From assembly GCA_965637545.1 (NCBI GenBank), contig OZ281497.1, positions 14,260,001 to 14,324,000 of the forward strand: 64,000 nucleotides of DNA. Reading direction: 5' to 3'. The stretch is from Phallusia mammillata. Taxonomy: Eukaryota. Shown one piece after another: positions 1-64,000 of this stretch (positions are counted from its first letter, which is position 1; every line of letters starts with the position of its first letter). The notes beneath the pieces were generated by a model that was not told where the DNA came from, ran no database searches, and was given only the letters and a program-made list of their open reading frames with translations. The position numbers were made by a program, and so were the translations under genes.

Positions 1-3000
1 AGCCTCACTTCCATAACTGTATTGTGATTTTGAAGTGAGCAAAACTGCATTGGATACCTCTGCTGGCTGGTTGCAAAATATTCTGTTACATTCCACAAGT
101 TTGGGCGTCCAAAAACCTAAACCACAATAATTACCAAAGGCCAGGTCATAGATCCAAGTACAATGAATATTACCTCTCGAACAAGTGATGACTTGAACTT
201 GCTTAGCTGCAGTTATGTTGTAACCTTTCCTGCAAATGACTTGCACTCTTGTAAGAATTGGATACATGTATGATGGACTTGAATATGAAATACTCATTAG
301 TTTCATCCTGTACATAGCAGATTTGTTCAAAAGTAAAAATTTGTGTTGTTAAAATTGTTATGCTGTTGTTAAAACTTTTATTACCTTGTTAATTTGGGCA
401 ATGTACAAGTGTATGTACATTTTCTAATGCTTGTACAAAACTGTGCCACATTCTTTTTCACCCAGCACCAAGGTTGGGGAGCATTTGAACCAGGATTTCT
501 GCAATGGTTGTGGTCTGGGAAGTTTGTGTCGCCATTATAATATTTCCTCCAGTTCATACAGTAACCTTTTTCAGTCCAATTGGTATAACCTAAAAAGTAA
601 GGCTGTAGAAAATGCTTTTCTGGCAAATGTTTGCAGGCATTGGAGCATTATTTTTTACTAGGATGCCAAATGTTTTTTTCAGGTTTTATTCATGCTAACT
701 TTAGTAGAAAAAAATTGCCATTCCAGAAAACCAGAACATGTTAAAACCTATAACTGCTATTTTAGGGTTATCACACTGGGTTTTATTATTATTTTCTGTA
801 ATAATCTAATGTTAAAAAGTCTTCTGTTTTAAATGATAGTGATTTTGAAACCTTTTTTAAACAGATGATCATTTATCTTCCACAGTTTTTCAGATGACTA
901 CCAAAAAAGAAGACAGAATCAAATAAAGCATAAAAACAGTAACCAAGACACAATAATGTACATTGCATAATCTTAATTTGGAAAGCTTGACCCTTACATA
1001 TAACAAAATCCGCTATAATTGTTACTAAGGTTTCAGAAATACATCAAAAATCTTTAATAATTAGCAATTCTATTCCTTCAAGTCATCTTTTTTGAACCAC
1101 TTTGAAAATCACTTACTTATTAAAACTTGTTTTACTCGGAAAATGATACAAAATAAATACCATAGTAATTCGTCCCAGTCCCATAATAGCACTCTCCAGC
1201 TGATTGACATGTAAATGGCAGTGGTTCTTCTCCAGTGCTTACTTCCCATTCATTTGTGGCAGAATTTAATACCACAACTGCTGGCGTTGGACACCTTTGA
1301 ATTTTTTTTAAATAATTTTTTTTAGAACTTGAAACTTTACAAAAAACTAAATCATTATTAAAGGACTTACTTGGAAACAAGGCAGTCTTGCCATGGTGCA
1401 TCAGGTTTTAAGGTCATACACCAAGCATGGTCCTCTGATTTTTTTCTTAATATTTCATTGGGAGGTCCAGGAGGTTTTCTACATTTGTTACCACTCAAAT
1501 CATACTCAGTGAAATTTTCTGGTTTAAAAGGGTGTCGGTGAGGTCTCTAAAATCACATATTACACAAAAAGACATATTTATACTTTCTACTATCACTACA
1601 TATTTACCATTGAAATCCATGGCTGACATCTTATACCATCCCTGGTCCATGATCTGAAAATTTATTTGCCTGTCGTATAACTACAAAAACCAACCTATTG
1701 CAACAAGTTATTAAAAGCTTGAAAATATGTGAAATGCATTTTAAAAGTTGTTTTGTGCAGACATATTACCATTAACCACAAGTACCTTGTCCCACGATAG
1801 TCTCTCATTTTGACCCATGGCAATGCACAGTCAATCATTTCCGATACACCTACAGGATTTCTTTTCGCAGTTACAGCTTCCCATTTATCAGAATATCCCT
1901 TTTGCTAAACATACACAAAATTAGAAAAAAGAGTTAATAAAGAAGGCACAGGTTTCTTTTAGGTTACTTACTCTCAGGACCAAATTATATGCAATTCCAC
2001 TTTCTGATGTAAATGAATCGAGGGACAAGTAATATTCTTTGTCTGAAGCAAGTCGGATAAAATCTCCCACAACTTCTTCTTTTCCGTGAAGTTGTGCTAC
2101 AGGTTCATATACCCATGACTGATACTTTAACCGAACAACTTCACAAGGTTTTAGCATAACAGAATGTTTTACTCCCTCGTCAGCACTGTCAAGCATTGAA
2201 TCAAGACACATGTCCAAGTTGCGATGTTTAATTTGGGTTAAATATCCTGCAATCCAGATATTTTACACATTAAGTTAAGCTTGTAGGTTAGTTCAGTTCT
2301 AAATTTAAAACTTTTGTTGTGTTGCAAAATAGTCTCAAAAACTCTATGAAGTATTGAATAGAAAACAGCAGTGCAAAGTAAGAACTCAAAAGATTAAGAA
2401 GGTGTCAGGTTTGAATGTACCGTATATACTCACCGATAGGTCGCACTATTAGTTTTGTGTTAAAAAAGTGTAATTTAGAGTTGACTCGCACATAAGTCGC
2501 ACTGAAAATCTAGAGATTTAAAACGCCCTTTTCTCTAGCTTTTTTGCATATATATCTTCCTATTTTGTTTTTTTGTAGCGTTTAATATAATCAAAATATG
2601 TTTATCGACACCTGTGAGCTGTAATAAGTGCATGTACGCAAGCGCCGGCCATACGATTTCATGAATAACCAACTCGCTACAAAACTGTATGTCATTGCCA
2701 GTACATTCGGACCCCTAACCCTGTTTAGCCCAAAACTTTCAATTTTGTTCCGACTAGGTGGTGATTTGCACTTATGTCCAGCGGATAGGTCGCACCTATA
2801 TATTTTTTTTAAATATAAGGAAAAAAGTTGCGTCCTATGCGCGAGTATATACGGTAATCATATGATTTCTCACTCTGATTTAATAAGTTTTGTAAAAGAT
2901 AAAAAACTAATTAAAGTACTTTTTTAACTGGGGTGCATTAAAACTTTATTTTATCAATAACTGCCTTCTAGACACACATGGCAACCCGAAGAAATCAGGT

Positions 3001-6000
3001 TTAGGGTTCTAGAATTGCTAGAGTCAAAGCTGTACAACGGACCATTGGGTTGGAGTCAGTATCGTAGTAAGAATAGCATTACCAGAAAAAAGATTATTTC
3101 ACACTTATAAATTAAGACAGTAAAATTGTTTTAAAAACAACATGTAGAATTTAACCACTTTTAAAACTAGAATAGTGGTTTTCCTATATATTGCCAGTTT
3201 ATATATACTACATCATATTTAACGATGTATCACATATACCATTTACTATATTTATAATGTATATATATGGGGCACCTAAATTTCATTGGGTCCCTATCTT
3301 TTTCCTGGCACTTTATGTCATAATTGTTTCTGCAAGCATAATCTAATGGGTCCCCACACCTGTGCATAAACAGTAGAAATAGGGCACAATCATTGTTAAA
3401 CTGGAATAATGGATTTCCTATATATTCCATTTTACAGAAACGGTGCCATATTTACGCACCATTCATTATAATTCTAAGGGATATATATTTGATGGATACA
3501 TTCAGTATGGTACCAATACTTTTGTGGCCTGTTATAGCATATTTGTTTTTGCAAGCAAAAACCAATGGGTCCCCACACACACATATATTTTGAATTTGTA
3601 ACAGGATGAATGGCGCATGCATATGCTAGGTAAGAATTTGAATTGCACAGATGACATTTGTCGTATTAAAGAAATATTTATAAACTTTTGTTTTGTAACA
3701 GTCACAGCCCTTTGTTTGTTGAATTATGATTTTTAATCAGCACATAGCGTACCCTGGCGCCGTTAAGTTTCTACATACCAACAATACGATTGCTTAGCTG
3801 GGCTTTTTATGTCCAAAACCTGTTCTAAAACAGTTATATTAACGCTTTCAGTTTGAGAAGTCACGTTACACAGGTGTAACAAATCGTACTGCGTTGTCGC
3901 TCTGCGTTTTGAAACACCTATAAGTTGACCTACATTAACGTTTACAACGCAATATAACTAACATCGTAACATCTTAATTCCAACCAGTGAGAAAATGGTC
4001 AAGTGACAACTGCGTTCATGCGTGAAGCAGAGGCATTTTTTATGCGCCACTATCGTCAATCACTCCCATTGCGTCAGCTGTGCACTGAGCGAGCACAAAT
4101 TTGAAAAAAGACAGCATTTAAAAACATATTTTTACTATTACTGGGCTGATTGCACTGAAATTTTTACCAGGCAACAAAGAGCACCCTATCCACAGCTGTG
4201 TAAAATTTCAGCACGTTAAGTCTTGTATTTCTGACCTCATTAACATGTGAACAAACAAACAAATATTTGGGGGTAAAGGGGTGAAAATGGATATATACAA
4301 CTTCAAGTTACAAAATACTTTAAAATACGCTGCAATGTACCAATCAAAAAGTATGAAACTCCAGAATCATCTACTTTAGCAAGTATAGCCGTTTTAAAAA
4401 AATTACGTTTTGGGGGGCTGTGGGTGAACCGAGGGATCAAACGGGGTCAAAATTCACATGGACCATCTTTAGACCAATATCTTTAATGTGTGTAAATTTG
4501 AAAAAGTTTGAACCATTCTTTCTTGACCAAAACGTGGGAACAAATCTGCGTTAAAAATTTCACGTTTTGGGGGGCTGTAGGTGAACCGAGGGATCAAACG
4601 GGGTCAAAATTCACATGGACAATCTTTAGACCAATATCTTTAATGTGTGTAAATTTGAAAAAGTTTAAACCATTCTTTCTTGACCAAAACGTGGGAACAA
4701 ATCTGCGTTAAAAATTTCATGTTTTGGGGGGCTGTGGGTGAACCGAGGGATCAAACGGGGTCAAAATTCACATGGACCATCTTTAGACCAATATCTGTAA
4801 TGTGTGTAAATTTGAAAAAGTTTCAACCATTCTTTCTTGTCCAAACCGTGGGAACAAATCCACGTTAGACGGAAAAAAAGAAAAAATATATGTAGACAAA
4901 AACAATATGTGTCCCCTTCAGGGAAGGGGATCCATAATTAACATTAAAATAATGTAGGCACAAGGTGCAAACAAAACTATTGATGACGGTGATCACTATT
5001 GTGTAAAACACAAATTGGAAAAAGTGTGCATACACAACCTTTCTGACTTTTAGGACAATCCTACATACATAAACAAATAAACGTTAAGTACGTACCTGAC
5101 AGCCACCAAAAGAAAATCGTGTTTTCGACTTCGCAGGGGACAAACACAACTTTAATGTGTACAGATTTATTGCCACTCATCTCTTGTTCAACCTCTGGTT
5201 TTGCACATTTTGTCAAATCAAATGGGCTTTGAAAAACAAACGAGCGTCCAGCAGAACCTCTACTTTCACCTGACTTAGTAAAATCTGTCTCCGCTTGCTC
5301 CGTGAGCTCAGACGACTGTGGCATAAACTGCCATGTGATGTTAGATACACCTACAGTGGGTGTCATACATGCTGAGCTGAGACCTATAATATATTGCAAT
5401 TCAAATCCCTTTAAAACAGAACATTACAAAAATTACCCATGAAGTAATTCTCTGATCTACAGACAATCATATCATATTTACACATAGTAATGATAAAAGG
5501 TTCCTAGAAATTAATAAAACATTTCATGTCAAAAAAGTTAAGAATAAAACTGCACAAATGGGCATACACTTAAGCATATACTTGAAAAAAACATTACATA
5601 CTTGCAGCAATTTAATGGTGAAAACAAGGGCCCAAATAGATGTAAAAAGTGACATGCTTTATTTTTCAAACGTTTAGGCAAATACTCATGCCATCATCAG
5701 TGATCTGCCAAAACGTTTGAAAAATAAAGCATGTCGCTTTTTACGTCTATTTGGGCCGTTATTTTCACCATTAAATTGCTGCAAGTATGTATCGTATTTT
5801 ACGGACCATAAGGCGCAATTTAAATCCTTTTTTTCCTCATAAATTGATCGTGCGCCTTATAAGCCGCCTAATGTATGGATCAAGTAGTGCTTTATTGCCT
5901 ACACTCCAGTACCGATACTATTATTATATAAATAAACCACCGTCTTACACAATAAACTACGGTAAAAGCAACTAGCAACTGTGATATTCACTAGACTCAT

Positions 6001-9000
6001 TTTTTTTGCTCATTGTACTATTGAGACTTGCTTACATTTATTAAGTAACAAGTAAACTTTTATAACCCATACTCCTTAAAATATGTTGCGTTCTATAGCC
6101 CGGTGCGCCTTATGTATGAACAAAAAACTAATCAAAGCAATTTATTGATAGTGCGCTTTATAATTGGGTGCGCTTTATGGTCCGTAAAATACGGTAATGT
6201 TTTTTCATGTATATGCTTATGTTACCATTAAACTTATGAACAGATTCGTATATAGTGCAGCAATTTGTTTTGTTCAGTATTTAACTCTGATAAACAATTA
6301 TACAAAAGTATGCCAAATAAATACCTTTACAACCACAGCGAAGATAAAATCTACTTTGAATATGCAGAAGATTAAAACTTTCCGACCCAACATCAGTTTC
6401 GTGTGGTAACCATCTCCATCTCTGTGAAGGTTTGCTTGAATCACAATCTTCAGCAATCACATACATATGCATTTGGTATGATGACAAACATAGTCCACTT
6501 GCCACATTCATTAACTGTCGATTTCCAAATTTTATCCACCTAAGATAAAAAAATTACCCTTTTACTTTGGTGTGTTGTTAGCAGGCCTGGGGAGTCGGTT
6601 GTCTGTACCTTCGACACCAATTGCTAGAAATTGCATAGGTCTGACTCCGACTTTTGCTTGTTGCTAACAATAGAAAATTATCCTATTCAATCATGCTTGA
6701 TTTAAATGTCTTTTTTGCATAATGTTTAAAACATATGTATTTAATGCTCAACTAAACTCCGACTCACCAGAACCAGTGGTAAGGTACATATGTTTGTAAA
6801 TGCCCACAGAGTTTGCTGCTTTAAATTTTTCACCACATCTTTTATGACATGTTATCACAATCACAAGTAGTCATACCTTTGTGATGAAAGTTCATCGTCA
6901 CAAGGTGTCATATGAATGAGGTTAGAAGAGAGTGAGACAGCATGAGAAAGACAGTTTCCACAGCCTGTAAGAAATTTATATGCACCAGGTGGTGTTTCTG
7001 CCGACATTTTTGAAAATGGGGTGATTCCTGACCCAGGTAACCAGGTGGTAAATAACGAACTTCTCAGGTCAGATATGTACACCTTTGAAAATAAACAAAA
7101 AAAAACATACAAAATTTCAGTAAATAGCATAAAATCTTGGTTATTATTTCATTTTTCTCAACATAAAACTTTAGAAAATGTGTTTCAAATATTTGTTTTA
7201 CCACATATAAGATATAAGAGAATTTATAAACCTAGAAACTCGCTCAAACATTATCAACTTTACAAACACTTTATGTAAATAAATGGCTTTAAAACATTAG
7301 ACTTATGAACAGACCCATGTACAGTGGTCGGTGATGCAACTTTGAAACATACATAAGAACTTCAAGAACCTTTGTTAAAGCATCGAAAGTAAGTTTGTGA
7401 AGGGGACCAGACTCTCTGCTGTCAAACTTCCATCCCGAAAAAATATAATCTTCTGATTCTATCCAATACTGAGACAATTTGCCAAGTGTTCGCTTGCAAG
7501 GAAACAATGCAACAGGATCACCATGTTTGGGAATTCGTGCTGATAAACTAATACACAGCTTGTAACCCATGTTGACGATTGCTTGTGATGACCACCAGAA
7601 AAACCTCTGATTCTTATCACTGAAATCACATCTATCAATCTGAAGTACATGAGTTCTTTTTATAAATCTTGCAACCAAGCAAAAATACTGATCATCTGCC
7701 GAGCGTTGAAGTGAACGAATGAGAAACTGGTGTTGCAGATCAATTTTAGGAAAAACCCTGGCAAAGAAAAATATTTTTATTATTTATTTGTTAAAGTTGA
7801 CAGTTAAAGTTGCTTTAAAACCTAAAACTAACACTCGAAACATATTCTAAACCGTGTTTTATTTTTGAAATTCTAAATCGACTGTGAATAAGATGACTTA
7901 AAAGCATTTTAGTATCTAATGTCTTGTCAAGTAAAACAATAAAATAAATAATACAATCATTGTCCAAAAACATTCTAGATGTTCTGCACTGGAATATTTA
8001 CTGCAATACTAGACTTACAGGACGTACAAACCTGTCTCCAAACCCACTTTCTGGCATGACATCCAAACAATCCGTTACATTGCAAGTAGTTGGGACTCTT
8101 TCACTTCCAGCATAACACCACACGCCTTTCAGATCAAGATTTGGGTTGCGACAGTGATTGTCACCTTCTGGAGGGTCAAGCCCACCAGCTTCCAACCTTT
8201 TTGGTGGTTTGTGTTCTTTTGTATCAGCAGCAACAGACCATTTTTCACATGGAAGTCCATTGCTGGCTGTACGAACTGCCCCAAAAAATGTACTTCCCAA
8301 ACCAGTTACACAACTTGGTTTTTCTACACTTGTGCTGGTCCCCTGAAGACTCCATGGGTGCATTCCACCAACCAACTGACGGTCGTAAGTATAACGCAGA
8401 GTATGTGTATCACTGTCTGGTTGTGGATGCTCCAAGTCCTCAAACATACCTTGATATAAAAACCATGCCAATTGTCCATTTATAAAAATGTCTGTTTTGC
8501 ATTTTTATACATTTTAAGAACACAACAGTTCCTATAGATTAGGTTTTATTTCATAGATAGTATTTAGTTACATATCCTGAGTACAGTATATACCATCAAA
8601 CAAATTTATAAGCCATGCAACATGTTTAACTGTTTTAGTTGCGACTATCTTTTATGCGACGTTAATGTAAATTTTGCTCTTAGTGGTGATGCTACTCTTC
8701 TGGTCTATACCTTGTGCATCAAAAATGCATGCATAAAAAGCATAACATTATGCACTATACATCTAACAGTTAGCGTTCTAGTGATGTTATAAAGTTCATA
8801 CCAATGTAGGACTTCTCAGAATGTCTTTGTAAAAGCAACACACGATTCAGACTCTGCCTGTTTTTGACAGAAGCCAGGGTCCAGTTGTTGGCTGCACAAA
8901 ATGATTGAGCTTCTATGTATGTTTTGGGGTCTGAGAATGCCTAAAATTATAACTTTTTTCAACAAACATGGATCATACACAGTTTAGATAGTCACATACA

Positions 9001-12000
9001 AAAAAGTTTTTTCATTTTCTCATTTAAATTATTTCACTGTAAATACAGTATGTTGTAACATTTTCAAACTATCAACACATGTCAGATGGAATAAGAATTT
9101 AAACAGATCAGCAAACCTGTGTGTTTAAAGAGTCATGGTATATATAAATACACTAAAGTTCCCCATCATTACCCAGTGTTTGTAAAGCATTCATAATAAA
9201 ATTTGCCTTCAGACCGTTTCCAGGGGGTATTTACCTTATAGCAGGTAAAATCGCCTCGATAGAAAAAAGACTGCATAAAATCCCAACCAGGGGGGCAAAA
9301 TATCGGACAGGGTTGAGTGTTGCAAGGGACGGCTTCATAATCAGAGCCATCACAATCACTTCTTCCATACTTCGCGCAAGCCCTTAATACTTTGATGGTA
9401 CCAGTCCCGCAGGTTCGTGAACATTTTGGTGGTGCAACAACTTCCACCCCTAAAATAATATATAACACTGAGGTGGTCCAATACTGAGAGCAAAAAAGGC
9501 TACAATACAGTTAGTTACATAGAGTTGGGGACAAAGATGACTTTTTCTTTTAAAGGAGTAAGTTACCTTGGTTCTAATCAATCCAATGCAGGGGTGTGTG
9601 ACCATTAACACTGATATGTTGAATATAATTAACATAGTTAGACTGCAACTTTTCATTACACAAGGTAAAACTTTACTTGGGTGAAAATTTGCTTTCATCC
9701 ACTACTGAAACTATTGTAATGGTGTTTCAATAGCCATCCTTTTCTGTGTGTTGTAATTCAATCACTGCTTAATTGAGTGCAAATGCAAATAGATATGATA
9801 CAGGACATGGATCATATTTTAATGCAGAGTTACGTTTGCTGACCAGCACGTTATTGATGCATTTCTATTTAGGGCTGTGGCTAAGAAAAACATTTTTTAT
9901 GCAAATCTATTCAAAGACTGCATACATACCATTTTTGCAGGCCACACAAAACTGTGTTAGGCAACATATAAAATGTTTAGGCACCTGGTTTATGACCTTT
10001 GAAAAAAATATTTACAAGATTCACTCATCATCTAAATTCTGATAAAACAGTTTTTTATCAAAATTATGAAACCATCTTTTTTGCCGTTTTTTAATTACCT
10101 CTTTTTGCACAGATGTTAAGCCTGTCAGTGTTAAGCAAATGAAAATCAGTGGAACTGCCACGAGTTTCTCTCATCTCAAGATTTAAGCTAGGTCCACTAT
10201 TACTTATTGCAAGATATTTATGGTTTGGTTTTTCCTTGGGTAAAACATGAAGAAATCTCAATCGAACTCTTAGGGAACGATATTCACCTGCAATAAGTTA
10301 TTTGCAATTAAGTAAATTGTTAAGAAGATACCAAAAAGCGTGCATTATCCTAAAATGATGCAATAAACCACTTGGCAACATTCATTATTCTTTTGATGAA
10401 ACATGCATGTCTTAAAGCAGTTCGTGGATCGAAAAAGTTTGTTTTCTTAGTGTGACAACCCTATGACCAGGGGTATATTAAGGCTAAGGCCTTTCTAGTG
10501 GTTTACTTTAGCTAAAAATAGTTAAATCAGATTTATTTAATCAGTATGACCTTTTAGATAAAACTTTGTGCCATAAATACTTTATTCGCATTTCACATAT
10601 TTATGAAACAAAAATACTGTGTTGATGGCGGCTATTGTAGTATGGCATGATTTTTTGGAACAAGTGGAAAAGTTTGCTAATCACTATGTTAAACTCTGCA
10701 TATTTTTTGTTTTACAGAAATCTCTAGAATTACAAAAGTAGATCAACTTACAGTACCAATTTTGATGTGCATCATCAATGTCACAAGGTTTAAAAATGAC
10801 AATAACCTCTGTCAAATTAGGACCAGTTCGATTTACAGCTAGACATTGCTTTGTAGCTATATGCTCAAGGTTAAAATCAAGCCTCCATTGCCACCAAAAG
10901 TTTTTTAAATCAGGGCTTTTGTGTCCAGGACAGCGTCGAAAAGCCCTTGTGAAAAAAAGTGAATTCCAAGGTCGGTTACGTAATATAAAGTTAACATACA
11001 AATGAGTGATATAATTTGCTCAAAACTCATCAAATGAACAACTTTTTATATATTGAACACAAACAACAAAGTAAAGTATCAGTTTTTTTTGATATCGTCT
11101 CTTAGACTTAGACATTATACCCCATCTTGGCAACATTTAAAAGCAGACTGTTTATACATTTTTTATCCTTACTTTTTTCTGACTATATCATACCAACTCA
11201 CTATGCATTCCCTTGCAATAACTCAGGGAAACAACAAATGTTCGCATTTGCAGCAAAGACAAAAATACCACAGTTGTCAAGTAGTATAGACATCTACAAC
11301 CTGTTTCATACCAAGGTTTAGGTCCCTCAGCTGTTATGTTGGCATCTAAACATTTGTGTGAATTCCAATTCATTAAAACTCGTAAGCCATCCCATCGCAG
11401 TCCAAGGATACAGTTGTCCTCATCTTTTTTATTACGACAATTGTAATATCCACTGCATTCCTGTTCAAAACATATTGTTGCAATAGCAGTAATTAAACAC
11501 TGTAACACTGATATTGTATGATAGTTTTAGTCATTATGAGGTACTGTACTATCAAGGCAAATGCTGGGATCATTATGTTCAAACATTAATGTTGCATGTT
11601 CTACAAACTGTATCCAATTTAAACATAATTTGATAATTTTACAGATTTTGGTGTGCTATGGATACTAGGGTAACTTGTCGACAAGTTATGAGGAAAATAA
11701 AGTAATATATTTTTGTGGCTAGAAGTACAACCGCTTTATCGGTAAACAAAACTGATAACTTAGTTGCAGGCAGGCCCATAAAAGTTTAAACCTAATTTAT
11801 ATCTTGGAGTGCATTTGACCATGTATAATATTACTTCAAAGAATATACTTCTTTGCTTTGTAAATTAAAAAGAGGATACTTTTGTTGCAATTTGTAAACA
11901 TCACTGGAATGATTCCGTGCCAGTTTGAAACAACAATTCTTTTCATTTAAATAACAACAAAAGTTATATATAACTTGCAAACAAACCCTAAAATGGTAAT

Positions 12001-13379
12001 TTATATTTAAAATATGAACAGTACCTTTGACTCATCAACACACTGTCCATCACCACATGAAAATTGCTTTGCAGCACAAGTATGGATGGTTCCCCCAGAT
12101 CTACCACTTGGACTAGATGCGGCTCTTCCACCTGGTTTCAGGTAGATTTCCGAATCATTAGCATTTGTTCTTCCCTGAGGAACACTATATAACAAACAAA
12201 TATGGACATATCACCTAATTGCATAGGGAGGGTGAATCACAAACCATAACCTATCACTTAATCAAAAAATCGTCCGATTTTATATGAGATGGGCGATAGA
12301 GCAGAATGTGGATTTCTATATGAATGTTGCATTATAAAATGCTTTTCTTCAAACATAGTATAACTATTTGAATTTGCATCTGAGGTATATTTAAAAATTA
12401 AACCAAACCATTTAAACCTTACTTGGGACAAGAAAGGATTATAAAAAACACACACAATGCTACCATTTTAGTGGCCATATGCATTTAAGTCGTAAAATTA
12501 CAGATGATTGTGTATAGTTAGAAAACGATTCTCCACATTAGCTATAACCAAAATAGGCTAAGACAGTGGTCGGCAACCGTTGGTCCGCAACCCGGTGCTG
12601 GTTTGCGAGGAGTTTGTTACCGGGCTGTATACTTTTTCAAGTTAAATGCTAACATTTTGCCCATGTATCCCAAGGAAAATCAACTAATTTAAGTGTTTGT
12701 TTTTTGTTTGTTCTTGGTAATTTTTACCTTTTTTTACCTGAACCTTTGACAAAACTAATCGAGTTGCCCTGGCCTAGACCTATGGCACTACACATGCATT
12801 TTTACTTGTATTTTTTTACCTTGTCTCTCTGCAGGGATAGGATGCACAATCCTGCATGTCATATTTAATGCTGTTACAGCCAATGTCTATGCATGATCTG
12901 GTGCGCAGTCTTTTTCCACCCTTACATTCTCTGCTACATTTGCTCCACTTACTCCATGGGCCCCACCTCATAAACAAAAACTCATGTTACAATCTTTCCA
13001 AAACATACGGATTAATACTAAGAATAGCTCCATATGCCTACTATTCTTAAAACATATTAGTATGGACATTGTGGTGCTGTTAAAATTACCTTCTTGCAGG
13101 ATTGCACAATTCACATGTTTGACGACATTGATCAGTCACGAATTGCCAATCACAATGTCCCTGCTCTTTATGGATTGAGCAAAAGTCTCGGTTTAAAGCT
13201 GAATCACTACATGAAAATCCATGGGCAGTTTCATATACGTCCTGACCTTTGCACGGGTAAAGTTCTGCAGATTATTTTCACCTTTGTTTATACCTTTACC
13301 AAAATCATGAACAAAAATGCAAATACTCACCCAAAAAAACGGCAGCAAAGAACATGAAAAAACGTAGGTGGTAGAACAT
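1..13379 (-). CDS. Secreted multidomain mosaic protein, 3'-partial: signal peptide, ShKT, TSP1, LDLa, ricin/CysR, TSP1, split C-type lectin, 3 kringles, 3 further ricin trefoils, CCP/sushi
   Basis: Hand-spliced minus-strand exons, all GT-AG with consistent phases: 13379-13331, 13264-13090, 12966-12820, 12184-12025, 11460-11312, 10945-10752, 10287-10099, 9449-9235, 8940-8802, 8449-8032, 7757-7370, 7082-6877, 6539-6325, 5383-5096, 2246-1972, 1904-1786, 1653-1608, 1546-1371, 1294-1161, 589-385, 307-<1 (4194 nt, 1398 codons). Motifs: MFYHLRFFMFFAAVFL (signal); CSDSALNRDFCSIHKEQGHCDWQFVTDQCRQTCELC (ShKT); WGPWSKWSKCSRECKGGKRLRTRSC (TSP1); CAAKQFSCGDGQCVDESKECSGYYNCRNKKDEDNC (LDLa); NHCRNP..VWC and YRGTRSWTRDGIRCQPW (kringles); CL..C..QRW (ricin); YPILTRVQVICRKGY (CCP). 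Some individual donors, e.g. 7370, are uncertain. Confidence 0.88.
2420..2854. mobile_element. Non-autonomous Tc1/mariner-superfamily MITE (CCGTAT-type TIR, Tc2/Kanga-like)
   Basis: Terminal inverted repeats CCGTATATACTC and GAGTATATACGG, flanked by TA at 2418-2419 and 2855-2856. Internal repeats of ATA(A/G)GTCGCAC. No coding capacity. Lies in an intron of the mosaic gene. Confidence 0.85.
3230..3590. repeat. Dispersed repeat with internally repeated AATGGGTCCCCACAC motif; related inverted copy at ~52118-52160
   Basis: (A)ATGGGTCCCCACAC occurs at ~3346 and ~3565, with a variant at ~3287. TTTGTTTTTGCAAGCAAAAACCAATGGGTCCCCACAC is close to the reverse complement of GTGTGGGGACCCATTAGTTTTTGTTTACAAAAACAA at ~52118. 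Boundaries are approximate. Confidence 0.6.
4090..4938 (+). mobile_element. Helentron/HINE-like non-autonomous element with three 157-bp tandem core repeats and a 3' hairpin
   Basis: Three copies of a unit starting GTTTTGGGGGGCTGT at 4407, 4564 and 4721 (period 157), then an A-rich tract, then hairpin TCCCCTTC-AGG-GAAGGGGA (4912-4930) followed by TCCATAAT. An upstream (CAAA)n microsatellite lies at ~4250. The 5' boundary is approximate. Confidence 0.7.
5595..5791. repeat. Foldback element: 86-bp inverted arms (5 mismatches) with a 25-bp spacer
   Basis: TACATACTTGCAGC...AAACGTTTAGGCA is mirrored by TGCCAAAACGTTT...GCTGCAAGTATGTA. A half-copy of the same family is at ~44270-44365. Confidence 0.9.
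5792..6194. mobile_element. Tc1/mariner-type MITE (CCGTATTTTACGGACCATAA TIR)
   Basis: Left end TCGTATTTTACGGACCATAAGGCGCA and right end TGCGCTTTATGGTCCGTAAAATACGG, with TA on both flanks (5790-5791, 6195-6196). Confidence 0.85.
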
Positions 13380-13701
13380 CTTACAGCATTTTAACACTTG
13401 GAAAAGAACGCTATTTTGGCAATTCAATGCATTACGGTTCAATCGTTCTGCAGACATCTAAACAGTCGCGCTATTTACAATTTTCTGCATGACCGAGCAC
13501 GAAGTAAAGTCGTTCATGCATTACGTTGTGCAACATGTACTTTTTTTACAAGAAAGCATTTGTCATGTAAGTCGCAAAAACTATACAACTAAATAAAATG
13601 ATTTTGGTTGAAATGTAGACTGGTTTCGTTGGCGAATCACAATTTACGTAATCTGTGGTGCGTTGCCCCCTAGTGTTGACTAATAAATCGTATCTTTTTC
13701 C

Positions 13702-13726
13702 TTGGCGCCCAAAGAGTTTTTGGCGC
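13702..13726. promoter_or_regulatory. Paired E2F-like sites in the divergent promoter region between the mosaic gene and ASF1
   Basis: TTGGCGCCCAAA at 13702-13713 and a perfect TTTGGCGC at 13719-13726 (E2F consensus TTTSSCGC). Vertebrate ASF1B is a known E2F target. Confidence 0.5.
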
Positions 13727-14718
13727 TATTCGGAATTTTGTGAGATCTGAGAACAATAGAGATGGACGGTGGTCGTGGTTCATATTTGTGATTACTCTTT
13801 CTTAAAATGGCCTCTGGTAGACTAAAAACTTGCAAAGTTGCACGTAAGGGGTTGAGTATGTGCCATGCATTTCGGAGTAGTATGTTATAATTATATTAAT
13901 TGGTATATTAACGAAATACCGATAGACCACAAGACGAAGAGTCGAAGACGTTAGTGCCTAAAGTTTATCCATAAATCCTTACCACTAACCGCGGCAAAGA
14001 ATTTAGAAAATGTGAACCGGAGTTGAGTTTCTTTCTTTAGCTTGGAACATACTGAATATACTCTTTAAAAGTAAATTGTATGACATGTTGTATAAATGTA
14101 CTGTAGTATGTGTATATTTTTGACTTCTGAAATTGTACTTGTCATTTGTCACATCCCAGAAAGCATCTAATCTTAAATTTTTTTCTGGCCACCAAACAAC
14201 CTGAGACCGTTTTCTAAACAATCTAAACATGTCCTTTGACTGTAACATGTTTTGTAACAGATTACTTGTTTGTGTACATTTCAAAAACCCTGGCTGATAC
14301 CACATGTCTAAAAAAGGGTTGAATATAAGTTTTCAAAGTCGGGCGATTTTCATTTGTTATTCACAACATTAGTGGGATAATGTGTGATGTGAATAGTTAC
14401 ACACTTAAATTTCTGTTTTGTTTTGTGCATTGTTGTCAGTTAAAACATTTTTCTTCATTACACAAGGAACTATACCTTATGTTGCCTAATTTTTAAAACT
14501 GATAAATGTTTAAACCAGCCAAAAAGTGTGACCCAAAACTTTATTTTTGACATGTGTCTCATTATTGTCATTAATCAGTTGACTAGATACATTCCCTCAA
14601 ATATATAGCAGATATGAAAAGTGTGAAAGACAAATAATAAACTGGATAAATATACAAGAACATGCAAAAATAAGAATTAATTTCCTAACCTTTTTCCTTT
14701 CATTCCAGAAACATAAAA

Positions 14719-15974
14719 ATGACTAAAGTACAAATTGTAAATGTTGAAGTTCTAGATAATCCCTCAAATTTTTACAATCCATTTCAATTTCAAATTACAT
14801 TTGATTGTCTGGAGAATCTAAGAGATGGTAAGAGACTGTGAAAACAACTATAAAAGCGTTACTTGATGCTTATGTGTGTTTTTGCAGAAAAAATGCAATA
14901 CTTTGGTGTGAACACCTTTTTTATTTCCTCTGTTGTTTTTATTAGATTTAGAATGGAAAATTGTTTATGTTGGTTCTGCTGAAAGTGAAGCATTTGATCA
15001 GATTCTAGATTCTGTTTTGGTTGGACCTGTACCTGCCGGTAGACATAAATTTGTATTTCAGGTAATGCTTGTATTACAAAATGGAATGCTTAATAAAGTG
15101 ATAAGACTGAACACAATTGTATGTTCAGGCGGAACCACCAAAGCCGGAGCGAATTCCAGTTGAGGATGTTGTTGGTGTTACCATTGTTATTTTAACTTGT
15201 ACATATCATGGTCATGAATTTGTCAGAGTGGGTTACTATGTTAACAACGAGTATTCTGATCCTGAACTACGGGAAAACCCACCAGATAAGCCAGATTTTA
15301 CAAAGGTAAAATGTAAGGACATGACCTTTAAGCCATGAACTTTTAAGCGGCAGCTTACTACTGCTCCTTGAAATATTTGAATTTAATTCTGATTTCATGT
15401 TCTAGGCTTTAATTCTAAAGTATGGATGTTCATGACAATACTACAGCAATATTGTGAGGTTACTTGTTACCCAAAGCAGTCTCATCTACCGCAATATAGT
15501 TAAAACTTATTTTTGGTGTTTTTAAACTGCAAAAAACAGTTTGTTGGTGAGGGGCAACCATATAAAGTTTTACAACCACTGTTACAAACATAGCACTATT
15601 AACCGTATAAACTAATTTTGCAGCTGGTAAGAAACATTTTGAGCAGTGAACCACGTGTTACAAGGTTCAAAATAAACTGGGATGACAGTGCCACATCTAA
15701 TGAGCAGCAGTCAGGGCCACCCATGTTTGAAGGCAACGTTCCCCCATCACCACCACCAGGAGTGCAATACAGTGAATCAATGTTAGAAGACATTCAACAA
15801 GCTATGTGTGAAGTGTCAAAGGATTCTTTAAAGTCAGGCCATGACTCCAACACTTCTAAAGCTGCCATGAGTAATGGTGAGAACTTTCAGAGTAATGGGC
15901 CTGTAAACAGACAGTTTCCTCCATGTTTGGAAAACTCTATTGATGCAATGGAGGCACAAATGCTTGTGGAATAA
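14719..15974 (+). CDS. ASF1: Histone H3-H4 chaperone ASF1 (250 aa)
   Basis: join(14719..14827,14946..15061,15129..15305,15624..15974). Translation: [79 protein letters not shown]...[13 protein letters not shown]...[15 protein letters not shown] introns with consistent phases. Confidence 0.98.
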
Positions 15975-16261
15975 ATGGTGCAGTTGGCAAGATGTTGCAA
16001 TCAAACTCCGCATTCCACCTGGCATTTCATGCACTGCTGCTATAAAACTAAGATTAGTAGCTGTTGGCCAAATTGGTTGCCCACTGCAGAGCCTGGTGCT
16101 ATTGAGCACTCCTACAGTAGTTAAACTGACTTGAGTTTCCTTTTATCTATTTGTTCAACTTTCAATTTCTCTTTCTATTGCCCGGCCCTCTTATATGTAC
16201 AACTCACACATAAATGCTAGGTTTTGATTCAAACAATTATTGCACAAAAAAGGGTTTCGTT

Positions 16262-18596
16262 TCAGTTCGAAAGTATTAACACTTGATGAATGTCATCAAA
16301 GTCGTATGTTCTGTTCAGTTCCGTATCAGTTATTTGCAATCCAGAAATGGTCTGGAACAAGAAATAAATACTATATATTTGTTTGTATAAATCAAAAATA
16401 GTTAAGTAGTATATATACCTGAAGACCAGGAGATATTGGCAACAAAGACATTGCAACATAAACATGATCTTTTGGAGCTAACTTTTGTAGGTGGTACGAT
16501 GAACGGCCTTGCCACAACATCCTTGTGCTGTTTTCATATTTTACCATTAGGTTCTTCACTCGTTCACTGAAATGTATTATCGACTGGATAAGTTTTCAAT
16601 AAAATTATATGACAGATAATTTAGACAATGAAAAAAATGGCTCCAGCATTTTTTGACACTATTACACCAATAATAAATTCATTACATAATTAATTAGTTT
16701 GTATAGTGCACCTGTGGTTTGTGATTTTATATTTCATTTCAAATGGCTTGTTCACTTCTTGCTCATTTGGTGCAGAATCAACCTCTAATCGTATGTCACT
16801 TTGGCTTGTAACCTGAACACATTTTATTCATTAACCTCAAAAACATTTGAGACTCTAGATCAGTGGTTCTCAAACTTTTTTATTGTCGGGGTCAAATGGT
16901 AGTTTGTTAAGTGTGTAGGGAGCCGCAAAAAAACGAAACCTTGAGAAAATCACTAAAGAAGATGACTTTGAAAGCTAAACTACTAGCAATGTTTCGTGGT
17001 TTTCTGAGGTCTGGTGCGAGCCGCAAAATACGTAGTTGGGAGCCATGCGGCCCCGAAAACCGAGTTTGAGAACCACTGCTCTAGATGTATATTAACATAC
17101 AGCCCGTTGCAGTTGGCTTGTTTGCAAGCGCCCCCTCTCTCCAAAACTTGATTTCCAAACAATGTCTAGTTTGCCAATAGCTCCAGCACCATCACTAAAC
17201 ACTTGTAAAGAGTACTTTGGTTTTAACTTCAGCTGGTACAAATATTGACGGATTTCAGATGGCTTCATGTACGTCTGCATGGGCACACTACAAAAGCTTT
17301 ATTTGTAAGTTCAGCAATGAGGTTTTGCATGTTAAATATGTACCTGCTTTGTTCTGTGCCACTGTTTAATGGTTTTACTTCATAGGCTGGTGATGGATCC
17401 AAATTTACTTTTTCCATACATATTAACGATTGGGTGATGTTTTGGATTTGTGTTTCAAGGTACACTTCATCACACTTAGATAAATAGATAGTTTAGTTGA
17501 ACTTGTATATGATGCTAAAATTACAGTGTGAGCTACCTCTACATTGTAGAATTTCGTTTTCACATCCAATGGTTTTAACACTTGAAATTTAAAAAACTTA
17601 CGAAAACTTCTCAATTCACCGTCAGGCCTGTTGTACGAAACTATGCACACCAGTCTGAAAAAGATCAAGAATGAGTTGAAGTTTGTAACAACACAAATTT
17701 TTTACCATGTCTGTACATAATTTAGTTTCAAAATAAACTTTTTACTAGGGTAAGAAACAAACCATACGCTAAAACAAAACACCTGCAAGGTATAACTAAA
17801 ATGTTGGTAATTGACAAAGGTGTTATCAGTGCAAAGCTTACATGTGTGTGCCAAGCTCTTTGACCTCATGATTAATTACTTCATCCAGTGAACTTGCAGA
17901 AGCAAGATTGGGAATAGGTTTGGCAAGTGAAACTGGAAGTCGTTGAGATTCTGTTTGCAAATCAGCCTGTCAGAAAGTTTTGTAATGAAGTTAATCCTTA
18001 CAAACCTGCCCATGTAGTTACAGTGATATTATATGCCATATAATGATACCCATCATAATGCAGTTTTATCGGGTTGGAGTGAGGATCGATCATTAAAATA
18101 ACATTAAAACATGGTCTTGGATACTCGTTAAGATTGATATTCTCACATGCAGTGTTTCGTATCACCCTGTAGTTGTAAGTTGTAACATACCTTGAGGCTG
18201 ACATTAGACACACTGCCGGGACTTTCATTGATCACACTTAAATAGCTTACAAAAGTTTCACCAAGAAAAATGTTTCCAAAGCTTTGTGGTAGCACCAGTA
18301 ATTCACCTACAGTGACAAACAAACAATGTACATATCCAATGACAGCTTCTTCACACAAGCACTGATTATACCTGTCCCAAATGAGTTCAGGGTGGTGTTG
18401 CACTGACCAAGAGTTTTAGGGTTCAAGTTATGACTTTCACTTGATATTGGAAAAGAAGTGATAATAGAAGGCTTGGTCAGCCTCATTACTGCAAAATAAT
18501 ATTTATTAAACATTATGTAGTCTTTTGTACAATTTTATGGTAGGCCTAAACATGACTACCTCTTAAAACCAAAGGATGTTCTTTGCTATTCTCCAT
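16262..18596 (-). CDS. TRAPPC13: Trafficking protein particle complex subunit 13 (389 aa)
   Basis: Ten exons: 18596-18560, 18488-18372, 18306-18191, 17966-17842, 17654-17537, 17474-17344, 17287-17101, 16812-16712, 16566-16419, 16351-16262 (1170 nt). Motifs [49 protein letters not shown] and [24 protein letters not shown] match TRAPPC13 as recalled. Confidence 0.96.
16861..17078. mobile_element. hAT (Charlie-type) MITE in a TRAPPC13 intron
   Basis: Perfect 15-bp TIRs CAGTGGTTCTCAAAC and GTTTGAGAACCACTG. Identical 8-bp TSD CTCTAGAT at 16853-16860 and 17079-17086. Confidence 0.95.
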
Positions 18597-18831
18597 TTCA
18601 ATATTCTTTGCTTATCACATTTTTACAGAGCTTTAAAAACGTTTTAGCATACTATTTTTCACGAAATTGCACATTCTGGAGAAAAGCGGCGATTATTCAT
18701 GTGGAACGTAAATGTTTACAAAAGTGGAACGAGTTTAGCGCCCACTAGCACTAGAAAACATTATAATTATAGAAATCAATAAATATCTGCTATGAAGGGC
18801 ACAACAATATCTCAGATACTGTTCAACAATT

Positions 18832-19262
18832 TTACACAGAGTCACAGACAGTGGCGTATCTAGGATCGTTTTTAGGGGGGGCATTTGAATTAGAATTTAT
18901 GAGGCAACTTTCAAAGACCAATCTTTTCGACCAATTCGGTTCTTGCTTCAAAATTTGGGCATCGTTCCAATGAATGCGGTGATCACATTCCAAAACGTGT
19001 TCGCATAAGGCGGACTTGTTGACGTCCATGTTTTTGACTGCCACTTTGTGTTCCTTGAGGCGTGAATTTAGATTTCGCCTAGTTTGGCCAATGTATACCA
19101 TATTACAATCACGACAAGGGACCTGGTAAACAACTCCTGTGGTATAGTGGCATCTTCAGGTTTTGGTAGCAACTGTCCAATTGTTTTAAGGGGTTTCATT
19201 GCCACTTTTACCCCAGCGTCGTTCAAGATTCGTTTGAAAATATGGGTGGTGACAAGAAGACG
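18832..19262 (-). mobile_element. Penelope-like retroelement fragment (C-terminal GIY-YIG endonuclease), 5'-truncated and frameshifted
   Basis: ILNDAGVKVAMKPLKTIGQLLPKPEDA, then a frameshift, then GVVYQVPCRDCNMVYIGQTRRNLNSRLKEH...SALCEH...DH...RLVFES, which is the typical PLE VVY-CxxC-YIG layout. No RT domain is present. Confidence 0.88.
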
Positions 19263-19843
19263 TCACAAACAGGAAGAAAATCATATTAATAATGTGCGCA
19301 ATCAATATCCTCTTTAATTAGTTATGCAAGGAATAAAAGATCGCTTTATGTGAATGGACACTCATGTACCTTATTTACGTCTTTGCCTATACGGTTGCAA
19401 GATTGGATATTGCATAAAATTGTAGAAATACTTCAAGCTCCTCGTGGTCCCCTTAATATCGCTTGACAGACCCCTAAAAGACCGTGGACTCTAGTTTGAG
19501 AAGCGCTATTCTTAAGCAGAATGTTTGATACTATCTAGGGACATTAAGCTCACTTTACTAAATTGCATTATATCTACGGGAGATTCTGAACTATAATATA
19601 TTGGCGTCTCAGTGATAACAACCACAATGATGTAGCCTTGAAAACCAGCAAAGGCAAAATGACTCGAATTAACGAAAACACAAATTGTCATACGTTTTAG
19701 ACAACTTCAACCCGCAGGTTGCCGCCGCGGGTACAGCTTTGCATATTAGCGGCCGTGTATCAATTAAAACTCTTTTGCAAGATAGGGTATTAGCTTTTAA
19801 GGCTGGCATGGTAGTTTGAGAGCTGTAAAGGTATAGTATAAAC

Positions 19844-20358
19844 CAGGGAGTCGAACCGCTTGTCATATGGGTTCAGCTTCGGTTCGGGTTCACTTTGTTT
19901 TGTTTTTAAGGGTTCGGGTTCGGTTCAGGTTTTTGAAATGAAAATTTTCGGGTTTGGGTTTTGTTCCGGTTCGGCCAAATTATCCGGACCAAACCGGTTT
20001 AAATTTTCTTTCGTTTATAGTTTTAATTCTAATCATCATCTACCTGGCCTTATCAAACTCTGAAAGAATTTTGACTGTGCACTTTTATTTTTGACACGCC
20101 CTATAACTGTTATCTCGCGTATTCTACAGTGCGCTGTTCTGAAACAGAATCACAACATATAAAAAAATATATACAGACTGCATATATACTGGTTCGGTTC
20201 CGGTACGGGTCCACCGCCAAACAAAATATGGGGTTCAACTCTGGTTCGTTTTTTTCAGAAAATCGTAATTAGCGGTTCGGGTTCGGTGCGGGTTTATAGT
20301 GAAATAAACCGCTGAAACCGGTTCGCGGGTTCGGGTTCAGTTCCGGTTCGACCCCCTG
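19844..20358. mobile_element. hAT-type non-autonomous element with subterminal GGTTC(G) repeat arrays
   Basis: TIRs CAGGGAGTCGAACC and GGTTCGACCCCCTG (1 mismatch). 8-bp TSD GTATAAAC (19836-19843) and GTACAAAC (20359-20366). Many GGTTCGGGTT repeats near both ends. Confidence 0.9.
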
Positions 20359-21166
20359 GTACAAACCACGTAGACAAACGCCAGACTTTTGTAAACTCAT
20401 TGTGTGCAAACCATGCACAATAAACAGAAAATTCGAGGCATAACGATATTAATAGTGACGTCATGAACATTTAAAAGTGGCCAACAATTCCTTTACTTTA
20501 GTTCAATGTATGGACAAAGTTAGAAAACAATTCTGACTTTGGGGCATATCATGAAATAAATCTCAGTTCTTATTAACAAAAACTAGGGCACACTGGCGGC
20601 AGAAAAAGTGTGATGCTGCCGTCAAAACGAAAAGGTTATGTACCCCTGCTCCATGCAGCCTATTGGACTCGCACTAACTTAAACGCAGGCAAAACACTAC
20701 ACATAGGCTCTTCTATTTACGAGCTAAACACATAAATCAGTTTCGGATTACAATGTGGCATTTCTGTCACTAATCTACACATATGTGTGTGTAAAAAGAT
20801 AGCTGAAACATTCTTTGCCGCCAATAGTCCTAACTGTAATAATGTAACATAAAACAAACCAGGTTTGCACGCATCGTCATGTAAATAAATCAGTCTATAA
20901 AGTAAACAAAACATAAAGTCGTACCCGTATCAGGCCAGAATTAAACACTTGCCGACGATTGAAGGAAACACTGGTCATTTGAAGAAGGTAAGTCGGTATA
21001 CAAGAAGAAAGTTTTTATCCACAAAACTGCAAAATGATAAAATTAGTCTGCCTTAAGCAACAAAAATCTCATGTAAAATTGCAATATAGTTATTGGCTGA
21101 AACATTTATGTTTGGAAGGAACGAATGTGCAACGATGATTTGTTTCTTCTTGTACAACAGAGTTGC

Positions 21167-23308
21167 CTACATTTCTATTCTAGAGTTATAGACCATTGCA
21201 GCCGGAGCCATTGTCGCAGTGTGTTGAGTGTACTTCTGTCTTGAACTGTTTCCATTCCCCAAAGGGGGTCGTTGTGGTGGCGGTGGGGGAGGGGGAAGGA
21301 TCAATGATTTGCTTTGTTGGTTTGATTGATTGACATTTGATTGCATATTGCTCCGCTTGACGTCTACATAATTAGCAAACCTTGTTCTGTTCTGTGTCTC
21401 AGTGTTTGTTGGAGGGTAAGAATGCCTTCCGTGCAAATTTGAAGAGTTAACATCTGCCTTGGTGTTTTTACCTGGATAATCCTGAGTTGCTTGGCAAAAT
21501 TTTTTCTTCATAGCCATACTGTCTTTTTGAAACCCAGACTCTACAGAACGCAATTTCCACAGCGCGGCAGCTGATGTAAGGGCGCTGTAACTGGCGCCAC
21601 CATCGGTCGTGTTACCAATATGCGACGACCGCAAACTTGGTCTGCCTAACAGCGATGACGATCTTCTGGGCGGGTTTCCGATTGAAGTCGAACTTCGTTG
21701 ACCAGCTAAACCCATTCGTAAAGGAATGGAAGTATCAGTTTGGACGCTCTTGCTTCGACATTTCTCTCGCGTCTTACGCTCTGTGTATTCTACGTATAAC
21801 TGCAATGAATGAAGTTCTCCCTCCACCTGAAATCGACGTCGAGTTTCTTCGTTTCTCATCTGTTGTGCCAGTTCTTTTTCCTCGCGCAGTCGTCGAATAA
21901 TTTCATTCTTTTCACGACATTGCGAAACTGCCTCGTTTTTTAATTCACCGGCAACCTAAAAGCATGCAGGAATATGTAAACTTTATGAGGGCCCTAACTT
22001 GTGACCTTATAGTGAATTTAGTAAGAGTTAATACAAAATAATAGTTTTAATTAGTTTACAGTTTTATGAACTATTTTTAAATCATTATACGAGTTTGATA
22101 GATTTGTTTACATTTTAACGAACCCGAATAAATTCTGAAAGTCCATCCAGCTTCTGTTGAAGAGATTGTTTTTCAAGCTTCAGTTGTTCCACGTTCTTGT
22201 TTAGTTCTCTAACTTCTCGACTCTAAAAAATGATTAACCGAGTATAAGTATCATTTATTTGTAGATAAAATTATGTATTCAATTCCTACATCTCAAAATA
22301 TCATCTAAAACAACAACAAATCACTTGCAATTTTTAGGTGGAAACAATACCTTTCCGTCTTTTTTCTTGTCCGTTTTGTATGAGCTTCCAAACATCGAAG
22401 TTCTTTGTAATTTGAGGTTTTCGGCGGATAGACGTTTGGTCTGCGCTCTCAGCTCCTGCATTTGCTTCTGGTTGATCGCTTCCTGTAACTTGAGACGGTC
22501 GCGAAGGGCTTCCTCTCGCTGAAACCACATAGTTTTTTTGTAAAGTTAGTTGCCTGTCAACTAAAGTACATTATTTGCGCCACAGTAAGACCGCGAACTT
22601 ATCGGCTTTTATCCAAAACTAGATCGAGCTATTGATATGTGTTGTAGGAGTTTTGGAACTCCAGGCGACAAATGCTCCCTTGAACTCACACACGTCAACT
22701 GAAAATGAAGTGTTGGCTTTTAACCGTCGAAGTCATGTGAAAAGGCGGCCGAATTATATTTCATTTGTGCTTTACCCTATTGTGAAAGACTGTGGACATA
22801 ATTGATAAACTGTTCAGAAGTTCTCGAAGTTAAACGATTGTCGAAGCAACGCTGACATTGCAAACTGCGTGTAAAGTAGTAGAAGTGGTAACGTATAATG
22901 ATGGTTTACTTGACGAGCAGAACGCGCTGTGGGTTCCTAATTATTGCATATCCCAAATAAAATTACATCTAATGCGATTTTTTATTATGATACCACGTTG
23001 TCTTTTCGTTTTGCAACGATGGAAAACAACGCATTCTCCATTAAAACCGAGTATATTTAATATCTTATGGTCACTACCAAAAGTTTGCCAAAACTACAAC
23101 AAAATCACCTCAGGAAGTAAACAACGAAATTGCTTACCTTAAGAGCTTCATCACGCTGAAGTATAACGCTGTTGCGTTCCCTACTTGTTCTACCCGAGTA
23201 ATCATCTTCCTCAAGTTCATTGGAAAAATGATCTCTCATTTGTTCTTGACTGAATCTAGGTCTGCCAATAGATCTGGACGAACGACTTTCCATCATGTTT
23301 ACCTTCAT
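21167..23308 (-). CDS. Uncharacterised coiled-coil protein (~408 aa) with a disordered, polyproline-containing C-terminus; upstream exons possible
   Basis: Exons 23308(acceptor at 23332)-23138, 22518-22351, 22222-22124 and 21955-21167, all joined by phase-0 GT-AG junctions. Heptad-like segments REEALRDRLKLQEAINQKQMQELRAQTKRLSAENLKL and SREVRELNKNVEQLKLEKQSLQQKLDGL. C-terminal LPPPPPPPQRPP. Confidence 0.8.
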
Positions 23309-24799
23309 ATTTTTTACCAATACACAAGTAGCCTAAGAGACATATGTCACAACATTTGAAAATAATTTCACAAAAAAAACATTGTAAGTGTACTTTTTCA
23401 GGGTGACACAGCAGCTTCGCAAACATTCGCTGTCATTAATTTTGTCGACATTCTTGTTTAACAAAGCTCCAGGCACACTGAGGGTTTCTGTTTGCACTTA
23501 CAAATACACACTTGCCATTGACTACAATGCTTTGTTAATGTGCAATATTACGACTTCGAGCGGCCAAAACTTCACACTTTGAACAAACTTATAGTCCTAT
23601 TTCTTGATCGATGTTTTTATACTTTGCTTCTGTTGGCATACTTTCAACACTTAGAACGCTGTAAGCAGCTTCATCCATTTAAACTAGTCTAAAACAACTT
23701 TTTAATGCTAGATGCGTGAGTTCTGCTAGCCAAATGGATTAAGGTACATAAAGCAAAACTTAAATCTGAAGTCAATCCAGAAGTTGGAGCATCAAGGCGT
23801 GGGGTTGAAGTTAGGACAGAGCCCCCCTAGACAAAGGAAAATTTGTTTATCGCCTTACGTTTCTCGGCGTCCATTGTATCGGACATTAACCGGCGTATCG
23901 GCGATTCTCGACGTTGCTGCTTATCAAAACAAAACTCCAACCAAACACACCAAGACCTGACTTCGATAGTGATTATAGTTTTCGCAAATCTTACAGTGGG
24001 ATGGCTTGTTTTCATTGTGTCTAAATCTTAGTCATTCACCTACAAGACAACAATAAAAGGCAACTTTGCTCCAAAACGGTCATCATGTTTTTCTGGCATT
24101 ACGACAACGTTGTGGCATTACTTTGTTATGTTAGCAAACTATTGTTATCTGGTTACAAAAAGCATACGTAATGCTAGAACAGGCATCGTGTTTGTTGTTA
24201 CTGTAGAGTATAGACTCTCGAAAATCAACATAAATTATCAAACCCTTACACAATAAACGCTACAAAACACCAAAAAGTGTGGAAAGTTATAACGACAAAC
24301 TAAAAAGTTACAAAGTCACATTTAGGCCCAACTGACTGATAAGCTATGCATAATCTGTTTATTGTCTCATATCGCACAAAATCTGCATCCACTAGTGACT
24401 GTCGTCGTATCATGATTCTCTGTTGCCGTTGTTTGCTCAACGAGCTGCGAATCAACGCACCCTTGTGCCAATGGCGACAGACAAATATTGGAAAAGCGAG
24501 AAAGTTGTAAAATCCATTTAATTGTACAACCAATACAAATCCGACGAATACGACATCTAAGCTGTTAATGGTTAACCTCGCCACATGTTGGAAAGATAAC
24601 ACACATGTATTGATCACATGAAACAAAAATTCTACAAAAAACGTTATCTAGTCAAATTCAGATCCGAAAATATTAAACTAATAATTAAAACAAAGGTTGT
24701 TTTTTTGCTGTCAATCATTTTTATTTTTACGTTTTCAGTCAGGTTGTGATTCCTTACGCGACGGCAACTGTGTTGCTTAATACTTGAACTGTCTTTTTG

Positions 24800-24975
24800 T
24801 CTTGCTTAAAACGTGACGCACCGTAGCCTTCAACGATGGGATAATCGTTTGGGGTGAATGCTCGTTGTGTTCTGGGCGGAAAAAATCGCCTGGAACGGTG
24901 ATGGCAGAGCCGTAAACAAGTTCGGCCGATGAAGCCTGCAGGTCTTCCTTTGGAGCTGTGCGGATTCCAAGCATC
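24800..24975 (-). mobile_element. Gypsy/Ty3 LTR retrotransposon fragment (end of the integrase region)
   Basis: LGIRTAPKEDLQASSAELVYGSAITVPGDFF is the characteristic post-core motif of metazoan Gypsy integrases. It is an isolated fragment, and no LTRs were seen. Confidence 0.85.
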
Positions 24976-27900
24976 TCTTTTTTGCTATTAATTTTTGGTG
25001 TTCATGCTATAAAAGTTGATTTAGATATGACAAACAAAATATGGGAATTATTGGTTTATTGTTATTCCAACGTTGGATTAACGACCAAAAATATATTGGT
25101 TCGTACAAAGTTTAAGATGTACTACCCTATTTATGTTTGACTTGGCTCAGTTTTTGCGTTTCAAGTGGGTTTTGAAACCTGGTTCAAATTTAAACATTTA
25201 TACATCAAGTGCTTGACTCTATTTGAGCCAGCATTTGCTTTAATTCGCTATAGAGTTTACTCATGCCACCAAGTGGCAATAAAAGTCCCCTTCTTTGATA
25301 ATCCATAAATACGGTAGCCTATTATAAAATGATATTTGTCCCAATTTTTAATGTACGTTGTAGACCGGCCTAAACAAAGGCAAATATGTGGAAACGTCTA
25401 CTGGTTTTGTCCTGATAAAAAAAATTTTGGTATTACAACATACCTGTTTTTTTCAGACTTACAAGCAAAACTAAACAATCAGCAATCACACTTACCATGC
25501 GACAAAACTTTTTGTATCCTATACGTTGTAAAATTACAACAAATTTGTCGGTTTTCACGTGAAAAGTAAACAAACATCAACAGGTAGTTTACTTGCTGCA
25601 TAACAGGTTTATGTCCTGCAAATCACGTCACAATGCGGATGTTATCAGTTGATGCTTGTTGTTTTGCTTTAACTGTGTTCGGATGTTGAAAGTCATTGTT
25701 ACCTTTAAACATTACATATCAAATACAAGCGTGCGAAAATTTGTTTCAGGTAGTAAATATGACATGCGATTTAAACAAATAACTCCAAAATTATGTAACC
25801 GGTCCATTTTTTGTATTGTAGTCGTTTGTTTGGTAACGTATCGTTTTATTTATTCATGTTTGCAAAGGTTATGCTGACTACTTGTAAAATATGTGGCAGG
25901 CAAAGGACCAATACTTTATTTCGAAAAAAAATACTTCTATGTTATTAATATGTAACGCGAGTACTAAATGTGGCACTAGGATAGTTGCCTCTGTTTTAGC
26001 AGCGAAACTTATGTTTAATTAGGTCCGAGTATAATAAACAAAAAAACAATGTAGTAACCTACATTTCTGGTTGCACCCAGTGGTTTATATTAGTAAAAGG
26101 ATGATCTTTTTGCAATTTTTATTCGTCTTTTTTCACACAGCAAAAATGTAATGGCGTTTTCCATAAATACGCCCACGCCTTGAAAACATTTAACAGAAGG
26201 CAGAATGCGCAGGTACAACGATATCAAATACCTATTATTGTGTTAGACTCGCTGACATTTTCCGTATTTTAGAAGGCGACGTTTTTGCGAGAAAAAAAGG
26301 TCGGTTTGTCAATTTTATTGATTAATGACAAGATGCTGACAGCAGGGCTTGTTCGCGTGTGGTCAAATAATATCCGCTTTTAAACCGCCGATGATTTTAA
26401 ATACGTTTTCATCAGTTCAGTGAAACGTAGACGATGCTCCATTATTTGAAAGTAGACAACAAACTGGTTCAAGAAAAGCTATCTGCCTTGTTAACGCAAG
26501 AACATTGCAGATTTTGTAGATCGTCGTAAAACACAAAACATCAAACGTCTGATCGCCTGTTACAGACTCGAATGTGATAGTTATGGAATATCGCAGAGGC
26601 GCGAAGTTAGTGTACTCTTTGGATGCTGCTAGATTTGAGATTGAGTTTAAACTTGTAGGGAGGTATCAGCTCAATTGTTTGTTTATCGAATGCTTGAAAT
26701 AGTATGAACGCAATGCTAGTGATGAGAAATCAGAACATGCAACTCACGATTTTTGTACATCTCAGTTTTATTTGCCTCAGTCTTTTAGATTTTGTTCAAA
26801 GGCTGTTTTTGTTATCTAGCAGCAAAAACTGATATCGAACAGTAAAACGGGTGACGCACTGGGCACGCGAAAATCTTCCCTTGATGACGCGAAGGCCCTG
26901 GTTGGCTGACGTGCGCGCTTACGTCACAACGGCGGGTGACAAGAGATTGGATAGGAAACATATGTGCACACGGGCAAATAAATGTCACCCGCTGGTTAAA
27001 AACCCTTGTTGTTAAACGCTTGAAATGTGTGCGATCATGTTCAAAAAGATTTCCAGTTTTTTGTCAGTAAGCGCGAACAATTTTTTAAATGCACCAAAAC
27101 AGATCGTGGGAGAATAAAATAAAGAGGTCATCAGCGGCACATCAAACTCACAGTAACATGACTTCCTCATTTTGGTTGACGCAAAAAGAGCAGTGACGCG
27201 AAGCTAAAAACATAGCTTGAGGCTAATTTCGACTAATTCGTATACAAGGCCAGTAACAATTCAATGTGACATATCGCAGTCAAAATCAATATCTGGGGTA
27301 CAAGTGTTCGAATTTAACGTTTTCCTTGCGTTTGTTTCAGGACGTATGTGGTAACAAGCGGTATATTGCCGGTTTGCTGTCGTAACACGCCATCCCAATT
27401 CTGTACTGCGTTAGACCGCATACGGCATATGGGCTTACTCGGAAATTGCTGATTGCTGATCATAGCAGTGGTTATAGCTTCAAGGTGGAGTCACACAAGA
27501 AACAAAAGAAAACATGTTCAACCATTTGCGAGGTAAGATCTTGCTTGTTTTGTAAGTGCTATTTTGGTTGCAGGGAAACCAAAAATAGCCCTTTTCATGG
27601 TTCAGTGACATCGCATGCTTCGCATACTTGCAATCTTAGTCAAGTACCCAAAACCACACTTCTTAAATTTAATTCTTCTAAAAGCTTTTCGATGTAGCCT
27701 TGTAAGTTCACATCAAATCTAGCAAATGTGTTTGGCAAAGTTTTACTGCGGTATTACTTCCGCAAAACATTTTGTTTTGGTAAACAGAAGACGATTTGGG
27801 TTTACAGAAGATTGCATTCACTTGTTTTCTCGCTTGAATGCCCATAACCCTGATAATTTTTGAGAATTTAGAAGTAGTTTTTCATTTATCTACCAACTAA

Positions 27901-30900
27901 AGGATCTACAGAGCAGTTTAGTTGGCCGTTGTACTGATGTAAAGATATTTTGAATGGGATTGTTCGGTGATTGTAATAGTAATCTTTCAGAACTAAAAGC
28001 CGTTGGCAACTTCCTATTACCAATCAGAAAATGGAGCTATGTAATCAGAACTGTAAATTTAAATCAGTGCAAACCTAAAGCAACACTTGAATGACATTGT
28101 ATGATGACATGAATTCCTGCCAGACCTGTCAATTATGACAACCTCACGCTGTATAAGGGGCGTTTGTACGCCTCAACTGATAGACGCCCAGTCTCTTCCA
28201 TACATTAATATGGTTTACTCGATCGTTTCCTAACATTGCCTCCCTAAGCCTAAGGGGAACATCTCGTAAATCCGAAACTGGTGAACAGGGTGTGATAATT
28301 TTTCGGCGACATAGTTCATAAAAGTCAAAAGCAATTGTAGTCAAGAAACGTCTGTGCATTTGTTTTCTGTGTTGGACTGACAACCGATAAACTGATCTGT
28401 GTGCATTTAAAGGAAACAAATCTTGTTTAGTTTTGGGGGGTGTAAAAAAATAACACGATGTTTGCAACACGTTTTTAAATTATTTTCTCTCTGGACACAA
28501 AAACTTTGTTTGTCTGTAACTTACAGATGAAATCTCTTGAGGTCACTTAAGCCTAGACAGGAAACGATAGGCAGGTGTTTACGCTTCCGAACACAACACC
28601 GCCTTGGCATTTATGCACAGCAAATTTAATATAACTGTTGCAACTTAAATGGCTGCATCCGGATAAAATATTCATGATACCGAGTTAGTGCAGAAACTGC
28701 ATGCTTATCTTGTCAAAATTAAAACGGAGGTTTAGTCGTGTGATGATGTTTGTCTCGAATTGGTTGTTTGTCCAGTGTTTGACCGACAGCAGCAATAGGT
28801 GGGTGGCGTAGCAGCTATTCAAAGTGTGATTGCCAGTTTAAGCGTTAAGCCCGCGCATTGGCCTACGGGAAGATACGACATTTAAAGGCAATTTTGGTCG
28901 TACACTCTTCAGGTTGTCCAGCGACGAGGTTGTGTTAGCTCTGTTTCTGTTGTCCATCGGTTGCAACTGGAATTCAACCAACCGTATATGCCACACAGTA
29001 TGCGCAAGTTCTAGTTATTTTACGACCAACCCACAGCATAGATTTCTTCTGCAGCTGGCTCAGGCGTCCGCAAAAGAAAGACTTATAATGTATATTGTCG
29101 TTTTTTGGATGTTGTTGACATGATTCATAGCATTATGGCGCTTCGTAGTTCTGGCACTCATAAGAAATGCAGTATCACAGCCTGTTGTTTTGCTCGGAGA
29201 AATCACTGTAGCTTAGTTGCAAAGTAAACAAAACGACGGATGCACTGTTGAGTCAATAACAAACTGGACTGTGGATTGCAATGCAGCTTTTAGTATGCAG
29301 AGCACGTAATTCTTTTCATGATAGATTGTTTGGGCCTGGCAGTTACCAAGGCACGCGGCAGTCTATTGAGCTGTTTTATAATGTTATTTAATCCTTAATA
29401 ACCTAATCCAGGCACGTTTCCTTTGAATCGGTGTTGGTCAGCGCAATTTATTTTGTGAACATTTGAATGTTTTGTTGCTAAACATGTGTGCATGATTATG
29501 TCTCTGGAATTTAATTGTAGCCTTCTTTTAAATGTTTGAATGTCATACGCACGTTTCAAGTGGCTGCTTAAACTTTCAAAATTATAGCACCGCGCCGGGA
29601 GAGGGTCAGTTGCTGCCTTTCGATTTTCACAAATACGCGTTAGTAGATTTTAAGCTGGCCGCGCATAATGTCTGTTGTCTTTGCCTATTATGTGAATGAG
29701 TAGGCAGCAGTCGAGGTGGTTACATGAAGCAGCGTGTCCGGTATTGGAACACAGCACAGATTTATGGAAGGCGTAGTTGCAACATAAAACCATCTGACGC
29801 CAACGATCGGTAGCGCACAGCTGTGAGACTTAACTGTTAATGTACATGACAGAATGGCGGTGTAGGTTTCTTCAATATGTTCACCTGAACAAGTGCGAGC
29901 TAAAAGGCCAACACGAATGGACATGTATTATAAATCTGAATTGTGAATAAGAATGGAGCGAAACGCGACTGGTCAGTTCACAAGACTCAAGTCGAACCAG
30001 CATCAAGGTATTTGCAGTTGGGAATCGTTTCTTCAAAGATTTGCTTCGGAAACTGGTATCAACAGTAAGACTAGTCCTTGCGAGGAAAGCACTAACAGCG
30101 ACGATGGCGAGGACTTAATTTCAGAAGAAGAATCGAACTACAGAATTCGACAACGCTGGAATAAAGACATAAAACCAAGTGAGTTTGAACTGAAAAGAAA
30201 TCTTTCGTCTCCGCATGTTTTTACTGCGCAACATAATAGGCTGTGTCAGGGAACAAAAGTGCAGCTGAAAACGAAGAAGTTCAGTGCACGCTATCGCAAC
30301 AATTGTAAATCAATAAGCAAATTGTTCGTGTATCTCCATTATGTCTTTCAACCTGGGCTTCTGTGTCCTAGGATAAACTTCCGGTGTATGACTTCATATT
30401 ACGGCCCTCTGTGTTACCTCAACCGAAGGTTCTTGTGTGGCACATTTAGTTAAGGTAATATGTCAACTGGTGAGATAAAACGTCCATTCGCTTTACACTA
30501 TTTGCTTGGCAAACATTGGCACCAAACAGTGTCATAAAGTTACGCACCGCACTACATTTCTAGTCATGGTGTGGACACATAACTGCGTTTGATAGATTTA
30601 AGGGACTGCTGTTCGATTCAGTGGCAAGACTGCGACGTAAAAATCGCGTAGCTAGCTGGTCAAGTGTTCGTATGAAAGATTTGTAAGAGGTGCACAAGAG
30701 GTACTTGACGCACATCACGTCATAATATAGCTGGTTTTACTCGCTGTGACCATGTTTGCACTTGTGTGGCCACTAAGCATCTTGAAGTGCAGTTAAAAAT
30801 GTTTGCAATTTTGAATTGCGAATTGCATTGTGATCTATAGCTGCCTGAAAGTTACGATCATGATTAGCCTGAAAGTAATTCATGATTAGATTCTTTGACA

Positions 30901-33900
30901 AATCAACCGCACTTTTAGTTCCTTAAAATACCGCTTGGGGATGTAATTTAAAGCTTCAGTCATCAAGCTTCTGTCGGTATAGAATTCTGTGGCAGCTATG
31001 TTACTAATATAACATCACGCACTGTTTGTCCCTTGAACAAATCATGCTTTCATTTAGTCATCAACAGTCTATTGCAGTTGTTTACGATTCCTACTTGGTG
31101 CCAGTACTGTGTTGCTTTGTTTGTCACTAAGCTCCTATTTGATATGAGGTAATTAAAAGCTGTCAGAGCGAAACAGATTGCACACATCAGGCAATTGCTA
31201 GAACGTAATACAATGCCAAAGGCTTTATGCTGCAAAAAGACGCATGGAGAAAAACAGCGTTTAACAAGACTGTCGTTACGCTCAGGTGGTTCTTGTAGGC
31301 AATCCAGCTGCCTGCTCGTGCTGTTCTTGGGCATTGTGTAGGTTGGCGGTAAGGGTCTCTGATAGGGTAAAAGCTTTCGGGAAGCTATTCATTTAGTTGA
31401 CTTACCGTGCCTGCTATCGTCACATTTTTTGTCTGGTATCAGTTAGTGAGTGCCCGGCAGATGTCACAGCTAAAGCAGTAAAGATACTGACATAAACAGA
31501 CAACACTGCCTAATTGACTTTTGTGGTTTGGCTATAATGATGTTGTTTTTACTTTCAAGCCTTGCTCGTATTTTGAAACAGTTAATTAAGTTTGTAAAGT
31601 TGTTTGGTAGTTATGGCTGAACTAAGTCCCCAACGTATCGGTAAGTCGTAACTTTTTCTTATTGAATAAATGTTGCAAATGTTTTCGAACGATGTACCAT
31701 GTCAATAATATGTTATCTGTTTCCATCGAAAGTTTGGCATTTTAGCAGATGATTGTGCTTATTTATATGTACGAAACATTTCGTTGTTTTAAAATGTACC
31801 GCACATTGTCAATGTTTAAACACAAGAGTTACTTTTGGTTGCATGTAAATGCGTCCTTCGTTAACACGATTACACGACATAACGAAAAGTTTGCAGGCAA
31901 ATTCATGTACGTCATGTTCGCCTGGCGCTATTCGTCAAGAGGTTATGTTTTTGACGTTAAGCTGGTTAGCCTGTTTTCTTTATGCAATAAACATTGGACC
32001 ATACAGGGAAAACTATTCTATTATGGTCAACATCGCAAAACGCATATTTGACCTATTGCAATCTTTCTAAAGTGCATCAAAACGAGTTTAGAATTGCTTT
32101 TGGTTTAAAAAAGCGTATTTAATCAGTTGGATCGTATCCAGTATCCCTATGGTCTGTTTTAAATTATTTTTATACATAAGTGGATTGTCTAGCTTCCTGC
32201 ATAATTTATCACCGAACAACAACGCAACTCGCCAGGACAGAGGAAATGTTAATGTCGAACGGATATAATTAATTTACTGTCGTCGACGTGGACAGAACGA
32301 CTAATTATAGCTAGCCTACGCAGTAAGGTTATGTGTACTATTGATTCGTCCTGTTACTGAAATTACATGTACACATGTGTGAAGAGTTTTGAATGACTGT
32401 TTTTCGTTTCAGCAGTGGAAGAATCAAGAAAGTGCACGATGGGAAGATCCAAATCGGCTGGTGACGCCGTCACTGGGCACCGACCCTGCATTGTCGATTA
32501 CGTTGGTGGGTTTTTGATTCGACTTTTTAACGTGTTTTTAAATACAAAGACTGTGATTAAAAATTCATAACTTTGAGTTGAAACCTTACGTCCTAGTAAA
32601 AAAAAACTGTAAGGGGCATAAAATTTCAGTCGTATTGGCAAAAAACATTTTTTCGTTGCTAATTTCGTGCAAGGAAATAAAAAAACTAAATAACGTTCAA
32701 ACCAAATATTAATGTTTGAACACTATATCGTTTGAACGCGTCTGTGCATTGCAAATCACATGGAAAACTGACTTGTTGGAGCACTCTGTTGTGCTTGCCT
32801 AAAATAGAATTTTAAACAGTTTTGTATGTAGTAAATCCACGAAAATTGAAACGGCCAAACCAAACTAAGTGCAACAATCACCATCGTTTCGGATGGGTTC
32901 ATATTATTTAGTCAGGCACCGAAGTGTTTATATAACCTACAGCATTGTATCTCTAGCCATTATCTCTCCGTTGCTGAAGATTATCAAACTTTTCTATGAG
33001 GCTGTGTACTGACACCAATATGCCTTTATCGGTTGATATTTTCATTGGTTTCGTTTTTTGAACAGGTGATGACTTGGACCTAATAAACGAAGATTCGCAA
33101 CTGCGTCCACTTTTTCTTCGTCGAGCATCTGCTGTAAGACTTCCTAGTTTAAGCGCAAGACGTCGCATGAGTGAATGGTCCTACGCGAACTACAGGTTTG
33201 TTGTAGGAGTTCGTAAATAAACAGGAAAAATGATTACTTGCCCGCTTCAAGTGGACCGTTTTTTCCTAACACTTAATGGTTTTAGCTGATTTATTCATGA
33301 ACCAAATATAAACCGAGTGCCGTTTTTGAGTGTGTTTCGATCATGTTCAATGAATAATTTAGATCAACCATAAACATGGAAAACGATACACCAGCGTCCA
33401 TTCGTCCCTCATGCTTTTCTTAATTCAAATTCCACTTTCCAATTTACCATAAAATCATTAAACATTCATTACAGTGAACCTCAAGAGAGTAGCCGTTTCA
33501 AAAATGGGAATAAAATAATATTCGTAGTAGTTTACATCAGCATCCATTACAATAACAGTGCAAAACATGTTTACTAAACTTTTCTTACGTTGGTAAGATG
33601 CAATAAAGTGCAGCGAGTTGATTTTACGTTTGAGTTGATTGCACATTGCATTGCACTTGTTTCAAGAATTTTGCAATTTGTGTGATAACTAATGATCCAG
33701 AAGCGAAGTGCGCTGGAAACCACCCAAGAATGCCTGCTTAGTGCTGACGTTGCACATTCATTAAGGTTTTTGAATACTTGGATTGTGAATACAGTTTTTG
33801 ACTTCGGGGAACTATAAAACTGCGTGTACCCATAAGAGGTAGCATTTTTTTAGTAACCCGACTTACCTTGCTGTCCTGGTAATTCACAAAACGTCTTTAG

Positions 33901-36900
33901 CGTTTTTATGTTTATTAGCGTTTGTAATTGAATACCTGAACATCTGGGTTAGTCCATTTGATTACAAAAATACCTATATGTCATTTAGATATGGCCCAAA
34001 CAAAACAAGTGAGTTGTGACAAAAGCATATGTTTGAGGCTCAATATGTTTCCACCAGGCGATGGCGCCATTGCTTTAAACTGCGTAAAATCCCTCTGAAT
34101 TCGGCAAAAACTCAACCGAATGGTATTGATCTGTATATGCGGACATAAAATTTGGAATTCGTAGTCGGGAACGCGCAGGGTTCGAATCCCGTTAAAAAAT
34201 CTATTATAATTGGTTCGTGCATTATGTTAAATTGAACGAGACCCTTCTTTCTACAAGCTTTTTTGTGTTTTCCTCCTGTCAAAACATCAGTGGATTTATA
34301 GGATCTTCTCCAAATGTATTAGGATTTGTATAAGAACAATGCAATTTTAGAACAACAATTTTTTACATGATGTTTTTGAACTGTTCCTCGTTGGCCATGC
34401 GGAAGGGTCGTTTGTAACAACGCTCGTGTCCTCTTTACTTCCCCAAATAATGAACGGAAGTTATAGCGGGAAGTTTGCACTGGCTAAATTTCTACCTCAC
34501 TACCCTTTCCCGCTCTTTCGCTCTTTTCCTGTAACTGTAATCAAGTTACTTGTCAAACCCTCCCCTCTTGCGATGTTTCGTTTACTTATTTCCACTGTAC
34601 GTTCGGCTCCAACAAACATTCAATTTTCGAGCCAATCCAATACATTGAACAAAACAAGCTAATATTCAATTACATCGATATTTGGCCGAGCAATTTAAAG
34701 AAGACACTGATGCTGTTTTATTTTGAGTACCACCAATCAACGAAGGTAAACGCACCTTCTTATGATATTTGACATTGCAAACATTGTATGTGGATCTGTG
34801 GCAAAGAAAAACACTGTGTGCATTTTGTCTTTCCCGGACAACCGAAATCAAAACGATTACCTCAGTGTAGGCCATCCTGTTATCATTTACGTGCATTAGA
34901 TCAGATTCTGTCTACACCCGAAAGGCTTTGACAGGTACGTTTCCTTTGTAATTCTACACCTGTTGCCAGTATAGCAGTGGACATACATATTTTCACAATG
35001 GATAAAGTGGTTTGTCGACATTTTATTACAAGATCGTCTGTTGTTCACTGACACGGCGACAGTCCACAGTTCAGGTCTTACCGGCATTAAGCAGCGACGT
35101 ATATTGGTCATCGTTATGCAAGCAGGCCTGAACGTAATATTCGTTTAATTATTCATTCTTGTCAAACACAGCGAGCTTGGAAGCTTGGTTTTGCACGGCG
35201 CAGAGCTGCAATCAATATATATATCGACGTGTATTGCTAACTCAGCAAGTCCGGTATACGTACGCTGCTATTAGCAGCCCTAATGCTTTTTGTGGAGTTG
35301 TATTCAGTCAATTGGTAGCAGGTAACTGGCAATGCCCAGAGGCAAAGCGCAACGTTGCTTCGACTTCCACCTGGTGCAGTAACAGTCGGTCGTGTTATGC
35401 TCGCTGTTTGCAGGCTCTAAACGCAGGACGTTGCGGAAGCTTGCTGATGCGTTTCATTTGTTCCGCGAAAATTGTCGCTTGACATGTTGCACAAATCGAC
35501 AACGGCAGTCGTAATATTAGCCTGGAACTTATTTGTAAACAACGTAGTCAGGCTCTGCGGCTTTCTTAAGCTTATAGGCAATTGTGTAAATATTTACACC
35601 GATATCGACCGTTTTCGGTACCCTTTTGAGCGGATCTAGGGTGGTATTTCTATCTTGGGTAACATCACTATAGTAAATATACCATTAGCTGAATTGGTAC
35701 AGACGTGTGAAATATCAGGGCCGATGATCATTCATTCTGCTCATAGTTCTTATTAGACCTTTAAAGCAAGTTGTTGTGAAGCAATCGTAAGATATTTAGT
35801 GTACTAGCCTATAGGCTATTTAAGTAAGGCAGTAGCGCCTTAGGTTCAGGCAGGTGAAGCGTTTACGTTTACGACTTGACGATAATGGCACAGACTATTG
35901 GAATGCGCCAGCAATGTCAATACAAATTCCAAATAAAGTGCTCGAATTTTTTTTGTTGGGGCTCGATTTCATCGGATTAATGTATAATTCATCTTTAGTA
36001 TCGATTTTAAGCGTAGGTTGTTTCAGACTCCACGAGCTTTGACTTCAGATGACTCTCCAGGAAAGTTTAATGTTGCATGTCCCTCGTCAGGATGTAAGCC
36101 TTATACATGTCCGCTATAGAAACTCAACTTTGCTTAGAACATACCATACACCCAATGACGTGTAATCGCGTGCATATCCATTGCATTGTAATGGAAGAAA
36201 TTTAATAACGCTCTTAACCTTTTTGCGTTTGGCAGAGTGGACCGCAGATGCTGACGAACATCATGCATCATTCGGACCAAATGGGTTGTTGCAAGACGAG
36301 ACCGTAAATTTTTAATGAATCGAAGATTAATTAAACAAATAGATCGCGCTGCTGTGCCTACCTGTATTGGTAAGAAGCACTAAACGCAGCAGCTAAAAGC
36401 AGATGCGGTTTCAGACAAGTGGGGTTAGGCGCTTTGACCAGACATAGGAAGCCGTATAAAATGCGGTATTGGTTTTTGCTGTTAAACAACGAATAGGCTG
36501 CATACAACCTAATGTTTTGTTAAAAATCATGTATGGGTTGAAAGTCCTATAAACTTGTCCAGTTTGTTAATTTAAGTCAATAAGTATTCAGAAAGAGTTT
36601 GTTACCTTACTGCAAAGAATGAAAAGGGGGCTTTAAACGTTGCCTGGTGTTTCAACAGAGGTCGCAATGCAGATGTCACTCTCAAGTACAAGTTAACGCG
36701 CTCTTGAGCATAAAGCAAGTCACCGATGCACAAATAAACCAACGAACCATAATGTATGTATGTTAGTGCTTGACATGTTTGATGGTATTAATTGAGGAAA
36801 CAGGTAGAATAAAGCAAAACTTCCCACAAGTGTAGTCCGAGAACTGTATGCTGCTGCCAGAGGCGTCGGTTTCGTATTGATTGATCATTGCTCGATATTA

Positions 36901-38209
36901 ATTTCTACTGACTGGTGGTTTTGTCGTGTGATGCTTTTCGCATCTTAGAAATTTACTGTTTCTTAAGTTTCATAGTAAGAGTTTCCATTTGCGTTTTTAT
37001 GTCTCAAACAAAACTCGTTTACGAATTCTAATTGCTTTTTAACCAAACCTGGTGCCTAAACCTTGCCATGGGCGGTATCATATATGAGTCAGAACACATC
37101 AATCCGTGCAACGTAAAAGGGAGTTGACGATTTTGTTGTTCGTATCGTAACATAGCGTTGAAGCGAAGAACTTTCGTCCGTTTATTGGCATTTTATCTTG
37201 TTCAACATGTTCTTTGTCATTCGCGAGGTGCAAACATACAAATCCGAAGTTTGCATAGAGGTTATTCCACACAGTTAGCGGGCCTTGTTCCACATTTACC
37301 ATATTTGCGTTACGCTCGAAATGTTCCAGTCGCACGTTTAAGTCGTCGTTAAAACCGCATGTTCAACCAAAGATTTTAAATAAAATAGTGCAGGTATAGG
37401 CCCTCTTGTTATTTTCGCAATTTTAACATATATATCGTAACCGCACAGGTGCAAAGCATCAAAATATCTTTTTTGTCGGGTACGTTTTGTTTGAAATGCT
37501 TGCATTAGAATTATTGTTCTCAAAGATCAATACTTTTTGACGTACTGTTCCTGTGAGAGGCAGGCTGTGCAATTATTCAGGGTGCGTCTAATTCTAAACC
37601 ATTTTCAACAAACGTAATACTAACGTGGTGGTCATACACCTAAACAAGTGATTTATGATAGTTGACGACGGCACTAAGCACTTCCTAACAGATAACCAAG
37701 GCAGTATGACAGCTTTTTGCACTGAAAGATGGTATTGATTTCGTCGTTGTTCGCTGATTAGATCCTTCTCGGTGGCCTGGCAAATAATCAACAGTGTGAC
37801 GCTTGAGCCCTCTGTTCCGGAGTACAATTAGATTAGAACGACGGGCGCATTGCGGTCTGCAGCACTGTTGTAAACTGACTTGTGGTGCAGATGAGGTTAT
37901 GGCAAGTGTTTCGAGTTACATACGATCTAACTTGCAAGGAGGCAACAGGGAGAATGCTTTATTGTGTAGAATTTATTTTGTGAGGTTGGGCAGTCACCAT
38001 TGGCTAGCTTTTAATTAAAATTATGTGTTGACTTTACTCTCCTCGATGCTGATTAGTGGGATAAGTGGGAAATTTGTTGGTTTTTCACTCTCATGTAAAT
38101 TACGGTTTGTTCTTTAGAGCTTAGTAAACAATAGCTTGACTTTCGATCGACCATGTCTGTGAGATCCTATACTTAAAAGAAACAAATCCCCAGCAACAAC
38201 TGTCAAAAC

Positions 38210-38739
38210 ATGTCGGCCAGCGGGAAAAAACTCAGCATACTTCATCCACTCAGCTTTACGTCAAGCAGCCGCAGAGCGAAAGTTCAGCAGCTAAGCACGA
38301 CGAGCCAAAGCAAACCCCAGAACTTTAGCGAAGCGGAACGACACAACTTGCTTTCGTCCCCGGCCTTCAGCCGCCGATTTAACAGGTTGGACACGCTGCC
38401 TGAAAGGGACTCTAGTCACAGCTCAACGGTAAATGCAGACACAAGGTTGGATGTGGCGCACGATGCAAGCGTCTATCCCAAAATGGAAATACAAGAACCG
38501 GACGACGTGCCTACGCAGCCTAGCTGTTTTGTGCCGCACCTATCGCCAAGGACTTTACGGCGTTTGGAACAGAAGCACCAGTATGCTAAGATCCAGCAGG
38601 AAAGACAACGAAGCGGTTTGATACCACAAGGCGGTACAAGTCCTGGTCCATCACCCCCGGTCTCGCCACAAACTATGCGACGGTTCATGATAAAGCGAGG
38701 TGGAGATTCAAGTCGTCGCTTCACTGTCGCTAGAACCAG
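38210..38739 (+). CDS. PDE4: PDE4 alternative first exon, PDE4D5/PDE4B3-like
   Basis: 530 nt (phase 2), donor CAG|GTGCTG. Ends [33 protein letters not shown](S), compared with PDE4D5 SPKLSPVISPRNSPRLLRRMLLSSNIPKQRRFTVAHTC as recalled. Confidence 0.9.
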
Positions 38740-41700
38740 GTGCTGCATTTTATTTTCGAAACATGTAGATAACAATACATAACTTAGGCGCTTTGTAGAC
38801 TTTTTTGAAATTATACATGTTAAGATAATATACTGAAACCTATGGGGAGCGTACAAGACCTTTTACAGAGCTCTCGGGGGTAATGGTTTTGCCGGACGTC
38901 TTTGTGTCGCTTTTCGGTTTGAACTTTACGTCGTATGATGCGTGTAAATGGAACTGTGGTGTTCAGTGTCTCGTATTTGATGCTGGAAAAACACGGAGGT
39001 ATTGCAGCACATGTTTTAAACAGCATCTACAAACAGTTTGCAATCAAGTTATTAATTATTTTGAGACTATCGAGCAAATACACCGTTTTCCATTTTGTTT
39101 TAAATTCGCTTGGCAGCGTGCTTAGGTTAAGTGACAACTCGAAACAGGTAATCATATTGCCGCCCACATCAATCTACGCCTCCATGTGTTGTCCGTAACA
39201 ACAGGTTTTTGTCGCTGCTTTTTGCGGCTGTTGCGTGCCAAATACAACCAGGCGCCGAAACTTGATTCGAGGTTTACGGGAGAATTATCCACGCTAAAAT
39301 TGGCCATGGTAAGAACATTGTACAGCTACAAACTTCGGGCGGGTCACAGTCCTTTGCATCATGTTTTTAATTTCGTCTGCCGCAGTCGAGCAGTCTTTGC
39401 CACATCCATCGCTGCTGCAATGCATCTGCTGTAAATAAAGGTCTAGCTTCTGTGGATTGGTTTTCATTAGTATAATGCACTGTATGTTGATATACTAGCG
39501 AGCTTTTCGTAGCTGCGCTTGACAGTTGGACAGAGAGTAATAGTTTGTTTAGGCACTTGGGGGGTCAGGGTTGTGTTATGCGGTCGTGCAAATGTATCAG
39601 GCAGTTAACAATGGGTCAGTTGTCAGCAGTTTTGCAAATGCTCTAAATTAGACTCCACTTTACCCGTAGTCAGTGGGAATAACAACAAGCCACTTAAAAG
39701 TCCGCCATGTTTTCTGTTTTACTTTTTGTAAAAACAAAAATCTAAAGGACTAATATAGATGTACGGAAAATAGTAGGTAAGTCAACAGTTAGGTGAAAGC
39801 TATTTGGCAGGGACAAGCTATGACGCAACAGCATTCATGAGTCAGTTGAACTGGTATGTTAATAGTGGGCGAGTTTTGTCACAGCGAATATGTATAAGTT
39901 TACTAGCCGCTTTTCTATTCTATACATGCAGACTGCAGGAATTTGTAGTTCCAAGACAACTGCTTGTAAAGGTCTCCATGGTGTGGTGCTTACAACATGT
40001 GTCCATCGTCACTGTTTTATGTTGTTTCTACTTTCTAGCAATCGTAAATAGCTGGGTCTCCTTTGCCATATTCATTTTTTTATTGGCGCCGAAAAAAGCA
40101 GACGACTAGAATACTTTTTATTGCTATGTGACAAAATTGCAGTTTTCTTGGCAAGTATCCTCTCTGAGTGGGGTCACTTACACCGAGTCGTCACGCCTCG
40201 ACTGACATCAATACCATCATCAAACCTTCGCTTGGTGTTTAAATTCGCTCTTTGGAGCGCAGCTCTGGTCTTGTTCAGCGACGCTATAAATATTTCATGG
40301 CTCGGTGTAAAAGCCAGCTGTACACGAATGTTCATTTGCAACAGATATTAGATCTGGTCGCTTTGTCCAAATCTTTATCTTTGTCAGTGCGCGTTACCGA
40401 ATTGTCCAGTTGACGATCTATTTTGGGCCTCGTGCCGCGGGTAGATGATTGAGTACTTGACCACAATAAAAGCTGGAATTCCCTCCCTTACCACCAACAG
40501 TTTTATTACCATCAGTTCGTGACAACATGTCAGTGCTGAGTCTCTCTGGGGCAGTCACTCTTTCTTGGTACTGCTACCAGCAGTAAATATTTCTGTTTTT
40601 TTTTTGTTTACGTGGTATGACAGACCCCTTATGTTTTGGTTCCGACTGACTAAACCAGTTGAAATTTCGTTAAGTAAATGAATCAGGTATCAGGTATCGC
40701 CGGCGGACCTAAATAGGGCTGTGGCAGAGTTCCTCAGCATTGTTCGCTCCTAACAATATCAAACCCACTCAGCCCTTAAAATGTCCAAATGGCCTCCTTT
40801 GTCGTGGCATGGATCGGATTACAGCACGCGATTATTTCACTGCATCAGTATGAATTCTGTGAGTAGATTTTCCATGTTAATGATGCAAACAAGGTATAGA
40901 ACTTGTAAAGATGATTATGCACTGTGAAGCCAGCATTATCAGTAAGAATTATTTTCGAGCTGAAAAGCAACGAGAATGACCGTGCTTTGCAGAGAAAATG
41001 CGAGTCCTTATCTAAGATTGTCAGGCGAATTAAACTCTATTGGTGTCGCCGCTGAAGTGAGGGAACATGCCCCGAGCGCAGTTATGCCGCTTTTTGAAAT
41101 GAAATTGTATAGCTTCGGCCAGTGCGCATACCCAAAGTTATGTTTGTGTGCAAACCCGTAACGAAAGTTTGAAGGACATCAATGCCTGGCATTTGTATCC
41201 AGTTCGTGCCTTGCTGGCTGCGGGTAGTAATGTTAACAAACAACACTATGTTGTTGTTATAATGTCTACGTGTCAGGCTGAGTGTTCTCGCTGTGTTCGT
41301 AAACGAACGTTAAATATAAAAATCATCGAATGTATGCAGGCAAAATCGGGTTGTTAAGTACTATTGCGCGACCACCGTCATAGCAGCTGTAATTGGATTT
41401 TGTGGACTCGTAGCATCACCGAAAGCCTCTAGTAGCAAAGCTAAGGGTCAGAGCATAGAAATGAAGTCACAGTTCAGAGGAAGGTGGAGATCAAGATAAG
41501 ACGGAAACAATTGATTGCTACTAGACTAAAACATGGGTTATCCAACGTTGTGTAAAAGACTTGGTCGCGTTACTTTTACGTCAATGTAAGATAGTCAGAA
41601 TTTCTGAGTAGTTCAAATCAGCGGTTATGTAACGTGCTGTTGTATGTCAGAAAAAGGACGCCTATTTCAAGGGCAGTGATTTTAAAACCGGTATGTATTG

Positions 41701-44700
41701 TGCTACTATTTCGCAACTAAAATATGGACGTTTCCACAATATGTAGGAGCTCGGACAGGAACAAGTTTAATGCAAGGGCTTGTGTCTATATGTAAAGATT
41801 CAATTGTTGTAGTCTAATCATGATTTGTAGCAAGATGACAGGCAGAGTCCAATACATATGAGCGCCTTTTTTCCAGTTCACTGACGCTGGTAACTGCAGC
41901 AGGATATGCTCAACATGGCAACGTCCGGGAGTGACGTTTTCTACCAAAACATGAGTTGCAGCCAGCTTTGAAACAGTAAAATAAAAGCATTGAAATGGAT
42001 GCAAAACGCCCAACTGCGTGCTGTCTTTTTCTTAATGAATAATAAAACGCTTGAACAAAATGAATAATGCAGCTTCATGTACCTGCGTTATGGGTGTCCA
42101 CGTGAGCCCCACCAAGCTGCTATACATAGCTATGTAGGTGTACCAAATATTTCGTGTGACTAGTTTGTCTCATTAGGTACCACGTTACTTCCATTAATCC
42201 AAAGTAATACGTGTTTTATACGTTTTGCTATCAACACGTTTTTGTACATAATCAACTTGCAGAAGCGAATACGTTGTTTGTAGTGATTTCTCATGTTGAA
42301 ATGCTAATCTTTGTCAAAATTGGAATCTTTGCCAATGTTCGAATTACATGTGAAATTAACATTTTTACGTGCAATGGGGACCCAAGCGTTTGTGCAAGCC
42401 AAAATAATTATGCTGAAAAGACATAGTATCCAACGTAATATAATCTTGCAAATATGCGCAATGTCTTTTAAAAATAGACCTAGTGTGTGTACAGTGGCAA
42501 TATGGTTTATTTATATCTCGCCTACAGTTGGTTTAACATGTGGGGTGTAATGTGCTGATAAGCGGAATTTTGTTACAACGCCTTTGCAAGATGCGAGTTG
42601 CTGCACAGTGATAAATTTTCGATTCAAAGCCTCAGTCCGCACGAACGTAGGGTTTAAAACAAAAGGCTTTTTTAAATTAGATTTTACATGTTTACATACG
42701 CCCTTATGTACCACGGTGGCGTGGTCAATTTTGCTTCGCCGCAAGTGCGTCATAAAATGACATTAAACACATGTTACTATCATATCTCCTATTCGAACAT
42801 AGCGCTAAATGTTTCGCCTGTCAGCTTCGTTTTTGCAGTGGGGACAGACACAAATTCAAAGGCGCTTGCAAGGGTAATCGATGCGATTGGTCGCAATTTG
42901 TGCACTGGCCTATTTAGCTTGCTGCCGTCGCAAGTAATGGAACGACTAATTGCCCTTTTGGTCCGTTTTCGTTCAGGGTCGCAAGTGGTTAAAGAGGCCG
43001 TGTTTAGAGAGGACAGGTTATCTGAAGCGCAGAGTGGTATGGAGATAATGACGCTTGTTATCACAGTTTAACCTCGCGGTTTAGTGCTGAGGGTTAGCTT
43101 GATCAAAGAGTGTGTGGAATAGAGCATTATTTTCCAGCGGCATGCGGAAACATGGCGACCCAATCACTGACAGATCAAGCGCGCTATTAAAAGCCAATCT
43201 CCGTGGCATTGCGCACGCAGTCTTGGCGCTTAACGGGTTGTAATCTTTTCTGTTGCGAAAATGTTTAACAATCATAAACTGTCGTGAATTCATGTGGCTG
43301 AGATATAAGTAGTCAGATAGAGCAGGTGGAACCTTTATTGCGGAACAATGATTTGTGACGAAACTGGCAGATTCATTTGTAGCAGACACCATATTGACCC
43401 TATGCTGTTGGGCTTTAATTAAGGTTACCCGATTGATGTTACTGACGTGTTATGACTAATTTGGAGCCAGCTAAAAGTCGCAAATTTGCCAACACTCTAT
43501 ATGCTGCTGTTGTTGTCTAGCTGATGTTTGTTGTATTGAAATGTTATAGGAATTTTTTAACTGAAAGTGGTTTGGATATTCAGATTTTTTGCTCTCTGAT
43601 AGTGAGCCTAACAATATATTATCTAGATAAGGAATTTTACGGTACAAAACTGGTTGCAAAGTGAATGAAACCATGCTTTAGTCCACTGGAGTTTGGTAAA
43701 TGGATGTGACAACCAAATTCAAGACCAGCATGCCAAATATTTGTACAAATCAGACAAACTGTTGCAAGATACCAACCAGTTTACCGGTAATTCCAACTAT
43801 TCGGCTTAACGACATTGATGAGCCTTTAGAACAGCACGGAAGTAGCGCAACCAAGATATGCTCTGTGCCGCAGCAGCGCAACGCTACAAAGTCTCTGCCG
43901 ACGACCCCTTCGCCTCTGGGTTGCTCGCCCGAGTTGTCAACTGTCCATCGATTTCGCCGTAATATCGCTGAACCATATCAGCCAAATGGTGAGACCAAAC
44001 GCTTTGGTTGTGGTTCGGTAGGGGACAGTGATTTTTATCCTAGTCAAAGTAGCGGAGACGACAGTGACGATGATAGAATCAACGAAGAACTTACGTATTT
44101 AAACTCAAGACATCTTGGTAATTGTGCTGATCCTCGCAGTAACCATTTATCCAAGTCTTCCCATGTACGCCTTTCGGTCACACGTCCACCTCACTTCCGA
44201 CGACACTCTTGGATATGGTATGTAATGTTTGTGCTTGGTGTAAATTTCCACTAGGAAACCATACAACAAGTCATGTTTGATGGCATTATCATTTGCCAAA
44301 ACGTTTGATTAATAAAGCATGTCATTTTTTAAGTTTATTTGGGCCGCTAGTTTTCTCATTAAAGTCATGTTTGTGTGCTAAACGTGAATTAGGATGTAAA
44401 ATATATCATAGTAAGAAAGTATTGTGCGTGTCCGTCAGAGGGCGTAACGAACCAGTGCAGTTGTAGGGGAAAGTGGGTTTCGTGCGTTTAGTTGATTTTT
44501 TTCGCAATTTGAGTTTCCAGCGTTACTCCCAGCACTCATGTTCACATCTTCTTACTATCTAGGATTTAATTTTACTCCACCACACCAGTTTCGGCAACCC
44601 CATGTGTTTTGAGGTAAGTGAAACAGACTCGCCGGCGCCAACCGCAGACGATGAAACAGTAAAATGTTATGACACAGATCTGTTCGAGCCCAAGGTTACG

Positions 44701-47700
44701 CCTTCCTGTACGTCACTACGTGACGTTACCGTGGGTCACGCATGAATCACCGCCAAGTTGTCAATTTCCCCTTGCTTCGAATTTCGACTTTGGTGGTTCC
44801 GTTTATGATTCACGATTTGTTGATTGGAATCGGATATGCTGCGAAACCTTAACAAAAGATTTTGCTATATTGTGTTGATTTATTATTTGAAAATACATTG
44901 CGGGGGATATAAACCTATGGGAACATTATATCAAATTGCCCATATGTTTTTCCTGTACAGCAGATTATGTTTTTCCCGATGTTTTTGTCACAACGAGTTC
45001 ATTTGGGTTTGTGAACTGAATTAAGCGGGACCAGTAGAGATCGCTCTTTAAGCGCTGCTTCCCTTTTTGGCTGCAAATCAAATTTATATTGGTCTTCTGT
45101 AAAAACCTTGTTACTATTGAACAAGTGCACCAGCACGTCAGTGCACTGTTGATATTGCTGTAGAGAATTACGACCGCACGTAATATAGCGAGTGAAGCGA
45201 ACCGACAAACATCAACATATGTTGTGTATGGACAAATGTTGCTGTATTTGAACTACTTGCAGAACCTCAAAGCGAATGTTTGGTTTTGTCGTAGTTTTCA
45301 TAATTTTTGTCAATTTATGAAACGAATCAGGTAAACAAAAGTGTGCGATTGACCTTGAGGTTGGTTTTAACTTTAGACATTTGTGTTCGCCCGGATTTAA
45401 TGAGGCCAAAATAACGCGTTCTGAGTTGTGGTTTTCCATCTTGACTAAATTAGACAAAGGTGGCTTGTCGTAGCCCAGTGGTTTGACGTCGCTTCCATGT
45501 GAAAACATATTGAGCGGGAGAAAATGATCGCAACCCAAATACGAAAACAAGTTTCGAGGAATGAATTGTGACTGAGCGGCGTACACGAGTTAGTCGTCTT
45601 AATGTGGATGTTTGCCATTGAGCTGAATAAACAGCATTTATCAAAGGGCACCCATCGTCAATATATTTAGACTCGGTGCGGTACTTACACTTAGCTAAAG
45701 CTATTTCTAATTATTCCTAACCGGTTAAGGCATAGTTGAGCAAATACCACGCAGATAAAAGGTTTTGGGGGACAGTTCTAGTAACGTACAACCATAATGA
45801 ACATATTCAAAGATAAGAGCAATGAACGATGTTTTGGCACAAGAGAAAAAATTCAACCCATGACGTGCAAGTTAGGCACTAATGATTGACAGGCAGGAAC
45901 TCTGTTTAAAGTCAACAGTGATTAAATCTTGCATTGGGGGTTTTATGCAGCGCGAGGTGAGAACACTGTCCTAGTGATTTTTTGGACGACAATCGTACTT
46001 TGTAACTTGTCAACGTGCGGATGGTACTGCTGTAGTCTGGTACTTTGTGTGACAGCAGTAGGAAATTGTTGACTCTTTGGCAGGTCGCCTAGACCGCCGA
46101 CGAGTTACAGGAAAGCGAACAACGAATTACACAAGGCGTGCAAGTTTTTTCGCACACCAAAGAACATAGAAAATCAAGCAGCGATGTCATAGTGTCGAAA
46201 TTTAAATATCCTACGTGACTGCATCACTCGAATGTAGATTAATCCGAACTTCGACAACAATCGAAACGCAATTGCTTTGAATCGGTTAACCATCGGTTTC
46301 TTGGTTTTCAGCATTAACTGTAATTCCCTGGACGTTTCCTAGAAACAAGTATGACGTGTTAACCCTACTGATATGCATTGAGGCGTAGCGCAGGGATATG
46401 GTTTGTTGACTAGCTGGGTTAAACGTCAACCTGTTTTCAATGATTAAAACTTTGGTGTATGACAGAAGTATCATGTTTTGCATGAAAGATTTAGATTCAG
46501 ACACAATACATGAAATGATCGCATATAAGTAAGTCAGCTTGTGTGTATATCAGTTCTTGTATCAGTTGTAATCTTTAGATAACTTGTCAAAACAAACAAT
46601 GGTTCACTGCCCAGAGTTGTATTGTACGACAAATACCATGGATAGCCCCAGAAGTTGCAAGGTGTTAAGCCTGCGCTTACAGCCTGTTATTGAAGCAGGA
46701 AGAGAAAAAGGTTTATCAAAGTGCATCGTAGATGCTTAATAGGGGGCATCGGCATTGTCTTTCCGCATGATTTACCGAAAGTTTTTCGTTTAAAAACAAA
46801 GTGCGGCCATCCGTTGAGCTACGGTCGTTTGTAAGCGCGGTCCATTTGGAACCAGTTTTATTGCAGCCAAACGCGGTGAAAAGATGTGCGAGTTGTTGCA
46901 ACTGCCTCATCTATCAGATAGTCAGCATTGTAGGTGACGGATTGTCATTAACGTAAAAATGTTTTCATGCTAGGATTCGAGAATGTAACAGACAAGAATA
47001 CAAAGTAAGTTTATAGTAAGGTAAATAAAATACCTTTACGAAATTCAGTTTTGCCCCAAATCCTTGGTTTGGTACATTTAAAACACCTGCAATACCTACA
47101 TGATATTTTTTTGGTTTTCCGCATAGAATGCATCAAGATTTTTTTCGGGTCATAAAATACTTGTAAGCGTTGGATGTTAATGCTGAACTTGTTTGCATTT
47201 TAAGGCAAGTAACCTTTGGTCGAACCTTTAAGACATTATGTGAAATGTCAGACGAGCCAGGTAATACCAAATTCTTGAAAAGTTTCAGAACTGCTTTGTA
47301 AATGTTTGAATACGCTATCTCCGTTCGCAGAGTATAGATTGGCGTCATATCATAACGCGGGCGCAAAAATTACTGTGAGCAAATTCCGCTTATCGACAAA
47401 ATATTTCGCAACAGGTCGATTGTGGGGTCAGGTGGTGAATGTGGTAACCGGCTTCGTCGATTTGTTTGGTAAATGCCGAATGACGTCAATGGCGAGCAGC
47501 GAGGCGCACTTGAATAGTAGGGTGTGAGATCACGGGGCGGTATGACAACAAAACCTGCTCTCGTATACACTGCTCTGTTTAATCATCAACAAGGGTGCTC
47601 GCGCTCTTTTGTGAGGTAAAAAACGATAAGCTAGATCGCGGCTTTTCCCTTGCTCCTACGCAAACAAATTTACACAATCGTGAAATAGTATTTAAAGAGC

Positions 47701-59700: not shown

Positions 59701-61654
59701 AATCATCGCTCCTGGCACAGACTCAGTATGTCAGCAATAGCACCAATCTTTATGATGACTGACGCCTAAACAGTACACTTGTATATGATTATTTCAAAAC
59801 GCCTTGGTTAGATGCACGTTTTATCAGCTGGCGTTACTTTATTGTAAAAATTGAATTAGTGGGTCAGGATAATGGGGGTTAGGGAGGTTTTGTGTAAAAA
59901 AATAACTGTCTATCTTGTCTATCTGGCCCTGCATTCAGTTTGAGGAACCTCATACAATAGGTAGTAGTACCATGTCGTTGACATTTCTCCCTTTTTCTGC
60001 TATTTCATTTGTGGTATCGCGACATGACGTATTTTTTGTGTGGCTAGCTTAGCATTATGACGCATGGACTGTACCAACTTCAGTCACACGTTATGCGTGG
60101 AACCTGTTTAACTAAATCTCGTTTACGGTATGTTGCACAGGTGCTTGCCAGTCTGCGACGTGTCAGAAACGACTTCATGATACTAACCAACCTTCCTCAA
60201 AACAGGTTAGGTTTGATCATGCTACTGTATCCTATGATCTAAGATATTATTCTGTCGGATAGGAAAACCGCATTTTTCAATTGAATTGAGCTATTGTTCA
60301 AAAACATGATCGAAAATATGAGTGTTACCGCCATAAAATTTTAGTCACCCATGAATGAACATGACCTACCTAAAATTCCATGACATAATCATTTAAATGT
60401 GAAATCCCTGATTAAACGGATATCATGTTTTTTGTCGGGCAATCTAATACTTTTTCCGTAGTTAATTTTGTAGTCTATAGTTGGCAGAACTTGACCATCC
60501 GTGACCCTCATTGACCCTGTTTAATCACATTCGTGACCTTGTTTAACCTTGTGCTCATGATCTATTATTGTTCAATCTCCAGTCGGCGGTCACCGGTGGG
60601 GCAGAGCAAACTCCCTCCGAGTCCGACCTTTAACTCGGCACCGCACTCAGGCACTGTCACTCCCGGCACAGAGGAGTTCATGCAACGCGCCAGCAATACA
60701 CTGGAAGAACTGGACTGGTGTCTGGATCAACTTGACACGGTGCAGACGCATCGTTCCGTCAGCGAAATGGCCTCGAATAAGGTGAGAATTTTTCCTTTTG
60801 TTACGCCTGTAGGCAGTATTTTCTGGATTATCCATGGAACGCAATAGACACATTGTTTGGCCTTAAAAATTTTCATTTTATGGCGCCTTTCTAGTAATAA
60901 TGTTGGCTTTGTGCCCATCAGTGAGTTCAATACATTTCGAAATAAAAATACTTTTTGCAGGTTCCTACGAGTTGGTTATATTAATTATTTGCTGTTTAAG
61001 CGCAGCTAATATCAATTATTGGCTGGTTTGATTGATTTGCAATATTAAAGAATACAACCCGGTAAATTACCAGGCTTGTATATATCTCGCGAACGTAAGA
61101 AATACCCGTAGGGTATTTTTTCATCACATAGATTTGCGTATTTACAATAGGGTGTTGTATGTCTTGATGCCATTATGTTTACCAATCTATATGCAAAGCA
61201 CATCGAAATCAGCATTCAAAATTACAACACTCCCTTCATCCGCACGATTTACGCGGTCATGTTTGGGTTTTTTAGGAAACGGTTTTCATGCTACATGAAA
61301 TTACACTTGCTTACATCCGAAAGCGTTCGTGACAGAATATAAGCAGATATGTTTTCCTGATTACTTGTGGTCTGCCAAATCATGCATAATGAGACATTTC
61401 AATTCGTGTCCCAACAAAACTGATGGTAAACGCCTGGTGAAAAAATCCCGAATTTAGCAACATATAAATATAATAAACATTCACTAAATCCATAATTGTT
61501 TGTATTTAGTGTATTTTAACGAATTATCTTTTGTTTATCCATTATATTGCTGACTTGCAGTTTAAAAGAATGTTGAACAAAGAGTTAAACCAGCTTTCGG
61601 GGACAAGTAAATCCGGCAACGAGGTGTCAGAATATATTTCCTCCACATTTTTAG
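38210..61654 (+). CDS. PDE4: cAMP-specific phosphodiesterase PDE4, 5' part (alternative first exons plus UCR1/UCR2); catalytic domain beyond the window
   Basis: Common exons 57290-57481 ([16 protein letters not shown]...[22 protein letters not shown]), 57621-57660 ([13 protein letters not shown]), 60141-60205 ([12 protein letters not shown]), 60583-60781 (...[28 protein letters not shown]) and 61561-61654 ([31 protein letters not shown]). GT-AG junctions with consistent phases. Confidence 0.97.
43700..44217 (+). CDS. PDE4: PDE4 alternative first exon, PDE4D3/PDE4B4-like
   Basis: 518 nt (phase 2), donor ATG|GTATGT. Splicing to 57290 gives [17 protein letters not shown], matching PDE4D3 FPFRRHSWIC-FDVDNG as recalled. 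Confidence 0.93.
47481..47488. promoter_or_regulatory. Full CRE palindrome TGACGTCA upstream of the PDE4 first exon at 47998
   Basis: Exact match ~510 bp upstream of the ATG. Confidence 0.5.
47998..48350 (+). CDS. PDE4: PDE4 alternative first exon (lineage-specific, Ser/Pro/Arg-rich)
   Basis: ATG-initiated ORF ending at the strong donor ACG|GTAAGC. 353 nt = phase 2, in frame with the common exon at 57290. Confidence 0.75.
48665..48702. promoter_or_regulatory. CRE cluster (TGACGTCA plus CACGTCA and TGATGTCA variants) upstream of the PDE4 first exon at 49325
   Basis: Exact TGACGTCA at 48665-48672 with two near-matches within 40 bp. Confidence 0.5.
49325..50385 (+). CDS. PDE4: PDE4 alternative first exon (353 aa, Ser/Arg-rich, lineage-specific)
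   Basis: Longest ORF in the window, ending exactly at the consensus donor TTG|GTAAGT. 1061 nt = phase 2, giving ...DKGLC-FDVENG. Confidence 0.82.
50615..51204 (-). mobile_element. Second, diverged Helentron/HINE-like element with ~157-bp tandem cores
   Basis: The reverse complement has the same layout as 4400-4938: units TTTTGGGGGCCTGTGGGTGAACC...TTTCTTGACCAAA (period 157-158), an A-tract, then ACAAAAACAATATGTGTCCCCTTCAGGAAAGGGGACCCATAAT. Confidence 0.75.
53106..53197 (+). CDS. PDE4: PDE4 short alternative first exon ([30 protein letters not shown])
   Basis: Not in the ORF track. ATG at 53106, consensus donor CAA|GTAAGT, 92 nt = phase 2. Confidence 0.7.
55615..55695. repeat. 9-bp microsatellite (GCAACCCAA)x8 plus one variant unit
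   Basis: Read directly from the sequence. It explains the spurious (WVA)n ORF. Confidence 0.97.
56659..56891 (+). CDS. PDE4: PDE4 proximal alternative first exon ([12 protein letters not shown]...)
   Basis: ATG in good context (ACGATGG). 233 nt = phase 2, with a weaker donor ACG|GTTAAG, 400 bp upstream of the common exon. Confidence 0.62.
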
Positions 61655-62172
61655 GTAAGTTGCATCGGTTGACAAATCGTTGGTTCAAGACTTCGCCAGT
61701 ATTTTTGCCACACAAGCAATAATACATAAAATATATATTTTTCGGTTACATTAACCTGCGCTATGGAGTAAATGAGTGGTATATGTTAGTTCAGTAGAAA
61801 TATATAAGGTTTTCATCCACGATGGGGCGCAAGAGATCAACAATAGAAAACATTTATCAAAACCAACCGATTTGGTATCAAATGAACACAGGGTCATGTT
61901 TGTTTTCTGAAATTGTGTTTTTTATGGGACAAACTGATATTTTGCGTACCTGTTATTGCGAACGGGACGGATACCGAAACATGAAATGCATCTGAAACTA
62001 TCGATAGTTTCAGTGATGACCAGCCACACCAGACGGACGGATGCATGGTTTCCCACACTAGTATGACGCACTTATCTGCTCTCTTGCGCGAGGAGACTGT
62101 CACCGCACTTCACACTTGCACGCTCACTCCTTGTCGTTCACGTCTTTACGTAGACACACACTACTTACAGCG

Positions 62173-62848
62173 TGACGTCATGTTTGTAGTGAGTGGCAAT
62201 CACGTGATATAACCAGCTGGTGCCGTAAGATATTCTGGTGATGGCCGACTGTGCCTGGGGGAACGCTGCCATTATTTTCCTCCGAACAGCATAAATTTAA
62301 CCTCAAGACAAATAAACCTGGCGTCTACCGGAGGATCGTTAAACCTTGAATAGTGGTTACCTGTGATTTGCATCTTACCTATAAACTAAGGCCCGGCACA
62401 CCTCAATGCAAGTACACATCGCGTTGGAGTGCAGTGGGCGGTTGTGTGAATAGTCTGTGTGGAAAGTAAAATCAACAATGGCGTGTTAACTGTGACATGG
62501 GAACGTGCTCTTGCCGATAAGCACAAGATAGCTGAATTTTGCCTAAACGCTGTTCATGTGTACACGGAAGCTTTTCATAGCACTGGTTTCATATATTGTT
62601 TTATTGAATAGAGCTGATAGAAAACCCAAATTAAAAATAACAAACCATAAAAATAACATCGCTGCCAACAACCTCAGAGAGCAACGAAGATAGCGTGGCT
62701 GCCAATCTCTTCCGGGAGAAGTATATAGGCAAAGATATTTTGGAATGCTGATTGTTTAAAATAGGATCGGTTTTGTACTGGCTGTGAGTGGGCGCGTCAG
62801 ACCTCCGCACAATGCCGAAATGTTTCGAAACAGACCGCTCTGACGTCA
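62173..62848. promoter_or_regulatory. Two full CREs (62173-62180, 62841-62848) in the PDE4 intron following the UCR2 exon
   Basis: Exact TGACGTCA matches, with a CACGTG E-box at ~62201. Confidence 0.45.
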
Positions 62849-64000
62849 ATGAAACCTTGCTAGGCATTCATGCTGGTGTGGACAAAAAGATTATTCAACT
62901 AAAGGGGCGTGCCATAGCATGAACCCCAAGCAACAATGAATGGTTCAGCGTTGACTTACTGCCCTAGCTGGCGCTTTACTATACGTCTCACGAGAAAAAT
63001 GATGTTGGTTTCTAAATTTATTTCGCGTCATCATCTTTCAAACGGACTCCATGAGAGCCTAATAAGTTCCCCTTTTGTCTATGATCTCTCTGTAACCCAC
63101 TTGCCTATGTATATGATGATTTGAATGTGTCACAATGTAGGTAAAATTTGGTGACGCGGTTATGAAGAGGTTGACTACATCCTGCGTATTTCTGAAGTGA
63201 AGCGCTTAACTGCAGCTGCGCAAATAAGCGTTAAATAAATAATTTCCAACAAAGCCGCAACAGTTAAGAGAATGAGATAATAATCGTTTAAAACTTTTTC
63301 CGAATGAGCAACAGCTTTAGCTTAAAACACCATAAAACAAAACCGTTGCCTGCACTTAATGCGAAATTCGAGTGTTTGTTTTGACATTCTGTTTACATGA
63401 TAACGTGGCTTACTGTCCGCAACCATAATTGCGACCAGCGCTTTATGTGATAAACGCGTTGTACCCTTTAGGCCACTTTGTTATGACAATATTGTAGCAC
63501 TCCGATGTTTGGCGCTTGTTCCTACTCCCAGTAACGCAAAAAAGGCAGTGAACTTTCCAGTGACGTTTTAGGATCACGCACCAGTACAGTTCAAACTAAT
63601 CCCAATACAAATCGATTTTAAATTAGGAGCTTAAGGTCGAGAAACAATTTGTGAAGCAAGCCGCTTGTGACAGTTTAACAAACTTATTCAAGGCTGGGAC
63701 TTTCAAGCGATGACCGCAGATGGATTATTAAACTTACATTCTCGCTGCGTTATCACAAAACCCTCCTCGGTCATTTTGACATTAACCTTAAGTGAGAAAC
63801 TAATGCACGGAATGTTTTGGAACATTTGCACTGGTTCAAGGCGCTTGTCTAACGACCACTTTTATCACGCTTTTCTCATTGACCACATAAAATTCGATAG
63901 CGGTTTGCGCACAGCTACCATGACGCATGTACCATGCATCAGTCAAGCCAATTTTCGATAGTGTTGGCGATAGGTGATTTGTCAGTGAAACAATAATAAA

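Follow-up and report, generated by a model that had tools for sequence, protein, structure and literature searches.

A putative split C-type lectin-like domain with a kringle-ricin-kringle insert in a likely polycystin-1-like receptor of Phallusia mammillata

RESULTS AND DISCUSSION

A minus-strand gene in a 64,000-nucleotide stretch of the Phallusia mammillata genome (contig OZ281497.1, positions 14,260,001 to 14,324,000; the window) probably encodes a discontinuous, non-calcium-binding C-type lectin (CTL)-like fold within a likely polycystin-1-like receptor. The two parts of the fold would be closed by a predicted C441-C1212 disulfide, with a large multidomain insert on the long loop. This reading draws on the order of the domains, the number of cysteines in each segment, the conservation of the two halves, and the fact that the design recurs.

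Gene model and domain layout

The splice model was computed from genomic DNA rather than read from cDNA. It has GT-AG borders, with AG acceptors and GT donors at 22/22 exons; the first 1,426 codons are stop-free, as is an extension to 1,896 aa. C406, C424, C441, C519, and C1212 fall exactly at the residue numbers of the original prediction, which had proposed a CTL interrupted by a block of about 665 aa. The first CTL (CTL1) comprises an N-half (aa 406 to 518), an insert of 666 aa (aa 519 to 1184), and a CTL-like C-half of 28 aa whose last residue is C1212. The insert holds five domains: a kringle, three ricin-type trefoils, and a kringle. Comparisons were made with a relative's locus (L026) and with a paralog on contig C2 that has the same domain order as the window gene. 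The gene runs on below the window (L001, L002, and L005) through a second split CTL (CTL2), numerous sushi-like exons, and a last open frame of 954 codons. Features in the window are as follows.

13331..13379, minus strand: exon 1, with the start codon and a likely signal peptide (splice model; hydrophobic N terminus from sequence)
13090..13264, minus strand: ShK-like domain exon (Pfam ShK E = 0.0089, below cut-off)
12820..12966, minus strand: TSP1 repeat a (Pfam TSP_1, 6e-5)
10099..12184, minus strand: LDLa module and N-terminal ricin-type trefoil, four exons, aa 124-354 (Pfam Ldl_recept_a, 0.0014; Ricin_B_lectin, 0.0061)
9235..9449, minus strand: exon 8, TSP1 repeat b, then CTL1 start (C406 at 9297, C424; strand beta1) (splice model; Pfam scan of exons)
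8802..8940, minus strand: exon 9, CTL1 helix alpha1 with C441 (codon 8898-8896), alpha2, and WIGL-like strand (SYIG) (own-genome CTL HMM; L026 counterpart)
8313..8449, minus strand: CTL1 long-loop stub, aa 473-518, up to the insertion point (identity with L026)
8067..8312, minus strand: insert, kringle 1 (C519-C600), sharing an exon with the loop stub (Pfam Kringle, 1.1e-12)
1972..7757, minus strand: insert, three ricin-type beta-trefoils, exons 7757-7370, 7082-6877, 6539-6325, 5383-5096, and 2246-1972 (Pfam Ricin_B_lectin; order in L026)
1291..1904, minus strand: insert, kringle 2 (C1095-C1184), exons 1904-1786, 1653-1608, and 1546-1371 together with the opening codon of exon 19 (six Cys; one exon matches Pfam Kringle at 0.0045)
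1204..1290, minus strand: putative CTL1 C-half, aa 1185-1213, with beta3, beta4 (W1199), Gly1204 at an inner-Cys position, and beta5 (C1212, codon 1209-1207) (CTL C-terminal profile; alignments)
385..1191, minus strand: kringle 3 (C1218-C1285), which lies outside the insert, and the beginning of the first sushi (Pfam Kringle, 0.0008)
1..307, minus strand: sushi repeats 1 and 2 (Pfam scan of exons; splice model)

The inserted domains

In single-exon scans, kringle 1 matched Pfam Kringle over profile positions 1 to 79, the match starting at C519; exactly six cysteines lie between residues 519 and 600, and kringle 2 also has six. Pieces of kringles 2 and 3 gave the weaker values listed above, and the six-cysteine module together with the Pfam matches identifies these domains as kringles. 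The N-part of the CTL does meet kringle 1 at C519, as had been proposed, but kringle 1 needs C519 as the first of its six cysteines, and it is therefore no leftover CTL cysteine. Three exons matched Ricin_B_lectin (exon 7757, 4.9e-6; exon 6539, 1.7e-4; exon 2246, 0.0029), all below the 29-bit cut-off (best, 27.2 bits), and among named proteins a fish MRC1-labelled protein comes closest to ricin 1. The N and C termini of kringles and beta-trefoils are adjacent in each domain, so closure of the host around such an insert is geometrically plausible.

The N-half and its conservation

The N-part (beta1-alpha1-alpha2-beta2, with the alpha1 cysteine) scored 11.4 bits against an HMM of 19 CTL sequences from the same genome. 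Pfam Lectin_C gave no match in a single-exon scan of the window's CTL1 exons; in the same kind of scan, the L026 counterpart of exon 9 (5132-5272) matched it at E = 4.7e-4 (profile 2-45 of 107; 21.3 bits against a cut-off of 22.6). An alignment of the loop stub with the W.DG...nW stretch of intact CTLs is nonsignificant (E = 0.23). In L026, too, the stub passes directly into kringle 1 within one exon, and the insert exons form the same set in the same order. Between L026 and the window gene, the N-half exon is 42% identical and the stub 54% over 39 aa; the corresponding values for kringle 1 and ricin 1 are 38% and 42%. L026 stops before kringle 2, and the CTL1 C-half is thus known from one genome only, in two genes.

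Across positions 1 to 9449, in all natural minus-strand frames and with introns included, there was neither a second CTL N-half (next HMM match, E = 1.1) nor a canonical C-half (best score, 2.8 among 2,519 positions). This agrees with the earlier claim that no C-part follows kringle 1 and no second N-part lies between, and hidden exons completing the halves were rejected on the same grounds. It also bears on the very improbable case of a gene-model artefact, in which an intact CTL arises because the transcript leaves out the insert or draws on different exons, or in which the assembly is misjoined across repeat-rich introns. RNA-like run contigs show no exon junction and no single listed DNA contig spans 2446-6228, as an artefact would allow; against it, neither the CTL/kringle 1 junction nor the kringle 2/CTL junction coincides with an exon border, the former being also within one exon in L026 and the latter likewise in the paralog, and the exon order in L026 is the same.

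The C-half in the window gene and its paralog

W1199 and the terminal C1212 are 13 residues apart, the canonical spacing for a beta3-beta4-beta5 C-part, although the window segment is weak on its own. On a CTL C-terminal profile, it ranked 8th of 1,849 positions with all columns and 2nd with the inner cysteines masked; 60/60 and 46/60 whole-protein shuffles, respectively, reached these scores, and this C-half alone is thus not beyond chance. Three intron or off-frame positions outscored it in the masked scan. When shuffling was confined to the 30-aa inter-kringle segment, none of 2,000 shuffles attained its score. The segment had no Pfam match, and its 22 PDB matches included no CTL; 21 were TAL-effector matches, discounted because they are sums over repeats whose single stretches each have E > 3,000. 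The best score of exon 19 in the Atlas was 0.81 (sushi-like), below the useful level.

The paralog carries a clearer C-half in the same place. Its inter-kringle segment ranked 1st of 9,830 positions with or without the inner-Cys columns (profile scores, 8.0 and 17.9, the second against 9.2 to 43.6 for training members), and all three of its PDB matches were C termini of mannose-receptor-family CTL domains (CTLDs; E = 1.1 to 2.8). The window and paralog segments are 28% identical and share three invariant residues: the tryptophan, the end cysteine, and the glycine that occupies the inner-Cys position. A profile of the two aligned in register with intact CTL C termini (pairwise hhalign E = 9.4e-4, probability 22%), and the paired score was reached by 0/2,000 shuffles. 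Against PDB, 6 of the 10 matches to this profile were CTLs (E = 0.28 to 4.7), the best two not being among them. AlphaFold2 on a 93-aa paralog frame as a single sequence gave an uninformative model (pLDDT 37).

In both genes, the C-part keeps the terminal cysteine and lacks the inner disulfide bracketing beta3-beta4, as had been observed for the window gene. An intact CTL elsewhere in the same genome (L015) likewise lacks the inner pair. EPN/QPD and WND motifs are absent from the model sequence; with the inner pair lost as well, calcium-mediated sugar binding is not expected.

A second split CTL and related genes

CTL2 is split by about 290 aa. Its N-half scored 32.7 bits with the CTL HMM (Pfam, 0.016). 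Its C-half has all three cysteines, including the inner pair C1804 and C1822, and ranked 1st of 1,849 positions on the C-terminal profile, a score reached by 3/60 shuffles; none of its four PDB matches was a CTL. A search with the C-half exon turned up no paralog, and its counterpart in the C2 paralog spans an intron. The CTL2 insert consists of a ricin domain and a block that we take to be WSC-like from its cysteine pattern; its exons had no Pfam WSC match. Inserts thus appear variable: relatives with shorter insertions had been called for, and kringle 1 is, read by eye, apparently absent from the paralog, while CTL2 carries the ricin and WSC-like block instead.

Word-index protein searches found no relative. 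An HMMER search of representative proteins gave nine matches, with no full-length ortholog among them: six were exon-sized relatives, and the remaining three were the fish MRC1-labelled protein, a repeat protein, and an unrelated ricin protein.

Pairing of the halves

The lack of a gain in score on joining the halves had been named beforehand as one result that would refute a discontinuous CTL, and this test went against the original prediction: with the 19-sequence HMM, the joined CTL1 halves scored 10.6 bits, against 11.4 for the N-half alone, and 708 of 1,000 C-half shuffles scored as well as the native join. The test also fails for CTL2, even though its C-half keeps all three cysteines, and therefore has little power. 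With analyst-set boundaries, 4 of 18 domain segments have odd cysteine counts, and these are the four CTL halves. A complex prediction from four exon-encoded fragments without alignments scored 0.03 and gave no verdict. The discontinuous reading is supported by the paralog C-half, the conservation of N-half and stub in L026, the split CTL2, and the cysteine census.

The CTL1 halves might instead be remnants of two different CTLs, left as linkers with no joint fold after a deletion in a repeat-rich mosaic gene. The degenerate window C-half, nonsignificant in whole-protein scans, would fit, as would an ordinary mannose-receptor-like gene of the same genome (L071) whose CTL-then-kringle junctions mean that a truncated CTL ahead of kringle 3 could be a leftover. 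Remnants are nonetheless unlikely: the N-half and stub are conserved as much as the inserted domains or more, the three key residues persist in the divergent paralog segment, the split occurs twice per gene, and two free extracellular cysteines would be left. It is quite unlikely, too, that other partners complete the folds, be it the CTL1 N-half with the CTL2 C-half or the C-half of a second chain in a domain-swapped dimer. CTLD loop swapping is reported in PMC6272133, and sequence scoring is blind to the partner, since mixed joins behave like native pairs (CTL1 N-half with CTL2 C-half, 10.5 bits; CTL2 N-half with CTL1 C-half, 33.6 bits). Simple nesting, however, requires no extra assumption, and each C-half comes after its own insert and directly before the next unrelated module.

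In the nested arrangement, the C441-C1212 disulfide, a pairing suggested by the cysteine census, would shut the two segments into one CTL-like domain. As in intact CTLDs, strands of the C-half would pair with strands of the N-half, beta5 with beta1 and beta3-beta4 with beta2, and the kringle-ricin3-kringle block would hang from the long loop. The split CTL is likely to act as a structural socket that holds the lectin and kringle modules in place, branching off sideways from a very large membrane receptor.

Relation to known domains and receptors

Few extracellular modules have been studied as thoroughly as the CTL fold, which is regarded as one continuous unit of about 120 aa; no description of such a split CTL was found in the literature. 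Non-calcium-binding CTLDs (Lectin_C) share the N-terminal cysteine pair, the alpha1 cysteine, the WIGL-like strand, and a tryptophan 13 residues from the terminal F/Y-x-C; the present case differs in its 666 aa of foreign domains in the long loop, the inner disulfide lost in CTL1, and the absence of EPN/QPD and WND. In gelatinases MMP-2 and MMP-9, the protease domain carries an insert of about 175 aa made of several FN2 modules (small, disulfide-bonded, and kringle-related). A multimodule insert in a host domain would be common to both, whereas here the host is a lectin fold and the insert is far longer. According to two papers, the long loop that joins beta2 to beta3 may project outward from the domain core and is missing from compact CTLDs (PMC6272133, PMC5842395). 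The Nkrp1a, mannose receptor, and snake venom CTLDs treated in PMC6272133 share this departure of the loop with the fold unbroken, but their loops are short stretches of their own domain and not whole folded domains.

If the reading is true, a CTL hosts five inserted domains, such splits occur at two sites and in two genes with differing cargo, and the role of the long loop widens from calcium and sugar binding to branching of the architecture. The second split lectin and the related gene repeat the design, which suggests that other domains may be displayed from this common fold as from a socket. On balance it is plausible that these genes represent a conserved animal receptor family in which the CTL fold is a modular socket: a single ancestral insertion of ricin into a CTL would have given rise to interchangeable multidomain cassettes (about 290 to 666 aa), carried on the long loop at two sites in each protein. 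Split CTLs, invisible to Pfam-style annotation, may then be widespread, and the site would lend itself to the display of engineered domains. Per-domain annotation yields only fragments, so invertebrate CTL counts may miss split cases.

The mannose receptor family (MRC1, PLA2R, and LY75) also combines ricin-type domains with CTLDs and supplies the closest PDB matches of the C-half. The order in that family is ricin, FN2, and then tandem intact CTLDs, in contrast to the ricins inside a CTLD here. Polycystin-1-family proteins have a REJ/GPS region and 11 membrane helices, the first of them followed by a PLAT domain. The present gene shares with polycystin-1-like receptors a huge mosaic ectodomain with a CTL, and differs in its many sushi-like repeats. 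Neither Pfam nor PDB gave a match for its last open frame, which bears a resemblance to PLAT-domain clusters (Atlas 0.88; 194/256 features) and is followed by hydrophobic stretches.

Gene model and domain order

The low-coordinate end of the window (C4:14260001-14324000 within a 240-Mb assembly) carries a minus-strand gene of animal type, rich in introns. A computed splice model of 22 exons from the ATG at 13379 gives 1,426 codons, no stops and GT-AG at all junctions, and reproduces exactly the residue numbering of the original prediction; nine further exons in L001, which continues the gene beyond the window, lengthen it to 1,896 aa. Exact lengths may be off by a few residues, because several donors were picked for phase fit. 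Pfam calls on 25 exon frames place ShK-like, TSP1, LDLa, ricin and TSP1 domains before the N-half of a C-type lectin-like domain (CTL1, aa 406-518), followed by kringle 1 (519-600), three ricin trefoils, kringle 2 (1095-1184), a 28-aa segment whose only cysteine is C1212, kringle 3, two sushi domains and a second split CTL (CTL2). Many sushi-like exons and a weak F5/8-type match (0.041) lie downstream of CTL2. The elements outside the window are as follows.

L001:9608-7190 (C4:14257190-14259608), minus strand: CTL2, retaining its inner cysteines and split by a ~290-aa insert
L005:2383-5244: 954-codon last open frame, PLAT-like features (resembling PLAT-domain clusters) and hydrophobic stretches
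L067-L069 and L072 (C2:25.837-25.868 Mb), plus strand: paralog, same layout

The last frame may encode a polycystin-1-like tail. Because this PLAT-like frame had no match in Pfam or PDB, a polycystin-1-like receptor is a lead, not a result.

Conservation of the CTL1 N-half

Sequence comparison identifies the CTL1 N-half as CTL sequence and shows that it is conserved. In L026, on a metagenome contig and the one locus obtained from 140 pattern matches, the exons spanning the CTL N-half through ricin 3 occur in the same order as in the window gene, with ~40% identity (loop stub 54%, kringle 1 38%, ricin 1 42%); the sequence ends before kringle 2. Its alpha1-beta2 exon matches Lectin_C at 4.7e-4, and in both genes the loop stub passes into kringle 1 inside one exon. 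In a third relative, P0011, read by eye, a single frame contains the stub, then a kringle-like stretch that is shortened, then ricin 1. The introns of the window and L026 (352 frames) contained neither a second CTL N-half nor a canonical C-half.

Run X9 may be the source sample, and its DNA contigs are identical to 1-2446, 4912-5457 and 6228-14000. Two runs presumed to be RNA-like yielded four short low-depth contigs that fall inside predicted exons or at their margins; two of the contigs terminate within 2 bases of predicted splice sites, and no exon junctions were seen in the four. Full-text literature searches, with most subscription papers outside their coverage, found no description of a split CTLD or of this gene.

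The C-half in the window and in the paralog

The signal of the window's CTL1 C-half is weak. The original prediction looked to the joined halves for a better CTL match, and this gain did not appear: an HMM built from 19 intact CTLs of the same genome (one of 20 left out, wrong frame) gave 10.6 bits joined, 11.4 for the N-half and -0.8 for the C-half, and 708 of 1,000 shuffles equalled the joined score. CTL2 likewise showed no real gain (33.2 versus 32.7 bits, the latter for its N-half, aa 1417-1506). On a three-block CTL C-terminal profile (59 of 60 loci hand-picked among 149 Lectin_C matches; L015, lacking the inner cysteines, excluded), the C1212 segment ranked 8 of 1,849, or 2 with inner-Cys columns masked, scores reached by 60/60 and 46/60 whole-protein shuffles, respectively. 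Queries of PDB, Pfam and Atlas with this segment returned no CTL. The CTL2 C-half, with C1804, C1822 and C1831, ranked first of 1,849 (reached by 3 of 60 shuffles), with an hhalign E of 0.013.

Evidence from the C2 paralog decides much of the C-half question. A genome search with exon 19, which carries the end of kringle 2 and the C-half, returned two matches, itself and C2:25847441 (32%, E=0.001), where the order is TSP1, LDLa, ricin, TSP1, CTL N-half, ricins, kringle, segment, kringle and sushi. Among 9,830 positions across 40 kb in natural frames, the paralog segment ranked first both with the inner-Cys columns masked (17.9) and without masking (8.0), and all three of its PDB matches at E up to 10 were CTLD C-termini, of PLA2R and LY75. 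None of 2,000 within-segment shuffles, at a place fixed beforehand by the original eye reading, reached the score of the window segment, the paralog segment or the pair. The two segments share a W, a Gly at the second inner-Cys position of CTLs and the end Cys, and their joint profile aligned in the same register with 45 intact CTL C-termini (E=9.4e-4, probability 22%). In unspliced three-frame displays of the paralog read by eye, a ricin exon directly follows the loop stub, kringle 1 is absent and the insert is roughly 520 aa. The CTL2 layout is also repeated there (by eye). Among the paralog's sushi repeats are more ricin-like and possibly CTL-like exons (L069 about 8383-8880).

Predicted disulfide pairing and possible origin of the insert

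The split of CTL1 across the insert is a real feature, and its halves probably form one folded, discontinuous CTL. Among 18 segments (aa 24-1835), the cysteine count is even in 14 and odd in CTL1 N (3), CTL1 C (1), CTL2 N (3) and CTL2 C (3); pairing C441-C1212 and C1448-C1831 leaves no free cysteine. This pairing is the outer-bond pattern of CTLDs (PMC6272133).

The halves probably close into a CTL-like core that would not bind calcium, with the insert projecting as a side branch. Joint loss of both inner cysteines in both genes fits a loop unpinned from the core. An intact CTL of the same genome (L015:140-373) has neither inner cysteine, showing that the pair is dispensable for an intact CTL. 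The likeliest role of the trefoils is putative glycan binding. The CTL2 insert comprises two six-Cys parts, presumably a ricin-type domain and a WSC-like stretch. In both inserts, ricin domains adjoin the N-side junction or lie close to it, which suggests one ancestral insertion, perhaps followed by internal duplication and cargo change.

Neighboring elements and other loci

Further elements were recorded within and around the gene and elsewhere in the genome.

L002:6739-9195: open frames of 591 and 227 aa that resemble reverse transcriptase, in an intron of the split-CTL gene
Window 4397-4867 and 5538-6226: intronic repeats within the insert, namely a 157-bp unit present three times and an inverted-repeat element
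Window 14912-15335, plus strand: exons head to head with the split-CTL gene, ~1.5 kb from its start
L003:2810-8155: intronless 1,782-codon frame, a ricin-like domain followed by repeated modules, with a hydrophobic C-terminus
L070-L071 (C3:23.93-23.95 Mb): mannose-receptor-like gene whose CTLs are intact

The reverse-transcriptase-like frames are, by motifs, presumably Penelope-like, and a similar fragment lies at window 18835-19262. Both the 157-bp units and the inverted-repeat element are very deep in the DNA run. We take the head-to-head exons to resemble the histone chaperone ASF1. The repeated L003 modules are FN2-like and TSP1-like units (named by eye, as was the ricin-like domain) and kringles (from search), and the lack of introns is unusual for an intron-rich genome. 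In the mannose-receptor-like gene, a kringle-like module directly follows one CTL.

Follow-up and report, generated by a model that had tools for sequence, protein, structure and literature searches.

What does the mosaic of cysteine-rich modules at the start of this window (the whole stretch of Phallusia mammillata DNA analysed, 64,000 nucleotides) encode, and does its product end where the window does? The sequence-only reading took it for a secreted protein of at least 1,398 residues in 21 exons, with no transmembrane domain appearing before the window ends. In our curated model, 22 minus-strand exons splice in frame from an ATG at 13379 to an exon crossing the window start (Table 1). The spliced model of 4,264 nt is stop-free, with 4,122 nt (1,374 aa) inside the window; the in-frame splicing was confirmed, and a micro-exon adds one to the exon count. 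From N- to C-terminus, the window encodes a signal peptide, ShK, TSP1, LDLa, ricin, TSP1, a partial C-type lectin and a kringle, followed by three ricins, a kringle, a short Cys piece, a kringle and two sushi modules.

Table 1. Exons of the curated gene model, with their module content and the evidence for each; L-numbers denote sequences compared in the analysis.
Exon	Position	Strand	Content	Evidence
1	13331..13379	-	Start codon and signal peptide MFYHLRFFMFFAAVFLG	Phase 1 donor TGG/GTGAGT, in frame with exon 2
2	13090..13246	-	ShK-like six-Cys module	Pfam ShK; splice sites
3	12820..12966	-	Thrombospondin type 1 (TSP1) repeat 1 (WGPWSKWSKCS...)	Pfam TSP_1
4	12025..12184	-	Ser/Gly-rich linker, then LDL-receptor class A (LDLa) Cys 1-3	Pfam Ldl_recept_a
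5	11312..11460	-	LDLa Cys 4-6, then ricin 1 start	Collinear L010 match
6	10752..10945	-	Ricin 1 middle (FWWQW motif)	Pfam Ricin_B_lectin; L010 match; self-search
7	10099..10287	-	Ricin 1 last part	40-48% identity in L005, L010, L043
8	9235..9449	-	TSP1 repeat 2 and CTLD start (CPPGW...CYK hairpin)	Pfam TSP_1; conserved in L005, L008, L010, L043
9	8802..8940	-	CTLD helices a1, a2 up to 'YIG' (WIGL position)	Pfam Lectin_C; 64% identical to L005
10	8002..8449	-	CTLD strand b2 region (LRYTYDRQLVGGMHPW) fused straight to kringle 1	Pfam Kringle
11	7370..7757	-	Ricin 2, entire beta-trefoil in a single exon	Conserved in L008, L010, L043
12	6877..7082	-	Ricin 3 first part	Conserved in L008, L010, L043; phases fit
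13	6325..6539	-	Ricin 3 last part and linker	Pfam Ricin_B_lectin; conserved in three loci
14	5096..5383	-	Linker and ricin 4 start (FFWW motif)	Conserved in L008, L010, L043; donor 5096 joined to 2246 in RNA contig; no Pfam match
15	1972..2246	-	Ricin 4	Pfam Ricin_B_lectin; RNA joint 2245/5095, CT..AC ends on plus strand
16	1786..1904	-	Ricin 4 end and kringle 2 start (C...DYRGT)	Conserved in L010, L043; donor at same codon position in L010
17	1608..1653	-	46-nt micro-exon SWTRDGIRCQPWISM; kringle 2 second Cys and Trp	Conserved in L010
18	1371..1546	-	Kringle 2 C half (RPHRHPF...CRKPP...WC...C)	~60% identity to L010
19	1161..1327	-	Short conserved piece CPTPAVVVLNSATNEWEVSTGEEPLPFTCQ and kringle 3 start	53% identical to L010; RNA contigs span 1159-1278, joining 1161 to 589
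20	385..589	-	Kringle 3 C half and first Cys of CCP 1	45% identity to L010; RNA joint 587/1159 in two runs
21	174..247	-	CCP 1 middle	Donor fixed by RNA joint 114/172
22	1..116, +142 nt past window start	-	CCP 1 end, CCP 2, second CTLD start (CPPGWFSFNR)	Open frame passes position 1 into extension L002; Pfam Sushi; RNA joint

The RNA check of splicing that had been proposed bears the model out where it applies: introns 117-173, 590-1160 and 2247-5095 are matched to the base by spliced RNA contigs with minus-strand GT..AG joints, in a comparison that covered window positions 1-6000 at a depth of 3-5. The micro-exon is the sole phase-compatible candidate with conservation, its counterpart at L010:11121-11166 reading SWTRSGIRCQPWKSQ. 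Two boundaries leave a choice: the donor of exon 10 lies at 8002 or at 8032, and the acceptor of exon 19 at 1327, for an intron of 43 nt, or at 1294, for one of 76 nt. Exons 1-4 fall outside the RNA-supported joints and the cross-species matches. An alternative in-frame ATG lies 26 codons upstream of the exon 1 start, at 13457.

Scanned exon by exon, every module of the sequence-only reading obtained at least weak Pfam support. Kringle 1 (47.9 bits with Pfam Kringle) exceeds its cut-off, as do TSP_1 repeats 1 and 2 (22.7 and 22.8 bits, cut-off 21.6). Scores under the cut-offs result mostly from the division of domains over exons. The ShK module (E=0.011, 16.8 bits, under cut-off) has a complete six-Cys spacing, C-x10-C-x8-C-x8-C-x3-C-x2-C. 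The sub-cut-off Ldl_recept_a match of exon 4 (E=8e-4) covers the N half only (profile positions 2-20), and joining exon 4 to exon 5 regains the six-Cys LDLa spacing. Also under cut-off are ricin 2 on exon 11 (Ricin_B_lectin E=4.9e-6, CysR_MRC2_N E=1e-4), Lectin_C on exon 9 (E=0.005) and Sushi on exon 22 (E=3.5e-3). Further Ricin_B_lectin matches were obtained for exons 6 (E=0.024), 13 (E=1.6e-4, profile positions 85-126) and 15 (E=0.003). The Pfam Kringle matches of the C halves of kringle 2 (E=4.5e-3) and kringle 3 (E=8e-4) are again under cut-off; for kringle 2, the L010 orthologue gives E=7.7e-6. The ricin count is corroborated by a self-search, which places one unit ahead of the second TSP1 repeat and another three in the stretch from kringle 1 to kringle 2.

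Conservation provides a further view of the model. Fifteen open frames, along with the micro-exon, which was mapped using the spliced model, are collinear with the 15-kb contig L010 from a different organism (amino-acid identity 33-60%), and these 16 segments keep exons 5-20 in order within ~12 kb. Collinearity is also found for exons 8-14 in L008, 7-10 in L005 and 7-18 in L043, and the exon order is kept in contigs of three other organisms, presumably ascidians. The lectin-kringle exon (exon 10) is single copy in the P. mammillata genome and has homologues over its whole length in P0007 (47% identity), P0010 (41%) and Ciona P0137 (30%). Since the locus combines a single copy with conservation in presumably ascidian contigs, its earlier description as a lineage-specific, exon-shuffled protein is fair. 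In an exhaustive search of 1.84 billion representatives, the same-layout relatives of this exon are unnamed exon-sized fragments and a single RefSeq model, from Ciona intestinalis, that bears the name 'uncharacterized protein'; we found no characterised protein with the same module combination, in agreement with its not having been recognised before.

These observations bear on two rival views of the window. That domain shuffling left behind a decaying or non-functional locus here, whose spliced contigs reflect background transcription, seems to us very improbable: the RNA depth is indeed very low, several modules score under Pfam cut-offs, and both kringle 2 and the CTLD depart from the typical form, but the frame runs uninterrupted for >4.2 kb over 22 exons (~14.6 kb overall in the model), splicing is exact, and an amino-acid conservation of 30-60%, with cysteines and exon boundaries kept, extends to at least three other organisms. 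The annotation of Ciona raises the other view. In C. intestinalis, XP_078495436.1 comprises TSP1, part of a CTLD and a kringle; TSP1 and LDLa occur in the gene next to it upstream, ricin and kringle in the one downstream. RefSeq divides this region into a number of short genes, all 'uncharacterized'. A fusion in our model of two or more neighbouring genes, for example ShK-TSP1-LDLa-ricin and TSP1-lectin-kringle-ricin, would agree with the RefSeq split at about that point and with exon 1-13 junctions that are without RNA support here. We nevertheless regard such a fusion as distinctly improbable, as the LDLa module is divided over exons 4 and 5, with exon 5 also opening ricin 1, while exon 8 contains both the second TSP1 repeat and the start of the CTLD, and exon 10 both CTLD sequence and kringle 1. 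Phases agree throughout, no stop, internal start or signal peptide interrupts the chain, and L010 holds exons 5-20 in order. The window exons are genuine and encode the first 1,374 residues of a sea-squirt protein that is so far uncharacterised.

Past the window edge, the same strand carries a second CTLD and ~28 CCPs, a count of Cys...Trp...Cys module ends that combined a pattern search with inspection by eye. A weak discoidin-like match and an exon of 954 aa follow. Pfam Sushi scores 35.5, 38.4, 29.2 and 42.4 bits (cut-off 20.7) in the 10-kb extensions L002, L003 and L004. The in-frame exon chain leaving the window reaches the 954-aa exon, for a total reading frame of ~14.6 kb in a model that was built with our own exon chainer and certainly contains some errors. 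Hydropathy analysis of this anchor exon predicts five spans (residues ~87-105, 305-331, 361-379, 887-905 and 920-943), which are conserved in P0151; the exon as a whole is conserved as P0151 and P0155-P0158. A convergent zinc-finger gene starts ~0.7-1 kb past its stop. The extension suggested earlier as a way to the C-terminus delivered more CCPs and predicted transmembrane segments and no serine protease, the scanned open frames of the 43-kb gene being without a Pfam match to the trypsin family. With exon 22 crossing position 1 and five hydrophobic segments in a downstream exon, the claim of a secreted protein without transmembrane domain is not supported; it was probably an artefact of the window ending there.

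Secretion could still be defended if the ShK-to-sushi mosaic were a stand-alone protein with its terminal exon somewhere within the sushi array, and the discoidin-like/five-pass part belonged to another gene downstream on that strand. In another assembly, the lectin-kringle exon (P0052) and the anchor exon (P0157) share a contig and a strand, with the head coming first and 132 kb separating the two, so that they could be conserved neighbours and not one gene. Short, separate Ciona RefSeq models of the region point the same way, and no RNA bridges head and anchor parts in the comparison, which covers window positions 1-6000 only. We consider two genes unlikely, as exon 22 already takes the chain past the window into the second CTLD, and the 24 kb from there to the anchor exon are full of same-strand sushi exons chaining in frame, among which no second signal peptide or start exon was seen. 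Moreover, the order and strand of head and anchor are kept in another organism, and the RefSeq Ciona model P0137 looks like a fragment because it appears to continue past the kringle into non-homologous sequence. That head, sushi array and anchor make up one gene is rather likely, and the whole protein, which would have ~4,860 residues and a five-pass membrane anchor, is probably not secreted.

The reading that we favour, and hold to be moderately likely, is that the exons in the window code for the N-terminal head of one cell-surface protein of that very large size, single-copy and conserved in ascidians. Beyond the edge, the chain would pass through two sushi modules, a second lectin-like domain, ~26 more sushi modules, a weak discoidin-like match beside the membrane and the five-span last exon, with head and anchor coming from one transcript. 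The sushi stalk would hold the lectin/kringle head far from the cell, the head would bind an extracellular glycan or protein ligand, and a signal would pass through a membrane anchor laid out as in polycystin-1 relatives. The glycan-recognition, immune or gamete-adhesion function proposed earlier is purely conjectural.

A PLAT-like beta-sandwich probably lies between spans 1 and 2 of the anchor exon, where it would sit on the cytoplasmic side. ESM features relate this exon to PLAT/GPS/polycystin clusters (0.89, 186 shared features), and Foldseek searches with two AlphaFold models, themselves of low confidence (pLDDT 39 and 58), place PLAT-bearing lipases and lipoxygenases on top (probability 0.97-1.0, E about 5e-3). 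Pfam PLAT gave no match to the 954-aa exon even at E=10, and a PDB sequence search with it found no PLAT; the assignment is weak.

The first lectin-like domain raises a question of its own. It has the N-terminal hairpin, helices a1/a2, WIGL and the W-x-W-x-D-G strand, and its N part from five species aligns with the genome's own CTLD profile (hhalign probability 89%, E=2e-6, template columns 4-99). After strand b2, a contiguous long-loop region, the C-terminal strands b3-b5 with their Cys pair and any EPN/QPD or WND motif are absent, and kringle 1 begins 13 residues past the conserved Trp of that strand. What had been listed as a C-type lectin module is just the N-terminal two thirds of a CTLD. 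The short conserved Cys-Trp-Cys piece of exon 19 may be the missing C-terminal strands. When it is appended, hhalign aligns its Cys, Trp and final Cys in register at an unchanged score (39.3 vs 39.4), and the HMM score is not raised. Alone, it ranks 105th of 348 windows in a scan that also missed the C half of the second CTLD, although this half looks canonical, and which is thus without power.

We find it doubtful that the locus represents an ascidian-wide receptor class with a lectin/kringle head, a sushi stalk, a five-pass PLAT-like anchor and a split first CTLD. In place of its long-loop region, this CTLD would carry a nested insert of ~700 residues that runs from a kringle through three ricins to a further kringle, and its last strands would come back in exon 19; the second CTLD may likewise be interrupted, by a ricin unit. 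To our knowledge, no CTLD acting as a scaffold for inserted domains has been described earlier, and the split CTLD, if true, would be the first known case.

How does this protein compare with known systems? With kringle proteins (plasminogen, HGF, apolipoprotein(a), ROR, Kremen, neurotrypsin) it shares its three kringles, the first being canonical, but it lacks their serine protease, kinase or WSC/CUB partner; a kringle serine protease of the plasminogen/HGF type was discarded, as no scanned open frame matched a trypsin family and the modelled chain ends in the five-span exon. Its kringles lie on either side of ricin trefoils and directly border a lectin-like domain; apart from the unnamed relatives and the Ciona model, we found no protein with this layout. 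As in long sushi-array proteins (complement receptors, CSMD, SVEP1, Ciona vCRL1), the ~28 CCPs form most of the ectodomain, and polymorphic membrane proteins with CCP modules, vCRL1 among them, are known from ascidians (PMC9265791). Unlike those arrays, it adds a lectin/kringle head and a five-span anchor, with CUB, EGF and VWA modules not seen. The mannose receptor family (MRC1, MRC2, PLA2R1, LY75) likewise combines ricin-type CysR beta-trefoils and C-type lectin-like domains in one membrane-protein chain. Membership was rejected, since the CysR-FNII-tandem CTLDs-single span layout is not found: no scanned exon matched fibronectin type II, there are four ricin units versus one and two atypical CTLDs versus eight to ten, kringles, TSP1, LDLa, ShK and sushi modules are added, and the anchor is multi-pass versus a single span.

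The polycystin-1 relatives (PKD1, PKDREJ, sea-urchin REJ proteins, Ciona s-Themis-A) offer the last comparison. The locus is not a canonical member of this family, because REJ and GPS were not found and Pfam PLAT is without a match. A six-frame Pfam search (E<=10) gave 21 REJ matches genome-wide and 0 in C4:14.23-14.274 Mb, none of the best 150 of 231 GPS candidates falls in the locus, and no GPS-like Cys/His-Leu-Thr pattern was seen by eye in the last 80 ectodomain residues. This genome does have canonical REJ and PLAT genes at other places. The stalk also differs, with sushi in place of PKD repeats, as does a long Ser/Thr-rich loop between spans 3 and 4. The resemblance is in the general plan: a very large mosaic ectodomain with lectin-type and LDLa modules, then a first span, a cytoplasmic PLAT/LH2-like sandwich (putative here) and further spans. 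The five predicted spans match the number reported for s-Themis-A (PMC9265791), and, should the doubtful receptor-class reading be true, the s-Themis precedent would by analogy make this protein a candidate gamete or self/non-self recognition receptor.

The minus-strand gene was rebuilt as a curated model of 22 exons totalling 4,264 nt and uninterrupted by any stop; the part inside the window (C4:14,260,001-14,324,000, a sequence containing no N) measures 4,122 nt and codes for 1,374 aa. On the minus strand, cysteine-rich stop-to-stop frames extend between roughly 13,400 and position 1. The splice sites of the model were curated by hand on the basis of phases, domain integrity and cross-species conservation; a first exon chain obtained with generic splice matrices had missed many exons and taken in a retroelement, and this curation and a retrained chainer were used instead. 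Pfam scans, all performed exon by exon, recovered each module named in the sequence-only reading: ShK (E=0.011, six-Cys spacing complete), two TSP_1 repeats (22.7 and 22.8 bits, each above cut-off), the N half of LDLa (E=8e-4), Ricin_B_lectin (E=5e-6) and CysR_MRC2_N (E=1e-4), Lectin_C (E=0.005), kringle 1 (47.9 bits), the C halves of kringles 2 and 3 (E=4.5e-3 and 8e-4, respectively) and Sushi (E=3.5e-3). Because exon boundaries cut through the domains, many of these scores do not reach the cut-off. A self-search placed one ricin unit upstream of the second TSP1 and the other three in the stretch separating kringle 1 from kringle 2, the same count and placement as previously proposed. As for the exon set of that reading, its modules and in-frame splicing hold, and one micro-exon (SWTRDGIRCQPWISM) had been missed. 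The following exon has a conserved acceptor in phase 0, which no other candidate fits, and the micro-exon is shared by L010, a contig of another, presumably ascidian, organism, where it reads SWTRSGIRCQPWKSQ. An alternative exon at 1669-1608, with a broken frame and no conservation, was rejected in its favor. The donor of exon 10 lies at 8002 or 8032 and the acceptor of exon 19 at 1327 or 1294. With acceptor 1327, exons 18 and 19 are separated by an intron of just 43 nt (1328-1370); with 1294, by one of 76 nt, and the exon then starts as it does in L010.

Eight small sequencing runs from the same organism contain 8-12% of the words of window positions 1-6000. Contigs built from four of them, at a low depth of 3-5, show GT..AG joints on the minus strand for three introns (117-173; 590-1160, in two runs; 2247-5095), identical to introns 21, 19 and 14 of the model. 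These joints imply that the runs include RNA and that splicing follows the prediction there. That two gene models were fused within the window, a possibility to be weighed against the collinear contigs described below, appears quite unlikely. Repeats within intron 14 account for the very high depth at 3,200-5,000. Dispersed repeats are densely packed in this intron (2247-5095), especially at 4397-4867, and it also holds a tandem array of three 157-bp copies; RNA-contig depth there reaches thousands and reflects repeat transcription, separate from the gene's own.

In an exhaustive representative search, exon 10 matched many kringle proteins and no full-length orthologue was found. The long top matches (P0001, P0002, P0005 and P0030) were discarded as orthologues, being multi-kringle proteins with kringle-only similarity. 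The lectin-like stretch that precedes the kringle is also covered only by P0007, P0010, P0024, P0034, P0052, P0107 and P0137. The last is XP_078495436.1, 'uncharacterized protein LOC144750510' of Ciona intestinalis, with the order TSP1, part of a C-type lectin-like domain (CTLD) and kringle; its upstream neighbor there bears TSP1 and LDLa and its downstream neighbor ricin and kringle modules. Moreover, four contigs of other, presumably ascidian, organisms are collinear with exons 7-10 (L005), 8-14 (L008), 5-20 (L010, 16 segments over ~12 kb) and 7-18 (L043), at 30-65% identity with cysteines and exon boundaries preserved. The gene is conserved in such contigs and partly in Ciona, and it is single copy in the host genome (240 Mb in 312 contigs). 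A decaying locus, to be set against this conservation and the stop-free model, is highly improbable. No gene name or function was found in the databases searched. Introns of the orthologue in L043 carry transposase-type open frames (2574-3569 and 9388-9651; FAM200/ZBED5-like, Transposase_1), which fit the far wider gene spacing in that contig. Elsewhere in the host genome, kringle exons give at least 87 matches, with a dense cluster at 19.13-19.22 Mb of contig C6 and an intronless open frame of 1,782 aa with at least 5 kringles at C8:6250100-6252898.

The main revision concerns the end of the protein, which had been described as secreted and devoid of an anchor. Exon 22 crosses position 1 and leaves the window, and in the 30 kb examined beyond it, sushi modules (CCPs) and then an exon with hydrophobic segments follow on the same strand, so that this description is probably an artefact of the window edge. 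A call of this kind made at a window edge requires the neighboring sequence before it is believed.

Features located beyond the window start, and the micro-exon inside the window
Feature	Position	Strand	Detail
Micro-exon	1653-1608	minus	46 nt; completes kringle 2
Remainder of CCP 2, then second CTLD	beyond window start	same as gene	
Ricin-like exons	beyond window start, after second CTLD begins	same as gene	
~26 more CCPs	beyond window start	same as gene	Sushi 29-42 bits in 3/3 extensions
Penelope-like retroelement, in sushi-array intron	L003:6739-9195 (10.8-13.3 kb beyond window start)	minus	open frame of 591 aa
Discoidin-like, weak match	beyond window start, after sushi array	same as gene	F5_F8_type_C_2, E=0.04
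954-aa exon	last in series beyond window start	same as gene	five hydrophobic segments
C2H2 zinc-finger gene, convergent	L004:73-1672 (about 28.3-29.9 kb beyond window start)	plus	conserved

The retrained chainer joined exon 22 in frame to the 954-aa exon in an approximate model of ~4,860 aa in total. The retroelement frame matches the reverse transcriptase RVT_1 (E=5e-5) and a GIY-YIG nuclease (E=5e-3). The zinc-finger gene, one finger of which is 92% identical to the corresponding place in L007, starts about 0.7-1 kb past the stop of the 954-aa exon and marks the 3' end of the gene. Each homologue of this last exon (P0151 and P0155-P0158) is a single, unnamed open frame located on a large ENA contig. 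In one of these assemblies, P0157 lies 132 kb downstream of the lectin-kringle exon P0052 on the same contig and strand, and the sequences flanking each of the two keep the order of the host gene model. The linkage between head and anchor is therefore conserved in a second organism, which does not in itself prove a single transcript. A stand-alone secreted protein, to which the head would belong if it were transcribed apart from the anchor, is considered rather improbable.

The lectin-like domain of the head raises a separate question. In a profile comparison with the host genome's own CTLDs, the N part of the first CTLD was matched with a probability of 89% (E=2e-6), which identifies it, at the level of sequence, as a CTLD. 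Its elements are the hairpin, the two helices, YIG in the WIGL position and LRYTYDRQLVGGMHPW for the W-x-W-x-D-G strand. At 13 residues further on, kringle 1 starts, which leaves the domain at that place without its long-loop region and its last three strands. Chiefly because the a1 cysteine is left unpaired, we considered that the domain may resume after kringle 2 through a piece of exon 19, CPTPAVVVLNSATNEWEVSTGEEPLPFTCQ, which is conserved in L010; we regard such a split as possible, albeit doubtful. In hhalign, the Cys, Trp and final Cys of this piece fall in register with the C-terminal end of a CTLD, with no gain in score, and appending it did not raise the score of an own-genome CTLD HMM. 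Tested alone, it ranked 105 among 348 windows of 34-40 residues in hhalign, a test that also fails to detect the C half of the second CTLD, which looks canonical, and hence has no power for C halves. Four CTLD pieces modelled as separate chains scored 0.03, evidence for neither side. The second CTLD (CPPGWFSFNR...YWLGIKD; L002, about 7190-10000, minus strand, 0-2.8 kb beyond the window start) is seemingly interrupted by ricin-like exons too, according to the approximate exon model; these are followed by two pieces that resemble the C-terminal end of a CTLD, NWCGCLYM...YTCN and NWCVAMIVKSRG...RFC...SVCEAK.

Predicted spans 1 and 2 of the 954-aa exon are separated by a beta-rich stretch of ~150 residues, for which evidence of a PLAT domain is mixed. 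On ESM features, the exon adjoins 'PLAT domain-containing' clusters that also hold GPS and polycystin domains (0.89, 186 shared features). AlphaFold models of its first 480 residues and of a 163-residue cut reached pLDDT of 39 and 58, respectively, and with either model Foldseek ranked pancreatic and lipoprotein lipases, lipoxygenases and Rab6IP1 first, as weak matches (probability 0.97-1.0, E about 5e-3); we take all of these to be PLAT-bearing. The Pfam PLAT profile left the exon unmatched at E<=10 while matching 63 other PLAT exons elsewhere in the genome. The Pfam scan of the whole exon gave no match, nor did PDB sequence and word searches with a 480-residue profile. At the gene locus, REJ had no match and GPS was absent among the matches listed. 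Given this mixed picture, we compare the anchor with those of polycystin-1 relatives in layout alone and do not assign the gene to that family.

To conclude, the gene most likely encodes a giant ligand-binding membrane receptor, with a lectin/kringle head, a sushi stalk and a polycystin-1-relative-like anchor, a new variant assembled from known modules in an uncharacterized protein. As to function, ligand and tissue, which we infer, the head would be carried on the sushi stalk and could bind an extracellular glycan or protein ligand, the receptor being held by a membrane anchor resembling that of polycystin-1 relatives. Sea squirts are the nearest invertebrate relatives of vertebrates and possess many lineage-specific surface proteins made by exon shuffling, some of which govern fertilization and tissue compatibility; polycystin-1 relatives include Ciona sperm self-recognition receptors, and knock-outs in Ciona are routine. 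If head and anchor form one protein, modules of carbohydrate-binding type, like those of mannose receptors, would be united with an anchor of this kind, a combination that to our knowledge has not been seen otherwise, and a concrete candidate would be available for testing in Ciona. Besides, whether the lectin domain is nested can be tested as a matter of protein architecture, and the importance of the gene would increase if this nesting or a recognition role were demonstrated. Finally, Ciona s-Themis-A is a five-span, LH2-bearing relative of polycystin-1 (PMC9265791), and the five-span layout with an LH2-type region in such relatives resembles the anchor described here.
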